DNA of 63,593 nucleotides, the filler included, from Aduncisulcus paluster (Eukaryota), in the NCBI GenBank assembly GCA_024181965.1. It is 8 parts of 8 records of this genome, joined end to end, with 100 filler letters (N's around TTAATTAATTAA, not from the genome) between each part and the next. Parts side by side here need not be neighbours in the genome. Positions count along the whole stretch, not along the records: positions 50,206 to 53,721 come from BQXS01011283.1; 7 more parts are not named here. One strand, 5' to 3'. A program made the position numbers and the translations under genes. The stretch's first letter is position 1; every line of letters starts with the position of its first letter. This document shows, one piece after another, positions 1 to 63,593 of this stretch. The notes beneath the pieces are model-generated. The model was given only the letters and a program-made list of their open reading frames with translations. It was not told the origin of the DNA and made no database searches.

Positions 1-1378
1 CACAGAAGTCCTCATCCATGAACTGTGCTTCATCATCACCGGCGGCTTTATCCTTTGCCTGAGACTCAAAGTTGGTACGCTGGACAATGGGGTTGTTAAG
101 CTCAGTGTAAGCGTTGAGGAGCTCGAAGGGTCCAGCTTGAAGTTCAAACCTCTCCGTAACACCAGGGCGATCCCTGTGGTACTTGGCAAGAGGACTCATG
201 ATCTGTGGATGGTTCATGATGAAGACGGGATCACGGTGCTTCTCTTCGATGTACTTCTCGGCAAGAGTATCCAGGATTCTGGCAATGGTGAGGGGAGGGG
301 TAACATCAATCTTCTTCTCTATAATAATCCTCTTGAGGAACTTGAGCATAGCTGGGCTCCCAATTTTTATCTTTTCAGGGATCTTGAACTCACCAACACG
401 CTGGATCTCTTCCATAAAATCAATACGCTTGAATGGAGGGGTGAAGTTAATCGTGTAACTCTCTCCATTGGCCTGCGTATACGGAATAATAAAACTGCCA
501 GTCATTTTTTTGACAATTGTGCTCAGAAGGTTTTCTGTCATGGTCATAAGATCTTTGTAGTCAGCATAGGCCCAATAGGCTTCCATAGTGGTGAACTCAG
601 GGTTGTGAGTTGCATCAATGCCCTCATTCCTGAAGCTCTTGCCAATCTCATACACACGATCGAGACCACCGACAATAAGCTTCTTGAGGTACAGCTCAGG
701 GGCAATCCTCATGAACAACTCCATACCCAACTCATTATGGTGAGTAATGAAGGGTCGAGCAGTGGCACCACCTGGAATGGGGTTGAAAGTGGGGGTTTCA
801 ACTTCGACAAAGTCCATGTCATCAAGGAAACGACGGATATGAGCAATAATCTTGGCACGAGTAATAAACGTTTGTCTGTTTGCAGGATTCACGATAAGAT
901 CGAGGTAACGCTTACGAGAACGAGTCTCAGGATTCTCTAACTTACGAGGAAGCATGTGGAAACAAGGAGAAAGTAATTGAAGTTCAGTGGCGAAAATGGA
1001 AAGTTCTCCCTTCTTAGTACGGCCAGGATTACCAACAACACCAATAATATCACCTCTACGAGTATGTTTGTTAATGTTAAAGAAATATCCATCGGCAGCA
1101 CGCTTATCAGCAACAATTTGCAACTCCACACCATCAGCCTGGATGGTGTAGAAAAACAATTTGGAACCGGCAGCTCGCTTTCCAACAATGCGACCAGCGG
1201 TGGAGCATATTGCTTCGTCCCGCTGGCCAAGATCAATCCCCGGCCCGAGTTCAAGGATAGAGGGGAGGGAATGGGTAACCCCAAACTTATGGGGCCAGGG
1301 ATTGATCTTCTGCTCCTTTTCGAGCTTTTCTATGGCGGAGAGACGAATAAGGCGGTACTTACTTGGATCCAATTCCAT
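1..1378 (-). CDS. KARS1: Lysyl-tRNA synthetase (class II), 3' end runs off the window
   Basis: Not in the ORF track. Hand translation from ATG 1378: MELDPSKYRLIRLSAIEKLEKEQKINPWPHKF...GGATARPFITHHN...FRNEGIDATHNPEFTTMEAY...NAYTELNNP...AGDDEAQFMDEDFC, all hallmark LysRS motifs. Confidence 0.97.
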   Translation of the reverse strand, partial: MELDPSKYRLIRLSAIEKLEKEQKINPWPHKFGVTHSLPSILELGPGIDLGQRDEAICSTAGRIVGKRAAGSKLFFYTIQADGVELQIVADKRAADGYFFNINKHTRRGDIIGVVGNPGRTKKGELSIFATELQLLSPCFHMLPRKLENPETRSRKRYLDLIVNPANRQTFITRAKIIAHIRRFLDDMDFVEVETPTFNPIPGGATARPFITHHNELGMELFMRIAPELYLKKLIVGGLDRVYEIGKSFRNEGIDATHNPEFTTMEAYWAYADYKDLMTMTENLLSTIVKKMTGSFIIPYTQANGESYTINFTPPFKRIDFMEEIQRVGEFKIPEKIKIGSPAMLKFLKRIIIEKKIDVTPPLTIARILDTLAEKYIEEKHRDPVFIMNHPQIMSPLAKYHRDRPGVTERFELQAGPFELLNAYTELNNPIVQRTNFESQAKDKAAGDDEAQFMDEDFC

Positions 1379-1666
1379 TTTTCGAACAAAAAATAATTTT
1401 TTTTAATTGGGTCAATCCTATTCAGAACTATTCACAATTATAACTTCTAAAAATGCTGAAATATTATTATTAAATTAAGTAATATTCATTTTATTCAAGA
1501 TATCTTCAAAGAAAATCACATTTCTCAGTAGCCGGGTAAATAAAACTAATTCATAAAGCTAAATATAATTATTTTTCTCTCATTGCATTTATTAGTATAA
1601 AAATTATCTTTATAGTTGATATTATTGTCTAGATTTGAATGTGATCATGATTGAAATTGTTTGCTA

Positions 1667-2038
1667 ATGAGCATCATAAATTTAACATCAAAGGATCCTT
1701 TTTCCGACATTGAAAAGGAGGAAAAGGATCCTATTGAAGGACCTGCTGTTCCTGTCAAGAAGGGACCTTCCGTTGTCCACATCCACATGAAACAAAGAAA
1801 ATCACGTAAGTATGTGACTATCGTGAAAGGGATAAATCCCAGATTTGATTTTTCCCTGATTTTGAAGGAATTTAAAAAGAAATCTGGTTGTAATGGAGTT
1901 GTAATGGAAAAAAATAATGATGCTGGGGAAATGTGGAAAGAAATCCATCTTCAAGGAGATCATAGGTTTTCAATGAAAGCATTTTTACTCGAAAATGGTC
2001 TTGCAAAAAAAGAAAGAATTAAAGTTCATGGAGGGTGA
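1667..2038 (+). CDS. SUI1: Translation initiation factor eIF1/SUI1
   Basis: VHIHMKQRKSRKYVTIVKG...FKKKSGCNG...IHLQGDHR...IKVHG; first in-frame ATG at 1667. Confidence 0.95.
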   Translation: MSIINLTSKDPFSDIEKEEKDPIEGPAVPVKKGPSVVHIHMKQRKSRKYVTIVKGINPRFDFSLILKEFKKKSGCNGVVMEKNNDAGEMWKEIHLQGDHRFSMKAFLLENGLAKKERIKVHGG

Positions 2039-2607
2039 ACATATCTGCTATCAAGTAGGATTCTGACCTTTCTTCTCCCACCGGAGGAGCATATTCTCTT
2101 TCACATTCCCTCCAACGTGATCGTGTCAGCAAAGGTATATCGGGAAGTATCATTGGTGTTGCCGGTGCCCCAACAACATTCACTCATGCTTCTCTACTAC
2201 AAACTATCTCACAGTGTGCCAATGATTATGCATCCAGACAGAGGCAAAGGGAGATGCTTCGAAAGTCTGAAGATATTATTGAAGAGCAACAGCAACAATG
2301 TTCATCTTCTTCTTGGATGAGTAATTCTGTCAATTCTGCTCGTTGAAGGGTGTCACTTCAATTTCTGGAGGTTTTTCTACGTTCATCTGATCCCTTATAC
2401 GTATCCTTCTCTTCTCACTCCACTTCTAACTCAAAATTTATTATTCTTTGATCAATAGATCTATGATATCAAATATATAAGTTAGATCATAAACTATCAT
2501 AATAAATTGTTTGAAGGAAATATTGTCACCCTTTACACCACTACAAATTGTAGTATGTACAATAGAGGGCAGTCTAAAGCGGAAATTAAAGAAATCTTGA
2601 AAACTAA

Positions 2608-3631
2608 AAAATAACATGAAGAAGAGGAACGGGGGTAGAAGAAAAAAAGGTACGTCGTTATTAACCAACAAAAAGAAATAATAAGAATGAGAAATATTGG
2701 GGCAGTTAAAAAAGGAGATATGCAAATATAATATTGATTAATGTAGAGGGATATTATAAAACAAAGATTTAAAAATGTATTTGAAATATTTTGTTGCAAC
2801 AAGTATACTGTACTGTACTCTGCAATAAAACTGGAAATGATCATTCGCCAGATGGAATCGGATCTTTAACAAATCCAAGGGTCGGAGGCAACAAAGGATG
2901 AGATGTCAACGACATTCCACAAAAAGTAGAGGAGGGATTCGAAACGTGAGGAAACAGAAATGGAGAGACTGTGTTCCCGGCAGATTCTGAACCCATAAAA
3001 GACTCTGAATTGTATTGGCCAAAAATAGAACCAGTGGTTGATGAGGGGGGAGAAGTTGAAGCAAGTGAAGAAGAAGAAGAGATGTGATGCTGAGGGGGGA
3101 AAAGAGGAACTGGTGAGGGAAAATAACATGAAGAAGAGGAACGGGGGTAGAAGAAAAAAAGGTACGTCGTTATTAACCAACAAAAAGAAATAATAAGAAT
3201 GAGAAATATTGGGGCAGTTAAAAAAGGAGATATGCAAATATAATATTGATTAATGTAGAGGGATATTATAAAACAAAGATTTAAAAATGTATTTGAAATA
3301 TTTTGTTGCAACAAGTATACTGTACTGTACTCTGCAATAAAACTGGAAATGATCATTCGCCAGATGGAATCGGATCTTTAACAAATCCAAGGGTCGGAGG
3401 CAACAAAGGATGAGATGTCAACGACATTCCACAAAAAGTAGAGGAGGGATTCGAAACGTGAGGAAACAGAAATGGAGAGACTGTGTTCCCGGCAGATTCT
3501 GAACCCATAAAAGACTCTGAATTGTATTGGCCAAAAATAGAACCAGTGGTTGATGAGGGGGGAGAAGTTGAAGCAAGTGAAGAAGAAGAAGAGATGTGAT
3601 GCTGAGGGGGGAAAAGAGGAACTGGTGAGGG
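2608..3631. repeat. Tandem duplication of 512 bp (WRKY 3' end plus 3' flank), probably an assembly artefact
   Basis: About 2608-3119 matches about 3120-3631; duplicated ORFs in the track are offset by 512. Confidence 0.85.
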
Positions 3632-5146
3632 GAACAAGAATGAAGGAACAGAGAGCGAAGAAGAAATAGCTGAAGGAAAGAAAGATCCAGATTGTTCAAC
3701 AGGTTTGCTTGAATCCATTGGGGAAACTGGCGGAAATATGGGTGTTTCGGATTTCTTAGAGCCATGAGAACCGTTGAAAACAATATGGGGAGGGATTGAA
3801 ATATCATCCATAAACTGAGAGTTGGCGAGAGTTCGAGAGAAAGTGTGATCACGAAACACACCTTCATTGTCTCGAGAGTCTGGAAATGAGTATGAGCAAG
3901 ATGAAGAGTGTGATGCTGAAGAGGAGGAAGGATGGAGAAGCATGTGGGCTGGAGCTGAATCATCCAACTTCATAGGATCTCTACCAAATCCTCGCTCAAG
4001 GGCTTTCGTACACAACTGCATGAGAGGTACATCGGCGATAAGTGATTGATTGGCCGGATTCATATGCAAAGGTAGGTGGAATTCTTTTTCAGGCTTGGAA
4101 AGAGAGGATTTGACAAGGGGAGCAGAGGTGATGGGATTATGATGTGTTGTTGAACAGCAGGTGGATACACTATTGTCCATTTTATCATGTTTGGATTTTG
4201 AACGGCCTCTTCCTCGACCTCTTCCTCGACCTCTTCCACGGCCTCTTCCACTTCGCTTTCCTGCCCCCAAATTAATCTCAGAAGGTGGTTTATGAGCGTG
4301 AATTCCCTCATATATTACAGTAATAAAATTATAATTCGGATTTTGGGGGCGTAAGACTAGTTTCTTGGCTGTACATCCGGCAGCAGCACATTTATAGTAA
4401 CTTTTGGTCACTTTTCCTTTCTTCGACTTTTTTTGTCCATATTTCCTCCATACAAGTCCATCTAATACCATTGTTGGGGTAAACCCATTCATTCTAACAA
4501 TAAATTTTCGAGCCACAAGTTGAGCTTGGGAAGCTGTCTCTAAAAGAGGGTTTCCGATGGCAACATTGACGCCACTAAAATCAAGAATATTTCCTTTGCC
4601 ACAAGATGGGCCACAACATGAATCGTCACACCTACAAGGCTGGAATAGGGTGTGTTTCTTCAAAAGATCTAAGAATTCCTCCTCAGTTGTAACAGAAGAT
4701 CTAATCAGTAGTGGAGGAGGATGATTATGTTCATGTTTATATTCTACTCTTACTGCACCATCAACACTGGTTTTTATAACTAATTTTTTTGCTGGACATG
4801 TAGGTTCACTACATTGAAAGTAACAAGTTGGTAATTTTGATATTTTGCTATATTTTTGACCATATTTTCTCCATTTATAACCGTCATCAAGCTCATCTTC
4901 AAGAAAAAAAGTTGAAGATGATGATAATGAAGTTTCACGTGGTGGTGATGGTCGTTTTATAGTTGATGAACTCATAGAACAATCAACAACTGTTTGAAAT
5001 GATTGACTTATTGTCCTTCTCTTTAAAGAATCAGATGTATCGTTGGATGGAATGTAAATTTGTGATAACTCTTTGGATATAGGTTCGATTTGACAATGAT
5101 AAGAACTAACGTCAATTGATACATCAGTTCCTGAATTTTTTGTCAT
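3353..5146 (-). CDS. WRKY: WRKY transcription factor with two WRKY domains (group I-like)
   Basis: DDGYKWRKYGQK + CX4CX22HXH and LDGLVWRKYGQK + CX4CX24HXH; (GR)n basic tract; Ser/Pro-rich tail. Confidence 0.95.
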   Translation of the reverse strand: MTKNSGTDVSIDVSSYHCQIEPISKELSQIYIPSNDTSDSLKRRTISQSFQTVVDCSMSSSTIKRPSPPRETSLSSSSTFFLEDELDDGYKWRKYGQKYSKISKLPTCYFQCSEPTCPAKKLVIKTSVDGAVRVEYKHEHNHPPPLLIRSSVTTEEEFLDLLKKHTLFQPCRCDDSCCGPSCGKGNILDFSGVNVAIGNPLLETASQAQLVARKFIVRMNGFTPTMVLDGLVWRKYGQKKSKKGKVTKSYYKCAAAGCTAKKLVLRPQNPNYNFITVIYEGIHAHKPPSEINLGAGKRSGRGRGRGRGRGRGRGRSKSKHDKMDNSVSTCCSTTHHNPITSAPLVKSSLSKPEKEFHLPLHMNPANQSLIADVPLMQLCTKALERGFGRDPMKLDDSAPAHMLLHPSSSSASHSSSCSYSFPDSRDNEGVFRDHTFSRTLANSQFMDDISIPPHIVFNGSHGSKKSETPIFPPVSPMDSSKPVEQSGSFFPSAISSSLSVPSFLFPSPVPLFPPQHHISSSSSLASTSPPSSTTGSIFGQYNSESFMGSESAGNTVSPFLFPHVSNPSSTFCGMSLTSHPLLPPTLGFVKDPIPSGE

Positions 5147-5483
5147 ATATAAAATGTTAAATTGGTATCAAACATCTCGATCTCACCCTTGAAGTGTTAG
5201 CACGGGAATATTCACGTTCTCCAATTCATAATTGGCGAAATAAGAAATAATTATTTCTTAATATTTAATTTTTTAGGTAGTCTTCAGGAAATTCTTTAAG
5301 GAAGACGTTTAATTACAATGATTCAAAATTTGAGATCGAATTTCAAATGGCATTTGTTAATGGATGATCTCGATGCAATAATGCCTAATGGGAGTGAGAA
5401 AATGTAAATTTGATAATTGGATTTACTTGCGTTTCTAAATATCATATTTGAAAATGTCCAATCGACACTTTATCCAAAGAAAA

Positions 5484-6250
5484 TTAACACCCACAGCCAC
5501 CTTGATCAGGCTTGGTATCGTGATCAACATCAATGTGCTCAGGGATAAAGACTTCTTGGGCATCAGATGTGTCTTGCTCCAAAGCGAGTTTTGTAACATG
5601 GAGGAAGGCTTCGTGAACGTTTTGGCCGGTTTTGGCACTGCATTCAAAGTGTTCGATTGGCTTTCCTCTCTTTGATTTGCACCAAAGCTCAGCTCTCTCT
5701 TTTTCAACTGTTCTTTCTTCCTCCTTATCACATTTGTTTCCAATAACAATGAAGGGGAAGGTCTCTTCCTTTCCTCCTGTATGAACAAGGAATTCATCTC
5801 TCCAAACGTCAAGAGAAGTGAGTGATCTGGCACTTGTGATGTCGTATACGAGAACACAAGCATCAGCACCACGATAGAAAGAAGCTCCCAAAGACTGGAA
5901 ACGTTCTTGGCCAGCGGTATCCCAGATATGCAGAGTGATACGATCATCGTCAATTACGGCCTCTGTACTCATGAAATCGGCACCAATAGTGGCTTTATAT
6001 TGAATGGAAAACTTCCTGTTAACATACTAAGGACGAAGTATGGATAAAAATATAAATATACCCAGAAAGGGATGGTAAAAGATAAGAAAATTTCATTTTT
6101 TTTAATATTATTTTGAAAAATAATCGTGAGGGGAACGAGAAAATTCTAGGAAAGTAAAGAACATGATATGCAACATACCTGAGTCATTAGAGAAGTTTTA
6201 CCAACACTTGCATTTCCAAGGACAATGATTTTCAATATTCTTTTCGGCAT
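5484..6250 (-). CDS. RAB7: Rab7 small GTPase, two exons (6250-6179, 6026-5484)
   Basis: Exon 1 MPKRILKIIVLGNASVGKTSLMTQ; 152-nt intron GTATGT..TTAG (6178-6027); exon 2 YVNRKFSIQYKATIGADF..WDTAGQERFQSLGASFYRGAD..GNKCD..SAK..CGC (CXC prenylation). Confidence 0.96.
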
Positions 6251-6913
6251 TATTGAAGTATAGCAAGAAAAAGGATATTGTGGGGGGATCATCGGTAAAA
6301 TTGCCGTTTACAATCGACAGGCCAAAAAAATATTATTATAAAAATAAAATTAATATTTGGCTTATCAAATTATAGAAATGCGTGATATTTATTTTGAAAA
6401 CTTAATATTTCTGATTTTTGGAGCTTAAAAAATAATCAAGAAAGTTTCTCTTGAGATAAAAGAGATTTTTGCGATATGAAATCTCGGGAAATGCAATTTT
6501 TAAAGGAAAGAACCAATTGATTAAGAGATAGACTTTGGCCGCTCTTGGGAATTTCTTGTGAGTTCAACGGGCCCTCATTCGGCTACTTCGGAAGTACCCA
6601 CTACCTCAGGCAACATGCTGTTGTTTTTTATTATGGTCAAGGCACATGGGTATGTACTTTGCCAGTATGATTTAGATTACATGTCATCTCCGAGATGTAA
6701 ATAATCATTTAATTCCCCTTATATTGACTTCAAACCGATGCTTTTGGTTGAACTCCTTAGTTAACACCCTTGTTGTATATTATGGAATAAAAACTAAAGT
6801 TTTACATCGATAATATCCACACAAGGAAATGATTTGAATCGAAAATTCAATTTTCGATTTTAAGGTATAAAATATGATGTATGGAGAGAATTATTGTCAT
6901 AATGTCTTCATTA

Positions 6914-8278
6914 TCAAGAAGAACCTGGAGATATTGACATTAAATCTGAAGGTTTTGTCTCAGATTTGGGATATAATCTCTTATCAAGAGAAACTGTGCC
7001 GAATCCAAATATTAAAGACGCACCTACATTAAAATATTTTGCATAATTGTATAATAATATTGAATAATTCTTTTCTTCTATTGCACAGATCAATAATTGG
7101 ACCATGAGAACGACACAACCGATCAAATCCAGAAAAAATCCCAACTTTATGAATATTCTCGGCTCGATCCTATCTTTCAGTGATAAGGATGAAGAATTAC
7201 TAAATTTAGATATTTGAGAAGAATTATTTGGAGGTTTTCTGTGACAGCATCCACATTTCTTTCCTTTCAATTGATCATCCGTTTCTATCGTTTCAATATG
7301 TTTTGATTGGCTTCCATCAATGTCGCTTGGGTGAGTACTCACTAAACTATTCATAGATGAGATCGCTCTAGAATCGTTTGAAGAAAGTTGGAGATCCTCT
7401 TTTCTGGCAAATTCAAATCGACTTCCGGGTCCATCTGTTGTCACATCTTTTTCTAGAATTCCATGTGGGCTGAAAGATTTACCTCCCTGAATTCGTGAAG
7501 ATTGGGAAAGGTCACCGAGGTATAATTTTGATGAGGCAGCAAAATCCTTGACAAGAGGTTGCCGATAGGACGAATCAAGGATTATTTCATATTCTTTTTT
7601 TGATTTCACTTCGGGATTCTTCTTTTTTCTCATGAAAAAGTGCTTCTGGAGAGTTCCATCTTCATCCCGATAAATGTTATAATAATATTGATATAATTGA
7701 CCTTTTTTATCCATTCTTTTAACCATTTTGATACAACTCAAGATATGGAAGACCGCAGCAGCAGCAAAATTAAGGGAAGGAAATAGAGATTGTACTAAAA
7801 GACTCAGTCGAAATGGATTCACGTGAGGAAAGTTGGCAAAAAGAAATCCAATGATAAGAGGAAGGAAAATAACAAGAAAAGCACAGACAATAATGATAAT
7901 AATCAAACTCCTAGATAGTGGAGGTACAACAGGCCGGCAGGCTACAATAAAGGCTAAATAAAAGGATAATGAAATAAAAACAGTGTGCATGGCAACGGTT
8001 ACATCAGATTCAAGAAATAAAAATGATAACCTTTCACCAGGATCTGGAAATTCAAAGATATATATAATTATGGAAGAAAATGCGTAATAAACAGTGGATA
8101 CAAAATAAATAACAAAGAAATTATGTCCTAAACCTTTAAGGATCGTATTATCTCGGAAATAGAATCCGAAAATAATAGGATACATGCAAATCGATCGTAA
8201 CACACAACTTACCCATCCTAATATTCGAGTTCCTTCACTAACAATGGCGCTGACATGATTAATTTCACTTGATGACAT
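6914..8278 (-). CDS. Divergent cystinosin/PQ-loop-like membrane transporter with a large hydrophilic insertion
   Basis: GWVSCVLRSICMYP..KGLGHNF..ESDVTVAMH and FFLDLIGCVVLMVQL..NYAKY..LYP resemble the N- and C-terminal helices of cystinosin; about 7 hydrophobic segments. Confidence 0.6.
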   Translation of the reverse strand: MSSSEINHVSAIVSEGTRILGWVSCVLRSICMYPIIFGFYFRDNTILKGLGHNFFVIYFVSTVYYAFSSIIIYIFEFPDPGERLSFLFLESDVTVAMHTVFISLSFYLAFIVACRPVVPPLSRSLIIIIIVCAFLVIFLPLIIGFLFANFPHVNPFRLSLLVQSLFPSLNFAAAAVFHILSCIKMVKRMDKKGQLYQYYYNIYRDEDGTLQKHFFMRKKKNPEVKSKKEYEIILDSSYRQPLVKDFAASSKLYLGDLSQSSRIQGGKSFSPHGILEKDVTTDGPGSRFEFARKEDLQLSSNDSRAISSMNSLVSTHPSDIDGSQSKHIETIETDDQLKGKKCGCCHRKPPNNSSQISKFSNSSSLSLKDRIEPRIFIKLGFFLDLIGCVVLMVQLLICAIEEKNYSILLYNYAKYFNVGASLIFGFGTVSLDKRLYPKSETKPSDLMSISPGSS

Positions 8279-8636
8279 CAAAGTGAAATAAAAGTATTTG
8301 TATCTACAAAAACAATTGAAAATATCTTGGAAACAAGAATAGAATGGTCATTACCAAAAAAATGGATGATATTAAGATATTAAAACATTTATTGCTCAAT
8401 TCATCACATCTTTTCTGGGTAAATGGATCAGAAATCCATCTGCGGGATTTTCATTTCTGTGCTCAGCACAAGAAGGCTCCAGAGGCCCTCTGTGTTTTCC
8501 CGGGGAAAACCTGACGTTAACATCAGGCTGACGTTATAAGATGAATAATTACTATTCAATATTAAATAATTGCCTTTCAGAATAATCAAGTTCATTATTA
8601 TAAGTACTAATATTATAGTATAATCCTCCAGAATAA

Positions 8637-11600
8637 TCACTCGATGTCAATGCATTGGAATCGCATACCTTCCTCATCAATGTGTTCAAATTCTGTTGTT
8701 TTTGTATCTTCTTCGCGTGATATTAAAACTCCATCACGAAGCAACGTCTCGACTACTTCTGCACGCTGTTGGATGATATGTTTTTCGAATGAACTACTCT
8801 CCAACTTCAACGAAAGACACAAAGAATCGAGTTCATTAATGATGTAAATAATCTCGTATGGGTATCTTTCTTGCCAATATTGTAAAATAAGCGCACGAAA
8901 TACATCTGTGAAGCCATATTCTGACTTGAATATACATTGAATAACATCAGCTCGAAAATGATCCAAATCTGGACAAAGAAAGTTGGGAAAAAGCAAAGAT
9001 GAGTTGGATTTAAGCATTGAATCTTGATAAGTTTTGTTAACTAATATATCAATTTTTTTCTTGAGGATTTCTAAGGACAAATCTTCATCTGGAAATTTTG
9101 TTTTATGAAGTCTTTTTGCACTGCTCAATCTGTGTGCACAATGGTTAAGTAACTTTAAAAAAGTTTTTTCTTGATTTAATCGCTTATTTGAGTCAATAAC
9201 TCCCCAAATAGAACAAACATGATCCGATTTTGGTATAGATGGATGATATATCGGTGAGACTTCTCTCAAGCATGTTGTCAAAAAACGAGGAATTGAGGAA
9301 TATCTAAATTTAGAAAAGGGAATAGAACATTTTGCTTGAACCATTTCAAGAGATGTCGAAAGGTCTGGAATTTCTTCATCTTTTCTTCCTACATGAATCA
9401 TTTTGGTATCTTCTACTTTTGTAAATTTAGGATTTTCTATTTTTGGATTATCGGGCTGACTACATTTAGATTTAATATAATATTGAGAAACAATTAATTT
9501 TCCGATATTTCGTGATTTTAACTCAGTGACAGACAATGGATGATCTGACCACTTCATTAACATAAGATATCTCAGAAATAAGCATACGTAAAGACCACAA
9601 TCAATTCCGTTGAGTTGAATGCCACGATGAGTCATAATGTCACAAGTTGGGTAAGAAGAACTCAAAAATGGGGAGTCAAAATGATTCAAAGCGTCGGAAA
9701 AGAGTTTTTTTGGGAGAACAGTATCTAATTTTGGATTCTTTTTTTCTACGATACCTGTTAAGGAAATATCGACAATGTCGAAATTGCAATGAGATTTTTG
9801 ATTTTGAATTGGAGAATGAGAAAGAGCTATATCGGGAAGAGGAGACAGGGATGATGAATCTAAAATAGAAATATCGGTGTGGCGACGTTTCCCAATCGGT
9901 ACTATACTGGATGAAGGAGTATCTTTGGATGATTCTACAATACTTGTTAAGGGTATTGTATCAGATGATTGTTGAATTATTGGCTTTGAAATATCAAGAT
10001 CGGATTTTTTATCAATGGAATCAATAAACCGAGTGTTGTTTTTTCTTTGAGGTTCTAAATCAGAAATATAATATATCAAAAGGCATTGTAAAACGAATCG
10101 AATGAGGTTTGTGACATTTTCATTCACGATAAAACCCTGACTATCGAAGTACATTATACATGGTGGAAGATGGGCAATGTTGGAAAGAAGAGGGGGGAGA
10201 TTGGAATGGGTCGGATCGAATTCATCAGGGAACAAACTCGGAGACAAAGGAGAGAAAGAACCCCAATCTTCTCTTCTCCTCCCCCAACGTTGACTAATTT
10301 GAGTGAATTGGTCGGCACTGACTGTCTTTTTAACAATTTCACCGATTTTCACGCAGACACACATTGTCCAATGTGAACATATATTAATCGGAAAGAATAC
10401 GAGAGATGAGGTGAGGATATTCGGTTGTTTGAGGAACCAAGGAAGGATCAAAGATGAGAAACATTTTGGAATGGTAGAGAAATGAGTAATGGAATGAATG
10501 GGGAGTGAATGGCCGAGGAGTCCAGAATAGGTTTTGTTTAAAACTTTCTCAAGATGTATGAAACAGTGAGGTAAGAAAAAAATACATTGTTTAGCTAAAA
10601 TATGGCAATGTTTCTGTTCTGAATGAGTAATATTTGAAGGCGTAAATTGAGTTATGTGAGATGTTTTGCTTGGAATGTCAATAATATGATCTATTTGATT
10701 TCCTTTTGCTTTCACATTTTGAGTAATAAAATCATTAAAATACGGGATGATAATATCTGGAAGATTATCAACATAGGATATTTTGTGTGATTTCCACAGA
10801 GAATTTTCCATCTTTCCAGCAATGGCCCTCTGGAATATGTCAATAATACCATCATTAACCATCAAGGTTGGGGTGAGACAATCACAAACATCAGCCAGAG
10901 AAATAGTCAACGGTCCAATATTCAATTGACAAGAAGAAGAAGAGGAAGAAGAGGAGGAGGAGGAAGAAGAGGAAGAGGAGGAAGAAGAAGAAGAGGAGGA
11001 AGAAGAAGAAGAGGAGGAGGAGGAGGAGGGAGAGNNNNNNNNNNNNNNNNNNNNCATAGGATATTTTGTGTGATTTCCACAGAGAATTTTCCATCTTTCC
11101 AGCAATGGCCCTCTGGAATATGTCAATAATACCATCATTAACCATCAAGGTTGGGGTGAGACAATCACAAACATCAGCCAGAGAAATAGTCAACGGTCCA
11201 ATATTCAATTGACAAGAAGAAGAAGAGGAAGAAGAGGAGGAGGAGGAAGAAGAGGAAGAGGAGGAAGAAGAAGAAGAGGAGGAAGAAGAAGAAGAGGAGG
11301 AGGAGGAGGAGGGAGAGAAATGAGGGAGGGAAGGATGTGAATAGGATGGAAAGATTGAGAACCTCAGAGATTGGTGTTTAGGAATGGGGGAAAACATAGA
11401 CATTGAATCATTAGTTGTCTTTATGTACGTAATTTCTCCTTCTTCTTCCTCTGGCTGCGTTAATGTAATTCCTAAAATATCTTTTGTAGTCAGACCATCA
11501 AGATCAGATGGATCGAAGGAATCCTGATCAATAAAATAATCTCGAATCTTCACAAGTTCACACAAACACATATGCCGATTTGAATGGGGTCTTTTCTTGT

Positions 11601-12822
11601 GTTTCCTGTCACAGTCTCGGAGAGCTCTTTCCTTCGTTCGGCACTTACTCCTCCCTTCTTCAGAAAAAATATCTTCGGTCATTGTCTCAGCTGCCTTTTC
11701 ACAAGTTTCACATACTTTGTCAGCCATTTCTTCCGACAAAGAACTGACTTCGAGGGATATTATTTCTTCTTCCTTCTTTCGTTCTCTTTCTTCTTTTTCA
11801 ATCCGCTCTTTCTCTTTTAATTTAAGATATTTTCCTACCCTCTCCAACTCAGTGCGAAGATAAAACCAGGATTTGCCAGCCTCGACATTCGGATATTGGA
11901 AACTGGAATGATATTCCCATCCACTTCGAGTCTCTGTGGTCGAAGTCAATGATGTTCCTTCTTTCTTTCCGATCTTAAAGAGTCCGGGGCACATAATAAG
12001 AGATCGGAGCAATGCAAGTCGAAGTAACTGAACAGTCATAGAGTTATCAAAGGAAAGTCTCGGAGATGGTTTGATTGAGCTTATATGGGGGATCGTTGAC
12101 GGGGGGCTTGAGAGGACTCTAGAGGATGGACGAGGAACAATCGACGAAGGAGAATAGGAAGAGTCTTTTCGGGGGGGAGATGAGACCGATAATCGGGGAG
12201 AAACGGGAGAGGATGTGCCCAGGCCACACGACGAGAGAAAGGATGAGATTAATGGGCGAGGGGATGAGGGAGGTTTGTGGGTTTTTCGAATCTCAGAGTG
12301 AGATTGAAATGCAGTGGAAGGAGAAGGTTTGGGAGGTTGATAGAACTTCGCATCAGCACTCATATATGAAAGAAAAGATGGAATTTTTGTTTTTGAATGG
12401 TCAGAATTATACGGATCATGCTTCTTTCCGGGCTGTGTGGTGGATTTCGAAGAAATTGAAATTGGTGAAGACTGTTTCTGTTTCGGGGACACTCGACGTT
12501 CAGATCTTGTTCTTCGAGTTTTTGGAGAGATTCTCTTATCTGGTGGTTTGGGTATATGCTCATGTGTAATCCTTGTAAAAGGTTCGGCGTGGAGAGTTTT
12601 TATAGATCTGCCTTTTCGATCAAAAGCAGGTATATGCTTGGATGCTTTAGATGGCGGTGTTTTTTTTGAAGAAGTTTTGATGCCATCTGATCTTTCGAAT
12701 AGAGAACCTATATATGAAGGCGGCATCCGTTTTGGACGGGTTGATTCAACTGCCGCTTTTTCATACGAAGTTTGATATTTACGGGGCTGTATTTCACGTA
12801 ATTGGCCTGGTATCTTATTCAT
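8637..12822 (-). CDS. Ulp1/SENP-family (C48) SUMO/Ubl protease, split by a 20-N gap with duplicated overlap
   Basis: VFFPINICSHW, IMYFDSQG and IQLNGIDCGLY give the H-D-Q-C catalytic set. Removing the 283-nt overlap+gap around 10772-11054 joins the two track ORFs into one frame of about 1300 aa. First ATG 12822. Confidence 0.85.
11213..11312. repeat. (GAA/GAG)n trinucleotide tract encoding poly-Ser on the minus strand
   Basis: Visible purine tract; second copy at about 10930-11030 across the gap. Confidence 0.9.
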
Positions 12823-12942
12823 TTCACAATTTTGACCAATATATGTCAAATAATATTTACCAGGGTGCCCAAAATGTAGGATTTTACGCCATTCTTGATT
12901 GTATTGAGCTCACCTCCTTTTAAAAAGCGGCAACGTGGTAAC

Positions 12943-13042
12943 NNNNNNNNNNNNNNNNNNNNNNNNNNNNNNNNNNNNNNNNNNNNTTAATTAATTAANN
13001 NNNNNNNNNNNNNNNNNNNNNNNNNNNNNNNNNNNNNNNNNN
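12943..13042. other. Artificial contig linker (also at 35975-36074, 40225-40324, 43856-43955, 50106-50205, 53722-53821, 59333-59432)
   Basis: Identical N-run/TTAATTAATTAA/N-run with stops in all six frames. Confidence 0.98.
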
Positions 13043-14347
13043 TATAAAAAGGTTCAACAAATAACCAACCTCAAAATAGGCCCTGCTCGCGCTCGGTCTC
13101 GCGATAACTCGCTCACCCGGCGCTCGCTGGCTTCCCTCTCCTCAGGACGGTAGCCGAACTACCGTCCTTCGTCAAAGAAGCCATTCCGAAAGGAAACTCA
13201 ACATAATCATCTCCACTGCGAGAATCACTGTGGGAGAAAGGAATATGGGAGAAAGAGTCAAACAGCTCGATTCACGCTGAGGATCTGATCTCAAACGATT
13301 CTCTTTTGTTTTATTTTGTTTTATTTGATCCCATTTCTTTCAGTACTCAAAATTTATTCAACTTCGACCTATAATGAGGAGAAGTGTAATAATCATGATC
13401 TAATTATAGATCTGCTTCTCAATGATCTAATTATAGATCTTTACTTTAATAAATTTGCTCACTATAAAAGTCAACAAGACATTACAATATTAAAGGATTA
13501 AGAATGTTTTATTTTTTGGTTCCGGTTTGGTTTCAAATCCAAAAACTGGGAATTTATATTTTATTTCAAAATAGTAAATTTGCTCCAAGCATAAATTCTG
13601 TAGAACAGCTAACACCTTAAAATTTGACTAGATTCTTGTATTGATATGTTTACTGCAATAGTTGAGAGAATCAACCAAAAAATGTCAAACTATCAGGACA
13701 GTTCCAATATTGGAGTGCCTCAGTAGTTAAATCGCAAAATATTGTCTTACAGGTGAGATAATACATCGAAAATCTTTTAACAGATCAAAATCAACGAGGG
13801 TTTCAACCATGAAGATTGTCCAATCAAAGCAATATATATAAATATAAAGGGGTTGGATGAGTTGTAGTATTTTACATTCAAAGAGTCAATCATCACAAAC
13901 AAAAACAAACCCTCGATATTTGATCACAATGCATAAAAATTTAAAAAATACCATACATTGGATCTTTCTTTTATAAAAACGAATATTTAATTCGAAAAGA
14001 AACGGCAATAATAAGTATATAATAAGAGGAAAAGATGACAAAAAACTGTAAATAAGGTATAATCACACCATTTGAAAGGTATTCATTATCTATAGCATGG
14101 AAAATATTTATATTTATATTTATATTTATATTTATATCCAATAACGTAATAGTGCAAATGGTTAGCAAAGCAGAAAGAAAAAGGCTCATCGTGAAAAATA
14201 AAGTGACAAAGGAAAAGGAACAATAAAAAAAGGGGATATAGAATTAAGATATTAATAATATATTAATATAATTGACTCGATAATCACACTTCAAGATCAA
14301 AGGATCGATAAATATATGGGTATTTTATAGTATAGTATTGTAAGGAA

Positions 14348-17300
14348 TTACTCGTGGACAATACTTCTCCTCCTCCTGCGATGATGACCTGTGTAACTCT
14401 TATCCGAATAGTTCATCTTTGGGTCAAGTAATTGGATTCCTGGATCGACATCGAGGGTTGGAGAAGGAGAAGGACGGGAATGTGAGGCTCTTCGACTCCG
14501 ACGGTGTCCAGAGTCTTTAGCATGTCTCATTTTCTTTTCTTCACGAACGGGTGATATAGAGGGCTCATCAATGAGGTACATGCAACCGTCGTTAGTGACA
14601 ACAACACTAGCACGTCGGGAGAGAAGAGCAGAAGAGTGAGAGGAAGGGAGAGGGAGCAACTGAGGCGATGAAAAAGACGTTTCAAGCATTGAAGGTCGTC
14701 TTGATCGGTCAGCAGGAGACACACTTAACGTAGCTTTTTTAGATACAGTGCTAAGCGGAGAAATGTGTGATGCACGTCTCACAGGTGAAATATGGGAGGC
14801 TCTTCGATGTCCAGCTTCATATTGAATCGCTATAGACGCACGCCTTCCAGCGCTATCAGTGGAAATATACTGTGGAGAAGACAAATGATGACTCAAGGGG
14901 GAACGTCTGACAGAAACCATCTTTTTGCCTTGCAGAGCCTGTTGACGAGGAGATACCTTGACCTTTTGATTCCTTTTCCCTGCACCTTTCTTTTGTTTCT
15001 TTTTCTTTCCAGAACCACAACAAAGACAACAACAAAACAGAGGGATCAAGAATATAAATACGAATGCAATAATACAGACAATCCACATCTTAAGTGTAAA
15101 CACACCAAGAGATACATCCTTATTCATGAATACGATAATCCTTTCCCAGATATCCTTCTCATCATTATAATCGTTATTGTTATCATCATCGTTGCTATCG
15201 TCATCGTCCGAATAATCCCCAGACGCATATGCATCCACATCAAAGGAACAAAAGCCCCTCGAACATACACTGTAGCATTTGTCTGAAGTATTTCGCGAGA
15301 GGGTAACAACGGATGATAAGAAGAACGCACTGGTCTCACTGTTTTTAAACAAAAGTCGCACTTGCGACTCATCTGGAAAGAGAATTGACGAGAGAATCGA
15401 AGGAACAGAAAACGATGCTATAGTAATAGCCCCAGAAGAGCTATCGAGATCTACAGATCCCAACAAGGAAGCTGCTTGCCCAGTAACACTGTACGTCTCA
15501 TCGGCAGAACCAAGAACCAAATATACTTGATAGGAAACATCTGTTCCCATTGGTTCAACAAGGGAACAATCAGATATATTGTTGATATTGTTTTTGGTAT
15601 CATTTCTGTGTAAAACATTAGCACTCAACGACACATCCGTAGAATCATCAACAGAAGCAAATGTTTCAGTCACACGAATTGAGAATTCTTTACCAAGGAC
15701 TAGAGTACTGCCAAGGTCAGGCTGGAGGACCTTCTGGGTCTGACTGGAATTTAGTCTTCCGTATAGAGAAAGAGATATTGAAGATACAGTCACAAGAGAA
15801 AGTGAGGATGCAGAACCGAGTGCATCAGAACACTTTGAATCGCACCCACATTCAACTCTGACCACCCACCTTCCTCTTGAGTCTTCTCCATACATTCGAA
15901 GCGAGAACATGTTGCTAAGCGTCACAACGGAGGTCTCTTGGGTCAATTCAGCTGATGCTCGCCCGGATATAATTTCTGAAACGGTTCCAGACGGAGATAT
16001 TACCGTAAACGATAGATACTCCAAAGCAAGCGAATTATCCTTCGCCTCCTCTTCCAGGGCAATCTCAAGAGATAAAGAAACATATTCGATATCAAGGGAC
16101 TCAGTGACATCTAAATATAGATTGGAACCCATGGAATCAGTTGACATCGATATTGACAAATTTTGACCCGAAGAAGAGTTGATAACCTTTGTGAGAACAT
16201 CGGGTTCACCAAGAAGCTTAATTTGATCGTACTTATCAACATTATTATCCATGATATTCTCAAAATAATCGATCAGATCACCAGCGCGAATCATTCCAAA
16301 CCCATAGGATGAAGAATACGCAATTCCATTGGCATTTACACTCCATGTTGAGGAATCGGCATCAATCCGATATGATGAATGAGCCAATCCTCTAAAAATA
16401 TCACGAACACTGATATCATGGGACGAGTTTGAGTCGGAAATGGCTCCATACTTCGACAACAGCAAGGCAAGCACACCACTAACCTGTGGAGCTGCCGCTG
16501 AAGTCCCTCCAAATGTTATACAACTTTCAGATGAATCAGAGTATCCTGAATCAGTAGAATCGCCAAGATATAGAGCCTTGGCTGCTTGGATACCAGCAGT
16601 ATCTTCATCTAAGGAACACCCATCTAATACTGAACCTTCGCTTGGTGCACAGACAGTGACATTCTCACCAGGAGTCGAGTAATCCGTAATCACACCATTT
16701 GGAGCCACAGCACCAACAACAACACTGTACATATACACATCTTCATACAATAGAGTATTAGCACTCGCACTTTGTCCATCGTTCCCACTACTCCTGACAA
16801 AAAGGGTACCTTTACCATCCCTTCCAGTGGAAAACAGACAAGTATTCATGGCAGACTTGATCGAAGAATTGATAGTTTTGAGAGTAAAATCACCGGAAGA
16901 GAGAACGGAATTCCACGAGTGGGAGAATATATCAACGTATTCACACTCACCACATTGCGCATGCTGCAAATCCTCGGTGGTAGTAGAGGGTACTGAAGTC
17001 AAGTTACGCCCGGCAAATGTAGCATCAGGAGCAATTCCAAGTCCACATATACCATCATTTCCAATGGAAATTGACGCTACTGCTGTTCCATGAGTTGAAT
17101 CACACCATTTGGAGCCACAGCACCAACAACAACACTGTACATATACACATCTTCATACAATAGAGTATTAGCACTCGCACTTTGTCCATCGTTCCCACTA
17201 CTCCTGACAAAAAGGGTACCTTTACCATCCCTTCCAGTGGAAAACAGACAAGTATTCATGGCAGACTTGATCGAAGAATTGATAGTTTTGAGAGTAAAAT

Positions 17301-18323
17301 CACCGGAAGAGAGAACGGAATTCCACGAGTGGGAGAATATATCAACGTATTCACACTCACCACATTGCGCATGCTGCAAATCCTCGGTGGTAGTAGAGGG
17401 TACTGAAGTCAAGTTACGCCCGGCAAATGTAGCATCAGGAGCAATTCCAAGTCCACATATACCATCATAATCACACCATTTGGAGCCACAGCACCAACAA
17501 CAACACTGTACATATACACATCTTCATACAATAGAGTATTAGCACTCGCACTTTGTCCATCGTTCCCACTACTCCTGACAAAAAGGGTACCTTTACCATC
17601 CCTTCCAGTGGAAAACAGACAAGTATTCATGGCAGACTTGATCGAAGAATTGATAGTTTTGAGAGTAAAATCACCGGAAGAGAGAACGGAATTCCACGAG
17701 TGGGAGAATATATCAACGTATTCACACTCACCACATTGCGCATGCTGCAAATCCTCGGTGGTAGTAGAGGGTACTGAAGTCAAGTTACGCCCGGCAAATG
17801 TAGCATCAGGAGCAATTCCAAGTCCACATATACCATCATTTCCAATGGAAATTGACGCTACTGCTGTTCCATGAGTTGGAGAAGTGTCAGAAGAAATTCT
17901 ATCAGGAGGTTGATTTTCAAAGGAGGAAAGATAATAATTTGCTGATAAATAATATGAAGTTCCATCATCCGCGCTATCATTTCGTATTTGAGAAGCAATA
18001 TCTGGGTGAAAATAATCAATAGCCGAATCTGAGAAGACCATCATAACCCCATCACCAGAAAGTTCTTTATCCAGGGCGCTTTGAAGGTCAATATGAACAT
18101 TTTCATCAAAACAAGATGTATTGCCATTTCCGAAAAGGTGCCAAGTAACATCACTCGATTGATTGAGGGGCTGGATTTCATTATAGATTTTATCATCATA
18201 CAATGTATTTTTTGAAAGAGATGGGGATATTAATGACAGAATAATAAATGAAAACAGTAAAATAATAGAATAAATAGGCTGTAATTGAAGAATAAGTGGC
18301 TGAGATGTTTTAGAAACAGCCAT
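14348..18323 (-). CDS. Kexin/furin-like subtilisin proprotein convertase (S8 + P domain + TM), interrupted by duplicated segments
   Basis: Signal peptide; FSDSAID (Asp), THGTAVAS (His), SSGNDG (Asn), GGTSAAAPQVSG (Ser); P-domain YGEDSRGRW; TM then Cys cluster. Collapsing 781 nt of repeats gives one frame of about 1064 aa. Confidence 0.9.
16688..17877. repeat. Three overlapping copies of a 370-410 bp segment inside the convertase
   Basis: Identical ORF translations at offsets of 410 and 371. Confidence 0.85.
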
Positions 18324-18678
18324 TCACAACAGTAATATTTGGAAATCAAATATCAAAAATAGAAATAAATAATATTCAGGAATAAACCTGGTAACGAGGA
18401 GAATTGTCTGAAATAAGGCCAAAACCTTTGTGCCTCGGTTATTCTTTGTTATGATAAAAAGAATTATATCTTTCCAACATAAATATATTGTTATAGTATT
18501 TTTTAATCATAATCATAATTCATTTTTGATTTATTCATTCTCAGTCAGATCGGATTGGCCAAATTATAATTGTAACTGTTACAAGTGACGCCATAAGATT
18601 TATTGTTTAGAACCAATTGATAATTCAATATAATGCAAAATTAGATAAAAAAAGGTAAAATATACTGGATTATCAGAT

Positions 18679-19809
18679 CTATATGATGATGTGTGTGGCC
18701 TTACCATAATATCTGTTTACAATGGGAGAAGAAGTTAATCCAGAGAGATCATAGGCATGATAGGATGGATAAAATTTGAAAATTTCCATTTCATCAAGAG
18801 CTTTCTTTTCTTCAAGAGGAATCTTGGCCAACTTTTCCTTATGAGCCTCAATAATCTTTTCCCTTCTTTCTTTCTCTTCTTTTACCTGTCTTTCAGTTTC
18901 CTTTTTCAACTCTTCAAGTGTTTCATCATCCAATTTAAAGTCAACCTTGGCATCAGCCAGGAAATCTTCCATTTTATCGTAATCCCAATCGAACAAAATT
19001 CCCTTGATTTCTTTATCATCCTTTTTGAAGGCAATTTCCATCATTGTTCCTTCTTTAAGACCTTCAGGTTTCTTATTAAGCTTAGGAACAAAGATATAGG
19101 GAAGACAATAATCATAAATTCTAACACGATCCTCGTCAGTTCCACGAAGACGCATGGCACGAGATCTCTGAGAACAGGTAAGTAAGAAGAGATTCCAGTT
19201 ATCACCAATGTGCTTCTTAGAACCACGAGCATATCTTCTCTTCCTTGACTTGCTCTTCTTGAAGTCTGGATTTTCATCGAGGGCATCGCAAGAGAAACTG
19301 AGAGGATGTTTCTTCTCCCATGACATCCTAAGTTCTCTCATATCCATAACTTTCATTTCTTCCATTTGAACACTCTTGACACCAAGTTTCTCAGGAAGAG
19401 GAATATCTGAGACGACGGCGAAAACTACGGGAATAAAGATGGGTTTTGCCTGAGTTTCATCAACTTCACCAGATTCCTCTTTCTCTTCTTTTTTGACGAG
19501 AGCTTTCTTCACCTTTTCCTCTTGTTTCTGACGGAAATCATAAGTGACACTAGATCTCTCAAAAGAAGTCCAACCAGCATCTTCATCCTCAGATTCTTCC
19601 TCGCCTGGTACTCTAGGTACAAGTTGAGGTTCAGTAGTACCAAAGAAATAAACATATTTCCCCTCTTCAAGAGCTTTGAACAAAGCTCCATCACGAGCGA
19701 AGATATGCTCATCGAGGTTTGTAAAATCCCATGAAATACGGAATATTTCCTGATATTGTGACCATTCAGTACCACAATAATAAATTGATTTCCACAATTC
19801 TTGCTCCAT
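18679..19809 (-). CDS. HEAT INTOLERANT 4 (HIT4)-like protein
   Basis: Collinear motifs recalled from plant HIT4: GTEW, WDFTNL, YFFGTTEPQL, IPVVFAV, KLGVKSVQ, CSQR, YCLPY, KFYP, SPIVNRYYGKA. Confidence 0.8.
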   Translation of the reverse strand: MEQELWKSIYYCGTEWSQYQEIFRISWDFTNLDEHIFARDGALFKALEEGKYVYFFGTTEPQLVPRVPGEEESEDEDAGWTSFERSSVTYDFRQKQEEKVKKALVKKEEKEESGEVDETQAKPIFIPVVFAVVSDIPLPEKLGVKSVQMEEMKVMDMRELRMSWEKKHPLSFSCDALDENPDFKKSKSRKRRYARGSKKHIGDNWNLFLLTCSQRSRAMRLRGTDEDRVRIYDYCLPYIFVPKLNKKPEGLKEGTMMEIAFKKDDKEIKGILFDWDYDKMEDFLADAKVDFKLDDETLEELKKETERQVKEEKERREKIIEAHKEKLAKIPLEEKKALDEMEIFKFYPSYHAYDLSGLTSSPIVNRYYGKATHIII

Positions 19810-19970
19810 TGTTGACAAATCAAAAAATCAACAATCACACTTCATGATATGTTTGCAAAAACTTTAATTACATTAAAACTAAGATAGTCAGTGAATTGTC
19901 ACTGACCTATATATTTTATTCTTGATCCCATAGAGGGACTGGCAAAACTAAAGACATCTTCAATCCATTG

Positions 19971-20346
19971 TCATTTAATTGATTTTTTCTTAATCACTAT
20001 GGTTGGTTTAACAGAAAACATTATTTTTGATCTGACAATATGGCGAACTCTTGCAGCACCCATTCCAACACGTAAAATTGCAATTGGATTGGGCAATTTT
20101 TCAAATTTTCCAATTAAAACATGCTTTTCAATCCTCAATACAGGATTACCCTTAAAAGATTAAACGAGGATATGAGAAGAAAACGAAAGAAAAAAAAAAT
20201 AATAATTAAACAAAACATACTTCTTCATTAATGCACATAAATCCAAGTAATGCTTGTTCTAATCCTTCATTACATATAAGCTGACCTTGTAACTCGATAA
20301 TACATCGTTCTGTGACGTCAGGCTTGCATAATATAGGAATACTCAT
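19971..20346 (-). CDS. CTF8: Ctf8, duplicate copy (probable assembly duplication)
   Basis: Matches the 20646-21021 copy at offset 675; the copies are separated by two 20-N gaps. Confidence 0.6.
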
Positions 20347-20645
20347 TATAGAATNNNNNNNNNNNNNNNNNNNNAATAGAATTACTTTCAAAAAAGCAAC
20401 TAAGTCCACCCCCCTGAAACAACCCTTCTTGTCCGCTTCATTAAGACACTCAAAGGGACATCAACAGAGTCCTAGGGTCCATATATCTGGTACATTTGAA
20501 GTCCTTTCAATGTCCGAGAGTGGTCNNNNNNNNNNNNNNNNNNNNCATTAAAACTAAGATAGTCAGTGAATTGTCACTGACCTATATATTTTATTCTTGA
20601 TCCCATAGAGGGACTGGCAAAACTAAAGACATCTTCAATCCATTG

Positions 20646-21021
20646 TCATTTAATTGATTTTTTCTTAATCACTATGGTTGGTTTAACAGAAAACATTATT
20701 TTTGATCTGACAATATGGCGAACTCTTGCAGCACCCATTCCAACACGTAAAATTGCAATTGGATTGGGCAATTTTTCAAATTTTCCAATTAAAACATGCT
20801 TTTCAATCCTCAATACAGGATTACCCTTAAAAGATTAAACGAGGATATGAGAAGAAAACGAAAGAAAAAAAAAATAATAATTAAACAAAACATACTTCTT
20901 CATTAATGCACATAAATCCAAGTAATGCTTGTTCTAATCCTTCATTACATATAAGCTGACCTTGTAACTCGATAATACATCGTTCTGTGACGTCAGGCTT
21001 GCATAATATAGGAATACTCAT
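20646..21021 (-). CDS. CTF8: Chromosome transmission fidelity protein 8 (Ctf18-RFC subunit), two exons (21021-20896, 20825-20646)
   Basis: MSIPILCKPDVTERCIIELQGQL..LLGFMCINEE | GNPVLRIEKHVLIGKFEKLPNPIAIL..IVRSKIMFSVKP; 70-nt GTATGT..AAG intron. Confidence 0.85.
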
Positions 21022-21321
21022 TATAGAATGTATATAGTATATAAAATAAATAAATGACGTATTATTATAAAAATAATAAATTATGAATTAGGTATTTTCT
21101 TTCTTTAACTCTCCAAAAAAGGATTTCCGGATTATCTTTGAGAAAAGTTATTAATTAATAGTTAAAATATTTTAAAATGAATTCAACAATGTTTTAATGG
21201 AGTTATTTATGTTTAAATCGTCATCAAAATTCGAAGATAATTTTGTAGTTTCGAGATATCGTTTGCACACTATCATAAATATTTAAATAATTTTCATACC
21301 AATTTATTTTCTTTTAATTTT

Positions 21322-24300
21322 ATGTTAGGTTCATTATCTGTGACTAAATCAATATTGCCTGGTGTTCAGGCGAAGTATACTACTTCTGTCTCTGCTTGTA
21401 CAAATCGGTTCGTGCAAACCTCATCGACCTTTTGTTATGTCTTTGATTACTCCACTGCTGATAAAGAGCCCACTCTTATTGCTAGTATTACTGGAAAGAA
21501 AAAGCAAATTATTATTGGTGCGGCAATTTCTTCTTCCACTCCTGATGTAGTTGCTATTTCCTTTTTAAATCCATGTCAAGTTTGTGTCTATTCTCTAAAT
21601 TTACCATACAAAACTCCCAAGGGGCTTTTCCAACTTAATCTTAATCCTGACGACTATTCCTATGATTATGTCCGAGTTCTCGCATTTCATGAAACAAAAA
21701 ATTATTTATATTTGGGAACACAAAATGGAAGAGTGCTTCACATCAATACTGATCAATATCTGAGAAAAGATAAGAAACACGAGCGTTCTGCTCATATTAT
21801 CTTTTCCACCGATGGCGCTATCACCAGCTTATGTGTTGATAAGACAACTTTTGGAGCTGTTGTTGGAACTGCGTCGTGTAAGGCTATTTTTATTGCTCCA
21901 GAGTCTGAGTTTTACGAGCATGCTGGAAATATGAAAAAACTCGCCGAACATAAGAAAATGTTTCCATCAGTTGATAAAGAATTCTGGAATAGTGTTGTTT
22001 TGTTAAAGGAAGGAGACGATGAACGAAATCACTGCCCCCCTGATGATAGTTATCCAGTTGTCAGCAGTGTTGCAATTGATCCAGTCTCTAACGGTATGGT
22101 TGTTGTAGCCACATCGGCAGGAACTCTCTATCTTTATGACATGTATGCCGCCGCAAGGGATGCCGCCTCTTCCATCACTAGCGTCTCTGTCAGTCCCCTC
22201 ACATCATTCAGACGAGGCCCAAGTGGTCAGACAAGTATATGTTTTTCTGTTGGTGAAGTTGGATGTTTCTACGTATGCGATGTTAGCGTGGGTGTGATTC
22301 GAAAATACACTCCTTCTTCCCCTTCCCCTCTCTCCTTGGCTAAACTTGCGGATTGTGGTATTTTTTCGTGCATATGTGTTTGTGGAAATCGCATGCTTCT
22401 TTGTTGCATTGATGGACGTATTAGGATCATTGATATGGTCAGTACAGTCTGTGTTCATGAAGGAAATCCTGCTCATACTCATCCACCACTTGCTTTCACA
22501 TCTCTTGAGAGTGGTGAACACTTGTTTTCATGTGGAATGGACGGAACTGTCCGTCAATGGTCCCATTCCCTTGAAAATACCCACTCTATGTTCCTCCATG
22601 GATCTGGGAAGGCCAGCGGTGGTCGAGTAGTCTCCGGAATGCTGCCCCCCTCTATGAATTCACATGCAACATGCATGGCAGTTTCTTCTGGTGAACGTGT
22701 CCAAGGAAAGACATCCGGCGTGCATCGCGACACTGTATCTGGAATGATGGTCGTAGGAAAGGGGAATGGAGAGGTTTTACTATACGATCTTCAGACCAAA
22801 CATGTTATGGGATTAATTGGACAAATGAAAGGCTCATGTGTGAGTGTTGATATTAACAAGAAAACAATTCATTTGGTAGCTGTGAGTGACAATACTGGGG
22901 AAGTTTCTATTTTTAGAATTAAAGAACACACCGGTGTCGTCCTTGGCTCTGATGTCAAGCTTGAAAATATCGGTATCTCTGTGAAACCTGTTCCAAAAAT
23001 AGAATTTAAAAATATCTCAACCATGAATGACACTATCTCTTCTCAGTATGGATACTCATTTAGAGAAATGCCCTCCCCTCCTTCTGAGGTTGGTTCTGTT
23101 GATCCTTCCAACGTAACCTATGCAGGGTTGTGTCACCTTTCTTTCTCTTCCTGCGGTGGATGGCTATTCCTGTCAAGCGGACCCTTTGTCAAAGCTGTGA
23201 ATTGTGATGGATGGAAGAGTGAGACGCTTAAGAGCAACATTGGAGAGTTATATTGTCTTGCAGCGCATCCTAGAGGAAAGATATTCGCTGTTGGTGGTCG
23301 TAGAGGAGTTTCGATATATGTGATTAATGACTCAAATCACTTAGTTCGTATCCATACCTTTGCCATGACTTCAACAGCAACCTGCATTTATTTCCATCCT
23401 CATTTCGATTGTGTATTACTGTCTGGTGATGAAAATGGTGTTGTTTCTGTGTTGGACGTCAAAGAGAAGCGCCCTATTGTTCGTACTCAAGTTCATAAGT
23501 CCATTGTGATAGGTATTACAGTTCTCAGCGATTCTCCATATTCTCTGTACACGGCCAGCACCGATGGGGTTATCCTACGTCTCTCCATGCAAGGTATCCG
23601 AGGTATTTCCAATGCTCTGAGATTGGGATGCTATGATTTCCTTGATTCTTTGCACTGTTTCTTGTATGGGAAGGACAAAGATGGGAAGAAAGTTGACCTG
23701 TTTGGTGGATCGAAAGACTCTGTGTTTTCCCCTGAAACCATTATGTCAACTCTGGGCATCGTAGAAGAGGATAAGAAGCTGATTGATCATCTCATTGAAG
23801 GATCAACCACCTTAGGTGCTGCGAGCGTACCCACAGAGTCTCTCCCATGGTTACCTCACTTCGTTATTCCTCATCCGAATATCTGTGATCGCCTGTTCAA
23901 GTATGTGAGTGGATCAAAATCTAAAGGTTCACCTTCTTCTCATGCTTCTTCTGATGGATCAATGATCAACATTGATGCTATATTCTGTCAGTTGCTTCAG
24001 TTCATTTCTCCTGCTACTCAACCCTTGGCCAACAATGCCTTCTCACCCTTTGTTGAGAGCGGAGAGATCGTCAAACATTCTCATGCTCGTGTTTTGGCTG
24101 TTGATCTTGCCCGTAAGATTGTTGAGAACAAGAAGAAGAAGCGGTTGAAGTTGGTCCAGGGTGAGAAGGAATCTCTTGCACGTATGAGCATTGATCGTCA
24201 GTCGCCTTTACGATCTGCTCTTGCTCTCCTTGGAGAATGTGGAGAAATTGAGGAGTATTGTGAACAATGTATTCATAATAATCAGTTCCTTGATGCTATG

Positions 24301-26166
24301 GCTTATAGCCGAGGTGTTTCTGAGGAGTTCTGGAGGAGCGTTATATCTCGGATCCACCTCAAAGTGTCTGCAATGAGTGAGGCCGAGAAGCGTCAGAGTG
24401 GAGTGGCTGATATATTGCCACTCTTCTCTATTCTTTCATCGCCAGAACCAATGGATGTGGTCGACTCACTCTGTGAAACTGGTGAACGTGGATTGGCAAG
24501 GGCTTATGTATGGTCTCTCGATGAAATATCAAAATCAACACCCAGAAAGACGGATAGATGTGCCGTTCCCATTATCAAGAAGGATGTTGCTGACAGACAC
24601 AAAACAGAGTCAAAACCAATGATGCTTTCCCCGCAACTGCTAAAATCCTCGAAATCTACGACTTCTTTGTTCACACTCAGTGATCAACCTCCCACTCTGC
24701 TCTCTCTTTCTGTTGCTTTCTCTGCCTGCCTATCGTCATTTTCTAGAACTGAATTGCTCTTTTCTGCTGCTCATCTTGCGAGTGTGAATGAATTCCTTCT
24801 ATCTCAGCACGTGCTTACAATTTCAGATAACCTTATATCTGCATTGATGGTCCATGAAAAGCGTTCAGAACGACTTCGGAGATCCATTTCTTCAGATGAG
24901 AATGGAATTGCTGAGAATTCTGCCTATGGTATTGAGTGTGACAAAGTTCTTTCCCAACCGCTCGTCTCATCAAAGTTCTCAGTTGAAGCCAATATTCTGT
25001 CGTTATTAGTTGGATCTTGTCAGAGCGCCCCTTATCTTATTCCTTCTGCCTGCCCTTATGCGTCCATTGCTATCGAATGTGAACGCCTCGGAAAACGAGA
25101 GCTGGCTTATCGAATGGCACTCTGTGCAGATGAATACCAAGAACAGATTGTTAAGGAGCGTTCCGATGAGATAAAAGATAAAAGTGATGTGGCCTCAAAA
25201 ACCAAATTGGGATCGTTTGGGGATGGTAGTGATATTTCATGTGGTTCTGAATTCCCTTCGACTGCCTTGATGATCAGTGTTCGTGCCATAGCAAGGGGGG
25301 GTAAAGGTATATATGAAAGAGTTGTGCTTGGAGCTGGATATTCGATTGCTGTAGCCTCTGAACCTCAATATATCCGCCCTAAAATGAACAAAAAACCTCT
25401 CCGTGAAGGTACTCTTGAGGCTTCTGAAGTAGATGTTAGTTCCATTATTAGTTTGGTCTGCTGTGGGAAAATACCTGAGGCCATTTGTCTTCTTTCCGAC
25501 TGTACTTGGGAACTCCTTGGGAAATGGGAGAATGATATGGTTTTGAGTTATGGTGAAAGCGTCTTTAATGGACCCTGGATCGATGATTCATCCCCTTCCC
25601 CATATGATATTCATTACTTTGACCCCATGGGACTCAATGTGTCCCGTATCCTTACCATGTTCATGATTTTCCAAAATATCTTATCCGATCCTGTTATTTT
25701 CAGCGCTCTAAACACTGTACATGTCCACCATTTTTGTGTGGCTAATGATATCTTCGCCCTGATGCACACCCATAACACCCAGCAACACCACGACGCTACA
25801 ATTCTTGGTTATACCCTTAAGCATTTTGTTAATATTCATAAGAAATCCGAATCGAAGGATTATACATTGCCATTATCCGTTCCAGCATGTGAATGGATGG
25901 CCTATAAATCTGTTGAAGGTGTGGATAAGGTTCTCTGGGAAGCTTGGGGAGGTAAAGGAACCTGGCAACCAATCTCATCTCCCCTGAAAATGAGAGAGAA
26001 GACAAATAGGAGGGAAATGATAATAGAATTTACTAAATTGCTCCACTCATCAATGTCTTCATCTGAGAAGGAATACATGTGTAAATTTGAATCCGTAATT
26101 TATCCAAGGAAGATATTCCAACGTGTGTGGAAAAGATGGTGTTCCATTCCACCCAATATGATATAG
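21322..26166 (+). CDS. Large WD40-repeat protein, WDR17-like
   Basis: Many WD-type repeats; IEEYCEQCIHNNQFLDAMAYSRGVSEEFW resembles the conserved WDR17 C-terminal block. Confidence 0.7.
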   Translation: MLGSLSVTKSILPGVQAKYTTSVSACTNRFVQTSSTFCYVFDYSTADKEPTLIASITGKKKQIIIGAAISSSTPDVVAISFLNPCQVCVYSLNLPYKTPKGLFQLNLNPDDYSYDYVRVLAFHETKNYLYLGTQNGRVLHINTDQYLRKDKKHERSAHIIFSTDGAITSLCVDKTTFGAVVGTASCKAIFIAPESEFYEHAGNMKKLAEHKKMFPSVDKEFWNSVVLLKEGDDERNHCPPDDSYPVVSSVAIDPVSNGMVVVATSAGTLYLYDMYAAARDAASSITSVSVSPLTSFRRGPSGQTSICFSVGEVGCFYVCDVSVGVIRKYTPSSPSPLSLAKLADCGIFSCICVCGNRMLLCCIDGRIRIIDMVSTVCVHEGNPAHTHPPLAFTSLESGEHLFSCGMDGTVRQWSHSLENTHSMFLHGSGKASGGRVVSGMLPPSMNSHATCMAVSSGERVQGKTSGVHRDTVSGMMVVGKGNGEVLLYDLQTKHVMGLIGQMKGSCVSVDINKKTIHLVAVSDNTGEVSIFRIKEHTGVVLGSDVKLENIGISVKPVPKIEFKNISTMNDTISSQYGYSFREMPSPPSEVGSVDPSNVTYAGLCHLSFSSCGGWLFLSSGPFVKAVNCDGWKSETLKSNIGELYCLAAHPRGKIFAVGGRRGVSIYVINDSNHLVRIHTFAMTSTATCIYFHPHFDCVLLSGDENGVVSVLDVKEKRPIVRTQVHKSIVIGITVLSDSPYSLYTASTDGVILRLSMQGIRGISNALRLGCYDFLDSLHCFLYGKDKDGKKVDLFGGSKDSVFSPETIMSTLGIVEEDKKLIDHLIEGSTTLGAASVPTESLPWLPHFVIPHPNICDRLFKYVSGSKSKGSPSSHASSDGSMINIDAIFCQLLQFISPATQPLANNAFSPFVESGEIVKHSHARVLAVDLARKIVENKKKKRLKLVQGEKESLARMSIDRQSPLRSALALLGECGEIEEYCEQCIHNNQFLDAMAYSRGVSEEFWRSVISRIHLKVSAMSEAEKRQSGVADILPLFSILSSPEPMDVVDSLCETGERGLARAYVWSLDEISKSTPRKTDRCAVPIIKKDVADRHKTESKPMMLSPQLLKSSKSTTSLFTLSDQPPTLLSLSVAFSACLSSFSRTELLFSAAHLASVNEFLLSQHVLTISDNLISALMVHEKRSERLRRSISSDENGIAENSAYGIECDKVLSQPLVSSKFSVEANILSLLVGSCQSAPYLIPSACPYASIAIECERLGKRELAYRMALCADEYQEQIVKERSDEIKDKSDVASKTKLGSFGDGSDISCGSEFPSTALMISVRAIARGGKGIYERVVLGAGYSIAVASEPQYIRPKMNKKPLREGTLEASEVDVSSIISLVCCGKIPEAICLLSDCTWELLGKWENDMVLSYGESVFNGPWIDDSSPSPYDIHYFDPMGLNVSRILTMFMIFQNILSDPVIFSALNTVHVHHFCVANDIFALMHTHNTQQHHDATILGYTLKHFVNIHKKSESKDYTLPLSVPACEWMAYKSVEGVDKVLWEAWGGKGTWQPISSPLKMREKTNRREMIIEFTKLLHSSMSSSEKEYMCKFESVIYPRKIFQRVWKRWCSIPPNMI

Positions 26167-26263
26167 GATTGTTTATATTTATCTCTCAAAATCTAAATAT
26201 AGATACATATGAAGACAAACAACAGTATAAATCCACAAATAAACCAGTGAATCATTTGATGGT

Positions 26264-29200
26264 CTATTTGTGACCTTCTGTCTGTCCAAAGGTGAAGGCA
26301 ATACTTGAAAGGAGGTTTCGACGCTTTCGAAGTGAGAGAAGGATTGGAAATACCTGGAAAAGAGCAAATCCGAGAACGAATAGACTTGACAAGATAGTTG
26401 AAAGCACATAATACATATTTGATGTATTGATAATGTGATTAAGTTCGGAATGTGAATAATAATGATTCATGCTGAAAGTATCTTGAACAATTGGGAAGAT
26501 ATACCACAATTTCAAGAAGTCAGTATTGCTATATGTCAACATTTGGGATAGTTCTGTGATATTTTGGATGCTAATCAAAGTGGCGTCAAGCATATGATAG
26601 AATCCTGACTGGACCAAAGCAGTATAATCTGTTGGAACACTGGCAACACACTCATCGTGAGACAAGAGATGTCCATCCTCGAGTGAGAAAAGGACACACG
26701 AACCCTCAAATACGAGGGAATCGTTGTTTATAAGTTCCCAACTTCGAATGTTTTCCAACAGATCACGGACAACATCAAGATTATCAACCAAGGCATCCTT
26801 CATGCCTAAGTAATCTCCCATCTGATTCAATTGTGGAGAAGCCAACCTAAAGATCATTGTAGACATGAATAGAAGGGTAGAATAAGCATCATCCAGCTCA
26901 TTTACCATCTCCCAGTATTTGTGGACCTGATTAGATTTATGCCAAGAGAGAAGAGCAGCCGTTACGACCAAAATAATAGCAAGAATACCAAAGAAAAGTG
27001 TAAGATGAATGCGATTACGTTTCCAGGAGAACACTTTCGAGTTCTTATCAACGGTAACCTTATTTCCCTTTTTCCGATATGCCATAATTTTCTGTGAACG
27101 ATCATCTCGAACATACGTTGTAACCTGAGACTCAGATTCGTCATCGTTTGTGAGAGCAGTGAGACTATGGTGCAAATTAAGATCAAGGGAGTTCTGGATC
27201 CACATTACAAAATACACACAAAAGATGAACAAAAATGCTCCGGCAGTTACATATAACACCAAAACCAGGATATATATAGTCGAATATTCACTATCCATCA
27301 AATCAGAAAACCCAGTAATAACGATATCATTGAGTTTCTCAAGAATCTGTGTAATATCATCTCGATAGAACATCATTTTGTCATCGTGGCATAAATGCTT
27401 GGCCAATAAGAGAGCATCAGCAGCATCGAGAGCACAATCACCTTCACGGGTGGAATACAGGGCTTCTCTATTTGGAAATAGTTGTTCATCTGCTTTATAA
27501 TCCTCTGATTCCTCGTAATTCCAGTCAAATAACTCAGGTGCAAGTGAAGAGTCAACATTTCCAATTTCAAAATCAGCAGAACAAGAAGTAATAACGAGGG
27601 TGATCTTGAGTTGCTNNNNNNNNNNNNNNNNNNNNGCTTCTCTATTTGGAAATAGTTGTTCATCTGCTTTATAATCCTCTGATTCCTCGTAATTCCAGTC
27701 AAATAACTCAGGTGCAAGTGAAGAGTCAACATTTCCAATTTCAAAATCAGCAGAACAAGAAGTAATAACGAGGGTGATCTTGAGTTGCTCCATTATTGTA
27801 TCAATGTGGCTGAAAATATCATTAACCAGCGTATTCACGGTGGACATGGAAAGAATCTCAAACGTATCGGAATCATCGATATCCTGGATAGCCTGCCATT
27901 CGTTCTCAATTTGTTCACGACGTCTTTCAACAACATACATCGCAGAGAGGGAGTTTTCAATGGTGGATAGCCTAAAATCTGCGACAAGATGGTTAAGTTC
28001 GGTGTCAAATTGCATTAGTTCAGCTTCTAAGAGAGAGAGGGAGTTAGATACGGCATAAACAACGTTTTTAACAGGATTTGAATCATCGGATAGCATATCA
28101 TTGACAAGATGTGTATGGTTTCCAAGTGCACAAGTTGCAATAATACTTGATATGATAATAAACAACGAAAATCCCATCAGCCAGAAGCCTGAGCTTGACA
28201 CTGAACATTTAACATCTGAAATTCCAGGATATTGGGAGAAGAAAGTGATCGAAAATCCCAACCAAATCAAAGTAAAAATAACTAGAGAACTAAGCAAGAA
28301 AACGATGGTGCTTCTCTTTTGGGCATAAAAGTTCAAAAAGTTTGATGAATAAATTAATCCTCCATCCTCGGATTCCTCAATGTTATTTTCGAAATTCATA
28401 ATAATATCGTATGAGTTATGCATATTAATTCTCACATAACTGTTGTTGCATAATCCCCAGGCAAGTTCTTGTTTTGCCAGACGCTCTTCTTCAGAGTCGA
28501 AAGAAGTATCTTCCTCACGAGTAGAATATATATAATCGCCAGAATCCACAATGAAAAACTCAGACATTGCGGTATCACTGATATCCCAGTCAACATAGTC
28601 AAAGTAATCCAAATCAATATCATGGACAGCTCCAGATATAACAGAACTAACTGAATACAGATAACTATTTCGTATGCTATTGGAAGCTACACGGTACAGG
28701 GTGACAAGATGAGGACTATAACCATAAGACTTGTCATCATAATAGTTTGTAAGGTAACTCACAGACTCTGAGGAACAATTGAGGGAATCAATACAGAAAT
28801 AATCGCTGGAAGAAAGATAGTCAATCAAAGTGTCAACATTGTCTTCATAATCATTACCATAGAGGGCTAATCTCGAACAATGGGCAGAGGCTAGGCTTTG
28901 TTTCTCAAACTGCGAAAATAAAACTCGCGTCACATTGTTTTGGAATGTTGGAAGGAGATTGATATTTTGGTAGAAATAGTTAACAATCGCAGCATGATAA
29001 GCAATGGAGATTAAAATCACAGTGATAATAAACAGAATAATTAGTTTGGTAATCTGGAAACAAAGGAAAGGAGAAATGGGATTTTTGCCAACAAAATTGT
29101 TCAAAAACAACCTTTGAATACAAGAACCACCTGTTTTCTCAGTATTTGACTCATCCGAAAAGACTCCTAATTGTTGTAACGACCTGTTTGCATCCAAATT

Positions 29201-32200
29201 CTTCGCGTCTCCACTTGGTTTGTCATTCTCTTGATCGGAAACGGAGCCATGCTTCATGAAAAACTGGTAGGCGTCTTTGGGCTGGTTTGAGCTATTCCTG
29301 ACAGCTGTTTCCCGACTCTCTAGAAGATCTCTCCTGGCCCGTAACACTTCTCTCTCACTCTCCTCTCCAACTGTGTGGATGTCAACGTCACTAGAGTCAT
29401 CATCATGTGGGGAAAAGCCGCAGTATGAAAGGGAATTCATGATTGGAGATTGGAGACCAGATGGGAACGATGATACTGAACCTCCACCGGGTCCGGAGAG
29501 ACTTCGAATTGAACGCTCTTGCTCAGATTTCCCACACGATGAAGTACGAGATCCAAATTCGGATTGTTTGATGATCACCTGTGACCTCCCATCCCGATCG
29601 ATACTTGATCTATCTGTAGCATCAAGAGAGTGAGATTTCCTTGTAAATCTATCGGTTGCCGCAGACAAGCTGGGATTCAGAAGCACAGGTGGATTGGGAA
29701 GGAAGAGAAGGTTTTTAGAAATGATAGCATGTTGCTGTCCGCGATGAGCCTGTGTCACTCTTCGTTCATCACCCACAGGAGGTTGGAATACGGAATGATG
29801 GTGTTGGTGTGAGTGAGCCTTTTTATGGAATAAACGGGCGGAATCAACAAAACTGTCACTTCGGGCACTTGGAAGAGGCTTGTCACTGAATAAATAACAA
29901 TAAAGACACAGATCTTTGTTATCCTCGATATCTTTACCTGTTCCTCCCACAGATTGGTCCCAAGAAGAGCAAAGATGGCTCTTGATAGAAAGAATCTCCT
30001 CAATTCGTGCTCTTGAATCTGCTGGAATGTTATATAGCCAGGCAAGAAGAGCAATTGAATGTTTTTCATAGCGTCTCAGTTCTCCGATGGTAGACAATGT
30101 CACAATTACAATCACCAAGATACCCATTGATGCTGTTAACATGATAATACAGATGTGCCACCGTAGTATTCCTTCCATACGAGCGGATAATCCGGCTCGA
30201 AACTCAAGACTTGAGAGAATCACCTCTCTGGAATTCATTTTCATGTCGACAAAGGACAAAGAATCGTTCAAGGACGTCAATTCATAGGTTGGATCTTCAA
30301 TTTGAGCAGCAGTTTCTGTTTCAATGTGGTCAAGAGTACTATAAAACGAGTCTGCCATGCTCATGAAGAGAGACAAGAGGGAAACAGGGTGGATTTCAGG
30401 TTCATATGGGAGAAGATTGGATCCCACGGAGACATTTGGCTTGATTGCTGAGAAGAATAGTTCATATAAGCTTACATAGATACCTGGTGAATCATTAATC
30501 GAGCTTGATGTGGCAAATGACAAATTCTTGGTTACAAAACTATTGTTGATTGACGNNNNNNNNNNNNNNNNNNNNTCTTCAATTTGAGCAGCAGTTTCTG
30601 TTTCAATGTGGTCAAGAGTACTATAAAACGAGTCTGCCATGCTCATGAAGAGAGACAAGAGGGAAACAGGGTGGATTTCAGGTTCATATGGGAGAAGATT
30701 GGATCCCACGGAGACATTTGGCTTGATTGCTGAGAAGAATAGTTCATATAAGCTTACATAGATACCTGGTGAATCATTAATCGAGCTTGATGTGGCAAAT
30801 GACAAATTCTTGGTTACAAAACTATTGTTGATTGACGATATAAGAGACACTATCGCTCTTTTAAAGAACTGAAGGTCTGAATCCATTGCCTCGGAGTGGA
30901 TTGATAAATCAGATGTCCATATGGTTGAACTATCAAACAATCCCGTGATTTCTTCGTTCTTTGCGTCGATTACAATATCCATTCCGACAGAAGAAAATAT
31001 CAGGGACATGGTCGAAATATCGGTGAGGGAAAGAAAACTGTTGATGTTGAATAGTTGAATGAGTGATTTATAGATAGGGGAAAAGAATAAAAGCAAAAAT
31101 ACAACAATAACTGCCACAATCAAGGCTATAATAATGGTCGTTGACACGGCCAACAGAGAACGAGGCTTAAAAGTGTTGAAAGAATACGAGGCGACTTTTG
31201 TGTTGGATATTGAATCAAGAAGTTTTGGAGATGGATTTCCATTGCTGCTCATTAAATATCCACAATAAACATCGAACTCAGCCTCAAACTGATCAAATTC
31301 ATCCTCTTCCTCACTCATTTCCTGTCCAGAAACATCCCTGCCCTTCTTACTGGGGGATAGTGCCATATCAGACGCCTGGGTTCTTAATTTTTTCATGGCG
31401 GATACACTATTACCACTAATGGATGAAGATCTGTTTACAATCTCCTTCTTGAAATGCTGTGAATACAATGAGTTACTTCTCTTCAAGCCTCCGTATCCTG
31501 GTTTCTTGTACATCCTCCTCTCTACGTCGGCCTGTTTCAACTTAGCAGGCGTTGTCAAACTTTTTTTCCTCTCTTTTTCCCACCAGGATTCCTTCGAGTG
31601 GGTGTTTTTCTGTCCTGATTCCCTTGATATCTTGGCAAGCATCAGAAGCCGCCCTTCCAATGTTTCATCATTCAGTACTTCCAAGGCAAATCGACTGAAA
31701 CATAGAAGAATGAATGAAAGAGGAGTGAAAAGTTCGTGGGGAGGAAGACGAAGGTTGGAGGGCGGTGGAATCAAAGTGTTGTCAACATCAGACTGTCCCG
31801 AAGGTTCTGATGATAGTGATTTGATCGCCTTCACATCAATTTGGGGGACACCAAGAGCATTATTGCCCGAAGCTAAAGGTCGGCTTTGAATCGGATTCTC
31901 ACTGCCTGCTGGAGGAATGGTGGCAATGGTCTTTCCCTTTTTCGCGTGATAGTTTCTCTCGGCATCCACTGGTTCCTTGTCTCCCATCACACAGGGACAA
32001 CGATCATCCCCTTGGAAATTAAGCCTTCCAGATGTGATATTGGGTCCGTTGGTGATCACATTGTTTTGCTGAGACCTCCATTTCATCTTCTTCAAGCGGT
32101 CAAAGTGAATTAAAAGATACTTAAAGAACTTCATGGCTCGCATTCTATGAAAAGATATGATGTAAAAGAGAGAAAAGAGAGCCTCGTCATCCTCTTCGTG

Positions 32201-35200
32201 CAATAACAACAGTAAATGCTGCCTTGTCTTCCAATCGCTGACCAGGGCACTCGTGAAGGCATAGTCCAACTCCATCAGGAAACTCTGACCGGCGAGACTA
32301 CGATCGTGTGTGGAGTGAACAAGAGAATGCATTTTATCCACGTGCAATATGATGCCAGTGGAGGGGTCAATGGCACGGGAAGCATTATTAGGATGAAGTT
32401 GTCGGTTTAAGGTTGTTGAAGCCATCGTAGGACCTGGAAATAAAGTCTTATCAACATCAAATGTATTGAATTCATAGTTATTGGGTGTTAGTTGAGTGGA
32501 AAAAGGGTTGGAATAATCGGCATTGCCGTACTTTAGCGAATGTGTGTGATGCATCAGATTGTCCCCACTCATGAATGGGACCAGAATACTCATAATCATC
32601 ACCTTTGTACTAAAAGGTATCGATATTTGGGAAGATTGAGCAACATCCATTCCCAATATCGCTCGCAGTTCCATCTCAGACTCTTTTACGCAGAAGAAAA
32701 GCATCGCCAGACACCATACGAGTCGCAACCGTGCATCAGAAAAGCTGAATGATTGGTTGATGGCATAGATATAGAATGCAGCGAGTTCAGTATTGTTAAA
32801 AGTTGTGGAATCACTCATTTGATTATTTGTGAACAAAAAGATGAAAGCTTGTTCTTCCTGCCACCTGCTTTGAAGGAGGCCCCGATGACTGAGATAGGAG
32901 CAAAATAATGAGCTTGAGAAGAAGCTAAAATCAATACAAGAGAAAGATAATGACAGTAAGTCTTTGTCGGAGAGGGTATCGACAGAAGAGATGGAGGTGA
33001 GCTCCCCAACAGACTTGGACTTTCCGTCCTCGCCGTTGAGTTCCTTCTTGTTCCCATCAAAGGAATCCATGGAGGAACCTATTGTCCTCGAGAGAGATGG
33101 GTGAGATGCCTGTGAGAGCACTATTGTACTGTCGGTGCCACTGTGACTCTTCCTCCTGGCAAAAAACTTGGAGAGACGAGTGCCATTCCCAAATGTCTCG
33201 TCACTCGTCGAGCTCTCCATGGAATCATCATCCGCACGGGAATGTCCTTCAGACACAGCATCTCCGTTTTCATCGCTCACACTCTCCATGCCACTCTCCT
33301 CGTCTCGGGGCCTATTTGAAGGGTTAAAGCACATTCCAGCTTGTGACTTTGTTGTCACGATAAGAGTTGGGCAGAGAAGAACTTTCACAGGATGAGAGCG
33401 ATAGAGAGAACGGCGCTGAATGCCTCGATGTGGCTGATCCTGAGACATAGATTCCACAGGGTGGTCTGTAAATGCAGAGAAAGAAGGAGTTCGATCGTGA
33501 GACATTGATGGGACATTCATAAACCTATCAAAGGATATTGGAGCATCAGAGGCTTGTCCATGAGGGTGTGGCGAGGGATTATCAACCACACGATCAACGT
33601 AAGTCAAGACCCGCTTCTTTCGAATGTCACTGCGATCGTTATAGTCAACAACATACACATCCATTTTACCTTCTCCTATGTGTCTGTCAATGCCATGTCC
33701 TCTTGTGATGGGAAGACTCCTTGAGCAAGATGGGCTACCATGGAAATACTCACCGTCTCTATTTTGGGACACCGGTACCGTAGGAGAATCGGTGTGGTGA
33801 ACTGTATATTGTGCACCTTTCTCCTGATCAACATCCAACCATGGAGCTCCCTCACTGTGGATTCCGTGTCCGATCAATGACGGTGAATGAGATGCCACGG
33901 GAACTCTTGTAGATGATGAAATAGCCTGTCCAGGAGCACCAAAGGTACCATCGGTGCCTTTGTCTCGCCCAGACTCAAAGGAAGAGGAATGACGTGGGAG
34001 AGGAGCATGAAGACCAAGATCAAAGGGACCACCAACAGTCATCCCTGGCATTACATCACGGAAAGTCCTGAAGTTGGAGTGGTTATTCACGTTGACACGA
34101 ATCCCTCGTTCAATACGAACTTCCATTCCCCTCTTCTCACTCTCTTCAACAATAAACCTGAGAATTTTTCGCTTAACTCTGACTAACACTCGGCTACGAC
34201 GCCAGTAGCATAATTTGTATGAGATAAAATAAGAGAGAAGGATGATGGCAACATTGACAGCCATATCGAAATATTTGTAAGCTTTTGTCCAAGGTGTACA
34301 GGGGTTTAACCCATGAAAGACATCCCAAAAATCACGAGCTTGTTGAACAAATACCAAAACAAAGCAAGTCACCCAAAGAGCAACGTGATAAGCATTGCTC
34401 TTTATGAGATAATGTGGCTGACGGATAACACCCCAAATAATCATAAATACGCAGACAATAGCACATAGATATCTAAAAATAGAAATATGAGTACTAAGAC
34501 ATTGCCGGAAAAAACATAATATGGCTACAACAAGAAAAGAAGCAGAAAAATATCGCGAATAAATCTTTGATTCGGTATTTACGTTCACTAGTGACAGATT
34601 TGTCATTATTAGGGTTACCAATGACGTAATATAACATATATATAATCCCATTATAATGGCTATTGTTGCACAGAAGATTGAGAGAGTCGATGAACATGTT
34701 GGATCATTTGATCTTGAACTAACAACAACAGTAGCCGATTTCTCTTCAATTAAATGATTAATTGACGCAGTATCTGAATAAATTTGTTCCGAAATATCAT
34801 CAACGGATCTGGATATGCGCTCTGGAAAATATGAAAATGAGGATCGAGGTTGAAATGAAGTTTCAGAAAGTAAAGTTGTATATTCATCAAATAAATCATC
34901 AATATCTTCTTCTTCTTTAACAAAAACAGGTAAAAAATCATAAACAAGAAGAGATTGGGTCTCATCAAGAAATGGTGGAGAATCGGGATCAAATCTCGTA
35001 TAAATGGACTCATTGGGCGATTGAATCATTAAATTTACATCGTTTGTCAAATCACATGACACCATAGCTCCGAATAAACGGCATAGTGGAACAAAAAACA
35101 AACCTTGCAACAGAATAAGAAATATGAGAATGAATTTGATAACTATCTGATTCTTAGATGTGTTATAATTTGTATAACGTTGAGAAATTACATAATTTTG

Positions 35201-35482
35201 TGATAGTCGATGTTGCAAGAACAAAATGAAGGTAACGAACAGAAGTATCCCTAAAGTAAAAATTACAACGGTAATAAGATTATTGAAATTAATATTAGCC
35301 CATAATCCACGCAATTGAAATAAAGATGATAAAAAATTTAAAAAAGGAGTACTCTCGTTATAGCTATCAGATATAAGATAGGTTACCTGCAAGAAAAAGA
35401 ACAAATATAAAATATGAAATCCTTTTACCTTCTTAGCGGGTTCAATCAGATCGTATAGAACTCCAATGAAGCCAGAAAACAT
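26264..35482 (-). CDS. Giant polytopic membrane protein, TmcB/TmcC-like architecture
   Basis: About 3000-aa ORF with an N-terminal multi-TM block (IRQPHYLIKSN) and repeated TM-pair/extracellular modules. First ATG 35482. Two 20-N gaps carry duplicated overlaps. Confidence 0.55.
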   Translation of the reverse strand: MFSGFIGVLYDLIEPAKKVKGFHILYLFFFLQVTYLISDSYNESTPFLNFLSSLFQLRGLWANINFNNLITVVIFTLGILLFVTFILFLQHRLSQNYVISQRYTNYNTSKNQIVIKFILIFLILLQGLFFVPLCRLFGAMVSCDLTNDVNLMIQSPNESIYTRFDPDSPPFLDETQSLLVYDFLPVFVKEEEDIDDLFDEYTTLLSETSFQPRSSFSYFPERISRSVDDISEQIYSDTASINHLIEEKSATVVVSSRSNDPTCSSTLSIFCATIAIIMGLYICYITSLVTLIMTNLSLVNVNTESKIYSRYFSASFLVVAILCFFRQCLSTHISIFRYLCAIVCVFMIIWGVIRQPHYLIKSNAYHVALWVTCFVLVFVQQARDFWDVFHGLNPCTPWTKAYKYFDMAVNVAIILLSYFISYKLCYWRRSRVLVRVKRKILRFIVEESEKRGMEVRIERGIRVNVNNHSNFRTFRDVMPGMTVGGPFDLGLHAPLPRHSSSFESGRDKGTDGTFGAPGQAISSSTRVPVASHSPSLIGHGIHSEGAPWLDVDQEKGAQYTVHHTDSPTVPVSQNRDGEYFHGSPSCSRSLPITRGHGIDRHIGEGKMDVYVVDYNDRSDIRKKRVLTYVDRVVDNPSPHPHGQASDAPISFDRFMNVPSMSHDRTPSFSAFTDHPVESMSQDQPHRGIQRRSLYRSHPVKVLLCPTLIVTTKSQAGMCFNPSNRPRDEESGMESVSDENGDAVSEGHSRADDDSMESSTSDETFGNGTRLSKFFARRKSHSGTDSTIVLSQASHPSLSRTIGSSMDSFDGNKKELNGEDGKSKSVGELTSISSVDTLSDKDLLSLSFSCIDFSFFSSSLFCSYLSHRGLLQSRWQEEQAFIFLFTNNQMSDSTTFNNTELAAFYIYAINQSFSFSDARLRLVWCLAMLFFCVKESEMELRAILGMDVAQSSQISIPFSTKVMIMSILVPFMSGDNLMHHTHSLKYGNADYSNPFSTQLTPNNYEFNTFDVDKTLFPGPTMASTTLNRQLHPNNASRAIDPSTGIILHVDKMHSLVHSTHDRSLAGQSFLMELDYAFTSALVSDWKTRQHLLLLLHEEDDEALFSLFYIISFHRMRAMKFFKYLLIHFDRLKKMKWRSQQNNVITNGPNITSGRLNFQGDDRCPCVMGDKEPVDAERNYHAKKGKTIATIPPAGSENPIQSRPLASGNNALGVPQIDVKAIKSLSSEPSGQSDVDNTLIPPPSNLRLPPHELFTPLSFILLCFSRFALEVLNDETLEGRLLMLAKISRESGQKNTHSKESWWEKERKKSLTTPAKLKQADVERRMYKKPGYGGLKRSNSLYSQHFKKEIVNRSSSISGNSVSAMKKLRTQASDMALSPSKKGRDVSGQEMSEEEDEFDQFEAEFDVYCGYLMSSNGNPSPKLLDSISNTKVASYSFNTFKPRSLLAVSTTIIIALIVAVIVVFLLLFFSPIYKSLIQLFNINSFLSLTDISTMSLIFSSVGMDIVIDAKNEEITGLFDSSTIWTSDLSIHSEAMDSDLQFFKRAIVSLISSINNSFVTKNLSFATSSSINDSPGIYVSLYELFFSAIKPNVSVGSNLLPYEPEIHPVSLLSLFMSMADSFYSTLDHIETETAAQIEXXXXXXXXSINNSFVTKNLSFATSSSINDSPGIYVSLYELFFSAIKPNVSVGSNLLPYEPEIHPVSLLSLFMSMADSFYSTLDHIETETAAQIEDPTYELTSLNDSLSFVDMKMNSREVILSSLEFRAGLSARMEGILRWHICIIMLTASMGILVIVIVTLSTIGELRRYEKHSIALLAWLYNIPADSRARIEEILSIKSHLCSSWDQSVGGTGKDIEDNKDLCLYCYLFSDKPLPSARSDSFVDSARLFHKKAHSHQHHHSVFQPPVGDERRVTQAHRGQQHAIISKNLLFLPNPPVLLNPSLSAATDRFTRKSHSLDATDRSSIDRDGRSQVIIKQSEFGSRTSSCGKSEQERSIRSLSGPGGGSVSSFPSGLQSPIMNSLSYCGFSPHDDDSSDVDIHTVGEESEREVLRARRDLLESRETAVRNSSNQPKDAYQFFMKHGSVSDQENDKPSGDAKNLDANRSLQQLGVFSDESNTEKTGGSCIQRLFLNNFVGKNPISPFLCFQITKLIILFIITVILISIAYHAAIVNYFYQNINLLPTFQNNVTRVLFSQFEKQSLASAHCSRLALYGNDYEDNVDTLIDYLSSSDYFCIDSLNCSSESVSYLTNYYDDKSYGYSPHLVTLYRVASNSIRNSYLYSVSSVISGAVHDIDLDYFDYVDWDISDTAMSEFFIVDSGDYIYSTREEDTSFDSEEERLAKQELAWGLCNNSYVRINMHNSYDIIMNFENNIEESEDGGLIYSSNFLNFYAQKRSTIVFLLSSLVIFTLIWLGFSITFFSQYPGISDVKCSVSSSGFWLMGFSLFIIISSIIATCALGNHTHLVNDMLSDDSNPVKNVVYAVSNSLSLLEAELMQFDTELNHLVADFRLSTIENSLSAMYVVERRREQIENEWQAIQDIDDSDTFEILSMSTVNTLVNDIFSHIDTIMEQLKITLVITSCSADFEIGNVDSSLAPELFDWNYEESEDYKADEQLFPNREXXXXXXXXQLKITLVITSCSADFEIGNVDSSLAPELFDWNYEESEDYKADEQLFPNREALYSTREGDCALDAADALLLAKHLCHDDKMMFYRDDITQILEKLNDIVITGFSDLMDSEYSTIYILVLVLYVTAGAFLFIFCVYFVMWIQNSLDLNLHHSLTALTNDDESESQVTTYVRDDRSQKIMAYRKKGNKVTVDKNSKVFSWKRNRIHLTLFFGILAIILVVTAALLSWHKSNQVHKYWEMVNELDDAYSTLLFMSTMIFRLASPQLNQMGDYLGMKDALVDNLDVVRDLLENIRSWELINNDSLVFEGSCVLFSLEDGHLLSHDECVASVPTDYTALVQSGFYHMLDATLISIQNITELSQMLTYSNTDFLKLWYIFPIVQDTFSMNHYYSHSELNHIINTSNMYYVLSTILSSLFVLGFALFQVFPILLSLRKRRNLLSSIAFTFGQTEGHK

Positions 35483-35689
35483 TATTAAGAACAAGAAAGC
35501 GAAAAAAAAAATCGAATGGGCCAAACGGATTCATTCGAGCAAAAACCCAGCCTTAGCCCATCCAATAATTTTATTAAAGTTTGTTAGTAAAGTGTTATTC
35601 CATTTTTTCATCCGAAAGATACCTGTTTTAACTCAAAAAATATTTTTTTGAAAAACTTAAGTTGGAGAAGGATTCAAAATCAGAATGAA

Positions 35690-35974
35690 ATGGATGATTC
35701 GATAGTAACAAATATACGCTCAAAATTTCAAGATTTAAACATTAGCATAAAGAATTCATTCGTTGAAAGTGTGATTGGATATCTTCGTTCATTATCTTTG
35801 GATTCTGTTGGAGATGGTGCAAGTTTTGATTCAAAAAATGCATGGAGTATGTAATATCTATATTTATATTATAAAATCATTGTGGATATATTCTTCCACC
35901 AATCTTTTTGTCATTTTGACTGAATACTTATTCTAGATCACTTATTATTTTTGTTTTATTAGCCCAATTTGCAT
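35690..35974 (+). CDS. 5' fragment of a spliced gene, possibly RMI1-like N-terminus
   Basis: MDDSIVTNIRSKFQDLNISIKNSFVESVIGYL..KNAW, then a GTATGT donor at 35847; the contig ends shortly after. Confidence 0.35.
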
Positions 35975-36074
35975 NNNNNNNNNNNNNNNNNNNNNNNNNN
36001 NNNNNNNNNNNNNNNNNNTTAATTAATTAANNNNNNNNNNNNNNNNNNNNNNNNNNNNNNNNNNNNNNNNNNNN

Positions 36075-39000
36075 CTCCTTCGCAGGCCTGAGTGCTGCGA
36101 CGAACCTTACGACGCTGTATGTGAGCAACACGGACTCTGTGTCCAAACAACTGAGCACCAGTGAGATCGATGATCTTCCCACGAGCCTGGAGACGCTTAC
36201 GCTGAATAACATTGACATTGCGCCGAACACTGATTTCTCGCGTCTGACGTCTCTGCGTGCATTGTACTTGACTGTTGGAGCCGTTTCTTCTGGCGACTAC
36301 TGGGCGACTCAGCTGTCGTCCCTGAGTCCTCTGTTCGACTCTGACAATCACTATGATGTGACTGTGCAAGGCATGTTCCCATCGTCCCTGACCACGCTTT
36401 CCATCTCTGGGCGCACGAACGTCACGTTCCCCGGGTTCTTTTCGAGTCTTGCCCTGTCCGATGGGTCAGCCCTCCCCGCGCTGACGACGTTGGATCTGAG
36501 TGGCACGAGCGTGTATGACTTGTCTCCTGTGCCAGCGACAGTGACGTCATTGAATGTGACACAAGCTCTAATTGATGACTTAGATATGGATATAGATGAA
36601 GATATTACTATGTACTTGTCTCTTCATCCTCGTGATCTGAGTTCAATTCCATCCACTATCACAGAGCTAAGTCTTGGAATGACAACCCTCTATAACCTGG
36701 AATTCCTTGAAAATCTTCCGATTCTTGTTAGTTTAGACTTGAAATATACGGTCATTCTTGATATTTCTAAGATCATTTACGTGAAAGATACCCTCGAATA
36801 TCTAGGTATATATAAATGTGAACTTTTTGCAAGTGTATCTATCTTATCTCAGATGATAAATCTCAAATATTTAGAACTCTCTTATCTAATCTATTACAAT
36901 ACAGAATATCCTGATCTTTCTTCATTAAGTGGTTTGATTCATCTCAATTTGCATTATTTTGAGACCATTGATAATGGTTGGGATGTGTCTTGGATATCAT
37001 CGCTTAATGATTTGAAAATACTTGATATTGGATATTCTGATATCTTATCTTCCCAATTAACCTTCCCTTGTAATATTCAAGAACTCATTTTAACCGATCA
37101 GGACAATTTTGAAATAGATTCAATTTGTTTAGACAATATTACTGTTCTTGGATTGAGAAATACATCTATCTCTGACCTTTCATTTCTTAATTCTCCATCT
37201 TTGGAGGTTCTTGATGTTTCTAGTATGTATATCTATGTGTTGCCCCAATTTAACCTGCTACCGAACCTCAAAGAACTTGAAGTTACTGCCAACAAAATTA
37301 GAGATGACAATTTTGAATCATTTTTTGATCTACCTTCTCTTGAAGTATTTAAAGCTGGAAGTTTCTCGAGTGATGTAGATATCTTTTCAATTTTATCAAC
37401 CATGACAAATTTGGAAGTTTTAGAAATTTCTGGTTATTCGGATTCATCATTTCCGGAACTTCCATTCTTGTCATCCCTATACATTTATAATTATGGATCT
37501 TCTACCGTAGAACTATCTAGATTACCAAAATTACGTGTGTTGGAAACACAAGATTCTTCCATATTTTCAAATAATGCTCAGTCCCTTTCTCTTGAAAATT
37601 TAATTATCCAAAAAGTACAAGATATATCACAGTTCTCTTATTTTATTTCAACCCTTCCTCATTTAAAAGAACTTTCAATCTTGAATTTTGTTGAAAGTGA
37701 TTCCACTGGTATTGATTTTTCAATGACAGAAATGAAATATTTAAAGGTAGTTGGTACATGGACAGATATGTCAACAACATCTCTTCCTTCAACGATTCGC
37801 TACCTCGATTTTGAGGATATTAGTCTTTCTTCAGTACCTGATATGTCAGAGTTATTGGATTTAGTTTCTATAAATGTCTCTAACAATCCCCTTGAAAATG
37901 TTTCATTTTTAACTGATATTTCGAGATCAAACCTTAGAAATCTTGATATTTCTTCTTGTAACTTGAATGATATTTCCGATTTCCAATCATTAAATTCTCT
38001 CGAATTCTTGATTTTAAATGATAATAGCATTTCTGATATCTCTATATTAAATTCATTCACAAATCTCAGCGGATTGAATTTAAAGAATAATAATCTTGAA
38101 GATATTTCACCATTAAGTTCAAATTATAATTTAGAATCTCTGATTTTTTATGGAAATGAAATTTCTGATGCCTCGAGTTTATCTTCATTGGTCAATCTAC
38201 GATTTATTGATCTTGGTTCGAATCCTCTTGTTAATATTTCTGGGTTTAGTTCACTTGAGAATCTCAAAGGGCTTCATATTGGCTCAACGAAAAATTGCTC
38301 ATTACCTGAGATTTTTGAGCAAGATCTTCCACCATCTCTATTTTTATTAATTATTTGGCATTGCGGAGTTTCAGATATTTCTGGAATTGAAATGTTGGAA
38401 AATCTGTTCTTTTTAAGCATATCATCAAGTCCTATTCAAGATTACTCACCATTATCATCGTTATCAAGACTGTTTTATTTGAATTTATCATACAACAATA
38501 TCGTGGATATTCCAACATTAACTAATTTAAAGAACATCCACTTCGTTACACTTAGTAATAATATTATTAGTGATATTTCCCCCTTATCATCAATTTCAAG
38601 TTTAATGTATATTGATATATCAGATAATCAAATCGAGAATCTACAATTCCAAGGAGAATTCCAAAATGTTGCCTATTTTAATCTGAGTAACAATAGAATT
38701 AGTGACATTTCACCACTATTTCCACTTCCTATTTTAACATATTTAGAATTAAACTCAAACATGATATGTTTCGGTAATGAAGGATATAGAGATTTCTATG
38801 TCTATTTTACATCAGAAAATATCTACATTAGTATCCAGGAAGATCCAATTTGTAACTGCACTTCTCTAGACCCTGACTCTGACAGCACGATTGCAGCCAT
38901 CTCTGAGGGTTTCGTGTGCTCTGAGACTGCTCCTTCCTCCGACACCTGGAATGTGACCTGCATGAGCGACTCATATTACACGTACTCTGATTCGGACACA

Positions 39001-40224
39001 TTCACATGCACACGTTCTGCCGACTGTTCTGGTGGGTGTGAGTATGGCTCCGAATGCCGTGTGAACTCCGATGGCACTCATGGGTGTTCTAGTGTTGTGC
39101 CTGATGTGGGCTTGCATGGCTGTGTGTCCGACCTGATCGATGCTGCTGACAAGGTTTCTGTTGGCGATGGGACGTATGAGTTTGGAGTTTCCTCCTTGAA
39201 GAGCATCCCTGCATCCTCGTCTCTGACATGTTCATCGAGCAGTGTTTCCTCTCTTGTTGGTCTGGAGCATGTTGATTCTCTGTCGACTGTTGACCTCAGC
39301 TCGAATAGTATCGTTGATATCTCCCCATTGGCAATGTCATCTGGATTATCATCTGCTAACCTTAGTTCGAATTCTATCGTTGACATCTTTACACTTTCAA
39401 TATTATCAAAGTTGACAACTGTTGATCTCAGCTCGAATAGTATTGTTGATATCTCTCTAATTGTGACACTCCCTTCATTAACGAGCATCGATGTCCATTC
39501 CAACCAGATCTCTGATGTGTCCGTTCTGATCAATGAGAACGAAACGACACTCTTGCCCACCGATGTGTTGGAGTACCTCGATATCAGTGACAATCTGATC
39601 TGTGACATTGCTGATGTGAACACCGTCCTGTCTTCATACTTCACGAACTCATCCTTCTCCCTCGTGTCCACTGAGTCCGAGCAAACGTGCATGTGTTCCC
39701 CAGTGCCTGATTTCAGTGAGTATGAGATATGTTCCAAGACTTCATCTGATGCTTGGGAGTCTGAATGTTGGGATGGATATATAATGAATGAATTCTCAGA
39801 GTCATGTATTATCTTTGAAATACCAGATGCCAACCTTCGAAACGACATCTGCCTTGCCCTTGATCATGCAGCCTATTGTGATGACTTGACTGTAGACGAC
39901 CTCCAACACCTGACCTCGTTGAACACGTACTTTGTTGACTCCTTCGCAGGCCTGAGTGCTGCGACGAACCTTACGACGCTGTATGTGAGCAACACGGACT
40001 CTGTGTCCAAACAACTGAGCACCAGTGACATCGATGATCTTCCCACGAGCCTGGAGACGCTTACGCTGAATAACATTGACATTGCGCCGAACACTGATTT
40101 CTCGCGTCTGACGTCTCTGCGTGCATTGTACTTGACTGTTGGAGCCGTTTCTTCTGGCGACTACTGGGCGACTCAGCTGTCGTCCCTGAGTCCTCTGTTC
40201 GACTCTGACAATCACTATGATGTG
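36075..40224 (+). CDS. Internal fragment of a giant internalin-like leucine-rich-repeat protein with Cys-rich modules
   Basis: Frame open across the whole contig; LxxLxLxxNxIxDISPL repeats; cap motifs IPDANLRNDIC and VPDVGLHGCV; EGF-like Cys clusters. Confidence 0.9.
39939..40224. repeat. Direct repeat of contig start 36075-36360 (period 3864 bp)
   Basis: Near-identical; one difference seen (GAG vs GAC, SEIDD vs SDIDD). Confidence 0.9.
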
Positions 40225-40324
40225 NNNNNNNNNNNNNNNNNNNNNNNNNNNNNNNNNNNNNNNNNNNNTTAATTAATTAANNNNNNNNNNNNNNNNNNNN
40301 NNNNNNNNNNNNNNNNNNNNNNNN

Positions 40325-40888
40325 GTCTCCATCTGTTTTATTTTCAATAAATTTGATTGCTTTAAAAAAGTTTTCGACAAGCTCGGAAAGAGATGGATTC
40401 TCGGATCCATCAAGAGCAGCTTCACAGCGAATCTTAAAATCTGGGTTTTTTATCCCATCAAGGAAATACTTCTTTAGCAAGGAGTCAGAAGGTTTTTCCT
40501 CATCAGAAACGCGGCGTAACGTCTTCCTAAAAGCCTTCACATACTTGGCTACATCCTTTTCGGACACAAACTTCAGCTCAAGTTTGTCGAATCGATATAA
40601 TGCGTCCAAACCAGATAACGAACCGAAATGAGACTCAACTTTCTTCAGAAAAGTTTCTTCTTGGGCGGCAATTTCCTTCTCTTCCGCTTCATCAGGGTCA
40701 GAAGGGGGCACGGTTAATACGGCACCAGAAACATCGCAATACAATGGTAAAGTATCGAGATCAATAAGAGTAAACAATCTGGCACGACCATTACGAGCAC
40801 GATATTGCTCAAACTGACCAACAAAGTTGGCGAAATAGCGACTACCATAACGGTCTAAAAACGGGGGTTTAAAATCTTTGAGATCCAT
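40325..40888 (-). mobile_element. Gag-like ORF of a putative LTR retrotransposon (3' truncated)
   Basis: MDLKDFKPPFL..FANFVGQFEQY..VAKYVKAF..KKYFLDGI resembles a retrotransposon capsid; ATG is 23 nt downstream of a TG..CA element. Confidence 0.55.
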
Positions 40889-40911
40889 AATAACGCGTAT
40901 TTTGATCAAAA

Positions 40912-41007
40912 TGTAACGGATATAGATTTAAAAACTTATAACCTAAGCAAGTTTATTAGAAATATTAACATCCAATGGTTCTATAAATAGAACTGAGAAC
41001 CATTACA
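40912..41007 (-). mobile_element. Putative 96-bp 5' LTR
   Basis: TGTAATGG...CCGTTACA (7/8 inverted termini), internal TATTTATA and AATAAA; the transposase frame breaks at its edge. Confidence 0.6.
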
Positions 41008-43337
41008 GTGGCATTTATGCTGATTCCTTATATACCTGTACAGTCTATAAATTGAGGAATTGATTCTTTCTCCTGCCTCGGCAGAATAATTATATAGAGG
41101 TCCTCCGTCACGGACCCATTCCTTAATATGGCTAAGAAGATGGGTTTTAATCTTCCTTATTGGAGTAGATGAACTGAATATCTCAGCTTTGACACATAAT
41201 GGAGACAAAACCTGGAGAAATCGGTTATGATGTTCAATCAGAGCATCACATTCGGCATCTGTTGCAGCATGTTGTGCATCATACCCAAACTGATTAAGGA
41301 TTGCTGTCATCAAAACGATATGACAATATCGGATGTTTATAACATCATCGAGTGAAGTAACCCTCAGCGAAGAGGATGAAAGGACAATCCTTTCCCGAAT
41401 TTCCTCCGTATCAGCAAACATATCATCCTCATCGTATAAATAAGAGAATGAGTGGCTCCTCTGTGGAGGAGAGCGCTCCAGTTCATATATGCATATTGAG
41501 GCATAGTGTTGTAAGTACTTACTATCATTTCCATCACGAAGTCCACATCCCAATTGAGCCCAAGCAATTCCATTCGAGCATTAAAGGTTTCTTTCTGAGA
41601 AGTTGATAGTATTCTATCCAGTAACTTAGACATGTCATTGGTTAGACCAATATGCAATATATGAAGGATATCCCCTGCATGGTTTCTGAATGGGTCTTTA
41701 ATTATAAGTGCATCTTCAGAATACAGCGAATGATAAAATAATGGGACACTATCAGTTTGTGGATTCAATAACACACCGCTTATTCTAAAGAGGAATCCTA
41801 AAAGTATAATTTTTCTTCTTGAAGGAAAAAGGGTAACAGATACTCCCGTCTGAAGTTTTTTAATGTCCTGTATAAAGGTATTGAGAACAGAGATAGTGGA
41901 GATTAATGAGTTCTTTTCCGATACTAAACAAACATTCTGCCATGGATGGCTTCTTTGTCGAATATTAGCGGGAATATTTGCAAGAGAGATAACAAAAGAA
42001 AGAGCAGATCGTCCAAGCCTCGCCGTCGCCACACCGTCAACAAAGGCAATAATGGGGCATATTATAATGGGTGGGAGAGATGATGCTTCACAATAGTCTA
42101 AATATTCATCTATATCTCTAAAGGATGGGAAGCTTTGGAGCATCGTTTCGGTTATCCCAATTCTTGTTCTGATTATACTTAATGCATCTTTGTATATCGC
42201 AAAAGAAGTTGGTTCTGTGCTCTCTTCAAGTCTTTGAAAAGGTGATATATGAGATAATTCGGTAAAGTAATCTGTAATTAATCTTGGAATGGGGAATTGA
42301 TGCAAGGTATACCATCGGTATTTCATAATACAGGAAAGCGATCCACCTCTGATCTTGGGAATGGATATTTTATCCTCTATATGGCGGAATATGGGATCCA
42401 CCAATCGTTTAATCTCTGCCTTAAGTCGCTTAATTGATGGTAATCCCGTTTCAATACCAGATTTTCGAAGAGATTGATATATTTCAGTATATAATGTTTC
42501 GGGTATCTCTCGTCTAATCACCTTCCTGATCAGTAATTTGACAAAATCGGACTTTTCATTAAATAGGTGCTTGTGTATATCGAAATACGTAGCTTCAGTC
42601 AATTCTGGAAAAGTAAACTCGAATGGACTATCAAATAAGGGTTCTTGATGTTCTTGAGTCTGTAAAGGGGCATGCAATGCATCAATTAGCGATCGATCAC
42701 TCATGTTATACTCGGACATTTGCGTCGGCAAAGGATCATGCAGTGTATCAGGAATGGAGCTTTCACTAATATCATGGCCTGACGAGTCTTGTGTTATTGT
42801 TTCATCTACACTCAAGATAGTGTCACTATTAGATGACGGAACATCAGCATTATAGCCAAAATCATCTTCAAGTGCGACATAGAAGTCTTCATCATCATCA
42901 GTAGACATAGTTTCATTTATAATGGTGTGGGTATCAGTTTCGATAAGAATCCTTATATCATCATATGATACTGTCGGATATAAATCCATATCAATGTATA
43001 TCATGGCTTCAAATGGGGAAAGAAAGGTAAACACTCTCATTTTTTGGTCTTCAAAATATAACGTTTCTTTGGGGTCTCTGCATGTACAAATGAAATCTTT
43101 TAGTTTCCAGAATCGTCGGTGTCGCCTTTTTTGATGATGTCCGAGCTGTTTTCTGCATGATTGGCAAATAAATTGGATTTTTTTGATTCTGAGTGTTTCT
43201 GTATCATAGTTATCAATAATATCAAATCTTTGAGTTGGTTTTAGGATTCCATGATCATAGATCAATTGTTTTACCATGATTAATTCTATTTCACAAGGAA
43301 AATCGGTTTCAAATTTATAAAATGGATATTTATTCAA
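41008..43337 (-). pseudogene. Degenerate CACTA/EnSpm-Plavaka-like DDE transposase
   Basis: CPIIAFVDG, ISLANIPANIRQ, GDILHILHIG, then after a frameshift near 41555 KTHLLSHIKEWVRDGGPLYNYSAEAGER. No ATG start; the second Asp/CxxC region appears deleted. Confidence 0.75.
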
Positions 43338-43955
43338 TTATGTCATAATCTCTGAACATTTCAGGATGTTCATCTGGCAATGAAGAATTTCTGACAAATT
43401 CTTTCCACTCATCAATGCTCTTATAGTGTTCAACACCATAGTATAGTATATAAACGTTTATTTAAGAAAAACTCCGCGGAGAAAAGAAAAGAGAAAACGG
43501 CCATTAGATCCCGAAGGAGCATTAGCAAATTTAGTGCATCTCGCACACAAAGTATGGAACACCAGAGCTGAGGGATGTTAGAGGTGCTAGTCGTACTGGT
43601 CAGCACGTCTCCCCGGAGGGTACGTAGTCTGTTTCCAGCAGTCACACCAGGTCTAGCCCCTCACTGCTCAGTGGCAGTATAAGGCTATGTCAGCCTGAGC
43701 ACCAATCGGTGAGTCAAGACTGGCTTCCTTGTTTATAGTAGGGCTAATAAGCCCCAATTTTCATGTGTCTCCTTCACTGAGAGAGCATAAGCGGCACCAT
43801 AGTGGTGAGCACCAGGGCTTTTCAGGGACAGGAGGAATATGTGTTGATGGAGAGGNNNNNNNNNNNNNNNNNNNNNNNNNNNNNNNNNNNNNNNNNNNNT
43901 TAATTAATTAANNNNNNNNNNNNNNNNNNNNNNNNNNNNNNNNNNNNNNNNNNNN

Positions 43956-44883
43956 AGTGATTCATTGGGAAGGGATTCACGGTACAACTCGCATGTTTCT
44001 TACAACTCCCAGCATGAGGTGAGAACTGAGACTGATCGAGAGTCGGGGGAAACATTCCTCCAATGTCAGAAGGGAGAGAGGGTAAGCCTGTGGGAAGCAG
44101 AAAAGGTGATTCGCCTTGAACAGAGGATAATGGAGGATGAGCGGCCGATGAGGGCTGGAAGATGGCAGGAACTGAGTCTTCAGGTAACATTCTGGATGGG
44201 TTCAGTTGGAAACCTGCCATATGGGGCAAATCGTGAGACATTGGAAAGGTTACATCGCCCCCATGGTATGTTGGATATTCGATTGGACTCCTAAATGAAT
44301 TAGATTCATATTTCCCTGAACTGGAAGCAGATGATGAACCATGACTAACGTCCACTGAATCCAAAACTCTCCTTTTCTCTGGAATGGATGTGAATGAATG
44401 GCTGGGTTGAGATGAGGCAGAAAAGGGAGGAGTGGATGAAGGAGATAGAGATTCGGGGGAAGTGTGCGAAGATGAGGAAGAACCAAGTTTGAGAGAGGCC
44501 AACTCTTCATCAATAAGATTTTGGGCAACACCAACCTGCTTTAAAAACTTCTGAACTTCTGTTCTGAGGAGACTGCCATATTTTTCTTCAATCTCGGAAA
44601 TTCCAACATGCTCAAGTTGATCAATATTTGCGGCTTCGAGTGCCTCTCGTGTCACAAGACTACTATTGGTGGATGAATATAATGAATTGACAAAAGCAGC
44701 TAGCACAGAATACTTTTTTTGGATCAGAGAGAACTGCTTCTTCTCAAGATCAGAACGAAGTTTTTGAAGTTCACGAGACTTTTGTTTATAAACTCTTCCC
44801 TTAATATTTGAGAACTTTTTTGACAATTTTGTCTGTTCTGCAGCAGAAAACCCAGAGAATAGATGATTCACTCTTTTCTTCAT
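43956..44883 (-). CDS. Hypothetical protein with a basic/coiled (bZIP-like) N-terminus and Ser/Pro-rich tail, 3' truncated
   Basis: SNIKGRVYKQKSRELQKLRSDLEK; possible upstream exon from ATG 45043 ending at a GTAATT donor. Confidence 0.5.
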
Positions 44884-45299
44884 TAATTAATGGAATATGT
44901 ATGTTTAATGTTGAATTTTATCAATAATCAGAAGAAAATAAATATAAAAAGAAAGGAATTACTTCTAAATTGTTATCAAAAGGGGATGATCTTCGTATTG
45001 TTTTCAGCCCTGACGGCAGTATGACGTCAAAGGATGAAATCATCAACTTTCAGATCAATGAAAGGGAATTCAAGGGAGAAAAATTCCATGGAATTTTAAT
45101 TTAAATTGTCGTTATTCTTTAATACAATTATATTGGCCTGAAAACTCCACGAAATAACTAGATGACTCAGAAAAATCTAAATAGATCAGTAACCAATTTA
45201 AAACGCATCAATCAATAATAATTATTACAAACATTCATATTTACTGATTATATCTCCGCCATCCACCACCAAAAGGATAAAAGTTATTAATTAACATTG

Positions 45300-45641
45300 T
45301 TAATGAGCTGCACTGATCCTAACACGGCTGGCAACTGATGTAATCGTCCGAAGCCAGATGTCGGTCTGTTTTTCGTTGTCTCCAACAAGGACATATACTC
45401 TTTTAGGACACACAATTTCAACGGCGATAGAACTCCCGGGGAGCTCAGATTGAGTTGCTTTCCTAACTGTTAGGGAGTCGGAAAGATCGATTATTCCCTT
45501 TGGTTTGGGAGAATCTTCGGCTAATGAATAATACAAACGACCAGATGAATATAAAACAAAGAATCTCTTCTTCCATGTCTTAATTCTTCCTCCTTGTTTA
45601 ACCATCCATCCTTTCTTTACAATCAATGAACCCCTCTCCAT
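45300..45641 (-). CDS. Stand-alone PH-domain protein
   Basis: KKGWMVKQGGRIKTWKKRFFVL..PKGIIDL..RVYVL..W; phosphoinositide-binding KxnKxR motif. Confidence 0.92.
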   Translation of the reverse strand: MERGSLIVKKGWMVKQGGRIKTWKKRFFVLYSSGRLYYSLAEDSPKPKGIIDLSDSLTVRKATQSELPGSSIAVEIVCPKRVYVLVGDNEKQTDIWLRTITSVASRVRISAAH

Positions 45642-46002
45642 TTCTGTTGTCGGAAAACACTACGTGAGCTTCGAACAAGAAATAGATATGGAAGATGTAA
45701 AAATAATCGAATATTTTGCGAGTAAAAAAGGTTTTTATTAATATTTTGAATTAATGCTTGAAACAATTTCCTTCATTTTGCTTGAATAAAATAGATTTTT
45801 CCACATTTTGATGTGGGATATTTTGACAGATATGTCTATCAATGATACCAAGTGTAGGATACTAAAGTTTATCTTTGTTTATTTATTTGTCGATAGTGCA
45901 GCATTAATAGAAAATAGGAATTTTTTGGAATATTGGGCCCGATCATAGAAGTATGATTGTTTCTCATATGAATTTAGAATTTAAATAGCAAGAAATAGAA
46001 AT

Positions 46003-49000
46003 TTATTCGTTAGATATTCTTTCAATTTGGGATTTAAGGATGGAACTGGTCGACGATAATTGAGAAATAATATCATCGCAAACATCGCGAATATAAGCAT
46101 CTATCTTATGTTCCTGAGCATCCCACCCAGTTCTTGTCTCTATTTGCTTCTTTGCCCTTTCAACGACAAAAACAACAACATCAGCTCCACGATCACTTTC
46201 TAACACCTCGACAATCCTTGTGGATTTGCAAACGGCCTGTAATATTTTGGTTGCTGGTAATGCAGTATTCGAGTTTGAGGAAATTTCAAGGAATACTGAA
46301 CAAAGTAAAACGTCAGGTTGTGACAAAAAGTGGGTTCGACCATTTGTTGTCGATACCAGCCTTGATAGAAGATGTAGTGACGATGATCTAGCCGTAATAA
46401 CCTCTTCTTTCTCCCTGAGGACAGATTTAATCATGATTGGACTCATACACTCATTCCCACTGATGCATGCGAATGAAGAAGAGAGAAGAGATATCCCGGC
46501 AAGAAGACCTCCCATGGATACGACAAGATCGCTTGAAGAAGCATGAGAAGAGGCAGATACAAGGCCTGTAGTCATAGAGAAGTGTGCAAGAGCATGGGAG
46601 AGAAGAGAAGGAGGGAGAAATGGCAATGGGAAGAAATTGGAGAGTTTATGAGTGACGACGGTCAGGTTGGACATGCAAGACACACAGGCACCAACAAGAC
46701 GGGTGAGTTTTTTGCGGTGAAGTTCAATATTACTGGGTGTCTCAACAGAGGTATGACCAGGCGTGGTTCCAGAGGAAAGTTGATCCTTTTGACTTTGATC
46801 CGAAGAGAGTGGAACAGAGCCCAGAGATTGTAGGAATAGTGGATTTGTGTCAAGGGAGTGTGACATTGAGTAGATAGGATACACCGCAAGTAGACACAAT
46901 GCTAGGAAAGGTGAAAATGACCGTGTTATCTTCTTTGCGGCAGAAGAGGCGAATTCACTTTCAAACCCAAGTTGAAGCTTCACAGTGTCCCCAGTGACTT
47001 TCATATTGGAGATAACTCTATCAATGTGCGTGTTATACTGCACAAATGTGAAGATGAGTTTGCTGAGAGAGACAGATAAGTCTCCACACACATATGAACA
47101 GCGAGAGAGGGAGGCCAACAATGGAGGAGAACGAGATAGGATGGAAAGGACATAGAGAATGTATTGAACTGCTCGATTGATTGGAATGGTACCTATATCA
47201 TCGTCAGGTTCAATAAAAACTGCACCCTGATCGTGTTCTTTGTCTTGGGATGATGAGTGTTTCTTCTCTGCAGCTTCACGAAGTTCCTGTGCTTTGTTAA
47301 GTTCTTTGATCCAATCCCCAATCACGGTGATCACAACGAAAGAAAAGGTGTGAACCAATGGAGTGTGACATAGTAAAGTCTCGAGGGAGGATGAATAACT
47401 CTTGGGAAGGGGAATGATAAGGGATGGAGTCATTAGGGGGAAAGAGGTTTTATGTTTAAGGGANNNNNNNNNNNNNNNNNNNNTCCTGTGCTTTGTTAAG
47501 TTCTTTGATCCAATCCCCAATCACGGTGATCACAACGAAAGAAAAGGTGTGAACCAATGGAGTGTGACATAGTAAAGTCTCGAGGGAGGATGAATAACTC
47601 TTGGGAAGGGGAATGATAAGGGATGGAGTCATTAGGGGGAAAGAGGTTTTATGTTTAAGGGATGAGAAACTTGATCCCATGCTAGTCAATTCCAGAGCAT
47701 CATTCTCAATGGAGACAGACAAATTATCATCTTGAACAGGAAGTTGATCTGGACTCCTAGGAGAAGCCGAGTCAATCCGTTTGGCTTGTTTAACGGAGCT
47801 AGAGTTGTTCAAGCAAGATGACATGACACAGAGTAACATTCGAAAGAGCTCGCCAACTTCTTCTGTCGTTCCTTGAACACACTCGACCCAGGATCTGTGA
47901 AGTACTCCCGCAAAGAATGCAGAGAAGATGGGAATAGGGAGAGTCGAAGTCGTTGAAAGAGAGGCCAACAAACGAAGGGCATACTTTACACGAGATCTTT
48001 CAACCGGATCCATCACGGAGACATGCCCTGGTCTGGATTTGTTGGCTTTTACAAGGTAAGATGGAGATGGAACAGCACGATGTTCAATACAATGTCTTGC
48101 AACAAGGCCATTTTTACCGACATCCATGAGTAATGTGCGATATTCATGATTTGTATTAATTGGGGTGTAAAGAGAAAGATTACATAGAACACGAAGACAC
48201 AAAACAAACAATTCACAACGACAGAGTGGAAGTTGGAGTATATCCTTGTCTGACGACAGTGGTCCTGGAGTGGCCTGTTCAGATTTCTTATATTTCTTCT
48301 TCATATCTTCCCTCTGTTTTAGGCTCTGACAATCGGTGTACGCATGGTTACAGATTGTTCTCACTCCATCAAGCCTGGCAATCTCATCCTTACATTTCTT
48401 TGGAACTGAAAGATTCACGAGAGCCGTTAATGAATGTTTTGTGATAGAAAATAGCATAGATGGGAATGAATTAGGTCTTGAGTGAGTTCCAACAACTCCA
48501 CCAACGGTCAAGGCTGATGCTGGCTTGGAAAGAGAAGAATCGCCCCCTTGCTTCATTGTTTCTTCTTCTGACTCCGATTTAATACTGGACATGTTGTGTG
48601 ACTCCTCTAATATCCATAAACATACTTGAATAGCTCCATTGAAACCAATTTGAGCACGTTTCTTGACATGATTCAATAAGAGAGCTGATACAAAGACAGA
48701 AACTCCTTCAAGAAGAATGACACGAGGGTCCATTCTCTTACTGCATACGAATACATCCACGTGTCCGAGTGGAGACTGTTTCTGAATTGATGGAATGATC
48801 GAATGGAACTGTTCAATAATGGAATTGAGATTATCAAACTTGCAACATGCCACAGATGTGCTGATAGCCTTCAAGATCCATCCACACACAGACAGAACAC
48901 ACGACATTGCTCTCGAATTCATAGGAGAGGGTTCGGAATGATTGGCAATCTGATCATCACCTTCTCTTTTGAGTTGTCCTGAAGGAATGGATGAAGAATA

Positions 49001-50105
49001 GAGATCAGGTATTAGGGGGAAAATACTCACAAGAAGAGGGAAAACAGAATGGAACAAAAGAAGGGGAATCGAATAGGTTTCATCTTTTTTTACAATGCCT
49101 TCAACACATTCAAATACTCGATCACAGACATCATCGCCACCATTGTGGAAAATATCTTTAAGAGGAGCCACAATCGGTTTAATGAGCGAATATTTCTTTG
49201 ACATGCCCGTAATCTTTTGTTCTTCGTTGGAATATACAAGGACACAACATAATATCATGATACATCGACAAACACGCATGACACACTGATTTAATGGTTG
49301 GGTTGTGAATAGTCGTGGGGGCTTATCTAAATAATCATCGCTTCCAAGTAAATCAGAACCACCAATCTCACGCCAAATATAAACGCATAGCTCACACAGA
49401 ACACGTTTCATCGCAAACAAACGTGCTACTCCCTCAGGGATTTGAGCAGCGCACACAAGTACAGCGATGGTGGCATCAACAGTCTGTGGACACAGTAAGA
49501 GAGATAATATCTGAGTTTCATCGGCAAGATGAAGAGACATAAGCTCCTTTGCAGTGGTTTCATCGGCCATATCTTCTTCAATTTCCATCCTATGGAGAAT
49601 CTCAAAGCGAGAGGAAATATTCGAAGAATGCCCACGGAGTTTCTGCTGCCGTTGCCACAGCCTTTCATCCCGTTCTCTCTGTTTTTCTACGCATCGACAC
49701 ATGGATTCAGCAACTTTTCCGGCTTCTCGTCCTTTCTTTGTACCCAAAGAAGGTCTTGAAAGGAGGGAATGGGATAAAGTAGGAGTCCTAGAAGGCAACG
49801 TGGTTGTGGAAGGGAGGACGAACACACCAGCGGCACTTCTGATCCCAGGAGTTACGGTGGGATCAGCCGATTCAGGCTTCATTCGGAGAACGCCGGAATT
49901 AATCCCAACACTCCCTTCTAATCCGACAGACCTACCAACGGACCTACCAACGGACCTACCAACGGACCTACCTATCGATCTGCCTACAGATCGTTCGATT
50001 GAATGAGAAGGACTCCTTGTGTCCATATGTGTGAAAGATGGTGTTGCTGCTCTCTTGTACCCACTCTTCTCAGAAGGTCCAGCTGAACGATCTCTATTCC
50101 TATTC
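46003..50105 (-). CDS. Armadillo/HEAT-repeat protein, split by a gap with duplicated overlap, probably 5' truncated
   Basis: ALVNLSVPKKCKDEIARLDGV, LRVLCNLSL and CMSNLT are ARM-like helices; (RSVG)n repeats near 49923-49990. Confidence 0.7.
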
Positions 50106-50205
50106 NNNNNNNNNNNNNNNNNNNNNNNNNNNNNNNNNNNNNNNNNNNNTTAATTAATTAANNNNNNNNNNNNNNNNNNNNNNNNNNNNNNNNNNNNNNN
50201 NNNNN

Positions 50206-50384
50206 TGGAGCGAAGAAAAAGTTAGGGTGGATGTCTTCTCTCCAACCCATTTTAAGAAGGAAAGGGTGTCCATAGCATCTGGATATATATTTTTTCCGAC
50301 TCGAACCCTTTTGGGATCACACTGAATTCGGCCATCTCGTCGCTTTCTGGGCCGCCGGCTTCGTCCTTTAACACGAGAGCAGTG
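50206..50384. repeat. Direct copy of Fanzor segment 51243-51421
   Basis: 179 nt match at offset 1037, running into the contig end. Confidence 0.9.
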
Positions 50385-51069
50385 CCGGCAATAGCTCACC
50401 CTTATGACTGACAGTGTGACTTCTTTTCTCGATCTCAAGTAGCAGCTGTTTGATCTTATAAACGGATGGAAGGGTCATATCTTCAGCTTTTGCGGCACTG
50501 TAATACCTCTCATAGGTAGACATAGGTATTTGCCGGCTCATAACCGAGTGAATTATCTCATTTAACAAGAGATTATCGGTATGGGGATAGGGTGGCATCG
50601 ATGGGACAGGGCTTGGTTCATAGTGGAACAATGGTGGTTTTGGAGGCTCAAACTGTGGTGTAAACTCAGGCTCAAACACAGCTTCAGGCGAAAGACTACC
50701 TTCAAACATTGTGGCGCAAGTATGGAGATGATGGGGAAAAGTGGACGGTTGATCTATCTGAGAAGGAGGCAAGGATGGACCAACGAAAAGGCAACCACAA
50801 GAAGGGAAGAGAAAAAGAGGATACTGTATGCAACACCTATCGAGGCCAAGGTCGATAACTTGTAATCTTAAATAATGAAAACAAGTTTCTTGGCAATGCC
50901 AGGCATTAGGTGTGCGGGAACGGAAGGGGTATATCGGAATATGGCAGCGAGCACAATGGATCGAAGATATTGTCCCTGGAATGCTCTCTGCGTTTAGTAA
51001 TAGGGATTCTTCAGGGGGATAGACATCTGTAACCCCAGATTCATTGAAGTATTTAACGGCTTTGAAGAG
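50368..51069 (-). pseudogene. N-terminal fragment of a transposase related to the 41008-43337 family
   Basis: The frame is open from 51069 (longer than the track ORF). SIHCARCH..WHC and EIIHSVMSRQIPMSTYERYY..LPSVYKIK parallel FICQSCRK..FWK and LLIRKVIRREIPETLYTEIY..LPSIKRLK. Confidence 0.55.
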
Positions 51070-51147
51070 ACTACATTAAAGAAATAAGTAAGTCGATAAA
51101 ATAGATTTATAACACTCTGATAATGAGAAAAATTAACAAAGTGGTCC

Positions 51148-52590
51148 CTACAGTTCATCGACAGCTACAATATGATAAGTTCCATGGGGTAAAACAATAT
51201 TAATCGGTCCGCCAGTTGACCCGTGCCTTGTCGATAGTTCTTTGGAGCGAAGAAAAAGTTAGGGTGGATGTCTTCTCTCCAACCCATTTTAAGAAGGAAA
51301 GGGTGTCCATAGCATCTGGATATATATTTTTTCCGACTCGAACCCTTTTGGGATCACACTGAATTCGGCCATCTCGTCGCTTTCTGGGCCGCCGGCTTCG
51401 TCCTTTAACACGAGAGCAGTGTCAGCAATGACAGCTCTGCCAGGGTCAACCCCGAGGCATAATGTAGATGCAGCCTGCACGGAGACGGGGGTGGGAGAGG
51501 AATCCAGGCTTGTAGTCTGCTTGGGGGTGGGAGAGGAAATTAGGCTTGAAAGTGAGGTTTTGTAAATATCCGAGGTTTTTGGCCCCATAACGAGGCGAGC
51601 ACCAACTCCATCGGTTAAAACATAGACGAGCCCCTTGGATTTTCCCCTTTTTAATGTTTTTCGGAGCAAGCTTAGTCCGTATGTTGAAAAGAGATTATTT
51701 TTGGCAGCATTGAGGAGCGAATGAGACAGAGGGAAGAACCTCATCCCGGACTTTGAAGTAGGGAGGATCGGTGGAAGTCTTGGAGGAAGCTTGGGTCTGA
51801 GGCTTAATTGATCATCAATCGGATTGTCAGCAATCAATTGGCCTATCACATTCAATTGGGTCGATATATTTCTTATGGCTGAAAAACCGTTTTTGCATCG
51901 GTCGAGCTTTAGTATATCGCGCCCATAGCGCTGTAATCTTTTTTTATATTTTGGGATGGCTTCAGAGACCCATTGTAACGTGGAAACGGCCATTTGATCG
52001 GCCCAGAAGACAATCGCATCGCTTAAATTATGGGTTGTTCCATAATTCTTTGGGTCGGACCACGACAGTGGGCACAGACTTCCTTTGATTTCTCTACCCC
52101 TCTTCGTTGTGTGAGGTTTTAATATACAACAACAACATTCATCAATTTTTTCCTGTAATGGGAGGGGGAATCCCTTTCTGAGTTTTGGCCGGTTTTGGCC
52201 CGAAGGGGTCGGTAGTCTGTTGCCAAAGAGGGCGTCGCAACATGAGAGGTAAAACTTTGGGGTATACACCCACCTCGTATATTTGTCGGCCATTGAGCCA
52301 GCAACCACGTTTGCTACCAGAGAAGATAGTCTGGTGCAGCGATTCGCTGACAGACATTCCTCTTCGATTCTTTTAAGGTACTGGGGATTAATTATCCGCC
52401 TTATACCGCATTTTATGGTTAGATAGTTTTCTGCTGGGCCTGGATCTACTTCTGGGAGGTGGGGTTCATCGTGATCATCATGTTCAACAAGTTGTTGATG
52501 ATGTCGTCGCTCTGGTATATCGTCCCCATCCCAAATCTTTCCTGATATGTTCAAATTGATCTCTTGTACACATTGATCCGAGCTGATCAC
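51148..52590 (-). pseudogene. Fanzor1 (eukaryotic TnpB-family RNA-guided nuclease), degenerate and truncated
   Basis: TIKC..IEEECLSANR..LVAN; ILP..RFFPL; VLTDGVG; RuvC-I LGVDPGR (51439-51453). In the same frame, after two stops, HGSTGGP..IVAVDE (RuvC-II-like, VDE at 51154-51162). Confidence 0.75.
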
Positions 52591-53423
52591 ATGTTTCTTT
52601 ATGTAACGTATTTCATTAAGGTATCATGATTAGTCTTCTATGTCTCCGAAAGGTGCTGATCATGCCAAGCACATGAAAAAACGCGTTTGGATCTATCCCG
52701 CAATGAGAGGAGAAGTGAAGCTGAATCATCCAAAGGAAGCAATTTCTTCCGATGGTTCATCATTGAATCATGCAGGATTGAATTGAAATTCGAAAAGAGA
52801 ATTTGAAACAAATAAGATGTATGAAGATGAAGTGTTTCACATAGTTCATTCAGAAATCAATCATTGGTTGGTTCGTCGGGAATCATATCCCTGACCTTAA
52901 CCCTCTCGTGTATTTCTTCATCAGGAAGGCCTTCTTCCTTTAATCTTCTGCTGAAAACACCAGGCCATTTTCAGTGGCGCCAATAAGGGATCCAGAGTAT
53001 CGCTTTGGTTCTTAAGAACCTTTACCAGAGAGACATTATACCAGATGACTTGTCCCGATAACATCTCAATGTCATACTCCCAAAACAGCCAAGAATACGA
53101 ACTCGTTTTGAGGTATCAATCCAAGAGAGAGTGTAAATAGCAGATTTCAATATGATCGTCAAAGACAATTCCAATTTGCTCTTCCAAAATGTCCTCCACA
53201 GGGAAACTTTTTTTCGAGAATCCCAACTCAGTTTCAGATTTCGGCAAAAAAATCTCCCAAGTCAGATTTCAAAATGATATCAATTTTGAATCAAAAGTAT
53301 ATCATAAATAAAATATTTAATAATATAACCTTATAAAACTTAATACTTTATTTTTTTCCTTTAAATAACAATATATACTTTCTAATATGGCCACAAAAAC
53401 TACTATCATTTTTGTATAAGAAA

Positions 53424-53721
53424 ATGGAAACGACTCATCATCAGCAACTCGTTAAGGTCAATAAGAACCTAAAAAGGGTCTATCAGTTAACAAAACGTAG
53501 GTTTTCTCAGATGGACACAATGATCCAGTCCACTATTCCAGCCCTCATAACTGGAGAGTTAACTGTTACTGCTGAGAACCTCGAAGCCTTCCTATCCACT
53601 GCTAAATCCTTCTTCACAAGCATCGAGCTCACTTCCAAAAAGATTGCTGTGAGATTACTCGATGCCCTCTGTCAGTATGAGTATGATAGAAAAGACGTGA
53701 AAAACAACCGCAGGTTGCCTG
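53424..53721 (+). CDS. Hypothetical protein, 3' truncated (possibly transposon-derived)
   Basis: Open frame to the contig end; no recognised motif. Confidence 0.4.
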
Positions 53722-53821
53722 NNNNNNNNNNNNNNNNNNNNNNNNNNNNNNNNNNNNNNNNNNNNTTAATTAATTAANNNNNNNNNNNNNNNNNNNNNNN
53801 NNNNNNNNNNNNNNNNNNNNN

Positions 53822-55327
53822 CATGAAAAATTGACAGAATCAGAATTTGTGAAGCTTGCGGCTGAGCGTGATCAACTCGATACTCAACGCGAAGCCATCG
53901 CATCTGAGCGCGATCAACTCGATACTCAACGCGAAGCCATCGCATCTGAGCGCGATCAACTCGATACTCAACGCGAAGCCATCGCATCTGAGCGTGATCA
54001 ACTCGATACTCAACGCGAAGCCATCGCATCTGAGCGTGATCAACTCGATACTCAACGCGAAGCCATCGCATCTGAGCGCGATCAACTTGCTAAAAGTTTG
54101 AAAGAACTTGAAATGGAACGCGCGAGTGTCACTGATTCTCAAAGAGTTCTTAAAGATGAACGAGAGCGTATTGAATCGCTTCAAAAACATCTTGAGGAAG
54201 AACAACGCCGCATTCACTCAACTGTTGAACAACAATGCGCAGCCTTGGAGGAATCTCTTGAAACACAGTTTGCTAAGGAAAAGTCTGCATTTGAGACCGA
54301 AATCGAGGAGTTGCATATTTTGTTAGCTAAAAAAGATGAAAAATTAAAACAAATTGATCTTAGAGATGAAGAAAATTCTCGAATGTTGGAAGAGAAGGAG
54401 AAAAGGCGTGAAAAAGATGATATTCGACGGAAACAAGAAGAGGATAGGGCTCTCCAAGCATTGTATACTCGTCTTGAAGATGAAAGGAAGACTTTGGAAG
54501 AGGAAAGATTGAGGCTTTCGAAGGAGAAGGAAATTTTGGCAATTGAAATGAAGAAGAGGAAAGAGGAAAACGAAGCTAAAGCTCTCGAATTATCGCAGAT
54601 TGAACATTATTTGCAATTGGAAAAGAAATCTCTTACGAAAGAAGACAAACATGAAACAAAGAAAATTGATCATGATAATACACCATCAAAACAATCTCAA
54701 CCTTTAAACCCGGAATTATTAGCAGATATTCGTATTTTGCACACCCAATTGCGTTCTTTGGATGTAGACCCATCCGAAAGAGTGGAATCTGTTGGTTCTT
54801 CATCTCCTTGTTCATCCTCCTCTTCCTTAAGCTCTTCTCAAATTCGAACCAAAGCTGTTTCTCTTCTTCGCAGAGCACATTCAAAGGCATCATATATAGA
54901 AAAAGATGCTCAAAAAGCGGCTCAAATCCGTGCAAACAAAATTATTCGAAATGCTGAAAAAAGACGCGATTGCATTATTGAAGAATATAAAGCTGAAGCA
55001 AAGGAATTAGCAAATGATATCATGAAAAAAATAATTGTCGACGCAAGGGCGAGTGCTGATGAAATACTTCAGCAGGCGCAACTAATGCGAACCAAGATCA
55101 AAGAGGAGCTCAAGAAAGAGATTCGGGAAAAAACTGGAGAAGAGGCTTCTTTAATGTCTTTAGATAGTTTTGGTGGCGAATATACCAAATTAAAATCGTC
55201 AGAAAATCAAGATATTTCGAAAGAAAGAAAATATACCATAAAAGAAACATTATTTCAACCCGATTATTTTATTCATAAAGATTTTCATTCGCCTCCAGTT
55301 TCTCCAAGGCATGAATATCATCAATGA
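53822..55327 (+). CDS. Coiled-coil protein, 5' truncated
   Basis: E/K/R-rich heptads; frame open from the contig start. Confidence 0.8.
   Translation, partial: HEKLTESEFVKLAAERDQLDTQREAIASERDQLDTQREAIASERDQLDTQREAIASERDQLDTQREAIASERDQLDTQREAIASERDQLAKSLKELEMERASVTDSQRVLKDERERIESLQKHLEEEQRRIHSTVEQQCAALEESLETQFAKEKSAFETEIEELHILLAKKDEKLKQIDLRDEENSRMLEEKEKRREKDDIRRKQEEDRALQALYTRLEDERKTLEEERLRLSKEKEILAIEMKKRKEENEAKALELSQIEHYLQLEKKSLTKEDKHETKKIDHDNTPSKQSQPLNPELLADIRILHTQLRSLDVDPSERVESVGSSSPCSSSSSLSSSQIRTKAVSLLRRAHSKASYIEKDAQKAAQIRANKIIRNAEKRRDCIIEEYKAEAKELANDIMKKIIVDARASADEILQQAQLMRTKIKEELKKEIREKTGEEASLMSLDSFGGEYTKLKSSENQDISKERKYTIKETLFQPDYFIHKDFHSPPVSPRHEYHQ
53862..54087 (+). repeat. 42-nt coding tandem repeat (ERDQLDTQREAIAS x5 plus partial)
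   Basis: Directly visible; units differ only at CGT/CGC. Confidence 0.95.
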
Positions 55328-55710
55328 GGGGTTATTACATTAATTCTCTTTGTCAAAGAGTCTTTGGAATACTATTTTGCTGACTTTCTGATTGGAATAA
55401 TCCTTTTACCTATGTATGGCTATTAAAAGATAATTTTTAATAACTTCAATAATTGAAGTTCAATTAATAATGTTCACTTGGATAATTATCCAATGGATAA
55501 TGTCAAAATAAATATTGACTTCTCTTAATTTTCTATATCTGTATTTTTTTGGAAAATATTTTCTTAGAAAATTATTAAATCCTTTTCATAATTATTTTTT
55601 GTTTGATATATGATTTTTAATGTTGGAAAATCTATCGTATAAGTATGGTAGAGCCATTTTTTAAAATGGATTTTATATTTTACATATTATCTACCCAAAA
55701 TTTTGGTTAT

Positions 55711-55793
55711 GATCAGATGGCCGAGTGGTCTAAGGCGATAGATTGCTAATCTATTGTGGTCTCCACGCGCGGGTTCGAATCCCGTTCTGATCG
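55711..55793 (+). tRNA. tRNA-Ser (anticodon GCT)
   Basis: Acceptor GATCAGA/TCTGATC; D arm GGCCGAGTGGTCTAAGGC; anticodon arm ATAGA-TTGCTAA-TCTAT; long variable arm GTGG-TCT-CCAC; GGTTCGAATCC; discriminator G. Confidence 0.97.
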
Positions 55794-55798
55794 TTTTT
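55794..55798 (+). terminator. RNA polymerase III oligo-T terminator
   Basis: TTTTT immediately after the tRNA. Confidence 0.8.
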
Positions 55799-56017
55799 AT
55801 TTTCAGGAATGAAATTTGAAAATCTTTCTTTATCTTTAATTTAACCGTAAAATTTTATTAATATATTGTTCTGTTAATTTAAATATTTTAAAATATTTGT
55901 ATATTTTTAATCAATTTCAGAAATTATTTCTAATCACTATCTTTACGAAAATAAAACTTTAAATGTTTCAATAATTAAATATTGAAAATGCATTGACAAA
56001 AACATTGAGCTAAACAA

Positions 56018-59000
56018 TTACTTAGGTGAATATAAGCCCAATTTAGTGTCAAATTCAAGTCTTCGTTTAGTTTGAATTTGTTTATAAACCTTGAGCCTTC
56101 CTGCACTTGCAACAATCAATACAAGAATATACGAAATTGGCGCCAAAAACAGAATTGATACTAAAATCAAATTCATGCCACAAAACGCATAACATATGAC
56201 AAAACACAATGTACAAAATAGAAAAGGCACTAAAACAACAAAAATAACAGGAGAGTATATCAAATACCTGAAATTCATCAACTCTCCAAAACTCACACCA
56301 TCGATAAGAGACAAAATACAGGAAAAAGACCCCGATATCAATAAACAAAGACCATTCATAATTAAGATTGGAGGAAATGAAGAAATCTCTTCTTCAATAG
56401 AAAATATTTTTGAGTGAATTGGAATATTCTCACGAGGTTGGGAAAGGAAAAAGCAAGAGAAAGAAGGAATAATGAGAATGCCCATCGCAACTATTTTTAG
56501 AATTTGAGAATATTGAATAGAAGCCAACCAACGCTTTGGAATTGGTCTATCTTGGGTTGGAATATGTTCGATCAAAGCTGAGGAAGGAGGAAGGAACAAT
56601 GAAACAATTGAGAGTGCAAATAAAAGGACAACGAAAAATATTGCTATTAAGACTGGGGAAGAGAGGAATGTCAAGCATGGATGGAGGAAATGACACGCTA
56701 TAAAACTTGTCAACCAGTCTTTTGTATCAAGGAAGTGTTCTGATGAACTACTACAGACATGGTTTGCTACCGAGGAGCTATCTTCCAAAGAAAAGGGTTC
56801 CAAAGTCTTGGATATGAACATAAATATGAGACAGATTGAAATTATTATTATGGATCTTTGTTGCTCTCGTCTCAAGCGACGGATACGAAGGACGAAGGCT
56901 TTAGATTGAATCAGAGAATGGGACAGGCCTCGAATATCCCCACAACACAATCCGCTGACACACCGGATACTTGCAGCAGAAAATAAGGATCCAGAAAAGG
57001 AAAGAGATTTGAAGGAATTTGTGGAAGTCGTCGAATGAGTTGAAATGTCACCTGACTGTTTTTTCTTTGATAGAAGTGAATTATCTTTGCCTTTTGGAGA
57101 TCCGGAACGAGAAGATCCCCGGGATGAAGGTCTTGAAACCCTGCTCATGCGCCTTTGGAATCCATTAGGAGTCAAAATATTGCTTGATAGTGGTTTTTCA
57201 CGAGGCCTTGAAGAGTGTATGAGGGTATTCTGAAGAATAGGTGCGATTGTAAGTGGTAGAGGAGATGATAAACAATTGGTTATAGATAAACATGATCCAA
57301 CTGTGATCGATCTAACACCATTATCCTTGAACACATCTCGAAGGCTACATGCCTTGGCTGGTGAAGAGTCTGAGAACAATTGAACGAGAAGGGGAACGTC
57401 ATCAACCTCAGAAATATGTTGCTTAACAGCCTCAACACCTCGAGGTAACCGGGCACATTCACTGTCATCTCTACGCTCAGCCTGCACACGTCGGAGTGAA
57501 ATTGAACTGTTCCAGGAAGTATCAATACCGACCTGTTGGCCAAGACTCTGTGTTCTTCGATCGCAAAGAGGAGAAAGGAGAACAAAACGCATTCCAAGCT
57601 TTCCCATATCTTCTGTGCAAGACTGTGATACCCTTGTTGTCGGAACATGCATGGATATTGATCCAAGTAGAATGAGATTCCTCAACCAAAATCTGGCAGG
57701 CCGAGGAATTTTTTTCTTCAGAGCGAGTCTGGCCTTGTGTGAGAAGGAAAGACGAGTTGGCTCCAGAATGCTACATTGCATAGGTTTATCCTTCCTTAAA
57801 AATGTACTGACGGTAAGAGCTCGTTTTGAGAAGGGAATAACCCCCATGCAAACACACAATGTAACCTGGTCATGAATGAATTGAGCATCATTACAATGTT
57901 TTAATAGCGGAGATATGGAGGTGTCTGACACAGAATAAAGTACTTTTTCACCATTGAATACGCCATCACAACATAATATGACAAGGTGTGGGGTTCCACG
58001 GACAAAAACATAGAAATCAGATGTTGTTTTGTGTTTGGCCACAACTGTATGTAATACAGGCCTTGAAGAATGGCTCAGCCTAGCAATGGCATAATCATCC
58101 TTGCTGTATATTGGATCATGGACAATGATTCGAATTGAACCAATGATATCATACTTACTGGCAGCACCTATATCACCTTGCATACTCAGAGCAAAGTTTC
58201 TAATGCAACTTTCCTCTTGATAGGGAATCGTTGCATCCATTGTGGAACCTCTACGTCTAATGAATCGTGAGTTCAACACATGGAAAAAAGGGAGTGGGAA
58301 GAGAAGAGGCAGTGATAGAGCATGTAGTGAACGCTGAAGGAAAGAAGAGGATGTGGGAATATTTGGAGAGAAGGAGAAGGGAGATAGAGGGTCATGGGAA
58401 TAATCAACAATTTCCCACGATAGGTGTCTCGATGTTTGGACCAGAGAACTGACAGTAGGTTTGTCAGAGTCATCTTTTTGAGGAGCCGATAAACGAGGAG
58501 TAGAAAACAAGGAACCAACAGGGGAGTCTTTCTTTGATTCAATTGGAGATGCGTTGGAGATGGAAGGAGAAGGAAATATCTTGGATTTGTCATCATAAAG
58601 ATCAATAACATCACGTTTCTCCTCTTTTTCAATTGCAACTCCATCATGCGGCTGTGGAATTTTGATCATATCTTGTGTGGAAGAGGAAGAAGAAGAGGAG
58701 GAAGAGGTGCTTATATCATCTTCGTAACTTTCACCTTCCTCTTCTTCATCGACCTCAGACTCATTCACACAGACGCACACGGAGGCAGGAATCGGTGCAG
58801 AGTGAGTAAGAATACCATCATAATCCAAAAATAGAACAGAATTGACGTTTCCATAAATAAATAGAAGAGATGGACAATATGGGGTAGTGTGAAAAAGAGG
58901 CTCCAAAAGGCTTGATGAGGAAGCATGAAATATTGATTTTTTCATCACAATTCCTCGCTCTTCCTTTTCAAGGAAAAAATCAAGAACCTTAGAAATAAGT

Positions 59001-59332
59001 ATCAAAGGGGAAAACATAATATGAAGAAGAATGGGCAAAATGATTTTCTTTTTCCTTGGCATGCTATTTCTTTTCATATTAACGGATTTCAGTTTCATAT
59101 TGACAGATTGTGCAGTTTCGTCCCACAAAAAGTGAAGTCTCCAGGAAAATAGTTTCAATCTCATTACTACACATCGAAATATCCTCCGTATAAGTGAAAA
59201 GAATGGTGGAATAGTGAGAGATTCCATTTCTTTCAGTTTATCCAGAGTATGTTGAACGGTTGAAGAGGTTGGTGTGGAGGAGGACGCTGACCCCATAATA
59301 TGAGAGAAATGGAATGAAGATGAGCTTGATGT
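56018..59332 (-). CDS. TMEM94: TMEM94-like P-type-ATPase-related membrane protein, probably 5' truncated
   Basis: MRFVLLS..VGIDTSWNSSISL..ARLPRGVEAVKQHISEVDDVPLLVQLFSD..TVGS matches the TMEM94 core. VLFLDYDGILT replaces the DKxG motif. Frame open up to the gap. Confidence 0.8.
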   Translation of the reverse strand, partial: TSSSSSFHFSHIMGSASSSTPTSSTVQHTLDKLKEMESLTIPPFFSLIRRIFRCVVMRLKLFSWRLHFLWDETAQSVNMKLKSVNMKRNSMPRKKKIILPILLHIMFSPLILISKVLDFFLEKEERGIVMKKSIFHASSSSLLEPLFHTTPYCPSLLFIYGNVNSVLFLDYDGILTHSAPIPASVCVCVNESEVDEEEEGESYEDDISTSSSSSSSSSTQDMIKIPQPHDGVAIEKEEKRDVIDLYDDKSKIFPSPSISNASPIESKKDSPVGSLFSTPRLSAPQKDDSDKPTVSSLVQTSRHLSWEIVDYSHDPLSPFSFSPNIPTSSSFLQRSLHALSLPLLFPLPFFHVLNSRFIRRRGSTMDATIPYQEESCIRNFALSMQGDIGAASKYDIIGSIRIIVHDPIYSKDDYAIARLSHSSRPVLHTVVAKHKTTSDFYVFVRGTPHLVILCCDGVFNGEKVLYSVSDTSISPLLKHCNDAQFIHDQVTLCVCMGVIPFSKRALTVSTFLRKDKPMQCSILEPTRLSFSHKARLALKKKIPRPARFWLRNLILLGSISMHVPTTRVSQSCTEDMGKLGMRFVLLSPLCDRRTQSLGQQVGIDTSWNSSISLRRVQAERRDDSECARLPRGVEAVKQHISEVDDVPLLVQLFSDSSPAKACSLRDVFKDNGVRSITVGSCLSITNCLSSPLPLTIAPILQNTLIHSSRPREKPLSSNILTPNGFQRRMSRVSRPSSRGSSRSGSPKGKDNSLLSKKKQSGDISTHSTTSTNSFKSLSFSGSLFSAASIRCVSGLCCGDIRGLSHSLIQSKAFVLRIRRLRREQQRSIIIISICLIFMFISKTLEPFSLEDSSSVANHVCSSSSEHFLDTKDWLTSFIACHFLHPCLTFLSSPVLIAIFFVVLLFALSIVSLFLPPSSALIEHIPTQDRPIPKRWLASIQYSQILKIVAMGILIIPSFSCFFLSQPRENIPIHSKIFSIEEEISSFPPILIMNGLCLLISGSFSCILSLIDGVSFGELMNFRYLIYSPVIFVVLVPFLFCTLCFVICYAFCGMNLILVSILFLAPISYILVLIVASAGRLKVYKQIQTKRRLEFDTKLGLYSPK

Positions 59333-59432
59333 NNNNNNNNNNNNNNNNNNNNNNNNNNNNNNNNNNNNNNNNNNNNTTAATTAATTAANNNNNNNNNNNN
59401 NNNNNNNNNNNNNNNNNNNNNNNNNNNNNNNN

Positions 59433-59672
59433 CCATGGTGTTGAAATCGATAAAATGCTAACTTCCTGAGGCGTCAATGTCGTAGGATCAGATTTTTTTA
59501 TCTTTTCATATTTTTGAAGGCATTTTAAGTGTCGTTTTCGGAAATCCTTTAGATTCTTTGATGTTTGAGCACCTTTTTCATGAAGCAAGCAGTATGGAGC
59601 GTAATTTGAAGTAGTTTCAACTTCTAATTTAACAATTTTCGTATTGCTATCATCACTTTGTCTCTCTGCCAT
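59433..59672 (-). CDS. Hypothetical protein, 5' fragment
   Basis: ATG 59672 with an A-rich context; frame open to the contig end. Confidence 0.45.
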
Positions 59673-60089
59673 TTTGTACTATGATGAGTCGAATTCAGAA
59701 GGACAATTTATTGTTAGCAAGATACTTTTTGTATCATACTGTTTTGGAGATATACGTTTTTCTAACTGGGCGAAATAAAAGAATTTGTTATTGATTTTGC
59801 TATTTTATTCTGTATTATGACATCTTCCTTTGGTATAAATATTTGAAAGCGGATTTTCCTTTTGCAGAGTAAATTTTCGCTCGCAGAATCGAAATTCCAT
59901 TCTCATGACCCCCTGAAAATTTTCGTAGTGTCATTGAGAAAATGGCTTTGGGCAAATCATTTTTTTGATTATTATATAAAAATAAATACATATTACCATA
60001 TCAAGTTTATTTATCACGTAAATAATTCTATAGAAATAGTTCTCACGCCTAGATGGAGGCCGAGCTTGTTTTGCTGCTATTATAAAGTA

Positions 60090-60499
60090 ATGGCAGATGA
60101 TTTTGACGAAGAAGATATGTTATTTAGGACTCCATTGGCAATTACCCTTGTAAAAACTTGTAATGAACTCTCAAAACGAGGGATGGTCGATGATTCATTT
60201 GCGGATGGTGTAAAAGATATTTTTTCAAACGTATGTTGTTTATTTTTGATTTGATTAGTTTTGTGTCATTTTTGATCGATTTCTGATTTACATTTATATT
60301 ATAGGCCATGAAAAGATGTTTCGAACGTGATGTATCTGATGAGGTTGTTATTGATGCTTCATGCAAAACCTACCGAATATTGGCACATAAGAGTTATGAT
60401 ATCATGATGGATATCTTCTCTATAAAGGGTTCCCAATGTCGTGTTGCTTTTCCTGATCCTGTAGAATGCCGAGTTGATGCAATTTGCCCAACAGAATAA
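60090..60499 (+). CDS. TOA2: TFIIA gamma (small) subunit, two exons (60090-60230, 60305-60499)
   Basis: LFRTPLAITLVKTCNEL..FADGVKDIFSN | AMKRCFERDV..CKTYRI parallels the YRxxxLGxxLxxxLDEL..FDKA..TYRF pattern; 74-nt GTATGT..TAG intron joins in frame. Confidence 0.75.
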
Positions 60500-60783
60500 T
60501 AGAAATAAATAATATACATGTTTTATGGTTTATTTCGAGGGATTTCACATTTATTATTCATTTTTTGTACATTTTTCTTCTTCATCATGATGCACGGCGA
60601 TTCATAAAGATCTCGATGAGATTGAGATGACAAAATAGTTGACAAATTAAAATCATAAAACAGTTTATATAAAATTATAGTACGTTACCAAGTCTTTCAT
60701 CAATAAAATAACGATAATCTTGAACTTTTGATGATAATCAAATCACCTTAGTCGTTTTCGGAACGCAACGTTCAGAACAAAGA

Positions 60784-61977
60784 ATGTTTGTACAACCACA
60801 AAGAGTATTTTTCAAGAGAGGATGTTTGATGTTGGCCCTTGAGGATGTCATGCCAAGACATAGAGCTTTCGTCGTGTCAGATTCTTCCATCGATTCCACT
60901 GGTTTAATTGAGAAACTAGCAGTTGAATTAGGTAAACGTGATATAGAATACCATGTTTGGATTGTTCCAACTGGTGAACCAACACTGGATCAGGTGAAAA
61001 AGGCAACTGGTCTTGCCAAGGATTATGAATCTGATATGGTTATTGGATTCGGAGGAGGAAGTGCAATGAACGGTGCTAAAGCTGTTTATTCCCTTTTATT
61101 GAACCCCGAATTGGATTTATCAACTCTTGAAGCTAAGTCCGCTCCCATCTGTCCCACATCTGAAAAAGTCTCTTCAAAGATTCCTCTTGTTTGTATTCCA
61201 ACTGCTGCTGGGAGTGGATCTGAAGTTGTTCCCTTTGCTGTTGTCCGGAAAGATGACGAATCATTCCCCACCTACCTCCACCATGATAGTTTGATGCCCA
61301 GCATGGCTGTTGAGGATCCAGCTTTCTGTACCTCACTTCCTCCTGCTCTTCGTGCGTTAACTTCGATTGATATCCTCTGTCACGGTATTGATTCTTGCAT
61401 ATCTTCAAATGCCACCGAGTTTTCTCTCCCTTTCTCGAATATGGCTGTCAAAAATGTTTTCATGTACGCTAGAAAGCATGTTGAAGCCCTTGATCCTGTC
61501 GCTGAGGAGAAGATCAGTAACGCTGCTGGTCTTGCTGGTATCGCTGTTGCCAATGCTCTTCTCTCCACCACCCATGCCATCGCTCTTGCCCTTGCTCCTA
61601 TTTTTGGAGTTCATCATGGTGCCATTAGTGCAATTGTCCTGCCTTATGTTGTTAAAATGAAGACAATTGAGAATCCTGCTGTTCAGAAAAAAATTGATGA
61701 AATGGCCGTTTTTTGTGGATTCAAGTGCCGTGGATGCAAATCCACTCCCAATTGTAAATGTGGCCCTGCAAGAGATTGTGGTTGTATTGTTGATAGTTTG
61801 ATTTACGAAATTAGAACTCTTGTTAAAGATCTTGGTTTGAAGGATTCCTTATCCTCCCTTATTGACGGAAAGATAACCCTTGATGAGCTTAAAAAGATTG
61901 TTTTTGAAAAGTCCGCCGGTTGGAGTGAAGAAAAGGGTCTCGAAGGAATTATGGAAGTTCTTGAAAAAGCTTGGTGA
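60784..61977 (+). CDS. Iron-containing alcohol dehydrogenase (AdhE C-terminal-domain-like)
   Basis: PQRVFFKRGCL..RAFVVSD, EPT, GFGGGS, IPTAAGSGSEV, DILCHGID, NA..HAIA, HHG. Confidence 0.92.
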   Translation: MFVQPQRVFFKRGCLMLALEDVMPRHRAFVVSDSSIDSTGLIEKLAVELGKRDIEYHVWIVPTGEPTLDQVKKATGLAKDYESDMVIGFGGGSAMNGAKAVYSLLLNPELDLSTLEAKSAPICPTSEKVSSKIPLVCIPTAAGSGSEVVPFAVVRKDDESFPTYLHHDSLMPSMAVEDPAFCTSLPPALRALTSIDILCHGIDSCISSNATEFSLPFSNMAVKNVFMYARKHVEALDPVAEEKISNAAGLAGIAVANALLSTTHAIALALAPIFGVHHGAISAIVLPYVVKMKTIENPAVQKKIDEMAVFCGFKCRGCKSTPNCKCGPARDCGCIVDSLIYEIRTLVKDLGLKDSLSSLIDGKITLDELKKIVFEKSAGWSEEKGLEGIMEVLEKAW

Positions 61978-62373
61978 TTTTTGTCTTCAAAATACGGCTT
62001 GGTGATCATTTTTTCTATTGAAAGTGCGATCGATAAGTTGAATTAATGTCTCGTTCATCGAATATTTCTTTTTTTCAAGCTTTGAAGTCGAAATAAAATG
62101 GTGATTACATGAATTTAGCAGAATTTAGAACGTTATGAAATATTTTCGGATTGTTTTTTGTCAAAATTAATCCAAAGCCATAGATTCCAAATTCAATTGG
62201 GAAGTTCCCACATTAATGAAATGTTTTAGGAATTCGATGGGGAAATAGCAATTAAAATAAATGATTCATGATAATCCAAATCGAATTTATTGTAGATTTG
62301 AGCATTTTATTTCGGAATACTCCTAGATGATTTTCTTTTGTTTTTTATGACCTTTTGACACACTTCTGACATA

Positions 62374-63593
62374 ATGTCCGTTGTAGATGACATTAAAACA
62401 ATTGTACCAAAGACAATTTGCCAACAACCAATCTCATTTTTGGGAATTCAGAACGACACACCAATCTGTTGGAGTCGTGACGGGCAATATCTGACTCTTG
62501 TCAGTGATTCACGTTCTATTTATATATGCAAACTTGTTGAAAAGAAAGAAACAGGAACAACAACCGTTGAAGTCTTAGATCAGCTCAGAGGATGCAAATC
62601 TCATGTTAACTGTCTTGAATTTTCTCCCAATGACCAATTTCTCATTGCTGGTGAAGATGATGGATTTTGTATATTTAATATGGCTCAAAAAAAAGTTATT
62701 TATCGTGTTATGACAGAGAAACATGAAAGTGCTCACGATTCTGCCGTTAAGTGTGCCTTGTGGATTTTCGAGGGACGTATTCTCTTAACAGGTTCCAAAG
62801 ACACAACTATTAAAGCTTGGGATACGACTGGTCTTGCTGCTGAGAGACCTAAACTTGAGTTTGTTGAAACCCTTTCTCAACATAAGGGTCCCGTGTTGAT
62901 TTTGTCTGCTACATTCCCATCTTTTTCCCGTTCTCCTGAGGTATCAATGACCATTCCCACCACCTCTACCAATTCTCCCTTCCTGTTGGCCAGTGCTGGA
63001 CGTGATAGTACTGTCCAAATTTGGAATATTACCACTCTTACTCCTCCTTATCTTGAAAAACGTAAAGACGACAAAAGTATATGTGTTAAAGCTGTTAAAG
63101 GTATTGAAGGACATCGTGGAGACATTATTTCTCTGTCATGGAGGCCTGATTCAATCCATCTCTATACTGGTGCTCGTGACAACTGTGTCAACTGTTTCAA
63201 TGTTACATCTGGAGTGAGAATCAAGACAAATACTGATCATTTCGGAGATGTCACCTCAATTGTCGCATGTGGACCAAATCGTATTCTCACTTCAAGTGCC
63301 GATGGATCTGTCAAGTTATATACTATTACTTCTCCCGACGACCCTCAGCCTGGAATTATTGCTCCTTTGCCCAAAGACGAAGAACCTGAGGAGGAACAAG
63401 AGGTCACCTCCCTTGCTGCTGAATCTGATTTTCTCACCGACCTTCTCAAAGATGCTGGTGCATCTGAAGCCACCCCTGCCCTCCTCCCACAGTCTGTTCC
63501 TCATGATGCCCTTGTTTTCTCTTTCAACCCTATCAATGGAGATGAGGTCGCACGTATGCGCCTCAACCCTCGGCTTCCTTTCCTCGCTACAGC
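62374..63593 (+). CDS. WD40-repeat protein, runs off the window
   Basis: Not in the ORF track. Hand translation: MSVVDDIK..HVNCLEFSP..AHDSAVKC..LLTGSKDTTIKAWD..ASAGRDSTVQIWN..GHRGDIISLSW. Confidence 0.9.
   Translation, partial: MSVVDDIKTIVPKTICQQPISFLGIQNDTPICWSRDGQYLTLVSDSRSIYICKLVEKKETGTTTVEVLDQLRGCKSHVNCLEFSPNDQFLIAGEDDGFCIFNMAQKKVIYRVMTEKHESAHDSAVKCALWIFEGRILLTGSKDTTIKAWDTTGLAAERPKLEFVETLSQHKGPVLILSATFPSFSRSPEVSMTIPTTSTNSPFLLASAGRDSTVQIWNITTLTPPYLEKRKDDKSICVKAVKGIEGHRGDIISLSWRPDSIHLYTGARDNCVNCFNVTSGVRIKTNTDHFGDVTSIVACGPNRILTSSADGSVKLYTITSPDDPQPGIIAPLPKDEEPEEEQEVTSLAAESDFLTDLLKDAGASEATPALLPQSVPHDALVFSFNPINGDEVARMRLNPRLPFLAT

Follow-up and report, generated by a model that had tools for sequence, protein, structure and literature searches.

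A 3,516-bp contig within the 63,593-base stretch of DNA analysed here (hereafter the window) carries, with a probability that we put at about 85%, a truncated and non-functional member of a multi-copy family of Fanzor-like genes in Aduncisulcus paluster. Approximately the first 430 codons are retained, comprising a conserved N-terminal extension, a presumed WED/REC region with a TDG motif, and the DPG motif of RuvC-I. There is no ATG at the conserved start, and after the residues VIPKG the copy runs into unrelated, partly duplicated sequence. Since the alternative glutamate of RuvC-II, the zinc finger, RuvC-III and any 3′ omega-RNA are missing, the copy cannot cut DNA or supply a guide. An earlier note on this DNA, made from the sequence alone, had called the copy dead, and the retention of the front half only, with no ATG at the conserved start, bears this out.

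Fanzors are homologues, found in eukaryotes, of the omega-RNA-guided transposon nuclease TnpB, and are under development as compact genome editors; to our knowledge, they are the only RNA-guided DNA nucleases native to eukaryotes. A. paluster is a free-living, anaerobic fornicate flagellate (Fornicata, Metamonada). The earlier note had taken the host for a metamonad, and the protein sources indeed name A. paluster.

The locus and its reading frame

The window consists of 14 pieces with stretches of N between them, and seven of these joints are 100-nt N44-TTAATTAATTAA-N44 linkers according to the linker map. The contig of interest is one linker-bounded piece, so that the pieces flanking it in the window are unlinked to it; WRKY, WD40, LRR and subtilase proteins are encoded on other contigs there. 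The draft genome (29.4 Mb in 25,863 contigs, N50 4.6 kb, 39.1% GC) is described as a short-read, highly fragmented assembly, obtained from a culture that contained food bacteria and decontaminated by removing only matches of >95% identity (PMC9933649). Features of the contig and of its Fanzor-like frame are as follows.

50206-53721, no strand: 3,516-bp contig carrying the Fanzor-like fragment, bounded by the 100-nt linkers; the contig on record for protein P0001 likewise measures 3516 nt
51289-52623 (end includes the stop), minus strand: stop-to-stop frame of 444 codons, N-terminal fragment of a Fanzor-like gene, by translation
52294-52512, minus strand: N-terminal extension, codons 38-110, including TIKCGIRRIINPQYLKRIEEEC; upstream of the ATG of the source models and common to partial model P0004
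51337-52293, minus strand: stretch homologous to residues 1-331 of paralogue P0002 (tblastn, 81.1% over 334 columns, E 1.9e-160)
51607-51615, minus strand: TDG motif (in VLTDGVG), 56 residues before DPG; conserved in the 38%-identical paralogue P0005
51436-51453, minus strand: GVDPGR (in LGVDPGR), presumed RuvC-I, with the codon of the presumed catalytic Asp at 51445-51447; homologous to GIDPGR of P0002

The first ATG of the 444-codon frame is codon 111 (MADKY). Both direct reading and translation of the minus strand placed TIKC at 52408-52419 and TDGV at 51604-51615, and ANR..VAN, ILPTSKSGMRFFPL and VLTDGVG were all located within the stop-free frame 51289-52623, so that the ordered motif series described in the earlier note was recovered in full. 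Judged by the tblastn match of P0002 residues 1-331 (E 1.9e-160), the series exceeds chance. GVDPGR is presumed to be the sole catalytic motif remaining in the window copy.

A stop-free run of 444 codons is long for a dead gene and is compatible with a recent copy.

A multi-copy family in the same genome

A word-indexed search of 5.8 billion proteins with the window frame as query returned three matches: P0001, the source's spliced model of the locus itself (575 aa, 99% identical to the frame); P0002, a 559-aa paralogue 81% identical to the frame (82% over 332 columns by BLASTP); and a fragment, P0003. Five proteins, all from A. paluster by source, came out of an exhaustive HMMER search of 1.84 billion representatives for which the window frame served as query, and one of them, P0005, represents a second lineage at 38% identity; in this search no relative of the N-terminal half was found outside A. 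paluster proteins. Four members, each on a contig of its own, make up the 90% cluster of P0002; their lengths are 559, 560, 458 and 263 (partial) aa, their identity is 94-95%, and each retains every motif that falls within its own length. Intact copies, whose existence elsewhere in the genome had been surmised, are thus present as gene models: P0002 and P0009 are full length, and P0010, with 458 aa, has a complete C-terminal half. They are on record from contigs of 18,657, 5,396 and 14,428 nt. UniRef already labels the three, automatically, as 'Cas12f1-like TNB domain-containing protein'.

The contigs of two public runs, X1 and X2, were also compared with the locus; that X2 is RNA is only a guess. 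Over 51386-52565, 128 contig pieces of X1 and 84 of X2 were found at 85-100% identity, those of X1 dividing into 51 at 99% or more, 17 at 95-99%, 48 at 90-95% and 12 below 90%. Summed contig depth over this stretch does not equal copy number; the pile-up itself indicates a multi-copy family.

Searches with the rear part of P0002 stayed within the species. A word-based search with residues 295-559 gave three related proteins among 1528 candidates, all from A. paluster, and with residues 425-535 only P0002 itself was retrieved among 26 candidates. No relatives were found in one viral-contig scan and two metagenome scans. Against PDB chains, phmmer with P0002 (E<=1 and E<=10) gave chance matches only (acid phosphatase, L35) and no Fanzor.

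Evidence for kinship with Fanzor and TnpB

The link of the family to TnpB is carried by the C-terminal part of P0002. Residues 459-520 match PF07282 (Cas12f1-like TNB) with E 2.3e-9 and 37.7 bits against a cut-off of 26.3. The protein also matches phrog_506, 'transposase', at E 2e-10, and NF040570, guided_TnpB, at E 1e-7, the latter with 31.6 bits against a cut-off of 100 and over model positions 331-388 of 389 only. When aligned by hhalign with 70 cyanobacterial and phage TnpB sequences, P0002 scored a probability of 91.6% (E 8e-7, core residues 447-533), whereas shuffled versions of it reached at most 1% (10 shuffles per setting). The placing of the frame in a TnpB/Fanzor-like family, as the earlier note had it, is upheld by the PF07282 and hhalign results. 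When the hhalign alignment is extended, GIDPG of P0002 lines up with GiDxG of TnpB at low-to-middling confidence; from this and from the spacing, DPG is presumed to be equivalent to the catalytic Asp of TnpB.

The front half behaved differently from P0002 as a whole. Either the window frame or P0002 residues 1-340 gave hhalign probabilities of 0.1-0.5% with the TnpB profile, within the range of shuffles, and the family alignment as query gave 0.7%, its C-terminal columns being lost. No Pfam family was found in the 444-codon frame even at E<=10, and P0001 and the 235-aa frame downstream of the window frame likewise gave none, PF07282 included. The match to TnpB profiles held for P0002 but not for the window frame, which on its own stayed at shuffle level. 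TIKC, ANR..VAN and ILP..FFPL, taken for WED/REC in the earlier note, are putative elements of that region. As the front half has no detectable TnpB similarity of its own, the link of the window copy to Fanzor runs wholly through its paralogues.

Yoon et al. (PMC10711439) describe as 'molecular fingerprints' of Fanzor the RuvC-I DPG together with a glutamate at an alternative place, six residues ahead of the zinc finger, a combination that they report in <1% of TnpB-family homologues, and section 28 of that paper gives TDG in the WED domain as characteristic of Fanzor1. In P0002, P0009 and P0010, DPG is followed after 177-178 residues by E-x6-CxxC-x15-Cx(2,3)C-x6-D, the alternative glutamate standing in VDE-YHTSKL-CPYC, and TDG precedes DPG by 54 residues. 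Where the canonical glutamate would stand, all three read ..LLAYGD.., which fits the Glu-to-Gly/Pro replacement of Jiang et al. (PMC10530073). TDG was found in the window frame and in P0002, P0009, P0010 and P0005, 52-56 residues before DPG in each. The window frame also has the presumed RuvC-I DPG; the alternative glutamate before a zinc finger is absent from the window copy, and the VDE at 51154-51162 is not its homologue. P0002 further shows the motif of Bao and Jurka, D-X(125,275)-[TS][TS]-X-X-C4 finger-X(5,50)-RD (PMC3627910), with D296, TS at 479-480, the finger at 483-506 and RD at 512-513, a motif absent from every frame of the 3,516-bp contig. The strict pattern of Yoon et al., DPG-x(120,160)-E-x6-CxxC-x(12,18)-CxxC-x(4,8)-D, was matched by none of 11 sequences; in the intact paralogues this is due to the DPG-to-E spacing of 177-178, which exceeds 160, and to CxxxC in two of the copies. 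From the motifs we infer a family of Fanzor1 type: this more specific claim of the earlier note stood as far as the DPG and TDG hallmarks (PMC10711439) go, that is, at the level of motifs.

P0002 has an additional Glu, E435, near the canonical RuvC-II position. An AlphaFold2 model of P0002 from a five-sequence alignment was of unusable quality, with a mean pLDDT of 38.2 and a pTM of 0.21.

The truncation and the sequence beyond it

Homology to P0002 ends at ...EFSVIPKG(FE), at approximately 51337-51343. The features around and beyond this point are listed below.

51243-51429, minus strand: direct repeat R, copy A, 187 nt, 99% identical to 50206-50392
50206-50392, minus strand: direct repeat R, copy B, at the contig end; P0002 residues 302-331, then the same unrelated sequence as in copy A
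51148-51291, minus strand: same-frame stretch past the stop, ..GGP..IVAVDE and then a stop, with no homology to the nuclease half
50368-51075, minus strand: open frame of 235 codons of no recognisable family, spliced onto the Fanzor fragment in P0001
50881-50967, minus strand: zinc-finger-like SS-x2-CxxC-x16-CxxxC inside the 235-codon frame, the sole match to this pattern in the six contig frames

Residues 332-559 of P0002 found no match anywhere in the 63.6-kb window (tblastn, E<=1), and when the contig, translated in pieces in all six frames, was compared by phmmer at its most sensitive setting, the best E among the matches listed was 0.34, to unrelated pieces upstream. The absence of a zinc finger and of RuvC-III from the window copy, noted earlier, is confirmed by the end of homology after VIPKG and by the lack of any nuclease-half match downstream. 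An Rfam scan of the contig returned a single match, of chance level (E 0.64).

Past two stops, the 444-codon frame continues as ...HGSTGGPINIVLPHGTYHIVAVDEL*, in which VDE occupies 51154-51162 and the final stop 51148-51150. The earlier note had read IVAVDE as a RuvC-II of Fanzor type. The Smith-Waterman score of this stretch against the C-terminal half of P0002 was 18, whereas shuffled sequences averaged 24.7 and 498 of 500 scored at least 18; the stretch was absent from the phmmer --max matches listed for the nuclease half, and homology ends some 60 codons earlier. A score below that of shuffles, together with the lack of a downstream match, led us to reject the RuvC-II reading. Against the same half of P0002, the scores of the two remaining reading frames were equalled or exceeded by 438 and 305 of 500 shuffles.

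The 235-codon frame was considered as a diverged nuclease half and this too was rejected: 47 of 500 shuffles reached its Smith-Waterman score, and phmmer, Pfam, NCBIfam, PHROGs and the ESM Atlas lent no support. It matched nothing in Pfam, NCBIfam or PHROGs, and its best ESM Atlas score, 0.77, was below the threshold of recognition. The zinc-finger-like pattern inside it has the layout of the P0002 finger, with similarity limited to the cysteines, and lacks RD; 3 of 1000 simulated contigs gave a match to this pattern, which had been picked after it was seen.

Copy A of repeat R consists of the last ~90 nt of Fanzor homology and the first ~95 nt of unrelated sequence, and therefore contains the truncation junction. 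In run X1 the exact unitig 51172-51391 spans the junction at a depth of 2342, flanked by exact unitigs of 1201-1243, and the same stretch recurs as an exact 250-nt contig in run X2. A junction inside a single exact unitig at about twice the single-copy depth indicates that the truncation is real and was not made by a scaffolder, and it is apparently present in two copies. Because the assembly is a fragmented one built from short reads, it is uncertain which N-terminal variant joins the junction.

The N-terminal extension and coding constraint

Partial model P0004 matches residues 38-268 of the frame at 81% identity, and begins with MKRRHHQQ where the window reads PERRHHQQ. The family protein thus probably starts about 75 codons before MADKY, at an ATG that the window copy would lack. 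Current gene models would accordingly be imperfect in two ways, with a start some 75 codons too late and, in P0001, a chimera spliced across stops.

Variation among the copies was examined in a list of 40 variant positions, with 74 more beyond it. Of the listed in-frame variants, 18 of 39 were synonymous, as against 23% expected (binomial p 0.0012, a test that rests on 39 of 113 in-frame positions, not independent of one another), and their distribution over the three codon positions was 13/5/21. In codons 60-93, upstream of the annotated ATG, seven of nine listed variants were synonymous. The excess of synonymous changes is suggestive of a family that diverged under coding constraint, with the reservation that the positions are not independent. 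The N-terminal extension varies mostly at third codon positions.

Alternative explanations

The break in homology could be an artefact, an assembler having mis-joined members of a repeat family so that the Fanzor gene is in reality complete in the genome. The contig breaks off within repeat R, a sequence present in two copies, many variant contigs cover 51386-51857, and the published draft has an N50 of 4.6 kb over 25,863 contigs (PMC9933649). However, the change in homology at ~51337-51343 lies inside one exact unitig of about twofold depth in X1 and in an exact 250-nt contig of X2, and a mis-join could concern only which upstream variant belongs to the junction; we regard such an artefact as improbable. 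Even less credit is given to a live spliced gene of the kind modelled in P0001 (575 aa), in which a domesticated RNA- and DNA-binding Fanzor front half would have received a new C-terminus. No joints were reported in X1 or X2, and the exact 250-nt contig of X2 passes unspliced through the first predicted intron of P0001, which leaves the spliced model without support. The 258 residues added at the C-terminus match no family in Pfam, NCBIfam or PHROGs, the 235-residue frame that makes up most of them is unrecognisable in the ESM Atlas, and part of this 'C-terminus' consists of a duplicated piece of Fanzor sequence read in a different frame. The conserved N-terminal extension, moreover, has no start codon in the window copy. 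These observations outweigh the 444 stop-free codons with an ATG at codon 111, the gene predictor's having produced a spliced model, and the coverage of the locus by contigs of X2, possibly RNA.

The least probable of the alternatives is that the family is foreign, a bacterial or viral TnpB-like gene derived from food bacteria or a contaminant of the culture. All five proteins found by exhaustive HMMER among 1.84 billion representatives with the window frame as query belong to A. paluster, two metagenome scans and one viral scan gave no relative, and, in the ~1200 depth of its exact single-copy unitigs as well as in GC content, the locus agrees with the window's remaining contigs. DPG together with the alternative glutamate is, besides, reported in <1% of TnpB-family homologues (PMC10711439). 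Food bacteria were nonetheless present in the culture, from which only matches of >95% identity had been removed (PMC9933649), and the nearest ESM Atlas clusters are mostly of Nucleocytoviricota; an integrated giant virus is possibly the origin of the family.

Proposed function of the family and significance

With a truncated copy of a multi-copy A. paluster gene as the preferred reading, the window copy is an ordinary relic of a real family. Being a relic, it adds little itself, and its value is that of a pointer to the intact paralogues P0002, P0009 and P0010. By homology with characterised Fanzors (PMC10432273, PMC10530073), these would most likely bind an RNA to which their own 3′ end gives rise, and would cut double-stranded DNA beside a short TAM through a RuvC site formed by D296, E476 and D513, and such cutting would favour retention or spread of the transposon that carries them. 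By analogy, then, the intact paralogues are putative RNA-guided double-strand DNA endonucleases that would help a transposon to persist.

The family takes in no fewer than three complete, nearly identical gene models, together with numerous fragments and a second lineage of 38% identity. It is tentatively proposed, at slightly less than even odds, that A. paluster carries a recently active, lineage-specific Fanzor1-like family, the first described in Metamonada, possibly received via a giant virus, and a source of a new compact RNA-guided nuclease. If this is true, a fornicate Fanzor family extends the known host range to Metamonada, and a very divergent N-terminal architecture becomes available for comparison with SpuFz1-type enzymes. 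Our literature search found no paper joining Fanzor with metamonad, Excavat or Giardia; the co-occurrence of Fanzor with Trichomonas looks unrelated, judging by title and start of abstract, and among the matches listed none had Fanzor and Aduncisulcus together. The main text of four core Fanzor papers mentions neither Trichomonas, Giardia, metamonad nor Excavat, while their supplementary host tables may already list these proteins; Saito et al. mined NCBI nr using PF07282 (PMC10432273).

Comparison with known systems

Fanzor1, as represented by SpuFz1 of Spizellomyces punctatus (PMC10432273, PMC10711439), shares with the A. paluster paralogues the DPG, the glutamate six residues before a C4 finger and the RD, as well as a TDG ~55 residues before DPG, a long N-terminal half unlike TnpB and the occurrence as a multi-copy family in a eukaryotic genome. 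Compact members of Fanzor1 have ~600 aa (PMC10711439), the paralogues ~560 aa or more. The DPG-to-E spacing of 177-178 in A. paluster departs from the 120-160 of the published pattern, and the window copy differs from Fanzor1 in having the front half only. Fanzor2 and the 'pro-Fanzor' TnpBs of IS607 (ApmFz2) have the same RuvC arrangement of DPG and alternative glutamate as the A. paluster family. By contrast to Fanzor2, which closely resembles TnpB (PMC10711439), P0002 is detectably TnpB-like in its last ~85 residues only.

By language-model features, the clusters nearest to P0002 are those of Nucleocytoviricota with PF07282 and PF26935 (DUF8286), at a score of 0.98. In the ESM Atlas, 209 of 256 features were shared with these clusters, and 22 of 30 matches carried both domains; PF26935 had no match in P0002 itself (Pfam scan, E<=1). 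This resemblance, drawn from language-model features without alignment, is taken as a lead only.

Prokaryotic TnpBs (IS200/IS605) have the TNB zinc-ribbon and RuvC-III region in common with P0002. In the Nodularia phage and cyanobacterial copies compared here, RuvC-I has D-hydrophobic-G and the canonical glutamate (..FVEDI..) precedes the finger by ~50 residues, unlike the A. paluster family, with its DPG, its ..AYGD.. at the place of the canonical glutamate and its E476 beside the finger. By tblastn, residues 392-524 of P0002 were 27% identical to the TnpB of a Nodularia phage (E 0.04).

A zinc-finger-like pattern and a probable high-copy repeat on the Fanzor-like contig

Downstream of the truncated Fanzor-like fragment, and on the same strand, lies a cysteine pattern laid out in the same way as the zinc finger of P0002, the intact 559-aa paralogue:

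50881-50967, minus strand: SS-x2-CxxC-x16-CxxxC

The pattern arose in 3 of 1000 simulated contigs, and neither profile nor sequence similarity goes with it. The surrounding region (50678-51031) is also represented in reads by variant contigs at ~90%. Either chance or the remains of a TNB domain that has diverged very far could account for the pattern.

Near the other end of this contig, the summed contig depth over 53156-53273 reached 27,283 in the public run X1 versus ~1,200 for single-copy flanks, which suggests that a short repeat is present there in very high copy number. The exact unitig 53198-53721 had a depth of ~4x.

Other members of the family in A. paluster

Two further gene models related to the family lie on other contigs of the species. 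P0005 (252 aa, 38% identity) retains ILPTS, TDG and GVDPGR and thus represents a second lineage, older than the first. The model of P0006 (565 aa) is a patchwork: it has a GIDPGR of its own near residue 113 and also holds a P0002-like stretch (..NRKKVLTLSLNRLNLPQLRTPNTEVLKE). Rearranged pieces of the family seem to be scattered through the genome.

Composition of the window and its other genes

Fourteen contig pieces joined end to end make up the window. The 13 gaps between them, across 11035-59432, are seven 100-nt linkers (N44-TTAATTAATTAA-N44) and six 20-N gaps; gene neighbourhood read across the linkers has no meaning. A 179-nt stretch is found 100% identical on both sides of one 20-N gap (47285-47463 and 47484-47662), which has the look of a scaffold gap that was never closed although its ends overlap, and not of biology. 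Other features were as follows:

3356-5146, minus strand: 597-aa frame with two WRKY DNA-binding domains (PF03106, E 2.3e-34)
14351-16849 and 17412-18323: subtilase pieces, on other contigs than the WRKY frame
53774-55327, plus strand: 517-codon open frame, Glu/Lys-rich
53820-54134: 42-nt unit repeated six times in tandem (core 97-98% identical)

The tandem units translate into 14-residue repeats in the opening part of the 517-codon frame, for which no Pfam family was found. Further products of other window contigs include a WD40 protein, an LRR protein and an iron alcohol dehydrogenase.
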